Source: Fibrobacter succinogenes subsp. succinogenes S85
GTDB lineage: Bacteria > Fibrobacterota > Fibrobacteria > Fibrobacterales > Fibrobacteraceae
Reading direction: 5' to 3'
NCBI RefSeq assembly: GCF_000146505.1
Contig: NC_017448.1
Span: forward strand, 150,001 to 182,000
Length of the DNA: 32,000 nucleotides
This document shows, in pieces, positions 1 to 32,000 of this stretch. The notes beneath the pieces are model-generated. The model ran no database searches. It was not told the origin of the DNA and was given only the letters and a program-made list of their open reading frames with translations. Each line of letters begins with the position of its first letter. Within the stretch, counting starts at the first letter, position 1. The position numbers and the translations under genes were made by a program.

Positions 1-1835
1 TTATACTGCCAGGCTAGATCCGTTTGCATATTGAACCAATTGGCATCGTATTTAACGATACCCTGTTTCCAGCCGATTGCGTCGGGAAGCAGGCTGATAG
101 AAGCGGTTCCGTCGTCTTGCGATACATCGCCAAGATTTGCAATCATGTCCGCAATGCAGTCTTCGATAGCGTTGAGCCATTCCGTTTCGCTAAGTCCGTA
201 TTCCGTTGTCGCTTTGGTCTTATCAGCAAGAATCAGCTTATACAAGGCGTACGTTGCAAAAGCGTAGGAATTGGCCCAGCTGGTGTTCTTTGCGTTTTTG
301 AAGAATCCCTTGTCATTTGTGGCAAACCAGCCTCCTTCAAAAAATCCTGCACCGTTTCCGAGTTGTTGGTCTGCGACCAAGTCTTTGGAGCGGAGTGCAT
401 CGTCGGCATATACCGTCTTGCCTGTAGCATACAGGAGAGCGACAGAGGCGAGAGCTAAGTCGTCATAGAACTCATTGTTGCCGTTGTAGGCGGGAGTGGA
501 CCAACTTGCTGCGCGCTTATTGTATTTGAACAATTTGCCGTCGCCATAGGATGATTTTCCTTGGGCAAGAGACTTCGCAAAGTCGTACATTTCTTCGGCA
601 ATTTTTAAGCAGGTTTCGGCGTATGCTTTGTCGTAAACGGCATATTGCTTACCCATAATGGCAAGGCCTGCTGCAATCATGCCAGAGATGTTGGAACCAA
701 GTTCTCCCAAGCGCAAATCGCGCTCGCTTGCGTTTCCTCGACGAATTGCGGACAAAGTATCCTGTTCTTCGGGCTTGCCCCAATAGCCATGATCAGCGCC
801 GAAGTTACCGACGGATACGACCATGTTGTCGATGATGCCGTTGGCGAAGTTGTAGGATCGGATAAAGAAGTCCGCGCCATGCTTTGCTTCGCGGAGAATA
901 TCCGGAATGCCGTCTGTATTTACGGTTTCACTTTGATTATAGGCGTAATGGTCTTTGTCCTTGGATTCGTTTGTTGCGGCCATGATGGCAAGACTCATGA
1001 ACGCATACGACATGGTCATCGATTCCTTGAGATGGTCTCCGCAATCGTACCAGCCGCCTTGCAGAGCGCCTTCCTGCGGAGTGAACTCGGAAACTTCCTC
1101 GTCGTCGTACGTGAATTTACCGCTGCCATCTTTGGTGTGGCTCTTGTCGTGGAACCAGGATTCGGATTCCCCGCTACGCTGGATGCCAAAGAATTTTAGG
1201 CTTGCGTCACGCACCATGGAATAGACTTTGTCGCTTACGATGAATGTACTCGAGATTTCATCGCCGATTTTAATGCGAAGGCGTTTGTCAGTTGGGACGC
1301 TTTGTGGTATTTTTCCCGCTTTGAGAACGCCTGTGGACCCCGCAAAAGAAACCGTATAGCGATCGCGGCTTAAAGTAAGAGCATTCGTTTGAGCTTTAAT
1401 TGTCCAGTCTGATGAGACTTCTGTTGTCTTTGACGTTAAGTCACCTGTGACAGCAGGGGAGAGCGAATTGCCATCTGCATCGACAATTTCGAATTTAGTG
1501 GCTTCGCCGATATAGTAGAATTGCCGTTCCGTGTCCGATGTCAGGTACCCCGCCTGATTGACTCGGATAGGCGAAATATGCGTGTTTAGCGCATCGTAAT
1601 AAGCCTGGTCTAGCGAATCTGGAATAAAGGCGTTCGCCTTGTAAGATTCAGGCTTTTTTTCCTTGGGCAATAAGCCCGTATTTTCTGTATTTGCTAGTTC
1701 GAACTTGTCAAACGCGTCATTATCCCATTTGAGCGGATAGACAGGTCGAATTAAATCGTAAGGTGTTGATTCTGATGCCGATGTGGCTATAGCTGTACCC
1801 AATGCAACCATTCCCAAAACCACATGCTTACGCAT
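1..1835 (-). CDS. Glycoside hydrolase family 9 endoglucanase, N-terminal 611 codons (3' end lies beyond the window start)
   Basis: Absent from the ORF track because no stop lies in the window. Manual reverse translation from ATG 1835-1833 (GGAGG at 1840-1844 on the coding strand) stays open to position 1: MRKHVVLGMVALGTAIATSASE (signal peptide) ... RVNQAGYLTSD (Ig-like N-domain usual in GH9) ... ALQGGWYDCGDHLKESMT (GH9 GGWYDAGDHxK-type signature) ... DDLALASVALLYATG. Plus-strand ORFs 24-458, 645-1199 and 955-1224 are antisense shadows. Confidence 0.85.
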   Translation of the reverse strand, partial: MRKHVVLGMVALGTAIATSASESTPYDLIRPVYPLKWDNDAFDKFELANTENTGLLPKEKKPESYKANAFIPDSLDQAYYDALNTHISPIRVNQAGYLTSDTERQFYYIGEATKFEIVDADGNSLSPAVTGDLTSKTTEVSSDWTIKAQTNALTLSRDRYTVSFAGSTGVLKAGKIPQSVPTDKRLRIKIGDEISSTFIVSDKVYSMVRDASLKFFGIQRSGESESWFHDKSHTKDGSGKFTYDDEEVSEFTPQEGALQGGWYDCGDHLKESMTMSYAFMSLAIMAATNESKDKDHYAYNQSETVNTDGIPDILREAKHGADFFIRSYNFANGIIDNMVVSVGNFGADHGYWGKPEEQDTLSAIRRGNASERDLRLGELGSNISGMIAAGLAIMGKQYAVYDKAYAETCLKIAEEMYDFAKSLAQGKSSYGDGKLFKYNKRAASWSTPAYNGNNEFYDDLALASVALLYATGKTVYADDALRSKDLVADQQLGNGAGFFEGGWFATNDKGFFKNAKNTSWANSYAFATYALYKLILADKTKATTEYGLSETEWLNAIEDCIADMIANLGDVSQDDGTASISLLPDAIGWKQGIVKYDANWFNMQTDLAWQY

Positions 1836-1966
1836 TTTTCCTCCTTTGTTTTGGTCTGTATACGTTAATATACATCTTTTGAATGCAATTTTTGCAATAA
1901 ATTATGTTTTTTATAAATTAATTTTCTATGATACGGCTATGATACGATGGAGCTGTTTCAGTCCAT

Positions 1967-2004
1967 AAAAAACAAAACACCCCGCCACTTTTGGTGACGG
2001 GGCG
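1967..2004 (-). terminator. Rho-independent terminator, probably the ancestral nifJ terminator
   Basis: Hairpin CCCCGCCAC (1980-1988) / GTGACGGGG (1994-2002), one mismatch. On the minus strand it is followed by TGTTTTGTTTTTT. It lies just downstream of the stop codon of the displaced nifJ 3' copy. Confidence 0.6.
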
Positions 2005-2013
2005 TTTTATAAG

Positions 2014-2041
2014 GGAGATGCCCGATCAAGTCGGGCATGAC
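2014..2041 (-). repeat. GTCAT...ATCC hairpin repeat element, copy i
   Basis: Minus-strand reading is GTCATGCCCGACTTGATCGGGCATCTCC, with a perfect 8-bp stem ATGCCCGA/TCGGGCAT (2018-2025 / 2031-2038). Same architecture as 20327-20358 and 25112-25145. Confidence 0.6.
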
Positions 2042-2050
2042 ATGTTCCGA

Positions 2051-2769
2051 TTAGAGGCTAATCAGCCCTTCCGTATCCTTAGACATGGCGTCATAGAAGG
2101 CATAGCGTGCATCGACTTCCTTCTGGAGGTCGTCGGCGAGCTTCTTGGCCACTTCCGGATTGTTACGGGTGAGCTGCTTGTAGCGGTTTTCGGTGTAGAT
2201 GTATTCTGCAACCGGAATCGTCGGCTTCTTGGAGTCGAGGATAAGCGGAGCCTTTCCTTCGGCGGCGAGAGCCGGGTTGTAGCGGAGCAGAGTCCAGTAA
2301 CCGGAATCCACGGCCATCTTCTGGTGCTGAAGCTGGCTGTTGAGATCGAAACCGTGGTTGATGCAGGGGCAGTAGCAGATGATCAGCGACGGACCATTGT
2401 GAGCTTCTGCTTCCTGGAGAACCTTCAGGGCCTGAGCGTCGTTTGCACCGAGGGCGATACGGCCCACGTAAACGTTCTTGTAGCTCATGGCGATAAGGCC
2501 GAGGTCCTTCTTGCCAGCGCGCTTACCAGCGGCAGCGAAGAGGGCGACTGCGCCACGGTTCGTGGCCTTGGAAGCCTGTCCACCGGTGTTGGAGTACACT
2601 TCGGTGTCGAGGACGCAGATGTTCACGTTTTCGCCCGTGGCCCTATGATGACCGTTCGCGCTAGACTCTTGTAAGACACTCCGGTCGGCGCTCACTCTCG
2701 CCTTCGACGACTCGTTATGACGAGTCGCCTACGGCTCACAGCGTGGTCGAGACCACCGTAAACGATATC
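2051..2769 (-). pseudogene. Displaced 3'-terminal fragment of nifJ (last ~205 codons), interrupted by a ~100-nt repeat element
   Basis: 2051-2642 aligns without gaps to 6238-6829 (27 mismatches in 592 nt) and 2743-2769 aligns to 6835-6861 (2 mismatches). The track ORF 2051-2695 translates to the PFOR C-terminus (...GENVNICVLDTEVYSNTGGQ...KDTEGLISL), but its first ~18 residues come from the inserted element. No N-terminal 980 codons and no plausible promoter or RBS. Confidence 0.9.
2643..2742 (+). repeat. ~96-nt intergenic-type repeat element (MITE/REP-like), copy 1, inserted in the nifJ remnant
   Basis: This segment breaks the otherwise collinear nifJ homology. It shares TGAnGACCGTTCGCGC(C)TAGA..., GGCGCTCACTCTCGC, a hairpin at the same position and GCTCACRG with the minus-strand reading of 21275-21370. 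Confidence 0.65.
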
Positions 2770-2999
2770 TTTTGGGCGTTCCCGCACATATATGTGCGGT
2801 CGGGCTATATTTTAGGGGCGGCTGCCTTCGCTTCGCTTGCCACCCGCCTCCTAAAACGGAGCCTTGCTGTGTTCCCTTCGGTCACTCCGCAAGTCTCCGC
2901 CCCAAGGGGTCACTATCCCTAACGCGAATGCTCAAAATGAAATGCATTTTTTCCCTATTTTTGTCATTTTGTGCCATTTTATTTATGTATTTTTAGGCT

Positions 3000-4478
3000 A
3001 TGCTGGAAACGATTTGCCAAAAGACCAATGAATTCATTGCTCAAATGCCCAAGTCTCTTAGGAAAGAATACGGGCAATTTTTTACGAGTGCTGAAACTGC
3101 ATGTTTCATGGCTTCTTTGTTTGACCTGTCTGGCTTAAATAAAAGTGTCTCTATTCTAGATGCTGGCGCCGGGTCAGGAATTTTGGCAATTTCTATAGCA
3201 GAAAGAATTTTGAAACAGGACTCTTCGATAAAAGTAGAAGTCGTCTGCTATGAAAACGACCCTCATGTCTTGCCTTTGCTTAAGTCAAATTTAGACTTGG
3301 TGAAAAAAAAGTACAAGAATTTTTCATTTAAGGTCATTGAAGATAATTACATTATTTCTCAAAGGGATTCCTTCAATGGGAACCTGTTTGCACAAGAGTG
3401 TAAAAAATATGACTTGGTTATCGGAAATCCTCCGTATAAAAAGATTTCCAAGGATGCTCCTGAAGCTTTGGCAATGCCGGTTGTTTGTCATGGAGCTCCC
3501 AATTTGTATTTCTTGTTTGCCTCTATGGGAATATTCAACCTGAAAGAAAATGGGCAAATGGTTTATATCACGCCTCGGTCTTGGACCTCTGGAGCCTATT
3601 TCGAAAATTTCAGAAAATACCTAATTGGAAACACCTCGTTAGAAAGAATCCATTTGTTTGAAAGTCGAACGGATGTATTTGACAAGGAATCTGTTCTGCA
3701 AGAAACGATGATTTTCAAACTAAAAAAGCAAAAAAAACATCCGTCAAAAGTCGTGATTTCGACAACGAACGGAAATGGCGATTTCAGCAGAATTTCTCAT
3801 TTCGATGCACCGTATGATACTGTTGTGTCTCCTTTGACCAACTACGTTTATTTGCCAGCAAACAAGGATAATCTCGAAGTTCTGAAGAAAATAGGATCTT
3901 TTGAAAATACCTTGCCAAGCTTGGGAATGAAGATGAAAACAGGGTTGGTTGTCGATTTCCGAGTTCCTGAATTACTTGAATCGGAAAAATCTGAAAGCAA
4001 TGTTCCACTTTTCTATAGCCGTCATATCAAGGAAGGTAGAGTTTCTTTCCCGGCAGGAATTGAACATGAATTCGTATCCAACGAAAAGCAGAGCCTTTTG
4101 CAAAAGAATAGAAATTATCTTTTTGTAAAACGTTTTACTTCCAAGGAAGAAAGACGGAGACTCCAGAGCGGAATCTACCTAAAGCGGAAATTTCCTGGAT
4201 ATCAATTCATAAGCACGCAAAATAAGATTAACTTCATTGATGGCGAAGAAGAACTTTCTGAGTGCACTGTTTATGGGCTGTATGTTCTGTTCAATTCGAC
4301 CATTTATGACTCCTATTACAGAATTCTGAATGGCTCAACCCAGGTCAATTCAACAGAAGTAAACTCTATGCCTATTCCGAACTTGCTTCAGATTCAAGAA
4401 ATGGGTCGAATGCTTATAAAGAGCAAAGATTTTTCGGAAAAAAACTGTGATGAAATCCTTCAGGAGGCCTGCGCATGA
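3000..4478 (+). CDS. Type II N6-adenine DNA methyltransferase (Eco57I/PstI-like, gamma class)
   Basis: 492 aa. Motifs: GQFFTSAETACFMASLF, motif I LDAGAGSGIL, motif IV VIGNPPYKKI, long C-terminal target-recognition region. Its stop overlaps the start of the endonuclease gene (ATGA at 4475-4478). From memory, the size is similar to M.PstI/M.BsuBI (~500 aa). Confidence 0.85.
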   Translation: MLETICQKTNEFIAQMPKSLRKEYGQFFTSAETACFMASLFDLSGLNKSVSILDAGAGSGILAISIAERILKQDSSIKVEVVCYENDPHVLPLLKSNLDLVKKKYKNFSFKVIEDNYIISQRDSFNGNLFAQECKKYDLVIGNPPYKKISKDAPEALAMPVVCHGAPNLYFLFASMGIFNLKENGQMVYITPRSWTSGAYFENFRKYLIGNTSLERIHLFESRTDVFDKESVLQETMIFKLKKQKKHPSKVVISTTNGNGDFSRISHFDAPYDTVVSPLTNYVYLPANKDNLEVLKKIGSFENTLPSLGMKMKTGLVVDFRVPELLESEKSESNVPLFYSRHIKEGRVSFPAGIEHEFVSNEKQSLLQKNRNYLFVKRFTSKEERRRLQSGIYLKRKFPGYQFISTQNKINFIDGEEELSECTVYGLYVLFNSTIYDSYYRILNGSTQVNSTEVNSMPIPNLLQIQEMGRMLIKSKDFSEKNCDEILQEACA

Positions 4479-5389
4479 GCAATGTTGATAAAATTCGTAA
4501 TATTTTGATTGCGCTAGGCGTTCCCGAGAAACAGCAAAATGACTTGTGCTGTTATGTGTTACTGGTCATGGCAAAAATCTACCCAAAGAGCAAATGGGAA
4601 TGCGCACAGAATGAATGGATTCGTATTCACGATATGATGAGCTACATCAACATGTTCTATCGTGAAACACCCTATGCCGAAAACACTCGTGAAACAGTCC
4701 GTAAAAATGCGTTGCATCATTTTAGGACAGCCGCTTTTGTCGAGGATAATGGCCTGGCGACCAACAGTCCTAATTACCGCTATCGCTTGACAGCCGAATT
4801 TTTGACTGTGCTAAAGAACAAAGGGTCTGAAGAATCCGTAAAGGGATTCTTAAAGAAGCACGAGTCGCTCAAAAGTATTTATTCTTCGAAAAAAGACAAG
4901 CAAAAACAAGCTCTTTCTGTAAATGGTTTGCAGTTGACGCTTTCACCGGGTAAGCATAATAAACTGCAAAAGGCTATTGTTGAAGATTTTGCTCCGAGAT
5001 TCGCTCCGAATGCCAAATGCCTATATGTGGGCGATACGACAGAAAAAGATTTGGTGAAGGATGTTGAGACTCTAAAGAAACTGGGCTTTGCAATTACTCT
5101 GCATGACAAAATGCCTGATGTTGTTTTCTACGATGAGAAGAAGGATTGGCTCTATTTTGTCGAGGCTGTAACATCCGTTGGTCCGATGGATCCGAAAAGA
5201 CTTGTTGAACTTGGTAATTTAACCAAGAATGTTAAGGCGGGGAAGATTTTTGTTACTGCGTTCCTTGATTTCGGAACATACAAAAAGTTTGCTGCAGATT
5301 TGGCTTGGGATACTGAAGTCTGGATTGCAGATATGCCGGAGCATATGATTCACTTGAATGGTGATAAGTTTTTGGGACCAAGAGGATGA
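4475..5389 (+). CDS. Type II restriction endonuclease, BsuBI/PstI family
   Basis: 304 aa. YAENTRETVRKNALHHF, TNSPNYRYRL and the C-terminal PDVVFYDEKKDWLYFVEAVTSVGPMDPKRLVEL match my memory of the BsuBI_PstI_RE family (conserved NTRET...H.F, TNSP, E-V-S-GP motifs). GGAGG at 4463-4467 lies 7 nt upstream of the ATG. Confidence 0.75.
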   Translation: MSNVDKIRNILIALGVPEKQQNDLCCYVLLVMAKIYPKSKWECAQNEWIRIHDMMSYINMFYRETPYAENTRETVRKNALHHFRTAAFVEDNGLATNSPNYRYRLTAEFLTVLKNKGSEESVKGFLKKHESLKSIYSSKKDKQKQALSVNGLQLTLSPGKHNKLQKAIVEDFAPRFAPNAKCLYVGDTTEKDLVKDVETLKKLGFAITLHDKMPDVVFYDEKKDWLYFVEAVTSVGPMDPKRLVELGNLTKNVKAGKIFVTAFLDFGTYKKFAADLAWDTEVWIADMPEHMIHLNGDKFLGPRG

Positions 5390-5445
5390 AATACAAAAGT
5401 GGAAAGTGGGCTTGTGCAATGAACATGGATGAATTAGGACTGGTG

Positions 5446-6135
5446 TCAGTAATAATACATCCACTGAGGGAATATTAAATAATAAGATAACACGTCCTCA
5501 CAATCGTATGTTCCAATTCCTTCCATATTCATCCAAGCTATATCGAATTCGACGGGAATTGTTTTATCTTTTAAAATAAAATAAAACCCATGATCGTCAT
5601 ATATAGTTATATATCGCCGAGATTCCTTCCAATTTTCATCTTCAAAGTTAAAATTCACTAACGAATCTTTATCCCAATGGTCGAAATCATTTACAATAGG
5701 TTGTTGTAATGCTAGAATCATGTTGTCTTTAACCTTCGTATAGCATTCTGCATACTCGTCGCTATCTTCAATTTTTATTTCTTCGCCTGAAAGATGTACT
5801 CTGTATATTTTACGTTCTTTAAGATCGTTCGCATCTAAGCTTATCATTAGCATTGCTGTGACATTGTCTAGGACATTTTTAAATCGCTTTCTTTCCTCAT
5901 TTTCGCGATATAAAAACCAATAACTGTATGATATAAGAAAAGGAATTTTAGTTCCTGTTTCATCCAATACAGTTAATACACCTAAGGGTGTCTGCAATTC
6001 GTTGACAATGGGCCACCCATTTGCCTTGCGAAACTCCAAAATATCAGAATAACTCCAATTTGGGTGCGATTCTTTAAATTTTTGCTCTAATCCCAGCAAA
6101 TTGTCCAGTTTTTTAAGAATTTCATTCGTATCCAT
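5446..6135 (-). CDS. Hypothetical acidic cytoplasmic protein (229 aa), orphan cargo of the R-M islet
   Basis: Open frame 5446-6198. I prefer ATG 6135 (MDTNEILKKLDNLLGL...) because the upstream 21 codons overlap the nifJ terminator hairpin (6190-6215). ~31% GC, no TM segment, no signal peptide, no motif I recognise. Rich in D/E/W/Y. Confidence 0.55.
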   Translation of the reverse strand: MDTNEILKKLDNLLGLEQKFKESHPNWSYSDILEFRKANGWPIVNELQTPLGVLTVLDETGTKIPFLISYSYWFLYRENEERKRFKNVLDNVTAMLMISLDANDLKERKIYRVHLSGEEIKIEDSDEYAECYTKVKDNMILALQQPIVNDFDHWDKDSLVNFNFEDENWKESRRYITIYDDHGFYFILKDKTIPVEFDIAWMNMEGIGTYDCEDVLSYYLIFPQWMYYY

Positions 6136-6181
6136 ATAGACAAATATATAATCGTTAAATGTCAAAGAATGACATATACAA

Positions 6182-6216
6182 CAAAAAACGAGCGGCAAGA
6201 TTTCTCTTGTCGCTCA
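6182..6216 (-). terminator. Rho-independent terminator of the intact nifJ gene (island-borne)
   Basis: Stem GAGCGGCAAG (6190-6199) / CTTGTCGCTC (6206-6215), one mismatch. On the minus strand it is followed by GTTTTTTGT. It lies 22 nt downstream of the nifJ stop. Confidence 0.6.
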
Positions 6217-6237
6217 TTTTAATTAATCGTTAACCGA

Positions 6238-6861
6238 TTACAGACTAATCAACCCTTCCGTATCCTTAGACATGGCGTCATAGAATGCGTAGCGGGCGTC
6301 CACTTCCTTCTGGAGGTCGTCGGCGAGCTTTCTAGCCACTTCCGGATTATTACGGGTGAGCTGCTTGTAGCGGTTTTCGGTGTAGATGTATTCTGCAACC
6401 GGGATCGTCGGCTTCTTGGAGTCGAGAACAAGGGGAGCCTTGCCTTCGGCGGCGAGAGCCGGGTTGTAACGGAGCAGAGTCCAGTAACCGGAATCCACGG
6501 CCATCTTCTGGTGCTGAAGCTGGCTGTTGAGATCGAAACCGTGGTTGATGCAGGGGCAGTAGCAGATGATCAGAGACGGACCATTGTGTGCTTCTGCTTC
6601 CTGGAGAACCTTCAGGGCCTGAGCGTCGTTTGCACCGAGGGCGATTCGGCCCACGTAAACGTTCTTGTAGCTCATGGCGATAAGGCCGAGGTCCTTCTTG
6701 CCAGCGCGCTTACCAGCGGCAGCGAAGAGGGCGACTGCGCCACGGTTCGTGGCCTTGGAGGCCTGTCCACCGGTGTTGGAGTACACTTCGGTATCAAGGA
6801 CGCAGATGTTCACGTTTTCACCAGTTGCCATGACGTGGTCGAGACCACCGTAACCGATGTC
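6238..6861 (-). repeat. Direct repeat copy B: the 3' end of nifJ that completes the functional gene
   Basis: Same orientation as 2051-2769. Gap-free alignment at ~95% identity, apart from the element inserted in copy A. Confidence 0.9.
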
Positions 6862-9807
6862 GTATGCCCAACCGTCACCACCGAAGATCCACACGGACTT
6901 CTTCACGAGGTAGTCGGCGAATTCGTCGCGGAGGCTGACGGATGCATCGTCGGTTGCACCGGCGAGGGCTGCCTTAAGGGCGGCAACGTTTTCACGCTGA
7001 GCCTTGATGCCGGCTTCGTCGTCCTGCTTCTGGGTCGTGAGCTTTTCCTTGAGTTCTGCAGGAACGTTCACGGCTTCAAGGAGGCTCAAAGCCTGCTTGG
7101 CATGCTTCGTGATAGCGAGGCGCATACCGAGACCGAATTCTGCGTTGTCTTCGAACAGGCTGTTTGCCCAAGCCGGGCCGCGGCCTTCCTTGTTCTTGGC
7201 CCACGGAGTGGTCGGGAGGTTACCGCCGTAAATGGAGGAGCAACCCGTAGCGTTAGCGACAACCATGCGGTCACCGAAGAGCTGAGAAACGAGACGCACG
7301 TAAGCGGTTTCGCCGCAGCCTGCGCAAGAGCCGGAGAATTCGAACAACGGTTCGAGGAGCATGGCCTGCTTGACGAGATTCTTGTTGACCTTGGTACGGT
7401 CGAATTCCGGGAGGTCGACGAAGAAGTCCCAGCACTTGCCTTGCTGAACCTTGATGGGTTCCTGCGGCACCATGTTGATGGCCTTCTTGGTAGCGTCGGT
7501 CTTGTCCTTACCGATACAGGCCTGCGTACAAACGCCGCAACCCGTACAGTCGTAGCTGGACACGGAAATTGCAAATACCGGCTTTTCGGAGCCTTCGAGC
7601 TTGAAGCCCTTGGCCGGAGTGAACTTGAAGCCTTCCGGAGCGTTCTTCACGGCGGATTCGTCCACAACCTTCATACGGATGGCTGCATGCGGGCAGACCA
7701 TGGCGCACTTGCCGCACTGCACGCAAGCGTCCGGATTCCAGGACGGGATGTTGAGGGCGAGGTCGCGCTTTTCGTACTTGGTGGTACCGGTCGGGAACAC
7801 ACCGTCGCAAGGCATCTTGGAGACGGGGAGGAGTTCGCCGTTGCCCTTGATGATTTCTGCGGTGACTTCGTTCACGAACTTCGGAGCGTTGCCGTGGATC
7901 GGAGCGCGGAATTCCTTTGTGCTGGTGACAGCAGCCGGAACCTTGACTTCGAAGAGGTTAGCAAGAGAAGCATCGATAGCGTCCCAGTTCTTCTGGACGA
8001 CTTCCATACCCTTCTTGGCGTAGGTCTTTTCGGCGTACTTCTTGATATACTTGATAGCGGTTTCTGCATCGAGAACGTTACCGAGCTTAGAGAAGAAGCA
8101 GGTCTGCATCACAGTGTTGATGCGACGGCCCATGCCGGTCTTAGCAGCAACAGCATAAGCGTCGATGACGAACACCTTGAGGTGCTTCTTGATAATGGCT
8201 TCCTGAACCGGACGCGGGAAGGTATCCCAAACAGTGTCAGCGGAGTGCGGGGTGTTCACGAGGAACGTTGCACCGACCTTGGCATACTTGAGCATGTCGA
8301 TGGATTCGAGATGCGGAGTATGGTGGCAAGCAACAAAGTCAGCTTCGTTTTCGCCAATCAGGTACGGGGCGTCGATGATGCTCTTACCAAAGCGGAGGTG
8401 AGAGGTGGTCATGGAGCCAGACTTCTTGGAGTCGTAAACGAAGTAGCCCTGAGCGTAGTTGTCGGTTTCGTTACCGATAATCTTAATGGAGTTCTTGTTT
8501 GCACCCACGGTACCGTCGGAACCGAGACCGAAGAACATAGCCTGGAAGAAGTCGCTTTCGAGCTTGAAGTTCGGGTCAATGGTGAGGCTCGTGTGGCAAA
8601 CGTCGTCGTTGATACCGACTGTGAAGCGTGCCTTCGGTTCTGCCTTGGAGAGTTCGTCGAAGATGGCCTTGACCATAGCCGGCGTGAATTCCTTGGAGGA
8701 AAGACCGTAGCGGCCGCCGATCATCTTCGGCATAGCCATCTTGCCAGCCATCACTGCTTCGGAAATAGCGGTAAGGGCATCCTGGAAGAGCGGTTCGCCT
8801 GCGGAACCCGGTTCCTTGCAGCGGTCGAGGACAGCAATCTTCTTGACAGTCTTCGGGAGGGCTGCAACCACGGCTTCCATCGGGAACGGACGGTAGAGGC
8901 GGATGTTGACGAGACCGACCTTTTCGCCCTTCCCGTTGAGGTACTTGACGGTGTCACCGATGGTGCAGGTCGAAGAACCCATGGAAATGATCACGCGTTC
9001 GGCGTCGGGTGCACCGACGTAGTCCACGATGTGGTACTGACGGCCAGTGTAGCTAGCAACCTTGTCCATGTACTTCTGGACAATTTCCGGAACCTTTGCA
9101 TAGAACGGGTTCACGGTTTCACGACCCTGGAAGTAAACGTCCGGGTTCTGGGCGGTACCGCGCATAGTCGGGCGGTCCGGTGTGAGGCAGCGTTCGCGGC
9201 ATGCCTTCACATACTTTTCGTCGATGACGTTACGGATAACGCCGTCTTCGAGAGCTTCAATCTTCATCACTTCGTGAGAGGTACGGAAACCGTCGAAGAA
9301 GTGCATAAACGGAACGCGGCTTTCGAGCGTAGAAGCGTGGGCCACGAGAGCGAGGTCCTGGCATTCCTGTACGCAGCTGGAGGCGAGCATTGCAAAACCC
9401 GTCTGGCGGCAAGCCATAACGTCGGAGTGGTCACCGAAAATGGAAAGGCCCTGCATAGCAAGAGCACGTGCAGTGACGTGGAAGACCGTGGGGGTCAGTT
9501 CGCCCGCAATCTTGTACATGTTCGGGATCATCAAGAGAAGACCCTGAGATGCGGTGAAGGTCGTGGTCAAAGCACCGGCCTGCAAAGCACCGTGAACGGT
9601 ACCGGCAGCGCCACCTTCGGACTGCATTTCAAACACGCGGGGAACCTGTCCCCAAATATTCTTCTTGCCTGCAGCACTCCAGTTGTCGGCGTGCTCAGCC
9701 ATAGGACTAGACGGTGTAATCGGGTAAATTGCAGCGACTTCGCTAACCGCAAATGCAACGTTAGCGGTGGCTTCGTTACCGTCACACGCAATCATCTTTT
9801 TTGCCAT
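6238..9807 (-). CDS. nifJ: Pyruvate:ferredoxin (flavodoxin) oxidoreductase
   Basis: 1189 aa. Two 4Fe-4S ferredoxin motifs (CVQCGKCAMVCP, CTGCGVCTQAC) and a TPP-binding region GGDGWAYDIGYGGLDH. Length and architecture are typical of single-chain PFOR. GGAG lies upstream of the ATG. Confidence 0.97.
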   Translation of the reverse strand: MAKKMIACDGNEATANVAFAVSEVAAIYPITPSSPMAEHADNWSAAGKKNIWGQVPRVFEMQSEGGAAGTVHGALQAGALTTTFTASQGLLLMIPNMYKIAGELTPTVFHVTARALAMQGLSIFGDHSDVMACRQTGFAMLASSCVQECQDLALVAHASTLESRVPFMHFFDGFRTSHEVMKIEALEDGVIRNVIDEKYVKACRERCLTPDRPTMRGTAQNPDVYFQGRETVNPFYAKVPEIVQKYMDKVASYTGRQYHIVDYVGAPDAERVIISMGSSTCTIGDTVKYLNGKGEKVGLVNIRLYRPFPMEAVVAALPKTVKKIAVLDRCKEPGSAGEPLFQDALTAISEAVMAGKMAMPKMIGGRYGLSSKEFTPAMVKAIFDELSKAEPKARFTVGINDDVCHTSLTIDPNFKLESDFFQAMFFGLGSDGTVGANKNSIKIIGNETDNYAQGYFVYDSKKSGSMTTSHLRFGKSIIDAPYLIGENEADFVACHHTPHLESIDMLKYAKVGATFLVNTPHSADTVWDTFPRPVQEAIIKKHLKVFVIDAYAVAAKTGMGRRINTVMQTCFFSKLGNVLDAETAIKYIKKYAEKTYAKKGMEVVQKNWDAIDASLANLFEVKVPAAVTSTKEFRAPIHGNAPKFVNEVTAEIIKGNGELLPVSKMPCDGVFPTGTTKYEKRDLALNIPSWNPDACVQCGKCAMVCPHAAIRMKVVDESAVKNAPEGFKFTPAKGFKLEGSEKPVFAISVSSYDCTGCGVCTQACIGKDKTDATKKAINMVPQEPIKVQQGKCWDFFVDLPEFDRTKVNKNLVKQAMLLEPLFEFSGSCAGCGETAYVRLVSQLFGDRMVVANATGCSSIYGGNLPTTPWAKNKEGRGPAWANSLFEDNAEFGLGMRLAITKHAKQALSLLEAVNVPAELKEKLTTQKQDDEAGIKAQRENVAALKAALAGATDDASVSLRDEFADYLVKKSVWIFGGDGWAYDIGYGGLDHVMATGENVNICVLDTEVYSNTGGQASKATNRGAVALFAAAGKRAGKKDLGLIAMSYKNVYVGRIALGANDAQALKVLQEAEAHNGPSLIICYCPCINHGFDLNSQLQHQKMAVDSGYWTLLRYNPALAAEGKAPLVLDSKKPTIPVAEYIYTENRYKQLTRNNPEVARKLADDLQKEVDARYAFYDAMSKDTEGLISL

Positions 9808-9948
9808 GGATATCTCCGTTTTTAGGTTTTTTCGTAAAAAATCTGATCATATACACCTTCGGCGTGCATTACACGCAAGAAGGGCAAAAATCCACGCATA
9901 AAATTAAATAAGATTACCCAAAACGGACAACCAATTTTTGAAAAAAGT

Positions 9949-10632
9949 TTAAAAATTAAGCAGCTTTTGGTTAATCTCGATTTCAAGTCCCGCGTAGCTT
10001 GGGCCGAATTTTTGGCGAAGCGTGGTCGTAAGGCCATCGGACTTGCCCAAATACGGGTAATTCTTGCGGATTTTAAGCCACGGGGCGCGTTCGTGGATGT
10101 TCTGGATGAGCGTTTGCGCAATTTTTACTTCGGCAGGTCGGCTCGGGTCATAGAGAATCCCGACATCGGCATCGCGCTCGATACCATTTAATATAGGCGT
10201 AAAGCTATGAATACCGAGGTGGATGACCTTGAGCGGCGCTTCCTTAGGTGCATTTTTCTCATTTTTGCGCGCTCTCGCAGGAATTTCACTCGCGACAAAG
10301 TTTTCAATTTTCTCACGGTATTTTTCCCAAAGACTCATCATGTGCGATTTTACAGAGCTTGGTAATCCGACGGTGTACTCCGAAAAGAACGTCTTGTTGG
10401 TCGCACTGCGGTTCATGTCGACCACGAGTCTCGAGAACCGACTAGAGCAATGGAAGTCGGGCTTTAATCGTTTTACAAGATTTGAAAATACTTTATATGC
10501 ACCAATGTCGTAAGCGCGGTGGGAGGCGAGAACGTCATCGGGAATCTTGGAATCGCGGAGAGCGCGCAGGACGAAATCCGGCACAGCGTTGCTCGCATGT
10601 TCGCAGGTAATCATCAGTGCCGGAGCTTTCAT
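9949..10632 (-). CDS. N-formylglutamate amidohydrolase (FGase, PF05013-like) family protein
   Basis: 227 aa. The N-terminal LMITCEHASNAVP resembles the CEHA(S/G)N.(I/V)P signature of the FGase family, and IHLGIHSFTP lies further in. Its start overlaps the upstream stop by 1 nt (TAATG at 10630-10634). Confidence 0.6.
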   Translation of the reverse strand: MKAPALMITCEHASNAVPDFVLRALRDSKIPDDVLASHRAYDIGAYKVFSNLVKRLKPDFHCSSRFSRLVVDMNRSATNKTFFSEYTVGLPSSVKSHMMSLWEKYREKIENFVASEIPARARKNEKNAPKEAPLKVIHLGIHSFTPILNGIERDADVGILYDPSRPAEVKIAQTLIQNIHERAPWLKIRKNYPYLGKSDGLTTTLRQKFGPSYAGLEIEINQKLLNF

Positions 10633-11327
10633 TACTTTTTCTCCACAACCAGGATGTTTCCATCGTACGTCATGACACCCAGCAAAATGCTGTGAATCAG
10701 ACGGAACTTGTCAACTTTATAATAAGGACCGTTTGCCATCGGGTTTGTACAATCCGGGTCTGCAACCATGAACTGCTTCTTTTCATCGAGTCCGTAAAGC
10801 ACTACGAAATGCCCCATCGGCTCGCCGTGGATATCGTCAAAGACGGACTGGTCTTTTTCGTTTGTGTATTCGCGGGGAGAACGGTAAAGGTATGTGGCAC
10901 TGAGGCCGCAAAGCACCGGAATGCCTCGCTTGAAATAGCTTTCGAACATGCTTGCGCGGAGGTCTGCCGTAGCGACGGTTCCGCCAAGGTCAATGAATCG
11001 GATATAGGCGTCAATTGCCTTTTTGAGCTTGGGGGCGTGCTTTGCTTTGTGCAAAGCGACCAGCTTTTCGCGGAGCTCGGGCATCTTGAGTTTGCTCCAC
11101 GTCGGGTCAAAAATCTTGAGATTGTAAGAATAAATAGTAGCCTTGAAACCACGCTTGAGCGCGTCAATGCCAAGGAAAACGCCTAGCGTGCCACCTTCTT
11201 CCAAAAATTCAATTTCGGAAATGAGCTTTTTAAGGGGAATGTTATAGCCAAGATAAGAGTAAACAGCGTGTAGGCTAGTCGGTCCGCACGTAACATCGTC
11301 TGGCTGAGGGAGTATTTTCAAATCCAT
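10632..11327 (-). CDS. Papain-fold C39-like cysteine peptidase domain protein (DUF3335-like)
   Basis: The track ORF starts at TTG 11393. ATG 11327 has GAGG 6 nt upstream and gives MDLKILPQPDDVTCGPTSLHAVYSYLGY. Candidate catalytic residues are Q/C (TCGPTSL), H (GHFVVLYG) and D (VADPD). ~231 aa. Confidence 0.55.
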   Translation of the reverse strand: MDLKILPQPDDVTCGPTSLHAVYSYLGYNIPLKKLISEIEFLEEGGTLGVFLGIDALKRGFKATIYSYNLKIFDPTWSKLKMPELREKLVALHKAKHAPKLKKAIDAYIRFIDLGGTVATADLRASMFESYFKRGIPVLCGLSATYLYRSPREYTNEKDQSVFDDIHGEPMGHFVVLYGLDEKKQFMVADPDCTNPMANGPYYKVDKFRLIHSILLGVMTYDGNILVVEKK

Positions 11328-11650
11328 CGAGTGCCTCGTTATTAACCGTGGCGGTTTGATCATCAAATCGTCAATTCGCACGCAAATATACAAAAATTTT
11401 GTAGGGCTTACCGCCCAAAGCCCTTTTGAAAAAAGTTAAAAAAGAATATTATGCGGGCGGGGCCCCAGCTCGGAGTTGACGCCGACGGCGTCAGCGGCTT
11501 CACTCGGTCATGTTCGCCAGCAAGCTGTCGCCCGCGACTCTCGTTTTGCACGCTACTGCGAAGGAATAGCCTTGGCTGACGCTATTTCTTGTTACGAGAT
11601 TTTTTGATTAGTGTATTAGTTTAATGTAATTAGTTATCTTTTTTATTAGT

Positions 11651-12247
11651 ATGAGAGATTTTTTAGGGGCTTTCGTTTCAGTCTTTTTTGCAATCGCGTT
11701 TTGGGCGTGTTCGGATTCTTCGGTGGGCGCTGCGGACGAGGATTCTCGCGCAGGCATTTTCGTTGACGCTCGCGATTCGCAAAGCTACAAGACCATTGAA
11801 ATAGGTGGCCAAGTCTGGATGGCTCAAAACTTGAATTATTTTGATGCTTCGGACTCGCTTTACAAAAGAACGTCTTGCTATAACGACAGCGCAGAGTATT
11901 GCGAAAAGCAGGGGAGACTTTACGCCTGGAATGTAGCGATGGTCGCTTGCCCGGAAGGTTGGAAAATCCCATCAAAATCTGATTTTGATAGCTTGATTGA
12001 AGCTGTAGGCGGTTTTGATTTTGCCGCCGATTCCTTGATGGCGCTGGAATTTATTTCGGAAATCGGTGGCGGTTACCATTTCTTGGAGTACTATAATTAT
12101 TTTGACGAATACGCCTACTTTTGGACAACCGATGAGGTCCGTGCAAATTACGCCCGCACTGTAATGCTCGAAAAAGACTGCTCTAGCGTATCGTACGATG
12201 AAACTTACGAAGAATTTGCCCTCTCCGTCAGATGTGTGAGGAAATAA
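11651..12247 (+). CDS. Fibrobacter succinogenes major paralogous domain (FISUMP) lipoprotein
   Basis: Signal peptide with lipobox (AIAFWAC|SD). GGQVWMAQNLNY, CYNDSAEYCEKQGRLYAWNVA, CPEGWKIPSKSDFDSL and YFWTTDE are the hallmarks of this paralogous family. Confidence 0.85.
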   Translation: MRDFLGAFVSVFFAIAFWACSDSSVGAADEDSRAGIFVDARDSQSYKTIEIGGQVWMAQNLNYFDASDSLYKRTSCYNDSAEYCEKQGRLYAWNVAMVACPEGWKIPSKSDFDSLIEAVGGFDFAADSLMALEFISEIGGGYHFLEYYNYFDEYAYFWTTDEVRANYARTVMLEKDCSSVSYDETYEEFALSVRCVRK

Positions 12248-12249
12248 AA

Positions 12250-12846
12250 ATGCGATTTTGGCTATTTACTTGTCCTGATGATTTTGCTGCAGAACATGAC
12301 GATATCGAAGAAATGTTTCGCCGTGGTTTAACCCGTTTGATTCTCGATAAGCGTGGGCGAGGAGGGAATGCTCGTGCGACTTTCAACGATTACGACCGTT
12401 GGCTGCTAGGTCTCCCGATGGAATTGCGCGACCGCATCTGGGTGCGTGGAACGCCTGACATGGCTGAAGAGCTTGATGTTCGCGGTTGCGTCTGCGATGC
12501 AAAAAGTTTCATGGGCGAGGTCCCTGAAAGCTGGAAACGCATCAACTGTGTCGCCCTTTGCAAAAACGCGGAAGAAGCCGAAAAGCTCCCGGAATGGGTG
12601 GCAGGCGCTCTCGTTGGCCCGATTATGCAACCGCTTTCGGCGATTGAACCTGTTGAAACGCTTGGAACTTCTTTAAGCATAAATGCAAAAGCCTCCCTCA
12701 TTTTATGGGGAGGCGTCGATACGGATACGATTGACGATTTCAAGAAGTTGTCGTCCGCTGGCGTCGCTTCGCTCGGTGGCGTCTGGAATTACGCCGACCC
12801 CGTGAATGCTTTTATAAAGCTTAATAGATTGGTCAATAGCATTTAG
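12250..12846 (+). CDS. Thiamine-phosphate synthase (ThiE/TenI)-like superfamily protein, tentative
   Basis: ATG 12250 lies 3 nt after the FISUMP stop, with GAGGA upstream. The layout MRFWLFTCPDD...GLTRLILDKRG...VRGCVCD...GALVGPIMQPLS...ILWGGVDTDTI...GVASLGGVW resembles ThiE/TenI TIM-barrel motifs. This is pattern recall only. Confidence 0.4.
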   Translation: MRFWLFTCPDDFAAEHDDIEEMFRRGLTRLILDKRGRGGNARATFNDYDRWLLGLPMELRDRIWVRGTPDMAEELDVRGCVCDAKSFMGEVPESWKRINCVALCKNAEEAEKLPEWVAGALVGPIMQPLSAIEPVETLGTSLSINAKASLILWGGVDTDTIDDFKKLSSAGVASLGGVWNYADPVNAFIKLNRLVNSI

Positions 12847-12858
12847 TCAATGGTCTTT

Positions 12859-12921
12859 GGTTTCTGTTAGGCGACTCTGCCGTGATTCTTTAACTAATGA
12901 CTAATAACCAGTGACTAACGA
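12859..12921 (+). repeat. GGTTTCTGWTAGG + ACTAA-word intergenic repeat, copy 1
   Basis: GGTTTCTGTTAGG followed by AACTAATGACTAATAACCAGTGACTAACGA. Compare 31748-31794 (GGTTTCTGATAGG ... CCACTAATCACCAACCACGAATCAC). Confidence 0.5.
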
Positions 12922-14736
12922 CTATTTTACTACGAACATTCCGTTGCGCGGCTTGCCAGAAAGTCTGTTGCCGAGCAAATCGAAATAAATGGGGTTGCGG
13001 TTCAAACGTAAATCCTTGCGGCTTTCGCGCGTTCCGCGATTACCAATGCTTACCGGAGGCTGTTCTTCATACGGGTGATCCGGATCATCTACGACAATCT
13101 TGATTTTAGCAACGCTCTTGCAGCCTGTTTCGTTTGTGTACGTCACTGTGTAATAGCCGCTCTTGGTGCCGTCCAGATTCTTAAGCGTGTTTTCGCGAGT
13201 GGTAGATTTGAATCCGTCTGGACCTTCCCAGCTCCAAATTTTGCCATCCCACGGGTGCGGGCCAAGTTGCACTGTTGCGCCCTTGGCGACATTCAAATCG
13301 GTTGTTTCTTTCCAACCGTCATCGCCAACTTTTACGTACGGGATAATCTTTGTCGGGCTGCATGGCCCCACGACTTTCTTGCCATCGCAGACGCCAATCG
13401 AATCCGGAATTTCAATCACCTTTGGCTCGAAATCTGGCGTGGGGAAAACTTTCATGAGTGCTGCTGTTTCTTGTGCGGTAATCGGGAGGATTGTGCCATG
13501 ACGTGGCGTGAATGCGCCGCTTGTCTTGGTGTTCTGCACGAATTTGAATGTATTGAGGTCCGAGCTAGACGTGAACTGGTAATGCCCATTCACGTAGCAG
13601 TCGTACATCAAGACCCAGGAATTTTGGTTGATGAGCTTGAACACTCCTGCACCTTCGACCGCTTCGGTTGTTTGCTGCAAAGCGCCGCTTCTGTTGTACC
13701 ACGTTGGCCCCTTAGTCCCATTTTCGGAGGTGAGAGTCCTTGCCTGCACCTTGCAGATGCCGCCATCGCCTTCGTTCTTGTAAAATGCGTGATAAAGCTT
13801 GTCTATAGGATTATAGACAATATCCATATCAATGGTCGATTTGCCGCGGTCAAAGAAATGAATCGGGTCGCCTTCGAGGTCGGTAAAGTCTTCGTTGGCG
13901 TAGTTGAAAAACACCTTGTCGTAAGGAATCGTCCCGTCATTTGTCAACAGCGAGTAATAAACGAGTGGCCTGCCTTTGCTCCCGTCCTTGTTCACATAAT
14001 TTGCGTCCCAGATGGTTTCGGGAGCCCACACGCGGGTGACGTTTGCAAAGTTTTTTCCTTTGTACTTGTCCGGGAAATGCACTGTACTGTGCTTCCAGTT
14101 GATGAGGTCGCGGGACTTCATCAGCACCATGCCACGGTTACTAGCCCATCCTTCGGCGCTCTTCATGTCGGTATTGACCATGTAGAACCAGCCATCAGGC
14201 GCACGTAGCACATGCGGATCACGGAGGCCTTTTTTGATACTCACGGAGTCGGCGGCCACGACGCGCTTGCCGTTATTCATCGGGGTGAAGTTGTATCCGT
14301 CGTTACTGAGGGCGTAATAGATGTTTTCGTTGTCGTTGGCTGGAAAATATGCAAAGAGGTAGTTGGAGTATGGTTCAAATCCGTGGATGGAAACCTTGTT
14401 CTTTACAACTTGTTTTTTATCGCTCAAATAGTCTTGCACGGTCGCCGTGAGCGTGACTTCTTTGTTTTCGCCGACAAAACGACCATTAATGTGTCCATCA
14501 TGGGTGAGGAACAGCGTATCGCTGCTTTCCCAGGTGATTGCAAAGGATTCCCCGCCCAACTTTATCGTGTCGGGGAGGGTAAGATCATTATAAAGGTCGT
14601 TGATTATGTTGCCAAGGGCCACGCTATCGACTGCCCGATAGAACGGAGTGATATCGACAATTTCATCGGCTTGAACTGTGCTAGCCAGAAATGCGCTAGT
14701 AAAGAGTACTTTGGTCCATCCCAAACGATTTTTCAT
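12922..14736 (-). CDS. Glycoside hydrolase family 43 protein (arabinofuranosidase/xylosidase-type) with C-terminal Ig/CBM-like module and basic sorting tail
   Basis: 604 aa with a signal peptide. The N-terminal Ig-like module (FAITWESSD...VTLTATV) is common ahead of GH43. GH43 motifs: GLRDPHVLRAPDGWFYMV, TRVWAPETIWD, IDMDIVY. C-terminus is ...NPIYFDLLGNRLSGKPRNGMFVVK. Confidence 0.85.
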   Translation of the reverse strand: MKNRLGWTKVLFTSAFLASTVQADEIVDITPFYRAVDSVALGNIINDLYNDLTLPDTIKLGGESFAITWESSDTLFLTHDGHINGRFVGENKEVTLTATVQDYLSDKKQVVKNKVSIHGFEPYSNYLFAYFPANDNENIYYALSNDGYNFTPMNNGKRVVAADSVSIKKGLRDPHVLRAPDGWFYMVNTDMKSAEGWASNRGMVLMKSRDLINWKHSTVHFPDKYKGKNFANVTRVWAPETIWDANYVNKDGSKGRPLVYYSLLTNDGTIPYDKVFFNYANEDFTDLEGDPIHFFDRGKSTIDMDIVYNPIDKLYHAFYKNEGDGGICKVQARTLTSENGTKGPTWYNRSGALQQTTEAVEGAGVFKLINQNSWVLMYDCYVNGHYQFTSSSDLNTFKFVQNTKTSGAFTPRHGTILPITAQETAALMKVFPTPDFEPKVIEIPDSIGVCDGKKVVGPCSPTKIIPYVKVGDDGWKETTDLNVAKGATVQLGPHPWDGKIWSWEGPDGFKSTTRENTLKNLDGTKSGYYTVTYTNETGCKSVAKIKIVVDDPDHPYEEQPPVSIGNRGTRESRKDLRLNRNPIYFDLLGNRLSGKPRNGMFVVK

Positions 14737-14900
14737 AAAAACTCCAAATTTATACTCCTAATATACTTTCTGCTATGACGAAAATCACTAAATCATGGTG
14801 TGGAACCTTTGAGAAATAATCCATAGAGAAAAATAAGACTATTTTATGTTCTATGGTGTAATAAAATGAGTTGTAATATTTAGATTATTTAACGTATATT

Positions 14901-15992
14901 ATGAATATGGATCGCACTCGTTTAAAAATTTTAGTTGTTGATGATACCAAGACGAATATTGACGTGTTGGAGGGGATTCTATCGAACGATTACGACGTTT
15001 GTGTTGCACTTAATGGGAAAAAAGCTATTGAGCTCACCGAAAAGATCCGCCCGGACTTGATTTTGCTTGATGTGATGATGCCGGAAATGGATGGTTACGA
15101 GACATTGAGGATCATGCGCGAGAAGAATATCCTTCAGGGTATTCCTGTGATTTTCTTGACGGCCAAGGCTGATAGCAAGAGCGAACAGATTGGATTAGAT
15201 CTCGGTGCTGTTGATTATATCACTAAGCCGTTCAACCCAGCACTCGTGACGCTCCGCATCAAGAACCAGCTCCAGCTAAAGCTCCAGCGCGACCACTTGC
15301 ACGATCTTGTCGATGAAAAGACGGCGGACCTCCGCAGGACGCTTAAGGTCATGCTTACGAGTCTTGGTTCGCTTGCCGAATACCGTGATCCCGAAACGGG
15401 GGAGCACATCAAGCGTACGCAGATTATTGTTCAGCGCCTTGCAGAAGAGCTTCGTAAGAATTCAAAGTTCACCGAAACGATTACACCGGAATACATTGAA
15501 AATTTGGCGACTGCCGCCCCGCTCCATGATATAGGCAAGGTTGGCATTCACGACCGTATCTTGCGCAAGCCGGGAACGCTCACGCAAGACGAACGTGAAA
15601 TCATGATGCAGCACCCGCAGATGGGTTACGATGTTTTGCAGGAAGCGACCAAGGAACTTCATGATAGCCCGATGGTGCGTATAGCTGCAGAAATGGCTCT
15701 CGGTCACCATGAACATTGGAACGGTGACGGTTACCCAAACCACAAGAAACACGACGATATTCCGATTGGAGCCCGCATCATGGCGGTTGCCGATGTTTAC
15801 GATGCCCTTGTCTCGAAACGCCCGTATAAAGAACCATACCCGCATGAGGTCGCTGTCAAAGAAATTGTCAAGGGCCGTGGGACGCAGTTTGACCCCGACG
15901 TTGTCGATGCGTTCCTCGCCATAGCAGACCAATTGCCCGAAATTTACGAACGGTTCAAAGACACTTCTTCTTCTGAGGAATGTAAGGATTGA
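14901..15992 (+). CDS. Response regulator with HD-GYP domain (c-di-GMP phosphodiesterase type)
   Basis: 363 aa. REC domain (KILVVDD...DLILLDVMMPEMDGY...TAKAD...DYITKP), then HD-GYP (PLHDIGKVGI ... HHEHWNGDGYP ... VADVYDAL). Confidence 0.9.
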   Translation: MNMDRTRLKILVVDDTKTNIDVLEGILSNDYDVCVALNGKKAIELTEKIRPDLILLDVMMPEMDGYETLRIMREKNILQGIPVIFLTAKADSKSEQIGLDLGAVDYITKPFNPALVTLRIKNQLQLKLQRDHLHDLVDEKTADLRRTLKVMLTSLGSLAEYRDPETGEHIKRTQIIVQRLAEELRKNSKFTETITPEYIENLATAAPLHDIGKVGIHDRILRKPGTLTQDEREIMMQHPQMGYDVLQEATKELHDSPMVRIAAEMALGHHEHWNGDGYPNHKKHDDIPIGARIMAVADVYDALVSKRPYKEPYPHEVAVKEIVKGRGTQFDPDVVDAFLAIADQLPEIYERFKDTSSSEECKD

Positions 15993-18900
15993 CACCAAGT
16001 CCTATAAATGAAAAAAAGCGCCACCTCAGCTGGCGCATTTCGCTCGTTTATACCATACCGATGCTTGTCTTTACCATCGTGTTGGTGGTCGTGTTCTCGA
16101 ACTTTTTAAAATCCACTTTAATTACCTCTTCGTATAGTTCTTCAGAATCCAAATTCCAGGACAAGACCGTTCAGGACTTGGAACTTTTTTTTGAAAAATT
16201 TGAAAAGCAGTTTAAACCGCTTCCGCAGATTCTTCAGCATACGAAAGAATCGGAAATTAAGAAAGCTTTAAAAAAGCAACAGCAGTCATCTTCGTATATA
16301 GTCGATGTCTATTACGGCAATAGAAATGGCAAATATATTTCAGCCAGCGACTTTAAGCTTGATGAAGGCAAAAAGGAATTCCGTACAAAGACTTGGTATC
16401 TAGAAGCTTCGAGGCGCAAAGGGCTTGCTATTACAGGGCCGGAAATCAACGAAAAGGCGAAAAAACGCGTTCTCACTTATTCTTATCCGTTGTGGGATAA
16501 AAGTCGGAACTTTATGGGGGCCGTCGCTGAAGATATCGACTTGCAGAAAGTCCGCCAGCTGATGGGTGATTTTGCGAAAGCCGAAGGCGGAATTACAATG
16601 CTGGTTGGTTCTGAGAACGATAGCCTTTTCACGTATTTCCCGTATGAGACGAGCCTCCATAAGATTGTTGTAGATACGGTTGCAGGACTTTTGCACTTGG
16701 TGCAGGACGACATCCAGTTTGATAACCTGTCTCTTGAAAATGTAACGCGTTTTGAAAAGACCGATGTTGAAAATCGCAAGCTGATATTTTTGGTGATGCC
16801 TCTGAAGAATGCCCCGTTTTATGCGGTTCACGTGATTCAGAAGAATAAAGTAGTTGCAAAAGTCCAGGAAAATCTGAATGCGATTATTTTGGTCGTCTCG
16901 CTTATTGTTGCGGCACTGATATTCCTTACGTGGCTTATTGTGCGGTTCCTTTTCAAGTTCTTTATTCAAAAAGACTTGAATGAAAGCGTCAGTTCCAGTA
17001 CGATGTTTGAAACACTTTTGGGGAGCGATAACTTTAGAATCATCCTGACGAACGACACGTTTGATATTCTCCATGCCAGCGCCTACATTGCGGAGTTCTT
17101 TAACAATGGCAATGACATTCGTGGAGAAATCCTTTGGAAGTTTTTCCATTCGGAACAGTTTAAAAAGTTTGTCTACAAAGTCTCGAAGGGCGGCGAAATG
17201 CACGCCAGCGAACGCCAGATTATTATTCCAGTTCGTAGCTGTACAGGTGAAGATGCCTGGTGGAAAGTAATCTTCCAGTTCCTCGTTGAAGACGATGGTT
17301 CCATCCGTTATTTGTTCCTCATTTCCGATGAAACGAGTGGCATCCAGAAGGATACGATTCTCGACACCATCATGCTTTCTGCGGGTAATTCAATTCTCGT
17401 GATTTTTGACAAGAATCGCAAAGTCAAGTACATGTCCAAGCAATTGACGGATTACCTTGTTGTGGACTGGAAAGATGTGATGGGGCAACCTCTTGAGAAC
17501 ATGCCTAAATGCGGCATGCCCGAAGATGTTGTTGTAGCTCTTAAAAAGACTTTTGACGAGCAGGGCGTCTGGAAAGATACGTTCATGCTCCAGACGCTCA
17601 ATACGCATACTGATACGTGGTTCCGTGGTGAAGCTTGCACACTCAAGGTTCAGGAATCCGTTGTCGGTTATATGCTCTCAATGATTGATATTTCGGAAGT
17701 TGTTGCAGCCCGAGAAATTGCAGAACATGCAACACAGGCAAAGAGCGAATTTTTGGCGAACATGAGCCATGAAATCCGCACACCGATGAATGCCATTATC
17801 GGCATGGCCCACCTGATTCAAGAGACAAAACTAGACGAACGCCAACTCGGATTTATCGAACGCATTAGCCATGCAGCAACATCTTTGCTCGGCATTATAA
17901 ACAACATTCTTGATTTCTCGAAAATTGAAGCCAACAAGCAAGACCTTGAAATCACGCAGCTTGTGCTGCAAGATATCATTGGCGAAGTGGCTGCCCTTGC
18001 CGAAGTGCGTATTGCAGGTCGTCCGATTGAGTTGATTGTTGATATCGACCCTGAAATTCCGGAAGTCTTGATGGGTGACCCGTTACGTCTTTCGCAGATT
18101 TTCACAAACCTCATCAACAATGCGACCAAGTTTACGGAAAGTGGTAGCATAACGCTTCAGATTAAGCAAGAACAGGTTATTGGAAACAACATAAAACTTT
18201 CGTTTAGCGTCATTGATACGGGTATTGGCATGACCACCGATCAGCTACACCACTTGTTCAATGCGTTTACGCAGGCTGACGGTTCCATTACGCGTAAGTA
18301 TGGTGGCACCGGACTGGGGCTTGTGATTTCCAAGTCTCTCGTGGAACTTATGGGTGGCGAGCTTCAGGTGGAAAGCGAGTATGGCAAGGGTTCGAAGTTT
18401 TTCTTCACGATTACGCTTGCGATGGCGCCACAGTCGACCGTACCGAAATGGAAGTCTGTTTCAACATTCCGCAACAAGAATGTTTTGCTCGTGGATGATT
18501 GCGAACGCTTACGTAGTGTCTTGAGGCATTATTTGACAAAGCTGCGCTGCGTTGTTGAAGAGGCTGCTTCTGTGGACGAAGCGCTTGACTTGATACAGGC
18601 GCACGAAGAAGCGGGGGAGACTCCGTACGATCTCTTTATTGTCGATTACCAGATGCCGCTGATGAATGGCTTTGACTTTGTGCAAGGCCTCCCTGCCAAT
18701 ATGAGAAAAATTCCAAAAATTCTCATGCACCCCATCCACTTTGATGAACATAATTACCACCTGGCAACCGAAATCGGTTTCAACAGTTGCGTCGCAAAGC
18801 CTCTGCAAATCAGTTCCCTGCTTAGCGCCATGCAGGAAGCGGTTGATGAAAAACTGACATATCAAAAGGCTCCTAAGCCCGAAAAGAATAAGATATTCTT

Positions 18901-19978
18901 CAAAGAAGCGAAAATTCTCCTTGTCGAAGACAACGAGATGAACCAGGAATTGGCTGTATCGCTTTTAAACAGTGTCGGTTTAGCAACGATGGTTGCGCCC
19001 AACGGGAAAAAGGCTCTTGAGTTACTTAAAATCAATGCATTTGATTTAGTGTTAATGGATATCCAAATGCCTGTGATGAACGGTCTTGATGCCACAAGGG
19101 CAATCCGCAACCGCTCCGATGAGTATTTCAAGAATGTTCCGATCATCGCCATGAGTGCCAAAGCATTCCAAAAAGACCGCGACGATTGCCTCAAAGCTGG
19201 GATGAACTCTTATATCGCCAAGCCTATTGATCCGATGATGCTTTATGCCGAACTTGCAAAGTATTTGCCGGTTGCCGATAAAATGCCGATAGCACCAAGC
19301 GAAAATGAGCCTGCAACAACACCGTCAAATGCCGATGACAGCATTGTTGCCATGTTCCAAAAAGTCCGCAATTTTGATGCTGCTGCAGGACTTTACCATG
19401 CAAATGACAACAAGAATTTGTACTTCAAGATTATACAAGGTTTTGTTCGTGACTATAGCGGTGAAGCGGTTAATCTTAAAAAAGCGTTTGAAAGTGCAGA
19501 TTTTGATGAATCAACTCGCATTGTCCATACGATAAAGGGACTTTGTGGAACGATAGGTTCATACCACGTGCAGACGCTTGGCGTGATGCTTGAAAATTCA
19601 CTCCTTAAGAAGGAACTGAATCATAGCGAATTCCATGCATTTGAAAGTGCGCTTGAAGACCTTATGGATGACCTTAAGATTGTCATGCAAAACATTGCAT
19701 CGGAACAGTCAAACGCCTCTGTAATCATCAAGCATGTGGATCCTGAAGCGATAAGTAAGCTCACTCATGCAGTTGAAGAACTCAAGCCTGCTGTGGAATC
19801 TTGTTCGCTTACGGCCTGCAAGCGAATTCTCGATACACTCGATAAAATCATGTTCTCGCAGGAACAGGAAACAATTTTGCAGAAATTGCATAATCAGATT
19901 GACGATTATGACTTTACTGCAGCAGAAGCAAGTCTCAAGAGCTTGGAAGAAACGCTTAAAGAACCATCGCTGCCATAA
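15989..19978 (+). CDS. Hybrid sensor histidine kinase (Cache-like periplasmic domain, PAS, HisKA, HATPase, 2 x REC, HPt)
   Basis: 1329 aa. TTG start overlaps the RR stop (ATTGA, 15988-15992), and no in-frame ATG precedes the first TM helix. H-box [15 protein letters not shown]-boxes DTGIGM / GGTGLGL, REC1 VLLVDD...[11 protein letters not shown]2 ILLVEDN...[13 protein letters not shown], HPt [11 protein letters not shown]. Confidence 0.9.
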
Positions 19979-20195
19979 ACGCAAGCACGATAATCACCAC
20001 AGCGACAATCGTAAGCGGGCTTGTCTTTTTCTTCTTTTCGCCAAATTCATTTTCGACGATTTCTTCGTAGTCGGGCGTTTCGAGGTCGCTGTATTCAGCG
20101 CCTTCTTTCCAGCTGGTGTTCTTGTCGCTCCCGCAGTGGGGGCAGAAGGTTGCGCCTTGTTTCAATTCGGCGCCGCAATGAGGACAATGGGTCAT
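19956..20195 (-). CDS. Small zinc-ribbon protein with C-terminal membrane anchor
   Basis: 79 aa: MTHCPHCGAELKQGATFCPHCG (CxxC-N10-CxxC), an acidic linker, then [19 protein letters not shown]. Its 3' end overlaps the convergent kinase gene by 23 nt. Confidence 0.5.
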   Translation of the reverse strand: MTHCPHCGAELKQGATFCPHCGSDKNTSWKEGAEYSDLETPDYEEIVENEFGEKKKKTSPLTIVAVVIIVLAFMAAMVL

Positions 20196-20326
20196 GAGCG
20201 ATGAGGTCGGCGCAGAGCGCCTTTGAGGTATGAGTTTTGACTAGAGAAATGTAGTAAAAAGTCGTTAGTGGTTGGTATACATCAAATGCGAGTCCACAAG
20301 TGGCCTCACGCTTGATTTCCTTGCAT

Positions 20327-20358
20327 GTCATTCTGACAACCGAAGGGCGGAAGAATCC
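20327..20358 (+). repeat. GTCAT...ATCC hairpin repeat element, copy ii
   Basis: GTCATTCTGACAACCGAAGGGCGGAAGAATCC, with closing stem ATTCT/AGAAT. It lies 34 nt upstream of the lipoprotein start. Confidence 0.55.
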
Positions 20359-20392
20359 AGTTAAGGTCTTTAGTTTTTATATATTGCTTTAT

Positions 20393-21208
20393 ATGAATCG
20401 TTTCCTATCTGTTCTATTGCTTTTATTTTTGACATCTTGTTCGACAAAGCTTGCTGTAGTAGACGAGGGCTCGATGCAGGCATATATGCCAACACCCAAT
20501 AAAGGACTTGGATTTTTTATAGATAAAGATACCGTTGTAAATCGAGTTCAAATGGGAATTCGTACCTATGACAAGGAAACGATGAATTTGTCTGGTTTGT
20601 CGAATGAAGCGAATTTTCTCGAAAATGGTTCTCCCAAATATGAATATGCAGCAGATATTCGTTATAGGCTAATTCGTTTCCCGATTACGCTAACCGTAGA
20701 AAATTTCGAAAAAATAAACTCATACTTGTTTAAATTTGGTGCTGGCTTGGATCCTTATCCTTATGTCGATGTTGCTTTTGCTCATTTGCAACGTTTTTTT
20801 GAATTCGGCATAGCTGTTAATGTTGGTATTGCATATGAAAAGGAATCTTTGAAGGGAAGCTATATAAAAAAAGAAAATACATTTGTTGGAAATTTAGGCG
20901 ATGTGAACGATGGTTCGTGGGAACATGAATGGAAAATCACAGGAGCTTTGGAAGGTTATCTAAATGTTTTCCCATTGAAAAATCTGGCACTGACTTATTC
21001 GTTCACATATTTTTATCCACGGTTATTCGATAATGTGGATGGACATTCGGTGTCTTTTGATTTCCCGCCGATTCTCATGAACTATCTAGGAGCCTCTTAC
21101 TTATTTGCCGAACATTATCAAGTTTCTGCAGGCACAATCTTGTATTTAGATTCTCGCCTAAAACAAAAGTTTTGGCATGTCGAAACATCTATTGGCTACT
21201 TGTTCTAG
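20393..21208 (+). CDS. Hypothetical lipoprotein, possibly an outer-membrane beta-barrel
   Basis: I prefer ATG 20393 (MNRFLSVLLLLFLTSC|STK, lipobox) over track start 20300, which reads through the repeat element. Alternating hydrophobic pattern and C-terminal ...SIGYLF (terminal aromatic). Confidence 0.6.
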   Translation: MNRFLSVLLLLFLTSCSTKLAVVDEGSMQAYMPTPNKGLGFFIDKDTVVNRVQMGIRTYDKETMNLSGLSNEANFLENGSPKYEYAADIRYRLIRFPITLTVENFEKINSYLFKFGAGLDPYPYVDVAFAHLQRFFEFGIAVNVGIAYEKESLKGSYIKKENTFVGNLGDVNDGSWEHEWKITGALEGYLNVFPLKNLALTYSFTYFYPRLFDNVDGHSVSFDFPPILMNYLGASYLFAEHYQVSAGTILYLDSRLKQKFWHVETSIGYLF

Positions 21209-21212
21209 ATAA

Positions 21213-21244
21213 AAAACACCTCGGAAAAATCCGAGGTGTTTTTA
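21213..21244 (+). terminator. Rho-independent terminator (A-tract / hairpin / T-tract, potentially bidirectional)
   Basis: AACACCTCGG (21215-21224), loop AAAAAT, CCGAGGTGTT (21231-21240), followed by TTT and preceded by AAAAA. Confidence 0.8.
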
Positions 21245-21274
21245 AGCTTTTTGCTTGTCGCAAATTAAAGACTA

Positions 21275-21370
21275 CCGTGAGCAACAAAGCCCTCAGTATT
21301 AACCGAGGGCGTTTGCGAGAGTGAGCGCCACTCACATATTTCTATGTGATTCTAGGCGCGAACGGTCTCA
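21275..21370 (-). repeat. ~96-nt repeat element, copy 2, starting immediately after the fba stop codon
   Basis: Minus-strand reading is TGAGACCGTTCGCGCCTAGAATC...GGCGCTCACTCTCGC...GCCCTC(GGTTAATACT)GAGGGC...TGCTCACGG. See 2643-2742. Confidence 0.65.
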
Positions 21371-22369
21371 TTAGAGCTTGTCGTTGGAGCCGAGCACATC
21401 CACGATCTTGTGCATGTACATCTTCTTCATGTTTTCACGAGCCGGCTTGAGGTACTGGCGCGGGTCGAAGTGTTCCGGATGTTCGTCGAAATACTTACGG
21501 ATAGCGGCAGTCATAGCGAGACGGCTGTCAGAGTCGATGTTGATCTTGCAGACAGCAGAGCGAGAAGCTTCGCGGAGCTGTTCTTCCGGAATACCAACTG
21601 CATCCGGGAGCTTACCGCCGTGAGCGTTGATCGTATCAACTTCGTCCTGCGGGACAGAAGAAGAACCGTGGAGAACGATCGGGAAGCCCGGGAGCTTCTG
21701 TTCGATGGCGTGGAGCACGTCGAATGCCAGAGGAGGCGGAACGAGCTTGCCCTGAGCGTTACGAGTGCACTGTTCCGGCTTGAACTTGTATGCACCGTGA
21801 GAAGTACCGATGGAGATAGCGAGGGAGTCGCAGCCCGTACGGGTAGCGAAGTCGATCACTTCTTCCGGCTTCGTGTAGTGAGAAACTTCAGAAGCAACTT
21901 CGTCTTCAACACCGGCGAGAACACCGAGTTCAGCTTCGACGGTAACGTCGTGAGCGTGAGCGTATTCAACAACCTTCTTGGTGAGGGCGATGTTGTCTTC
22001 GTACGGAAGAGCAGAACCGTCGATCATCACGGAAGAGAAACCGTTGTCGATGCAGTCCTTGCAGAGTTCGAAAGAGTCACCGTGGTCGAGGTGGAGCACG
22101 ATCTGCGGATTTGCGCAGCCGAGTTCCTTGGCGTATTCAACAGCACCCTGAGCCATGTAGCGGAGGATGGTGCCGTTAGCGTAGTTACGAGCACCCTTAG
22201 AGACCTGCATGATCACCGGAGACTTGGTTTCAACGGCGGCCTGCACGATAGCCTGCATCTGTTCCATGGTGTTGAAGTTGAAAGCCGGGATAGCATAGCC
22301 ACCCTTAACTGCCTTAGCAAACATTTCCTTGGTGTTAACCAAGCCGAGTTCCTTGTAAGAAACTGCCAT
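21371..22369 (-). CDS. fba: Class II fructose-1,6-bisphosphate aldolase
   Basis: 332 aa. YAIPAFNFNTMEQ, LHLDHGDSFE, SVMIDGS, GTSHGAYKF and LHGSSSVPQ are class II FBA metal- and substrate-binding motifs. Confidence 0.93.
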   Translation of the reverse strand: MAVSYKELGLVNTKEMFAKAVKGGYAIPAFNFNTMEQMQAIVQAAVETKSPVIMQVSKGARNYANGTILRYMAQGAVEYAKELGCANPQIVLHLDHGDSFELCKDCIDNGFSSVMIDGSALPYEDNIALTKKVVEYAHAHDVTVEAELGVLAGVEDEVASEVSHYTKPEEVIDFATRTGCDSLAISIGTSHGAYKFKPEQCTRNAQGKLVPPPLAFDVLHAIEQKLPGFPIVLHGSSSVPQDEVDTINAHGGKLPDAVGIPEEQLREASRSAVCKINIDSDSRLAMTAAIRKYFDEHPEHFDPRQYLKPARENMKKMYMHKIVDVLGSNDKL

Positions 22370-22492
22370 TTGTTTTACCTCTTGTTTTTGATTGGCGACT
22401 TGCGCCGCCGGTTTAAAAGTTACGTGCCTTAATTTAGAAAAATCAGGCCTAATTAAAAGTTCTTTTTTGAAAAAAAACTCAATATTTTAGGC

Positions 22493-22522
22493 TAAAAAGA
22501 GACCCCGACCTAAGGCCGGGGC
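22493..22522 (-). terminator. Rho-independent terminator after the OmpA-family gene
   Basis: GACCCCGACC / GGCCGGGGC hairpin (22501-22521, one mismatch). On the minus strand it is followed by TCTTTTT. Confidence 0.55.
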
Positions 22523-22549
22523 GACTCCTGTATTATTCGGTTTACCGAA

Positions 22550-23434
22550 CTACTTCACTTTCTGTGTACGGTCTGTGATCACGAGGTCCACGCGGCGGTT
22601 CTTTTGGCGACCTTCCTTGGTGGAGTTGTCCGCAATCGGCATGGTCATGCCAAGGCCCTTAGCGGTGAGGCGGGTTTCTGCGATACCCTGTTCCACGAGG
22701 AATTTCATCACGTTTTCAGCACGCTGCTGAGAAAGCGTCATGTTGAATTCTTCGGAACCGGTGTTGTCGGTGTTTCCTTCAATGGACACGTCAAACTGCT
22801 GGTAAACGGAGAGGATACCGGCAATCTTAGCAAGGCTTGTCATGAGGTCGGTCTTCAAGGTGGCACGGCCCACGTCAAACAAAATGTCGGACATCGAGAG
22901 GATGATACCGCGAGCGTCCTTTGTCACCTGGATCATCTGGGACTGGAGGGCGTTTAACTTGTCCATAGCTTCGTTCTTGCTGGCTTCGAGCTTGTCCTTC
23001 TGGGCCTTGATGGCCTGTTTTTCGGCTTCGAGGTCAGAGACCTTACCGCTACGGGCTTCACCAATCTGTTCCTGGATAGCTTCGATAGTGCGATTTGTGG
23101 CGGCACGCTTTTCCCAGTTCTCGGCAATGTGATTCTGGATAGCCTGGGTTTCGCCCTGGAGCTTTGCAATTTCTGCATACTTTTTGCAGTTTTCCAAGAA
23201 TGTCGGAATCAGCTTGGATTCATCGTCATCCGCATAAATCGTTTCAAGAGCATTGAGCGTGCCATAGCCTTCGGCAAGCGTAAGCTTTGCGGCGTAAGCG
23301 TTGGACGGCAAATTGGTCTTGGCGTTGTCGAGAGCGAGTCGGCACTGGTCAACTGGGGTGACGGTGGGGGCGTCCGCTGCAAAGCTAATGGAAGCGGCGA
23401 GGGCGCCGAGAGTCAAAATCTTAATCGTCTTCAT
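22550..23434 (-). CDS. OmpA-family protein (coiled-coil N-part, C-terminal OmpA peptidoglycan-binding domain)
   Basis: 294 aa with a signal peptide. C-terminus: FDVGRATLK...IEGNTDNTGSEEFNMTLSQQRAENVMKFLVEQGI...GLGMTMPIADNSTKEGRQKNRRVDLVI. Confidence 0.85.
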   Translation of the reverse strand: MKTIKILTLGALAASISFAADAPTVTPVDQCRLALDNAKTNLPSNAYAAKLTLAEGYGTLNALETIYADDDESKLIPTFLENCKKYAEIAKLQGETQAIQNHIAENWEKRAATNRTIEAIQEQIGEARSGKVSDLEAEKQAIKAQKDKLEASKNEAMDKLNALQSQMIQVTKDARGIILSMSDILFDVGRATLKTDLMTSLAKIAGILSVYQQFDVSIEGNTDNTGSEEFNMTLSQQRAENVMKFLVEQGIAETRLTAKGLGMTMPIADNSTKEGRQKNRRVDLVITDRTQKVK

Positions 23435-23446
23435 CTTTGCGGCTCC

Positions 23447-23830
23447 TTACTTCTTGGTTTCCTTTTCGAGAATGCTCTGGTACAGGACCTTGCGTTCTTC
23501 GTCGGCACGGAGAGATTCTTCGAGTTTCTTGTCTTCGTTTTTAGCCTTTTCGTTTTCGGATTTGGCTATGGCGAGTCGCATTTCAAGTTCGCTCTGTTCT
23601 GCAAGCGCCTGGGCTTCTTCGATTTTTCCGTCTTCTTTCAGGGCTTTAGCTGCGACAAGCTTGGAATACGAGTTCGATGTCATGCTTGCATCGAGCTTGT
23701 TTTCGTTGACGAGTGAGCGCGTTGCATCGGCTTGTCCAAGGGAACGGTTGATTCCGCTCTGGCTTCCTGAGCAACCGGTAAGGGCCGCGAGGGCGAGCGT
23801 TAAAGAACATGCGAATATTTTAGCCTTCAT
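23447..23830 (-). CDS. Coiled-coil lipoprotein, DUF4398-like, partner of the OmpA-family gene
   Basis: 127 aa with lipobox LAALTGC|SGS, and helical and E/K-rich. 12-nt gap to the downstream OmpA gene. GGAG lies upstream. Confidence 0.55.
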   Translation of the reverse strand: MKAKIFACSLTLALAALTGCSGSQSGINRSLGQADATRSLVNENKLDASMTSNSYSKLVAAKALKEDGKIEEAQALAEQSELEMRLAIAKSENEKAKNEDKKLEESLRADEERKVLYQSILEKETKK

Positions 23831-23973
23831 CGGGGCTTCTCCTATGATTGATATTCCGCGCTAAAATTACATTCTGGTTTATTAAAAAGTTCTTGCATCC
23901 GCAAAAAAACTTTTTTTACTTGCTTATGTATATGGAATAGTGTAGATTAAAATTGTGTATAGGAAGGTTTTTT

Positions 23974-25098
23974 ATGAATCTTTTTCTAAAAAAATCAAGT
24001 TTTATAGGAATTTTTTCCTTCCTGCTTCCGTTGTCTAGCGCTTTTGCCGGCAACGTTGAATACCATTTGAATAAATCTGCCAATCCGACTCAAGATGAAC
24101 TCGAAGCTTATGCGCTAATCGAAGCCGCAATGGATTCGGCGGTTTATTTGTACAATAAGTATTCTGACCTTTCTAAACATATCGAAGTTTATTATAGCAC
24201 GGGCGTTCCCACAGCCGAGGCTAGCAGTAATGGAGACCTGCGTTTTGGCAAGGATCGCAATTATATGTACGTAGGCACCGCTATGCACGAAATGGCGCAT
24301 ACCATGGGCATGGGTACGACATCAGAGTACAAGGCTATGATAGATGGGGGCGTTTTCAAGGGCGAAAAGGCTCAAAAGCTCATCAAGGAAATTGATGGGC
24401 CGGATGCTGTACTCAAAGGCGACAGCCAGCATTTTTGGCCGTATGGCATCAATTACAAGAGTGAAGTCCATTCCGAACAGGATTTGATCAATCACGTGAA
24501 AATCGTGAACGCGATGTATCAGGACATTTTCAAGGAAGCGTTCTACATGCAGGGGAGGGTAAAATCTCTTTCTGAAAAAAAGTGCATGGGAATTACTTCT
24601 TCGAATACGCTTGAACTTATGGACTGTGCCGATACGGCGACTTTTGTCAAAATCTATTCAATGGGCGATAAACCGGTGACGTATCGTTTTCAGCTCGGGA
24701 ACCGTGTAATCGATATCCCGAATGAATCCACTGCGGCTGGTATTAAGGCTTCAACGTACGGCTATAATGGCGGAGCGCACCAAAAGTACCAACTTGAAGA
24801 TGCTGGGGTAAACACTCCGAACGCATTTCTTCTCAGAAACTACAAGAGTGGGCTTTATCTGCAAGCTGTCGGGAAAGATGTTGTGCAGAATCCAATGCCT
24901 TCGCGCTCCGATGATTTCATCTGGAAAATTGAAGAACAACGTGCTGATTCTGCGGACAAGCCTGTATCCATTTCAAAGCGCCGAGTTCCAAACAAGAATT
25001 TGGAAGAATCAATGCCAGAACGTTTGTTTGACGCTCTCGGGCGAGCCGCCGGCAAGATCCGTCGCGGTGTAACGTCGAAACTTTTGAAAAGCAAATAA
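23974..25098 (+). CDS. Secreted zincin-like (HEXXH) protein with ricin-type lectin-like C-region and basic FDxLGR tail
   Basis: ATG 23974 has AGGAAGG 7 nt upstream (the track start 23953 is TTG). Signal peptide ...LSSAFA|GN, HEMAHTMGMG, QxW-like repeats (HQKYQLED, FIWKIEE). C-terminus is RLFDALGRAAGKIRRGVTSKLLKSK. Confidence 0.5.
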   Translation: MNLFLKKSSFIGIFSFLLPLSSAFAGNVEYHLNKSANPTQDELEAYALIEAAMDSAVYLYNKYSDLSKHIEVYYSTGVPTAEASSNGDLRFGKDRNYMYVGTAMHEMAHTMGMGTTSEYKAMIDGGVFKGEKAQKLIKEIDGPDAVLKGDSQHFWPYGINYKSEVHSEQDLINHVKIVNAMYQDIFKEAFYMQGRVKSLSEKKCMGITSSNTLELMDCADTATFVKIYSMGDKPVTYRFQLGNRVIDIPNESTAAGIKASTYGYNGGAHQKYQLEDAGVNTPNAFLLRNYKSGLYLQAVGKDVVQNPMPSRSDDFIWKIEEQRADSADKPVSISKRRVPNKNLEESMPERLFDALGRAAGKIRRGVTSKLLKSK

Positions 25099-25111
25099 TT
25101 AAAATTTCACA

Positions 25112-25145
25112 GGATACTTCGTGGCTATTCGCCACTCAGTATGAC
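25112..25145 (-). repeat. GTCAT...ATCC hairpin repeat element, copy iii
   Basis: Minus-strand reading is GTCATACTGAGTGGCGAATAGCCACGAAGTATCC. Stems are ATACT/AGTAT and GTGGC/GCCAC. Confidence 0.55.
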
Positions 25146-25153
25146 GATGAAGC

Positions 25154-25185
25154 AAAAAAAAGACCGCTCATAAGCGGTCTCTTTT
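25154..25185. terminator. Bidirectional rho-independent terminator between convergent genes
   Basis: A8, then AGACCGCT (25161-25168), loop CATA, AGCGGTCT (25173-25180), then CTTTT. Confidence 0.8.
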
Positions 25186-25203
25186 GAATTCTGTTTTTCG
25201 AGA

Positions 25204-25518
25204 TTAGAATGCGTCTGTTGCTGCTTCACTTGCTTCTGCAACAGCTTCTGCAGTCGGAGCAACTTCTGCAACGGATGCCTTTACGGCATCTGCAGTCACA
25301 TCATTTGCGCCCTTTTCCACCATCGTAAGCTTATGTTCCTTAAAACGGTTCATAGCAATCGTCGTCGGCTTTTGAGAAAGCTGAATGTAACCCGACTTGG
25401 CTTGATTGTTAATGAAGCGGGCTTCATGAGCCATCATGACAACGGCGCGGAAAACCGAGCCCTGGCATTCTTCACTAGCATAGATATCGTCAAGATAAAC
25501 TCTTTGAGATTCAGCCAT
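25204..25518 (-). CDS. rpoZ: DNA-directed RNA polymerase omega subunit-like protein
   Basis: Track ORF 25204-25659 runs through the tRNA, so I trimmed it to ATG 25518 (GAGG upstream). 104 aa. GSVFRAVVMMAHEARFINNQ and QKPTTIAMNRFKEHKL parallel E. coli omega NRFDLVLVAARRARQMQ and KTTVIALREIEEGLI. Ala/Glu-rich tail. Confidence 0.55.
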   Translation of the reverse strand: MAESQRVYLDDIYASEECQGSVFRAVVMMAHEARFINNQAKSGYIQLSQKPTTIAMNRFKEHKLTMVEKGANDVTADAVKASVAEVAPTAEAVAEASEAATDAF

Positions 25519-25541
25519 TAGGTACCTCGAAAAATTTTTAG

Positions 25542-25626
25542 AAGAGGGAGAGGGATTCGAACCCTCGTTACCGTAAGGTAAACACGCTTTCCAAGCGTGC
25601 GCCTTCAACCACTCGGCCATCCCTCC
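25542..25626 (-). tRNA. tRNA-Ser (anticodon GGA)
   Basis: Hand-folded 85 nt. Acceptor GGAGGGA/TCCCTCT (G1-U72), D-arm GCC-GAGTGGTTGAA-GGC. Anticodon stem CACGC/GCGTG with loop TTGGAAA. Long variable arm TTACC-TTAC-GGTAA. T-arm GAGGG-TTCGAAT-CCCTC. No encoded CCA. Confidence 0.9.
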
Positions 25627-25658
25627 GTTAGGATGACCTCCATTGAGGAGGTGCGCCA

Positions 25659-25687
25659 ATAATAACTTTTATTTTTTCGTTTGTCAA
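25659..25687 (-). promoter_or_regulatory. Consensus sigma70-type promoter for tRNA-Ser (and probably rpoZ)
   Basis: Minus strand reads TTGACA (25687-25682), a 17-nt spacer, then TATTAT (25664-25659). It sits ~33 nt upstream of the mature tRNA 5' end. Confidence 0.6.
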
Positions 25688-25761
25688 GGGTTTTGGGCTA
25701 AAAAATCAAAAAAAGTGAAATTTTTTAGGGATTTTAAGATTTTTTAGCCGCAAATATAGCC

Positions 25762-27456
25762 CTACAACTTGCTCAGCTCATCCCATACAACTTGCATCAA
25801 GGGTTCCAACGTTTTCGGTGTGAAATCGAACTTGATGTTTGCTGTTGCGAAGAGCTCTGGGATCGGACGGCTGCTGCCCAGGCTTTCGGCCTTGAACAAG
25901 TCGTCGATTGCCTTCTGCGGGTCCTTCTTGAAGTTTGCCCAGACCTGCAAAGCGCCAATCTGTGCGATGCCGTATTCAATATAGTAGAACGGGCATTCGA
26001 AGAGATGGAGCTGCTTTTGCCACAGGTTTCGGCGAACAGCTTCAAGTCCGGAGTAGTCCACCCCGGCATCGTAGCGATCCATGATTTCGCTCCAGATATC
26101 GCTTCTATCTTCGGCGGTATGTTCCGGGAAGTTGTACAGACGATGCTGGAAACTGTCGATACTTGCAACCCACGGGAATAGCCAAATCACGTCGGCGAGT
26201 TCGCCTTCGGTGCTACGGACTATCGCTTCATGGTCGTCGCCGTAGAACGGCTTCAGGTTCGACATGCCGATGAGTTCCATGCTCATGCTTGCGACTTCTG
26301 CAAATTCAGCAGGAACATCGCGGTATGCGAAAATCGGCTGGTTTGCGAGTGCAAACTGATGGAACGAATGACCGGATTCATGCAACAGCGTGTAAATGTC
26401 GCGGTCCGTATTCGCGGAGTTCATGAAAATGAAGGGGAGGCGGCTTTCGTCAAAACCGATTTGGTATCCGCCTGGAGCCTTGCCTAGTCTGGAATCCGGA
26501 TCGATAAGCTTTTTCGCCTGCATTTCACGAGCCCACTTGCCGGCTTGTGAATGAATGCTTTCAAAAATGGAATCGACTTTTTCAATAAGTTCATCGCCGC
26601 TCTGGTACGGCTTGAGTGGCGGCCTGCTCAGCGGGTCGACATCCAAGTCCCACGGGCGTAAACGTTCGAGTCCCATTTTCTTGGCGCGACGCTTGTACAT
26701 TTCCTTCTGCAACGGGAGTACAAACTTTTCGATGCTTTCGTGGAAAGCTTCGCAGTCAGCCGGAGTGTAGTCGAAACGGTGCTTTGCGAGGAAGATATAG
26801 TCAATGAAATCCTTGCAGTTTGCGTTCTTGGCAATCTGCTTACGGATTTCAAACAACTTATCGTAAGACTTGTCTAACGCTTCTTTGTCCTGGAGACGGC
26901 GGTTCCACATGGCTTTCCAGGCGCGTTCGCGAAGGTCTCGGTCGGTCTTTTCCATGTAGGCAGCGAGCTGCTGCATGGTCTTGACTTCGCCATCGAACTC
27001 AACGCTCATGCCACCGGTGATTTTCTGGTAGGCCTGAATCGCTTTATTCTCTTCGGTTTCAAGCGGAATGTTATCGGGGGAGAACAAGTCAAGAGAAACT
27101 TGCACGCCCTTAAGCCATTCACCGAATTCGCCCTTGAGTGCGTCCTTGGACGGGTGCGCCATCAGCTTCCGGTTCAGCTTGTCGTCGTATTCGATCATGA
27201 GTGGCTGAATATTTTCGACAAAGTCTGAATAAGCTTTGGCTGCTTTCTCGTCGCGGGTATCGCACGTCATAGCGACATAGCGTCGTGAACTCACTTCGCC
27301 AAGAACCGATTCCAGTTCGCTCCAATCTAGAATCCATTGACGGAGCTTTTCGACGTTTACAGGAATATCGCGCTGCAAAAGAGCGCGATATAGTTTAGAG
27401 ATTTCTTTTTCGTCATCCGGATTTAAATTCTCCGGAACAAAGTTGCGTTTTTTCAT
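25762..27456 (-). CDS. pepF: Oligoendopeptidase F family (M3B) metallopeptidase
   Basis: 564 aa. HESGHSFH zinc motif in M3-typical context (TLLHESGHSFHQF ... EVASMSMEL), and the length fits the M3B PepF-like group. Confidence 0.88.
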   Translation of the reverse strand: MKKRNFVPENLNPDDEKEISKLYRALLQRDIPVNVEKLRQWILDWSELESVLGEVSSRRYVAMTCDTRDEKAAKAYSDFVENIQPLMIEYDDKLNRKLMAHPSKDALKGEFGEWLKGVQVSLDLFSPDNIPLETEENKAIQAYQKITGGMSVEFDGEVKTMQQLAAYMEKTDRDLRERAWKAMWNRRLQDKEALDKSYDKLFEIRKQIAKNANCKDFIDYIFLAKHRFDYTPADCEAFHESIEKFVLPLQKEMYKRRAKKMGLERLRPWDLDVDPLSRPPLKPYQSGDELIEKVDSIFESIHSQAGKWAREMQAKKLIDPDSRLGKAPGGYQIGFDESRLPFIFMNSANTDRDIYTLLHESGHSFHQFALANQPIFAYRDVPAEFAEVASMSMELIGMSNLKPFYGDDHEAIVRSTEGELADVIWLFPWVASIDSFQHRLYNFPEHTAEDRSDIWSEIMDRYDAGVDYSGLEAVRRNLWQKQLHLFECPFYYIEYGIAQIGALQVWANFKKDPQKAIDDLFKAESLGSSRPIPELFATANIKFDFTPKTLEPLMQVVWDELSKL

Positions 27457-27462
27457 GTGTTA

Positions 27463-28140
27463 TTATTTAATAATTTTTCCGAGCCATTTGTTCACGAGAA
27501 GATCAAACAATCTGTCGCGGACGAGGTTCTGGAGCTTTTCGACATCTTCGGGCTTCACGTCTCTCTTGATTTCGAAGTCCTGAGAAACCGGTTCTCCACC
27601 TTCGGTAAGGGATACGTCAATAAAGCCAGCAATGCCGTAGTACGTGATTTGGTTAATCTTAAAGACGTTTGCGTCCAACGGGAATGCGGCGTTGAAGTGC
27701 AAGTCGTTGTCGCCCGGAGCAAGTCTGATGGTGTCCTTCAGCGTCAGAGGTACTGTGACGAGCGTATCAAACTTGATTTCGATCTGGAGCTTGTTGATCC
27801 ACAAGGTATCCTTGCCGGTGTTGTTGGCGTTCAAGTAAACGTCAAAGTTTGCATTACCGAGGTTCTTGTTGATGATGTTCTGGGACAAGTCCTTGACCAA
27901 CATAACGGCCTTCGGGTTCGGCAAGAAACCGTCCATTCCGTTATTCACGAGTTCCATAACGTCATCATAGACATCAACGTTATCGAAGGTGAGGTCCTTG
28001 TACTCCATTTTTGTCTCGATGAGGACTTTAGCTGCCTGAAGTTTTTTGATGAACGAGCAGCCGGTGAATGTCGTTGCCACAAGTGCGAATGCACCCGCAA
28101 CAGCGAACGATAAAGCGAAGCGTGAGAATTTGGTTTTCAT
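27463..28140 (-). CDS. Lipoprotein, possibly LEA_2/WHy-like beta-sandwich repeats
   Basis: 225 aa with lipobox TTFTGC|S and GGAG upstream. NFDVYLNANNTGKDTLWINKLQIEIKF resembles the LEA_2-type pattern (weak recall). 6-nt gap to pepF. Confidence 0.55.
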   Translation of the reverse strand: MKTKFSRFALSFAVAGAFALVATTFTGCSFIKKLQAAKVLIETKMEYKDLTFDNVDVYDDVMELVNNGMDGFLPNPKAVMLVKDLSQNIINKNLGNANFDVYLNANNTGKDTLWINKLQIEIKFDTLVTVPLTLKDTIRLAPGDNDLHFNAAFPLDANVFKINQITYYGIAGFIDVSLTEGGEPVSQDFEIKRDVKPEDVEKLQNLVRDRLFDLLVNKWLGKIIK

Positions 28141-28197
28141 ATTTATCTCCTTGTCTTTGTTCTTTATTATAATAAATTTATTTCCCCTTGTTCGGTT

Positions 28198-30780
28198 TTA
28201 TCTGAAATTCGTCAGCGTTTGTATAAGCTTTTGGACGTCTATCGGTTTTGCCAAATGGCCGTTCATACCTGCAGCAAGGGCGTTTTTCTTGTCTTCTTCA
28301 AAAGCGTTCGCAGTCATTGCGATAATTGGAACTTTGGACTTTTGCGGGTCTTCCAGTTTACGGATGGCCTTGGTCGCGTCATATCCGTTCATTCGGGGCA
28401 TCTGCACGTCCATCAAAATGAGATTGTAAGCCCCAGGGGGAGCCCTGCGCACTTTGTCGACTGCGATATCTCCGTCATTTGCTGTATCGACCACTAGACC
28501 GTTTTCTGTCAGGATTTCTTCGGCAATTTCGCGGTTCATTTCGTTGTCTTCGACGAGTAGCACCTTCATGTCCTTGAGCGGAATGGTTGTAACCGTTTTC
28601 TGCTCCGCAGTCTCGGGGCTGAGGTCCTTGCACCACTTCATCGGGATACTGACGGCAATCTTTGTCCCTTGCCCTTTCTTCGAGTCAATTTTGATAGTGC
28701 CGTTCATGATGTCCGTGAGCTTTTTCACGATTGTCATGCCAAGACCTGTGCCTTGGATGCGGCTTACCGTAGTGGAGCTTTCTCGTGTAAATTCATCGTA
28801 AATGTGTTCTATAAAGTCTGAGCTCATGCCGATGCCGGAATCTTCAACGACAAGTGTGTACATTCCGTAACCTTCACGGTCGCATTTTTCCTCTTCAAGC
28901 GTACACATGATTGAGCCGTTTTCGTTCGTGTACTTGATAGCGTTTCCGATAATGTTTGCTGCAATTTGGTTGATACGGTCGCTATCGATGAGGACCATCT
29001 TGTGCTCGAGGTTGGTAATTGTCGCTGTGAACAGGATCCCTTTAGTTTCGGCATGTGAACCATATGTTGTTGACAACGCCTTGATGACGTTTTCAAGATT
29101 GCATTTCTGTTCGCTCAGGATGATTTTCCCGGATTCAATGCGGGACATTTCAAGAACCTGGTTCACAAGTGATAAAAGCTGTTTCCCGGCAATGTCAATT
29201 TTATCTAGGTATTTCTTGATTGTTTCTTTTTCTTCGATGTGCTTTTTGGCCATCGCAGTAAAGCCCATGACTGCATTCATCGGTGTTCGGATATCGTGCG
29301 ACATGTTGAACAGGAATGTCGTCTTGGCGTTGCTTGCTTCGCGTGCGGCGTTCAATGCCTGAGAAAGCTTGCGGTTGGCTTCAATTTCTTTAGATTTTTC
29401 TGAGGTAATGTTTCTAAATAAAATAATTCCTTTGTAGACAACATCTTTCTTGACTTCAACGGGAATATAAACCATAGTGATGTATTCTTTTTTCCCATTG
29501 GGTTTTGTGCTACAGAATACAACACTTGGAATATAGTTGAGGACCTTGCGTTCCTTGATGGTGACGTTGAAGAAAGTCCTAAAATCATCACCGTTCTGCA
29601 TGTCGTCGTTGTATTGGATAAAACCTTCTACGAGATTATCAAGTTGCCCAGTCTTAGGGAACGGCATTGGCTTAATAGACAGGTCTTCGAAGGTGCCGTT
29701 TTCGGCGTCAACGTAAATCATGGCCCTTGCGATTGCATTTTCAGCCTTGGCGATGTAGTTTGCAAGCCTGTTCTGACGTGCTTCGTTGCGCCTAATCAGG
29801 AGCTGCACAATCATCAGGTAGATGATGTAGCCTGCAAATATGAGGATAAGCAAGGCCTGTAACATTCGGCCAGCTTGAATGCCCATAGAATAGAGGCTTC
29901 TAGACGCTTCTGTCGGAAAGTTTGAATAAACGCTCAGTGGAACTGTACGTAGTGGTGCGATGTAGCCTTGAATCTCATCGGTGTTCCCGTTGAACTTGTA
30001 GCTGGACGGGGTTCTAGTTGCATAAGCGCGGATAATGTTGTTTCTGTTTTCTTCGTCAAATTTTGAGGTGTACAGGAATTTTCTGAAATTGTCTTTGGAA
30101 AGTCCTTGAATTGAAGTTTGTTGCATTTTCATGGATTCAAGGGCGATAAGGCTTTTGCCTTCTGTATTTACGATTCCGGCAGATGCGTGTGCGCCGTAGA
30201 CTTTGTAGTCTAGGAACCTCTTGATTGAATTTTCGTCAAACGAGGTAGAGAGGATGCCGACAATTTTTCCTTGAATGTAGACGGGGGCGTAGAACAAAAT
30301 GTACGCCATGGACGTATTTGTGGGCATCATGACGAATATGCCGCTATTGCCTTTTATGCCGTCGGTGAAATACCACTTGTTGCCGGAATAGACCTTTTCT
30401 CCGGTTGTTTTTAAAGTCATTCCGCTGGAATCAGTAAAGTTCAAGTGGTCAAACTGGATCATCTTTTCTAATTCTGCCAGGAAAACAGAGTTCATTTGGC
30501 CGTCTCGGATATCGTTGGAGCTGAGTTTGGCGAGGGCTTCGACCGATTTGAGCGAGTTCGAGAAAATATCGTCCAGCTTGTTTGCCATGGCTAGGGTTAT
30601 ATCTTTGATATAGTCCCTGTTTCGAGCCATGACGGCAGCCTTGTCTTCGGCTTGGAACGCAGCGAAGGCTTGAATGACTAAATAGACAACAAGTATAAGG
30701 GGAGCGAACCTTATAACCGAATGCTTTAATCTTTTTTCCTTATGTTTGTATTTTGTAAAAAACTGCACGATGCTCCCCAA
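28198..30780 (-). CDS. Hybrid sensor histidine kinase / response regulator (Cache-like sensor, HisKA, HATPase, REC)
   Basis: 860 aa with TTG start at 30780 (alternative GTG 4 codons in). Two TM helices flank a periplasmic domain. H-box [39 protein letters not shown]...LILMDVQMPRMNG...AMTANAF. Confidence 0.9.
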   Translation of the reverse strand: MGSIVQFFTKYKHKEKRLKHSVIRFAPLILVVYLVIQAFAAFQAEDKAAVMARNRDYIKDITLAMANKLDDIFSNSLKSVEALAKLSSNDIRDGQMNSVFLAELEKMIQFDHLNFTDSSGMTLKTTGEKVYSGNKWYFTDGIKGNSGIFVMMPTNTSMAYILFYAPVYIQGKIVGILSTSFDENSIKRFLDYKVYGAHASAGIVNTEGKSLIALESMKMQQTSIQGLSKDNFRKFLYTSKFDEENRNNIIRAYATRTPSSYKFNGNTDEIQGYIAPLRTVPLSVYSNFPTEASRSLYSMGIQAGRMLQALLILIFAGYIIYLMIVQLLIRRNEARQNRLANYIAKAENAIARAMIYVDAENGTFEDLSIKPMPFPKTGQLDNLVEGFIQYNDDMQNGDDFRTFFNVTIKERKVLNYIPSVVFCSTKPNGKKEYITMVYIPVEVKKDVVYKGIILFRNITSEKSKEIEANRKLSQALNAAREASNAKTTFLFNMSHDIRTPMNAVMGFTAMAKKHIEEKETIKKYLDKIDIAGKQLLSLVNQVLEMSRIESGKIILSEQKCNLENVIKALSTTYGSHAETKGILFTATITNLEHKMVLIDSDRINQIAANIIGNAIKYTNENGSIMCTLEEEKCDREGYGMYTLVVEDSGIGMSSDFIEHIYDEFTRESSTTVSRIQGTGLGMTIVKKLTDIMNGTIKIDSKKGQGTKIAVSIPMKWCKDLSPETAEQKTVTTIPLKDMKVLLVEDNEMNREIAEEILTENGLVVDTANDGDIAVDKVRRAPPGAYNLILMDVQMPRMNGYDATKAIRKLEDPQKSKVPIIAMTANAFEEDKKNALAAGMNGHLAKPIDVQKLIQTLTNFR

Positions 30781-30949
30781 TTATCCATTATCTATAAAAA
30801 ATATAAACTATATAAATCCAAATAATTATGGTGTTTTTGCGAAAAAAATGGAAAAATGAAAATAAGTGACAAATTTCAAAATTTTTCCGAATTTTTACAT
30901 CATGTTGTTTCTTTTCCGCGAAAAAAATGTAATTTTCTTGTTAGTCAAT

Positions 30950-30966
30950 TATTCCAAATTGGAATA
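30950..30966. promoter_or_regulatory. Perfect inverted repeat TATTCCAA-a-TTGGAATA, candidate PadR operator
   Basis: 8-nt arms with a 1-nt centre, ending 22 nt upstream of the padR ATG (30989). PadR-family regulators commonly autoregulate through palindromes. Confidence 0.4.
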
Positions 30967-30988
30967 CTAGCAAAATCAAGGAATTTAA

Positions 30989-31585
30989 ATGAACCGTTAC
31001 GATCTTGTATTGCTCGGCCTCATTCTGGAACATGAACGCAGTGGGTACGATATAATCACGGAAATTCGTGATCGTGAACTCGACCGCTGGGCGAAGATTA
31101 GCACATCGACCGTTTATAACAGACTGATAACGCTCGAAAAGAACGAGTGCATCGTCGGTCATTCGGAACGCGACGGAAACCGCCCGGAACGCATGGTGTT
31201 CAACATCACGGACAAGGGTAGGGAAGTGCTGCGCAAGGAAGTCCTCAAGCATTTGACCGGATTCAACGACGATCCGCGTACGCTTGGTTTTGCTTTCCTT
31301 TACGGTGCCGAAAACAAGGAAGTTATCCGCACGCTCGAAGTACATGAACGTAGACTGGTTCAGGAAATCGAAAATCTTGAAAAGATGATTGCCGAAGAAC
31401 CGCGCCCGACGCTTTACCCGGAGGGACCGTTCCTTAACTGCATGAGCCGTGACCACATCTTGGTGGAACTCAAGTACGTGCGTGCCGCTATCGGCATTTT
31501 GCGCGACCCGGTCCGCAGCAAGAAACTCGGCGGATACTTCTATATCAATTTCGGTAACCGCGATTTCGAAAAGTTTGATGAGTAG
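30989..31585 (+). CDS. PadR-family transcriptional regulator
   Basis: 198 aa. N-terminal winged helix YDLVLLGLILEHERSGYDIITEIRDRELDRWAKISTSTVYNRLITLEKNECI is typical of PadR, followed by a C-terminal dimerisation extension. Confidence 0.85.
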   Translation: MNRYDLVLLGLILEHERSGYDIITEIRDRELDRWAKISTSTVYNRLITLEKNECIVGHSERDGNRPERMVFNITDKGREVLRKEVLKHLTGFNDDPRTLGFAFLYGAENKEVIRTLEVHERRLVQEIENLEKMIAEEPRPTLYPEGPFLNCMSRDHILVELKYVRAAIGILRDPVRSKKLGGYFYINFGNRDFEKFDE

Positions 31586-31587
31586 AG

Positions 31588-31717
31588 TTTAGACGAAAGA
31601 ACGGGCTTACGCCCTACAGACTAGAGACGAAAGAGAAAAAATGGCGCTTCGCGCTAGTAAAAACATTGGTTAAATGAATTACTTTCTCTCGTCTCTCGTC
31701 TCTCAGCTCTCGTCTAA
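31588..31717. repeat. Imperfect long inverted repeat of GAGACGA/TCGTCTC words downstream of padR
   Basis: Left arm is TTTAGACGAAAGA...CTAGAGACGAAAGAGAAA (31588-31638). Right arm is TTTCTCTCGTCTCTCGTCTCTCAGCTCTCGTCTAA (31683-31717). The spacer contains GCGCTTCGCGC. Confidence 0.5.
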
Positions 31718-31747
31718 TTTCTAAATTTACCCCGCAAAAGTTTTAAC

Positions 31748-31794
31748 GGTTTCTGATAGGGTTCCTAACCACTAATCACCAACCACGAATCACT
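31748..31794 (+). repeat. GGTTTCTGWTAGG + ACTAA-word intergenic repeat, copy 2
   Basis: GGTTTCTGATAGGGTTCCTAACCACTAATCACCAACCACGAATCAC. Compare 12859-12921. Confidence 0.5.
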
Positions 31795-31826
31795 TTTTAC
31801 AACACCCCCTCTCTAACGGAGATACA

Positions 31827-32000
31827 ATGGCTACAAAAACAGTGAAGAAGAGCGCTGCAAAGAAGGCCCCGGCAAAGAAGACCGCTAAGGTCGCTGCCCC
31901 GAAGTATGGCTACTTTGATGACGCTGCAAAAGAATACGTGCTCACCACCCCGGCTACCCCGATCAAGTGGTGCAACTACGTCGGTACTCTCAACTTCGGC
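31827..32000 (+). CDS. GH94 cellobiose/cellodextrin phosphorylase, first 58 codons (continues beyond window end)
   Basis: Manual translation: MATKTVKKSAAKKAPAKKTAKVAAPKYGYFDDAAKEYVLTTPATPIKWCNYVGTLNFG. YGYFDD..(R/K)EYV(I/L)T.P.TP..W.NY(L/V)G is the N-terminal signature I recall for GH94 phosphorylases. GGAGA lies 6 nt upstream of the ATG. Confidence 0.7.
   Translation, partial: MATKTVKKSAAKKAPAKKTAKVAAPKYGYFDDAAKEYVLTTPATPIKWCNYVGTLNFG

Follow-up and report, generated by a model that had tools for sequence, protein, structure and literature searches.

Insertions of restriction-modification (R-M) genes with long target duplication have reportedly been on record for 25 years with no mechanism attached, the R-M genes being assumed to be the agent. 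In this class, described by Kobayashi and co-workers (Nobusato 2000, Gene 259:99; Furuta, Abe & Kobayashi 2010, NAR 38:2428, PMC2853133), homologues of both R and M lie in an insert shorter than 20 kb, flanked by direct repeats longer than 30 bp; the repeats align to one sequence at an empty site, and mobility genes are lacking. The R-M locus at the 3' end of nifJ in Fibrobacter succinogenes S85 had been assigned to this class, an assignment that our analysis supports: R and M are both inside an insert of 3,468 nt between direct repeats of ~620 nt, both repeats align to a single sequence at an islet-free site (locus L108), and a six-frame Pfam scan reveals no mobility gene. What does not carry over is the role of mover that the class implies for the R-M genes, as seen at locus L128. 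The accompanying idea that the host gene stays intact had already been published: Furuta et al. 2010 (PMC2853133) attribute this to a repeat that runs across the stop codon of the target gene.

An islet between two nifJ 3' ends

The first finding concerns the anatomy and reality of the duplication (Table 1). In the window—the whole 32-kb stretch of DNA analysed here, which matches the finished S85 chromosome CP001792.1 with 100% identity—the nifJ 3' end is present twice, and the repeat is not a multicopy element there. The copies have the same orientation (2047-2642 matching 6234-6829, 569 of 596 positions identical), and the repeat continues past a 100-nt insertion (2743-2769 matching 6835-6861), which brings it to ~620 nt with about 95% identity. 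Alignment thus bears out the original observation that the terminal ~620 nt of nifJ occur a second time, and the duplication is no assembly artefact: three independent metagenome contigs of 11 to 182 kb, ~96.6% identical, run through both copies, in agreement with the finished chromosome. The segment between the copies is AT-rich, as had been noted, with a GC content of 38.7% (2770-6237) vs 56.2% in nifJ and 47.0% in the whole window. The repeat is also the break point of many short-read contigs.

Table 1. Features of the nifJ islet of S85, in window positions.
Feature	Position	Strand	Evidence or remark
Terminator T1, after displaced nifJ copy	1972-2010	-	terminator scan: 17-pair stem and T run
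Displaced, non-functional nifJ copy, last 592 nt including stop codon	2051-2642	-	repeat comparison
F1, small hairpin element, imperfect terminal inverted repeats, 100 nt	2643-2742	.	interrupts nifJ homology of displaced copy
nifJ segment "a", 27 nt, first bases of displaced copy	2743-2769	-	between F1 and E'
E', conserved structured element, right end of islet	2770-2935	-	profile search, fold
N6-adenine DNA methyltransferase (M), 492 aa	3000-4478	+	Pfam Eco57I, N6_Mtase; PADLOC MTase_II, E 3e-112
Recent recombination tract, 2,242 nt	4185-6426	.	0 mismatches to L082-84
BsuBI/PstI/SdaI-family type II restriction endonuclease (R), 304 aa	4475-5389	+	PF06616, E 1e-59; PF17728, E 1e-34
Orphan ORF, 229 aa from ATG	5446-6135	-	small Fibrobacter-restricted family
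Upstream region of orphan gene, terminator T2 (6190-6215) and 28 nt past nifJ stop codon	6136-6237	-	terminator scan
Intact nifJ 3' end, proximal repeat copy	6238-6861	-	whole gene 6238-9807

The gene content had been read correctly. Pfam, PADLOC and PDB matches confirm a BsuBI/PstI-family endonuclease—homologous to SdaI (PDB 2ixs, E 1e-46)—and an N6A methyltransferase, and the start of R overlaps the stop codon of M by 4 nt. The recognition sequence predicted for the S85 R-M pair is CTGCAG (or CCTGCAGG), with m6A protection; CTGCAG occurs 11 times in the 32-kb window vs 6.5 expected and is therefore not depleted, a count that is uninformative on recognition. The third gene encodes an orphan protein with no match in Pfam, NCBIfam, PADLOC or PHROG and no detected fold relatives, for which an AF2 model reaches pLDDT 85. 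It is the constant left-hand gene in three islets, with homologues in the nifJ islet of L128 and the carB islet of L123/L124, and a role in mobility is possible. The sequence upstream of the orphan gene is likewise conserved in L128.

The predicted lack of a recombinase in the segment also stands. A six-frame Pfam scan of 2641-6243 detected no transposase or integrase domain, no tRNA was found near the islet, and no inverted repeats were found within window positions 1-12000. With neither terminal inverted repeats at both ends nor a short target-site duplication, the islet is not a unit bounded by a transposon or an insertion sequence (IS), and only its E' end is conserved among islets. Two features had been left uninterpreted, the 100-nt insert with its inverted repeats and E'. 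The former, F1, has a second copy in the window (21275-21371); its variant recurs at carB (L124, 2263-2337), within the islet there, and relatives are found in L128 and L024. E', of ~165 nt and with no Rfam match, folds into 47 pairs (97.9% paired), with 17 compensatory pairs, which none of 500 shuffles equalled.

Two nifJ ends and recurrent islets

The second finding is that the two nifJ ends have different histories. The islet-free allele L108, from a strain about 96% identical, has a nifJ (99% amino acid identity) with a single 3' end, followed by a hairpin, a T1-type terminator and, 373 nt downstream of nifJ, the GH9 gene. This is the order foreseen for the empty site (nifJ stop codon, terminator, GH9), apart from an extra ~190 nt that comprise a small element and a second terminator. 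T1, together with the palindrome at 2019-2042, is hence the resident downstream flank of the displaced copy. Both terminator hairpins that had been noticed were recovered by the scan, but calling the one at the displaced copy ancestral needs qualification: it matches the islet-free allele, yet in the further Fibrobacter species that were examined (L109, L114, L128 and L024) the hairpin 3' of nifJ is T2. Over the 592 nt that end with the stop codon, the copies show 27 differences, 25 synonymous and 2 conservative non-synonymous (pN/pS 0.024; P = 3e-14 vs neutral drift). Since these differences are almost exclusively synonymous, the copies diverged as working genes in different lineages and the end that completes nifJ was imported, along with 6136-6237. 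In its last 169 nt, the intact copy has 8 differences to L128 and 10 to L109—the closest alleles, which natively carry T2—vs 13 to the displaced copy of its own genome. Polymorphism inside the repeats is mosaic, so that a single crossover point is not readable.

The third finding, from comparison of a handful of Fibrobacter loci (referred to by L numbers), is that the islet varies in cargo and recurs at other genes. At L128 both copies of the nifJ end are present and the right junction is that of S85 (E', 27 nt of nifJ and the same small element), but an orphan homologue and a PIN toxin-antitoxin pair make up the cargo. The original prediction that an R-M cassette was the unit that entered nifJ fails on this locus, which keeps duplication and junction without R-M genes. 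The order E', 27 nt, F1 is common to S85, L082-84 and L128 despite different cargo. Two further housekeeping genes show the nifJ anatomy, i.e. an intact gene, cargo, E' and a displaced 3' copy of 0.6-0.75 kb: carB (L123/L124; displaced copy ~700 nt, no R-M) and thrS (L129/L130 and L137-142; ~735 nt, with an R 92-96% identical to that of S85). R relatives in L134 (87% identical) and L132 (73%) have no flanking duplication, and orphan 3' fragments are nested for nifJ in L024 and L128 and for thrS in L129 and L137. Pfam annotations of called genes contain no integrase in the L128, L124 and L129 islets, and the only mobility genes in L137 are an IS110-family IS, which lies inside a small element, and, beyond the islet, a gene of IS200 type. 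The same design and E' with other cargo at two further genes imply that the R-M genes are passengers and not the cause. To judge from the sequences compared, the pair is one of several interchangeable cargoes, the constant parts being E' and the orphan.

Profile searches place E' at the equivalent junction in L082-84, L128, L129/130 and L137-142, with the 3' part alone in L123-127. In every nifJ, carB and thrS case its tail (...GGGAACGCCCAAAA) directly borders target DNA: a terminal hairpin is followed by ~14 nt that stop exactly at the junction. Three independent targets are joined at the same E' nucleotide, between CCCAAAA and GA, which suggests a specific cleavage or joining activity.

Routes of entry and spread

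Our preferred reading, to which we assign a probability of roughly 60%, is that 2770-6237 represents an accessory islet that is old and varies in its cargo, and that came to sit at nifJ by "3'-end displacement" and spread by homologous recombination. Imported DNA would have supplied the last part of nifJ, its stop codon and T2, followed by the cargo—the orphan gene, then R and M on the other strand—and closed by E'. The resident nifJ 3' end and its own downstream flank would have been pushed 4.2 kb downstream, to decay there and collect a small hairpin element. The R-M pair probably aids islet retention, through defence and post-segregational killing. Because both flanks are copies of one very conserved gene, a spanning fragment carries two nifJ homology arms, and RecA-type homologous recombination could install the islet in Fibrobacter strains, or swap it between them, without an element-encoded recombinase. 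We infer this to be how the islet spreads. The tract at 4185-6426 ends within nifJ on one side and within M on the other, whereas elsewhere S85 and L082-84 differ by 2.7-2.9% in GH9 and nifJ and by 8% in the 5' part of M; M itself is mosaic among nifJ and thrS islets. This stretch, without a single difference between strains otherwise ~3% apart, shows that exchange by homologous recombination is ongoing. Such recombination does not explain the first formation of each duplication.

For that first step we advance a doubtful idea, that E'-ended islets are an undescribed mobile unit in which a trans-acting enzyme cuts or uses E' at one exact nucleotide, or E' acts as RNA, and specificity comes from the 27-40 nt of target that adjoin it. 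Cargo would be joined to an internal point of an essential gene, 0.6-0.75 kb upstream of its stop codon, the element bringing a replacement 3' end, and the unit would then spread through the genus by host homologous recombination alone. If true, this would make the mechanism behind insertion with long target duplication accessible for the first time.

Four other explanations compete with 3'-end displacement. In the e14 and phage 21 design, the target gene icd receives a replacement 3' end that is borne on attP. A decayed site-specific integrative element of this type, its integrase lost or acting in trans, would account for a resident displaced copy, a completing end imported with synonymous changes and a fixed junction end. 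We consider it unlikely: no integrase emerged from the six-frame S85 scan or among the called genes of the other nifJ, carB and thrS islets, three unrelated targets share one element end, the replacement ends, at 620-735 nt, far exceed what is needed, and E' displays compensatory stem changes rather than conserved arm-type sites. That the R-M pair is itself the mobile selfish unit, inserting into nifJ and making the long target duplication as proposed in Helicobacter, would fit a locus with every feature by which Furuta et al. define the class and the close R-M relative in the same-design islet at thrS. This reading is strongly weakened by the duplication and right junction without any R-M in L128; the carB islet without R-M, the L134 and L132 relatives without flanking duplication and the identity of the constant parts also argue against it, and we hold it to be rather unlikely.

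We give similarly low credence to one-ended mobilisation, in which a trans-acting HUH enzyme (a rolling-circle IS91/ISCR-like transposase, a relaxase or an IS200/RAYT-type Y1 transposase) nicks at the tail of E', proceeds across the cargo into the adjacent gene and releases a circle of gene 3' end, cargo and E', which then enters naive genomes by a single homologous crossover. The conservation of the right end alone, while the left side and captured gene length vary, would follow, as would the hairpin and tail that stop exactly at the junction in three targets. Y1_Tnp (IS200-type) genes adjoin displaced fragments in L137 and apparently L024, but this adjacency may merely reflect junk build-up in a dispensable region. 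Moreover, no HUH gene lies in or beside the S85 islet, E' is unlike the ends of the L137 IS200 copy, and no circular form was observed. Finally, tandem duplications are common and many short-read contigs end at the repeat, but in-situ tandem duplication of the nifJ 3' end with foreign insertion at the joint, or an assembly artefact, is very improbable given different downstream flanks, 25 synonymous vs 2 non-synonymous changes where drift of a dead copy predicts mostly non-synonymous ones, and the same structure in a finished genome and three long metagenome contigs.

These findings matter for the circulation of defence genes in gut and rumen bacteria, as an islet set between two conserved gene-end copies is portable among strains by host recombination only. 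Agent and cargo are separable here, the same anatomy and E' being found at three essential genes whose islets carry R-M, toxin-antitoxin or other genes, and E' and the exact junction nucleotide are testable objects. S85 is a model organism for cellulolysis in which transformation is difficult, and its nifJ locus marks a probable CTGCAG-type restriction barrier.

Comparison with known systems

The islet resembles several described systems in part. Its R-M pair is of the PstI/BsuBI/SdaI type IIP family: both BsuBI_PstI endonuclease domains (N-terminal and catalytic) are present, R is homologous to SdaI, and the adjoining, overlapping gene encodes a gamma-type N6-adenine methyltransferase of the matching family. 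As with e14 and phage 21 in icd, sequence borne by the element completes an intact gene, the resident 3' end is displaced and the copies differ synonymously; unlike those elements, the islet has no integrase, joins one end to three targets and duplicates much longer segments. C-terminal displacement in Rhs, CDI and T6SS effectors (Jackson et al. 2009; Kirchberger et al. 2017, PMC5361080) is similar in that incoming DNA, held by homology to the conserved upstream portion of a gene, brings a new 3' end and downstream genes, the old 3' end is pushed downstream, and nested orphan 3' fragments pile up. However, the islet targets are the housekeeping enzymes PFOR, CarB and ThrRS and not polymorphic toxins, and the variable part is unrelated cargo. 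The new nifJ end encodes the same protein bar 2 conservative changes, so that the target is not diversified; we therefore rejected membership of that group, with which the islet shares only its way of working.

The closest match is the long target duplication class itself, with its short insert containing R and M, no mobility gene, long direct repeats and an empty site. S85 extends it to a new phylum, Fibrobacterota, and the nifJ repeat of ~620 nt is longer than any in the table of Furuta et al., where the maximum is 423 bp (PMC2853133). An islet whose R-M genes are replaceable cargo, and whose structured end E' is reused at three genes, has not been described for this class.

The nifJ locus and its islet-free allele

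Downstream of nifJ, a duplication of the gene's 3' end does enclose a BsuBI/PstI-type restriction-modification (R-M) pair with no recombinase, as originally predicted and as established here by repeat alignment, domain matches and a six-frame Pfam scan. The first 12 kb of the window are 100% identical to the chromosome of Fibrobacter succinogenes S85 (CP001792.1), window position 1 falling at about record position 3,546,090. The two copies lie in the same orientation, with 27 differences over 592 nt up to the stop codon, and a small hairpin element, F1, is inserted in the distal, displaced copy. The islet between them (38.7% GC, against 56.2% in nifJ and 47.0% in the window) encodes a methyltransferase (M), an endonuclease (R) and an orphan ORF. 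No transposase, integrase or other recombinase was found in the six-frame scan of 2641-6243, no inverted repeats bounding the segment were detected, ARAGORN gave no tRNA or tmRNA target near the islet, and Rfam returned no match (E ≤ 1) in 1800-6400. The terminator hairpins claimed at both copies are present (T1 and T2 in the table). The same architecture recurs on three metagenome contigs (11-182 kb), whose source strains are ~96.6% identical to S85, and is hence no assembly artefact. A metagenome search with the N terminus of the GH9 protein gave one close relative, on a contig beginning inside the repeat, and a genome-contig search with the nifJ C terminus was swamped by PFORs from other phyla and gave two useful loci.

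The predicted empty site, with a single nifJ 3' end followed by T1 and the GH9 gene, was found on a 199-kb contig (L108) whose nifJ protein is 99% identical to that of S85 and which carries the same GH9 gene 373 nt on. There the nifJ stop codon runs into a palindrome and T1, as it does behind the displaced copy in S85, which therefore occupies the resident context. The T2-type hairpin, beside the intact copy in S85, lies behind nifJ in the other Fibrobacter species compared (L109, L114, L128 and L024) and persists in L108 further downstream. L108 is also the most divergent sequence in the segment ~90-185 nt before the nifJ stop, where a cluster of unusual changes includes first and second codon positions. 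At another locus, L091, whose GH9 is 98% identical, the nifJ stop codon and T1 are separated by a small insert of another kind. This has a terminator of its own, the 5' portion of an E-type element and ~650 nt of AT-rich sequence with a small ORF on the opposite strand.

Features of the S85 window and of the Fibrobacter loci compared with it
Feature	Location	Remarks
T1 terminator hairpin	window 1972-2010	behind displaced copy
Direct repeat of nifJ 3' end	window 2047-2642 = 6234-6829	same orientation
F1	window 2643-2742	100-nt insertion in distal copy
Resumed nifJ homology	window 2743-2769 = 6835-6861	
Element E'	window 2770-2935	structured
M, N6-adenine methyltransferase	window 3000-4478 (+)	492 aa; Eco57I/N6_Mtase matches
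R, endonuclease	window 4475-5389 (+)	304 aa; start overlaps M stop codon; both BsuBI/PstI domains; homologue of SdaI (PDB 2ixs)
CTGCAG inside R gene	window 5292	
Orphan ORF	window 5446-6135 (-)	229 aa; opposite strand to R and M; without family match
T2 terminator hairpin	window 6190-6215	beside intact copy
Second F1 copy (hairpin/TIR)	window 21275-21371 (-)	begins exactly at stop codon of ORF 21371-22369
Small element beside E'	L124 2263-2337	carB
Small element beside E'	L129 ~7185-7262	thrS
Small element beside E'	L137 ~5965-7275	thrS
Two copies of one small element	L129 7210-7258 and 11932-11980	
Second, unrelated R-M pair	L138 7970-10479	XamI-type endonuclease, Eco57I-type methyltransferase
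IS200-type Y1 transposase genes	L137 4215-4658; L024 1-100	just past displaced thrS and, apparently, nifJ fragments
Two inverted E' copies	L142 2-101 and 320-460	~220 nt apart, adjoining M gene
Cluster of unusual changes	L108 11380-11480	before nifJ stop
Small insert	L091 255-1000	between nifJ stop codon and T1

The putative recognition site of the R-M pair is CTGCAG or CCTGCAGG. CTGCAG shows no sign of avoidance over the whole window (11 sites versus 6.5 expected from shuffles), and one site lies inside the R gene itself.

Replaceable cargo and a constant structured end

The second finding is that the R-M pair is replaceable cargo of the islet. The original prediction took the R-M cassette as the inserting unit; however, locus L128 has the same nifJ junction as S85 and no R-M genes. 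In L128 the nifJ 3' end and T2 are followed by a homologue of the orphan (69% identical), an antitoxin gene paired with a PIN gene, and E'; next come 27 nt of nifJ, then the small element seen in S85, and last a second, degraded nifJ 3' end that has a T2 of its own. The orphan protein has 14 relatives, none of them annotated. A further homologue (73% identical) lies behind carB at L123/L124. There intact carB is followed by a KilA-N fragment, this homologue, a gene for an HTH protein and the 3' portion of E'; after 40 nt of carB come the small-element variant of S85 and ~700 nt of displaced carB with many further small elements inside. Endonucleases 92-96% identical to the S85 R occur in islets at thrS (L129/130, L137-142). 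There intact thrS is followed first by other cargo, either GmrSD with HEPN or a protein of 839 aa, and then by R, M and E'. Next come ~40 nt of thrS and a small element of another kind, with a displaced 3' copy of the gene (about 0.7 kb) after it. The thrS copies differ mainly synonymously (40.5 versus 17.5). A nested 120-nt thrS fragment is present as well; in L137 a fragment of 120 nt sits past the displaced copy, ahead of the IS200 gene. Nested nifJ fragments (415 and 57 nt) also occur in L024, from another species, and more distant R relatives (87% identical in L134, 73% in L132) lack a flanking duplication. L138 has a second, unrelated R-M pair upstream of thrS.

The sole constant feature at the displaced-copy junction is E', whose tail ends ...GGGAACGCCCAAAA, then GA and target sequence, at nifJ, carB and thrS alike. 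Its five distinct versions share one closed multi-hairpin fold (47 pairs, 97.9% paired, 17 with compensatory changes), a level reached by 0 of 500 shuffles; in slid controls the number of compensatory pairs is 2-5. Judged by its invariant G-U pairs, the strand in sense with the target gene is the favoured one. E' has no Rfam match, and its 5' block was not found in viral contigs. Since partial E'-like pieces occur elsewhere too, E' is one of a larger set of small structured repeats that these genomes carry. Two inverted E' copies adjoin the M gene in L142. Three readings of E' were rejected, namely an integron attC site, the bridge RNA of an IS110 element and a guide-bearing IS200/IS605 right end: its variable stems do not track the target gene, the nifJ version of L082 resembling the thrS version of L129. 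Nor does E' resemble the IS200 ends in L137, and no effector gene is present. A diversity-generating (DGR) reading fails as well, there being no reverse transcriptase and no adenine-specific differences.

A small hairpin element sits beside E', 27-40 nt into the displaced copy, in all three target genes. nifJ and carB share one F1 variant, thrS has an element of another family, and in L137 and L139 an IS110-family insertion sequence lies inside that element. The two F1 copies of the window match at their conserved ends and differ in the sequence of their internal stems. Two copies of one element in L129 each form a perfect stem of wholly different sequence (CCAAAATGCAAGCATTTTGG versus CCGGTGTGCAAGCACACCGG), for which point mutation is an unlikely source.

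Origin of the copies and exchange between strains

Between the displaced and intact copies of S85 there are 25 synonymous differences and 2 non-synonymous ones, both conservative (pN/pS 0.024). This excludes duplication from one template followed by drift (P = 3e-14 for neutral drift of a dead copy), and because nearly all differences are synonymous, the 3' end completing nifJ was imported. In its last 169 nt the intact copy has 8 differences to L128, 10 to L109 and 13 to its own displaced copy; these nearest alleles, L128 and L109, natively carry T2. In four strains, displaced copies group together and intact copies group together, so the structure is older than their split. Displaced copies also differ between strains almost entirely synonymously (2051-2642 versus L082-L084, pN/pS about 0.04), and their 214-codon frame is open in all four. 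The synonymous pattern is a better fit to sequence imported repeatedly from functional alleles, through recombination or gene conversion, than to the decay of a pseudogene. Polymorphisms within the repeats form a mosaic, and L108 is unusually divergent there, so the placing of a single crossover point was dropped.

Between S85 and the nifJ loci L082-84, GH9 and nifJ are 2.7-2.9% different, the first 1.2 kb of M 8% (mainly third codon positions) and E' 17%, with no difference at all in 4185-6426, a block running from the end of M through R, the orphan and T2 into the final ~190 nt of nifJ. This block is a recent homologous-recombination tract with one end within the proximal nifJ repeat. M itself is a mosaic among two nifJ islets and one thrS islet.

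Proposed mechanism and comparison with known systems

Host homologous recombination best explains how the S85 islet spreads and is maintained. Donor DNA ordered nifJ, islet and displaced nifJ end would pair through two arms with the recipient's single nifJ. This would account for four observations: the displaced copy is followed by the resident flank, the intact one is followed by the donor's terminator, the copies differ synonymously, and the recombination tract stops inside the repeat. The R-M pair would plausibly contribute defence and make the islet harder to lose. To create each duplication in the first place takes a step beyond host homologous recombination: one exact E' nucleotide is reused at three genes, which points to a specific cut or joining step. 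Candidates are illegitimate recombination that is aided by homology and starts at a fixed donor end, an integrase that has been lost or acts in trans, or a one-ended HUH-type process.

The S85 locus resembles e14 and phage 21 at icd, but without an integrase, and works like the C-terminal displacement known at Rhs, CDI and T6SS loci, although the targets here are housekeeping genes. By every operational criterion it belongs to insertion with long target duplication (Nobusato 2000; Furuta 2010, PMC2853133), whose authors already noted that stop-codon-spanning repeats keep the target gene intact (PMC2853133). The feature and its known class thus stand as originally predicted, whereas the causal reading was partly wrong, the R-M pair being cargo. 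Unlike in that class, the repeat exceeds the 423 bp maximum (PMC2853133), R-M is replaceable and a conserved end element is added. What our analysis adds is that islets displacing gene 3' ends form a family, found at nifJ, carB and thrS and united by one structured end; this family merits follow-up.

Follow-up and report, generated by a model that had tools for sequence, protein, structure and literature searches.

A restriction-modification islet behind nifJ

The window analyzed here, a stretch of 32,000 nt from Fibrobacter succinogenes S85, contains a functional pyruvate:ferredoxin oxidoreductase gene, nifJ (6238..9807, minus strand; 1189 aa; Pfam POR_N, PFOR_II, POR, EKR, Fer4, and TPP_enzyme_C), which is identical to the gene in the F. 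succinogenes S85 record CP001792. Logan contigs L002-L010, whose nifJ is 100% identical to that of S85, were counted as S85 and not as independent strains. We refer to the final 592 nt of the gene (6238-6829, minus strand; the homologous stretch reaches 6866) as copy B, and to an orphan nifJ 3′ fragment with an open frame (2051..2642, minus strand; q2979-3570, including the stop codon) as copy A. In the public record, copy A is annotated as a 191-aa CDS. Between the two lies an islet of ~3.5 kb (2775-6237) that begins ~25 nt after the nifJ stop codon, the distance from repeat to repeat being 4.19 kb.

The post-stop tail of copy B (6190..6237, minus strand) was characterized by its sequence, by a terminator scan, and by comparing post-stop regions in 30 loci. 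A stretch of ~21 nt in it (TCGGTTAACGATTAATTAAAA) is similar to what naturally follows nifJ in relatives without an island, and a terminator hairpin, GAGCGACAAGAGAAATCTTGCCGCTC, with a T-run comes next; islands in other genomes have relatives of this hairpin at their left edge. We rejected a conserved left-end module because islands at nifJ repeatedly have a terminator of this post-stop family whereas those at other target genes do not. Further into the islet lies ORF3 (5446..6135, minus strand; 229 aa from an ATG or 250 aa from an upstream TTG), homologues of which were seen as DNA matches immediately 3′ of the nifJ stop codon in loci L019, L062, L036, and L094. On the plus strand, with a 4-nt overlap between their genes, are encoded a type II N6-adenine DNA methyltransferase (3000..4478; Pfam Eco57I and N6_Mtase; PADLOC MTase_II, 3e-112) and a type II restriction endonuclease of the BsuBI/PstI family (4475..5389; Pfam BsuBI_PstI_RE, 1e-59, and BsuBI_PstI_RE_N, 1e-33; PADLOC REase_II, 2e-84); the recognition site of this pair is expected to resemble that of PstI. 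Searches of Pfam, NCBIfam, PADLOC, and PHROGs matched no islet ORF to a recombinase or transposase and gave no match of any kind for ORF3. With a GC content of ~0.38, as compared to ~0.58 for nifJ, the islet is of foreign composition; it carries its own terminator and is bracketed by copies A and B.

At its far end, the islet closes with a conserved structured element of covarying hairpins (2771..2925, minus strand), to which we gave the working name 'gapel'. There follows a short nifJ-derived piece (2742..2774, minus strand; about q2942-2974), then a REP-like insertion of 99 nt delimited by junction comparison (2643..2741, minus strand; 'INS'), and then copy A. The earlier note had ended the repeat at 2642 and 6829, but homology restarts beyond the insertion: 29 of the 33 nt at 2742-2774 are identical to 6834-6866. 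It is with this short piece, which separates the structured element from the insertion, that the orphan copy really begins at its 5′ side. L022, L062, L069, L031, L091, L142, L116, and L186 share this junction. Downstream of copy A, the region 1972..2050 (minus strand) is of the native nifJ type, a small hairpin repeat (ATGTCATGCCCGACTTGATCGGGCATC) being followed by a strong intrinsic terminator (17 pairs plus a T-run in the terminator scan), an arrangement that stands directly 3′ of the nifJ stop codon in the island-free loci L013, L021, and L065.

The 99-nt insertion consists of GTAG followed by a perfect palindromic hairpin (GCCGTAGGCGACTCGTCATAACGAGTCGTC), has imperfect terminal inverted repeats (CTGTGAGCCGT...ACGGTCATCATAG), and yields z = -3.0 for its sense-strand fold. 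In copy A it stands in place of 4 nt, TCAT, and insertions of this type replace 3-5 nt of their target; L031 has an otherwise identical junction without it. In 1.37 Mb of related DNA, a sample centred on island loci, 21 of 23 copies lay in orphan fragments downstream of the structured element and in its orientation, many of them 35-56 nt from where that element ends. REP/RAYT repeats are high-copy, extragenic sequences marked by GTAG and a palindromic hairpin and served by a cognate RAYT transposase. Like them, the insertion is a small noncoding repeat with GTAG and a perfect palindromic hairpin; its copies in our sample, however, were seen nearly always within orphan gene fragments 3′ of the folded element, the type of locus on which the sample was centred. 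A resemblance to domain V of group II introns (GAGCCGUA) is superficial, and taking the insertion out leaves the frame unrestored (net +95 nt); an intron-like insertion was therefore rejected.

Lineages of the two nifJ 3′ ends

Aligned without gaps at an offset of 4187 nt, copy A (2051-2642) and copy B (6238-6829) differ at 27 of 592 positions (4.6%). These differences are far from evenly spread over codon positions (24 third, 2 first, and 1 second), and the 196-residue translations are told apart solely by an I/V and a K/R exchange, both conservative. By the Nei-Gojobori method, 25 synonymous (Sd) and 2 nonsynonymous (Nd) differences correspond to a dS of 0.21 and a dN of 0.0044 (dN/dS 0.021); if half of the divergence, namely that of copy A, had been neutral, two or fewer nonsynonymous changes would occur with P = 5e-6. 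This signature of purifying selection marks copies A and B as two nifJ 3′ alleles that evolved within working genes of different Fibrobacter lineages. It bears out what the earlier note had claimed on this point, and all the figures given there (the gap-free alignment with 27 mismatches in 592 nt, the two conservative changes over ~196 residues, and the share of mismatches in the 232 nt nearest the stop codon) were reproduced. A diversity-generating retroelement was considered and rejected, given that the 27 differences hit all bases in both directions instead of being restricted to adenines of one copy and that the islet has no RT.

Eighteen of the 27 mismatches fall within 2051-2282, a clustering that departs from a uniform spread (P = 0.0036) and that had been proposed to mark a crossover or conversion tract. 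Related nifJ genes, however, likewise place 48% of their differences in the equivalent 232 nt, and against this baseline the clustering reaches only P = 0.043. Since related genes concentrate their differences there too, the uneven density is only weakly informative and mostly a matter of ordinary rate heterogeneity.

In a tree of 25 Fibrobacter nifJ 3′ ends, copies A and B are not sisters. Nor are they mutual nearest relatives, the outcome that the earlier note had named as refuting its reading, B being the nearest neighbour of A in 0 of 200 bootstraps and A that of B in 5; the nearest neighbour of copy A is L012 (97.6%). Between q2985 and q3564, S85-private alleles are as dense in copy B (2.5 per 100 nt) as in the non-duplicated 2.9 kb of S85 nifJ (2.3 per 100 nt), as compared to 0.34 per 100 nt in copy A (Fisher P = 5e-4 against the upstream part of nifJ). 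By these profiles, copy A is of 'other-lineage' type along its entire length and copy B is collinear with all of S85 nifJ, and no chimeric switch is seen inside the 592-nt arm. The first 141 nt of copy A after the insertion show low variation, an observation that bears on any test for overwriting.

Neither arm appears to travel with the islet as a fixed allele. The nifJ end of L094 lacks the distinctive alleles of copy B although the same islet is present, so that the islet has no allele in stable linkage with it, and a linkage of the B alleles in particular was rejected. Likewise, the orphan nifJ ends of different genomes formed no clade in the tree of 25 nifJ 3′ ends, and we therefore rejected an 'orphan clade' travelling along with the island. 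The nifJ gene is 94-95% identical between species whose adjoining genes are only 74-83% identical, which makes 'native' an ill-defined state at the nifJ locus. As to the resident allele in the S85 lineage, we infer it from comparison genomes that, where they lack the islet, belong to other species.

Recurrence of the layout and its folded element

The earlier note treated the S85 locus as a one-off event, but its structured architecture recurs: the same order of intact gene, cargo, folded element, and orphan 3′ fragment was seen repeatedly in rumen metagenomes and in MAGs of Fibrobacter, the target genes being, by their Pfam identities, nifJ, carB, sdhB-type, valS, and other aminoacyl-tRNA synthetase genes. 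The S85-type islet itself occurs a second time, adjoining nifJ in another lineage (L094; 92.4% over 3.46 kb), a locus that also has cassette-to-cassette junctions without an orphan. Island-free nifJ followed by the native terminator was found in L013, L017, L021, and L065, all from other species. A literature search on Fibrobacter repeats or islands found nothing relevant.

The orphans keep an open frame and differ from the intact copy almost only synonymously. In L022, where both nifJ copies are present, 22 of 592 positions differ and none of the changes is nonsynonymous; nifJ orphans start at q2942, q2551, q2292/2288, or q1945. Eight non-nifJ loci (L092, L131, L132, L179, L193, L202, L206, and L208) have direct repeats of 400-1160 nt around the cargo, with pS of 0.2-0.54 and pN/pS of 0.01-0.17. 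The non-nifJ orphan frames are open except for two stops in the valS orphan of L193, whose intact copy has one stop as well in the same alignment. One junction was found with different cargo in at least nine genomes, and an array in L201 contains two carB orphans in succession, which is what sequential insertion predicts.

The cargo among 145 representative neighbouring proteins includes methylases, restriction enzymes, BrxL, AIPR, and YhcG, and no recombinase family recurred in two or more of these 145 proteins. The junctions between element and orphan lie at arbitrary gene positions and contain 5-20 nt of A/G-rich filler; apart from ATCGGT at two nifJ sites, the orphan starts share no TAM-like or target motif.

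The folded element is present in one copy in the window, with its invariant core, TTAGGGATAGTGACCCCTTGGGG, at 2922-2900. Exact matches to this core number more than 120 in rumen metagenomes, with copies at the ends of cassettes. Its structure comprises a closing helix, GCGUU/AACGC, and three covarying hairpins; the 3′ end is GGGAACGCCCAAA. In an alignment of 59 copies, 97.8% of cells were paired as compared to 80% after shuffling and 34-55% when slid, and compensatory changes were seen at 18 pairs. The element is strand-specific, with invariant G.U pairs and invariant junction nucleotides, and it acts as a single strand in sense orientation, probably as RNA. The S85 copy is a mosaic, its 5′ part being 94-96% like L026/L034, which are located at another junction, and its 3′ hairpin resembling L022.

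Rfam 15 gave no match at E<=1 in 1800-3100, nor at E<=0.5 in 12 loci with both element and insertion. An integron attC, which is a single imperfect hairpin with 5′ RYYYAAC and 3′ GTTRRRY, was rejected on account of the multi-helix junction with GCGUU/AACGC and three hairpins; neither an integron integrase nor an attI was seen in the 32-kb window and the fetched loci. A phage origin was likewise rejected, the cores of both folded element and insertion being absent from IMG/VR, as was a start codon supplied by the element for reading the orphan in frame, the two being out of frame at the one junction inspected by eye (L097).

Proposed history and rival explanations

We read these loci as a family of islands that have no recombinase gene of their own and use homologous recombination in the adjacent housekeeping gene to spread, a reading to which we give about an even chance. 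The element-orphan junction would arise rarely, by an illegitimate join, as its arbitrary gene positions and short A/G-rich filler lead us to infer. It would then be inherited and moved between lineages by homologous recombination, the housekeeping gene providing homology on both sides, while the stretch from gene to folded element would be where cargo is exchanged. Near the junction, the orphan would be old and collect REP-like insertions, and its distal part would repeatedly be replaced by a fresh, functional-looking allele. For S85, the simplest history, given the collinearity of copy B with the whole gene, would be arrival of the islet with a whole donor nifJ, the resident 3′ end being displaced to become copy A; the exchanged tract would accordingly not have been confined to the 592-nt arm, and its left end is predicted ~110 nt 5′ of the nifJ start codon. 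Conversely, copy A may have been a passenger or may later have been overwritten, displacement being the simplest.

Three features hint that homologous recombination alone does not explain these islands and that dedicated machinery is involved: the precise 3′ end of the element, the 35-56 nt bias of the insertions, and the orphan-less junctions of L094. We tentatively suggest, while thinking it rather less probable than not, that the element and its co-oriented REP-like insertions represent an undescribed class of non-autonomous Fibrobacter cassettes, lodged behind conserved housekeeping genes that a second 3′ copy keeps intact, and reliant for movement or targeting not on general recombination alone but on RNA-dependent machinery or a strand-specific enzyme acting in trans.

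An unlikely alternative is that the island is old, that DNA from an island-free strain belonging to another lineage recently overwrote copy A by homologous recombination, and that neither copy was borne by the islet. Such a refreshed orphan would account for a copy A that is intact and clade-typical although non-functional, and for a junction-proximal 33 nt and REP-like insertion that look older than the remainder of copy A; the failure of orphans from different genomes to cluster fits later overwriting as well as displacement. Restriction-modification systems cause post-segregational killing upon their loss. Replacing the orphan would be neutral, whereas replacing the functional end plus downstream flank would delete the addictive system. 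Overwriting does, however, require one extra event.

Integration in trans, site-specific or transposition-like, by an enzyme recognizing the folded element (HUH/RAYT-type, integron-like, or RNA-guided) strikes us as quite improbable. What speaks for it is the element itself, conserved over ~150 nt, precisely ended, and strand-specific, with covarying hairpins, invariant junction nucleotides, and invariant G.U pairs, of which more than 120 copies mark cassette ends, together with the orphan-less cassette-to-cassette junctions and the REP-like insertions that are co-oriented with the element and clustered 35-56 nt from its end. Yet no such enzyme was found among the 145 neighbouring proteins, target junctions have no common motif and a variable filler between element and target, the duplicated arms, in contrast to att cores, have considerable and varying lengths (0.4-1.6 kb), and the element is without attC organization. 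The proposal that RecA, and not a dedicated recombinase, mobilized the islet stands to the extent that the islet has no recognizable recombinase of its own; with regard to an enzyme acting in trans, it was too strict.

Little likelihood is left for Campbell-type integration of a DNA circle, made up of the islet and a nifJ 3′ arm from a donor, through one RecA crossover within the 592 nt of the arm, essentially the single crossover that had been suggested for this locus. The topology would be exactly reproduced, with the joint of the circle at the junction of element and arm start, no recombinase in cis is needed, and the two arms are alleles of different lineages. But reciprocal chimeras are predicted and none appear in the private-allele profile, where copy B is S85-like from q2985 to q3564 and copy A foreign-like throughout; the crossover would need to sit within ~6 nt of the stop codon, far too short for RecA, and the mismatch gradient scarcely exceeds background. 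A nifJ 3′ end duplicated in situ at insertion of the restriction-modification genes, with divergence or decay in place, would share its topology with a known class (PMC2853133) but is excluded, given that a predominance of third-position differences and a dN/dS of 0.02 are not attainable by a non-functional copy and that in the tree each copy is nearer to genes of other genomes than to its counterpart.

That class, restriction-modification insertion with long target duplication (Nobusato et al. 2000; Furuta et al. 2010, PMC2853133), is defined by R and M genes in the insert, a length <20 kb, direct repeats >30 bp, no other mobility gene, and an uninterrupted target in a comparison genome (PMC2853133). 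The S85 islet has the methylase (3000-4478) and endonuclease (4475-5389) in an insert of ~3.5 kb with repeats of 592 nt and 33 nt, and no mobility gene, the uninterrupted nifJ loci being those of other species. It thus resembles the class in lacking mobility genes and in its target repeats of hundreds of bp. Its repeats, however, are diverged alleles and not near-identical; inserts of the S85 type end in a folded element common to more than 100 other islands, often carry cargo other than restriction-modification genes, and target 3′ parts of housekeeping genes, with restoration of a functional reading frame.

Phage 21 and e14 in icd, islands in tRNA genes, and tycheposons bring a replacement 3′ end for their target gene, and they encode or depend on a tyrosine integrase and a short fixed core. 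Similar to these, S85-type islands leave the target intact with a displaced partial copy at the far end, and arrays of partial copies after successive insertions are common to them and L201. They differ in having no integrase, variable arms of 0.4-1.6 kb, and junction filler; moreover, the functional nifJ end of S85 is not the foreign-looking copy. A site-specific, 3′-end-restoring island was rejected because no integrase is encoded in the islet or recurs among the 145 proteins, and one with a short identical core at a fixed target position because orphan starts and filler vary.

Neisseria minimal mobile elements and defence hotspots flanked by core genes are cassettes without mobility genes that move by homologous recombination in their flanks. 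S85-type islands share their defence-rich cargo and lack of mobility genes, but the Neisseria-type hotspots lie between two different intact core genes, with neither gene-end duplication nor structured terminal element. In rhs/cdiA loci, a new 3′ end recombines into the conserved part and the previous one is pushed downstream as an orphan. The S85 layout likewise has an old 3′ end displaced downstream; however, rhs/cdiA ends encode different toxins, which is the point of the exchange, whereas the two S85 ends specify virtually identical protein, with the payload located in between.

For Fibrobacter, a major cellulolytic genus of the rumen, these loci reveal defence and accessory genes parked behind essential genes in a stereotyped, duplication-bounded layout, and they would turn the passage of islands between species without a recombinase of their own from an isolated oddity into a system-level pattern. 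With many independent instances and a conserved cis element, they offer a tractable natural model for the long-unexplained restriction-modification 'insertion with long target duplication', and they bring to light a strongly covarying structured element without an Rfam family. If the tentative cassette class holds true, alleles of essential genes such as nifJ would be dragged across species boundaries together with defence islands. Such hitch-hiking of essential-gene alleles may distort single-gene phylogenies, for example those of nifJ.

Two nifJ alleles at the S85 locus

The window corresponds to about 3.54-3.57 Mb of the S85 record CP001792. The nifJ gene (9807-6238, minus strand) encodes a product of 1189 aa, which we matched exactly in that record. 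Directly 3′ of its stop codon, the minus strand carries ~21 nt of native-looking nifJ downstream sequence, a terminator hairpin (6215-6190), and ORF3 (6135-5446), which is without a family match and gave zero matches across four libraries. The plus-strand genes of a BsuBI/PstI-family endonuclease (4475-5389) and an overlapping type II methylase (3000-4478) come next. On the minus strand, the islet closes with a conserved folded element of ~150 nt (2925-2771), followed by a nifJ-derived piece of 33 nt (2774-2742), a 99-nt insertion (2741-2643), the orphan nifJ 3′ end (copy A, 2642-2051), and a small hairpin repeat with a strong terminator (2010-1972). GC content is ~0.38 in the islet versus ~0.58 in nifJ. 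Logan contigs with the same nifJ carry the islet at 100% identity and were counted as the same strain, S85.

Public gene calls place a 191-aa CDS at 2051-2626 (L001:17182-17757), which is the orphan nifJ fragment, that is, a displaced gene end and not a gene; comparable false calls are likely at other islands. A 1104-codon open frame antisense to nifJ (6511-9825, plus strand) is the shadow of a GC-rich, codon-biased gene and likewise not a gene. The nifJ 3′ UTRs host several families of small hairpin repeats (2013-2050 in the window; loci L013, L060, L065, L069, L016, L020, and L031), for example TGTCATCCCCGCGAAGGCGGGGATCTCCC, GTCATCCTGAGCGACC...GGATCCAG, and tandem GAGGTATGAG-hairpin-TTTGAGG units, and such elements seem abundant in the intergenic DNA of Fibrobacter.

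Our recount of copy A against copy B, the last 592 nt of nifJ (6238-6829), agrees with the earlier note in finding 27 mismatches over 592 gap-free positions and just two amino acid changes, I/V and K/R. The near-synonymous pattern described there is evident from the 24 of 27 mismatches at third codon positions, and a Nei-Gojobori analysis yields 25 synonymous and 2 non-synonymous differences (dS 0.21, dN/dS 0.021). If the orphan's half of the divergence were neutral, ~10 non-synonymous changes would be expected (P = 5e-6 for two or fewer). Homology, overlooked before, picks up again past the 99-nt insertion, 29 of 33 positions being identical between 2742-2774 and 6834-6866. While 18 of the mismatches do cluster within 232 nt of the stop codon (P = 0.0036 under a uniform model), the same 232 nt hold 48% of all pairwise differences among 15 related nifJ 3′ ends; the gradient, proposed to mark a crossover, is therefore much weaker than it first seems (P = 0.043 against this real background).

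In a survey of ~60 Fibrobacter nifJ loci, one genome per species (L numbers denote compared loci and contigs), the identity of copy A is 97.6% with L012, 97.0% with L017 and L019, and just 95.4% with copy B, whose nearest relatives are L018 and L012 (96.3%). A neighbour-joining tree places A and B in separate groups; in 200 bootstraps, B was nearest to A 0 times and A nearest to B 5 times. The two are thus not nearest relatives, and the observation and core inference of the earlier note, two selected alleles from different lineages, are confirmed. The codon-position pattern and the tree rule out in-situ duplication with subsequent decay.

We scored as private alleles those positions at which S85 differs from all available relatives. 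Their density is 2.31 per 100 nt in upstream nifJ (68/2941; gene coordinates q1-2941), 2.53 in copy B (15/592, scattered from q2985 to q3564), and 0.34 in copy A (2/592). By Fisher tests, A differs from upstream nifJ (P = 5e-4) and from B (P = 0.002), and B matches upstream nifJ (P = 0.77); with a set of four relatives, the tests point the same way (P = 0.011, 0.04, and 0.89, respectively). A more distant horse-faeces clade shares 55% of the S85-private alleles upstream and 61% of those in B. From these densities, we read copy B as the collinear continuation of S85 nifJ, and copy A as another lineage, each across the whole arm. L022 (UBA7003), which also carries both copies (22/592 differences, 0 non-synonymous), behaves the same: its functional copy follows the relationships of the upstream gene, and its orphan is the odd one.

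What is "native" at the nifJ locus is hard to define. Species with a nifJ 94-95% identical to that of S85 share just 74-83% identity with it in the genes immediately upstream, and L039, the closest species by its flanks (83.5%), has a nifJ just 90% identical. Behind this mismatch lies either extreme synonymous constraint or the exchange of nifJ alleles between species, possibly through hitch-hiking with islands. In a comparison covering L017, L039, and L066, the formylglutamate amidohydrolase-like and C39-like peptidase genes upstream of nifJ (9808-11500) are 74-79% identical in species with a nifJ at 94-95%.

Recurrence, cargo, and the folded element

Many MAG contigs terminate within the 3′ end of nifJ, and nifJ is hit twice in some MAGs. 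Mapping the S85 parts onto these loci revealed a repeated order of full nifJ, cargo, ~150-nt folded element, orphan nifJ fragment, and native terminator. The orphan starts at q2942 in S85, L022, L062, L069, L031, L036, and metagenome contigs L091, L142, L116, and L186; at q2288/2292 in L026, L034, and L129; at q2551 in L097; and at q1945 in L024. Genomes with a common junction differ in cargo.

An exact search of metagenome contigs for the 23-nt core of the element returned at least 120 stretches, mostly from rumen samples. Where flanks were adequate, DNA 3′ of the element duplicates DNA upstream of the cargo (400-1160 nt, 81-97% identical), the duplicated genes being carB, an sdhB-type iron-sulfur subunit, a class II aminoacyl-tRNA synthetase (thrS-like), valS, and class I synthetases (leuS-like, ileS-like). 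Pairs at these genes show pS of 0.2-0.54 and pN/pS of 0.01-0.17, and orphan frames stay open except for two stops in the valS orphan of L193. L201 has two islands in succession with a carB orphan after each, just as sequential insertion predicts. In L094, the S85 islet itself adjoins nifJ (92.4% over 3.46 kb); this nifJ end is without B's distinctive alleles, and the element is followed by another cassette and no orphan. The 89 usable instances fall into 42 families of downstream context, some orphans and some further cassettes. In L109 (33-155) and L132 (oriented copy, 487-1217), duplication begins at or a few bases from the target's start codon, so almost the whole gene is present twice; one target encodes a small membrane protein, ATPase c/K subunit-like by eye and without a Pfam match, and the other is the sdhB-type gene.

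ORFs near the element were clustered, and 145 representatives were scanned against Pfam. Cargo includes DNA methylases; LlaJI, DpnII, and ResIII nucleases; BrxL; AIPR; YhcG nucleases; Fibrobacter paralogous lipoproteins; and toxin-antitoxin-type proteins, PIN among them. No family of recombinases, transposases, relaxases, or reverse transcriptases was found in two or more members of this set. One metagenomic island carries a DUF3800-XI RNA just after the nifJ stop (L142:452-502; Rfam RF02975, 41.4 bits, over the gathering score), and a DUF3800-like protein is visible in the L026 cargo.

Across 59 aligned copies of the element, the single-stranded stretches GCGUUAGGGAUAGUGACCCCUUGGGG, AAUAUAGCCCGAC, and GGGAACGCCC are invariant; the closing helix GCGUU/AACGC and three hairpins vary in sequence and keep their pairing. 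On the RNAalifold structure, 97.8% of cells are paired, versus 80% with shuffled columns and 34-55% with partners slid; the covariation score is 0.442 versus 0.123, with 374 versus 126 cells changed on both sides. Invariant U.G and G.U pairs and the better folding z-score of the sense strand (-2.8 versus -1.4) indicate that the functional form of the element is a single strand with the same orientation as the target gene. It matched no Rfam family and is absent from IMG/VR. The window holds 1 copy; short-read Logan contigs from S85 runs (L002-L010) all end at or just inside its start (~2917-3000), which suggests that it is multi-copy in the genome. The S85 copy is a mosaic: in its 5′ two-thirds it shares 94-96% identity with copies from another nifJ junction (L026, L034), and its 3′ hairpin matches L022, which shows that recombination has occurred inside the element. 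Between the 3′ end of the element, GGGAACGCCCAAA, and the target sequence lie 5-20 nt of A/G-rich filler. Given this variable filler and the lack of a common motif at target positions, the junction resembles a rare illegitimate join more than a site-specific event.

REP-like insertions in the orphans

Relatives of the 99-nt insertion (73-102 nt) break orphans at five nifJ positions (q2105, q2529, q2799, q2929, and q2974) and also occur in carB, sdhB-type, and valS orphans. At readable junctions, most of them take the place of 3-5 nt of target. Their ends carry imperfect inverted repeats, and, like REP sequences, they contain a GTAG-plus-palindrome motif. Of the 23 type-1 insertions in 1.37 Mb of related DNA, 21 lie downstream of a folded element on the same strand, their distance from its end clustering at 35-56 nt. 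Because L031 has the S85-type junction without an insertion, the insertion is secondary to the junction. Insertions near the junction would stay linked to the island in each recombinational transfer, the distal orphan being replaced every time; such linkage is one explanation of their positions and needs no special targeting, the alternative being a mechanistic link to the folded element. The 1.6-kb orphan in L024 (1858-3836) has four REP-like insertions, one of a variant type and reversed, a density far above anything seen outside orphans.

Proposed routes of transfer and known systems

We infer that junctions arise rarely and then spread between lineages by homologous recombination, for which the housekeeping gene would provide homology on the left, and the orphan with downstream DNA on the right. 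Ordinary double exchange of a linear fragment with overlapping arms would produce the observed structure if the left exchange lay upstream of the right, and no circle would be required. For S85, this model would put the left exchange before the start of the arm, and possibly before nifJ as a whole; at a point roughly 110 nt ahead of the start codon, identity to the nifJ clade falls from 95% to about 75%. The simplest history would be that the whole of S85 nifJ came along with the islet, leaving A as the resident end that it displaced. Alternatively, A may have travelled as a passenger or been overwritten afterwards; that the orphan was overwritten later strikes us as unlikely. The earlier note's claim of mobility without a dedicated recombinase holds insofar as no cis recombinase is found in the islet or recurrently near islands, and we consider a trans-acting enzyme recognising the folded element improbable. 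The single Campbell-type crossover within the arm that the note proposed is very doubtful: it would have made both copies chimeric, neither switches, and the data would push it into the last ~6 nt, too little for RecA to use.

The S85 case has every feature by which Furuta et al. (PMC2853133) define "insertion of R-M genes with long target duplication," a class whose mechanism is unknown. It differs in that its repeats are diverged alleles and its islet has a conserved structured terminus, in that related islands carry non-R-M cargo, and in that the Fibrobacter family targets 3′ ends of housekeeping genes. Integrative islands restoring a gene's 3′ end work likewise, yet S85 has neither integrase nor fixed core; rhs/cdi orphan formation is also similar, but the encoded ends here are not divergent. 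An integron cassette, a DGR, and a known RNA family were each ruled out. To us, the most interesting result is the architecture at the level of the family, together with its uncharacterised structured element.
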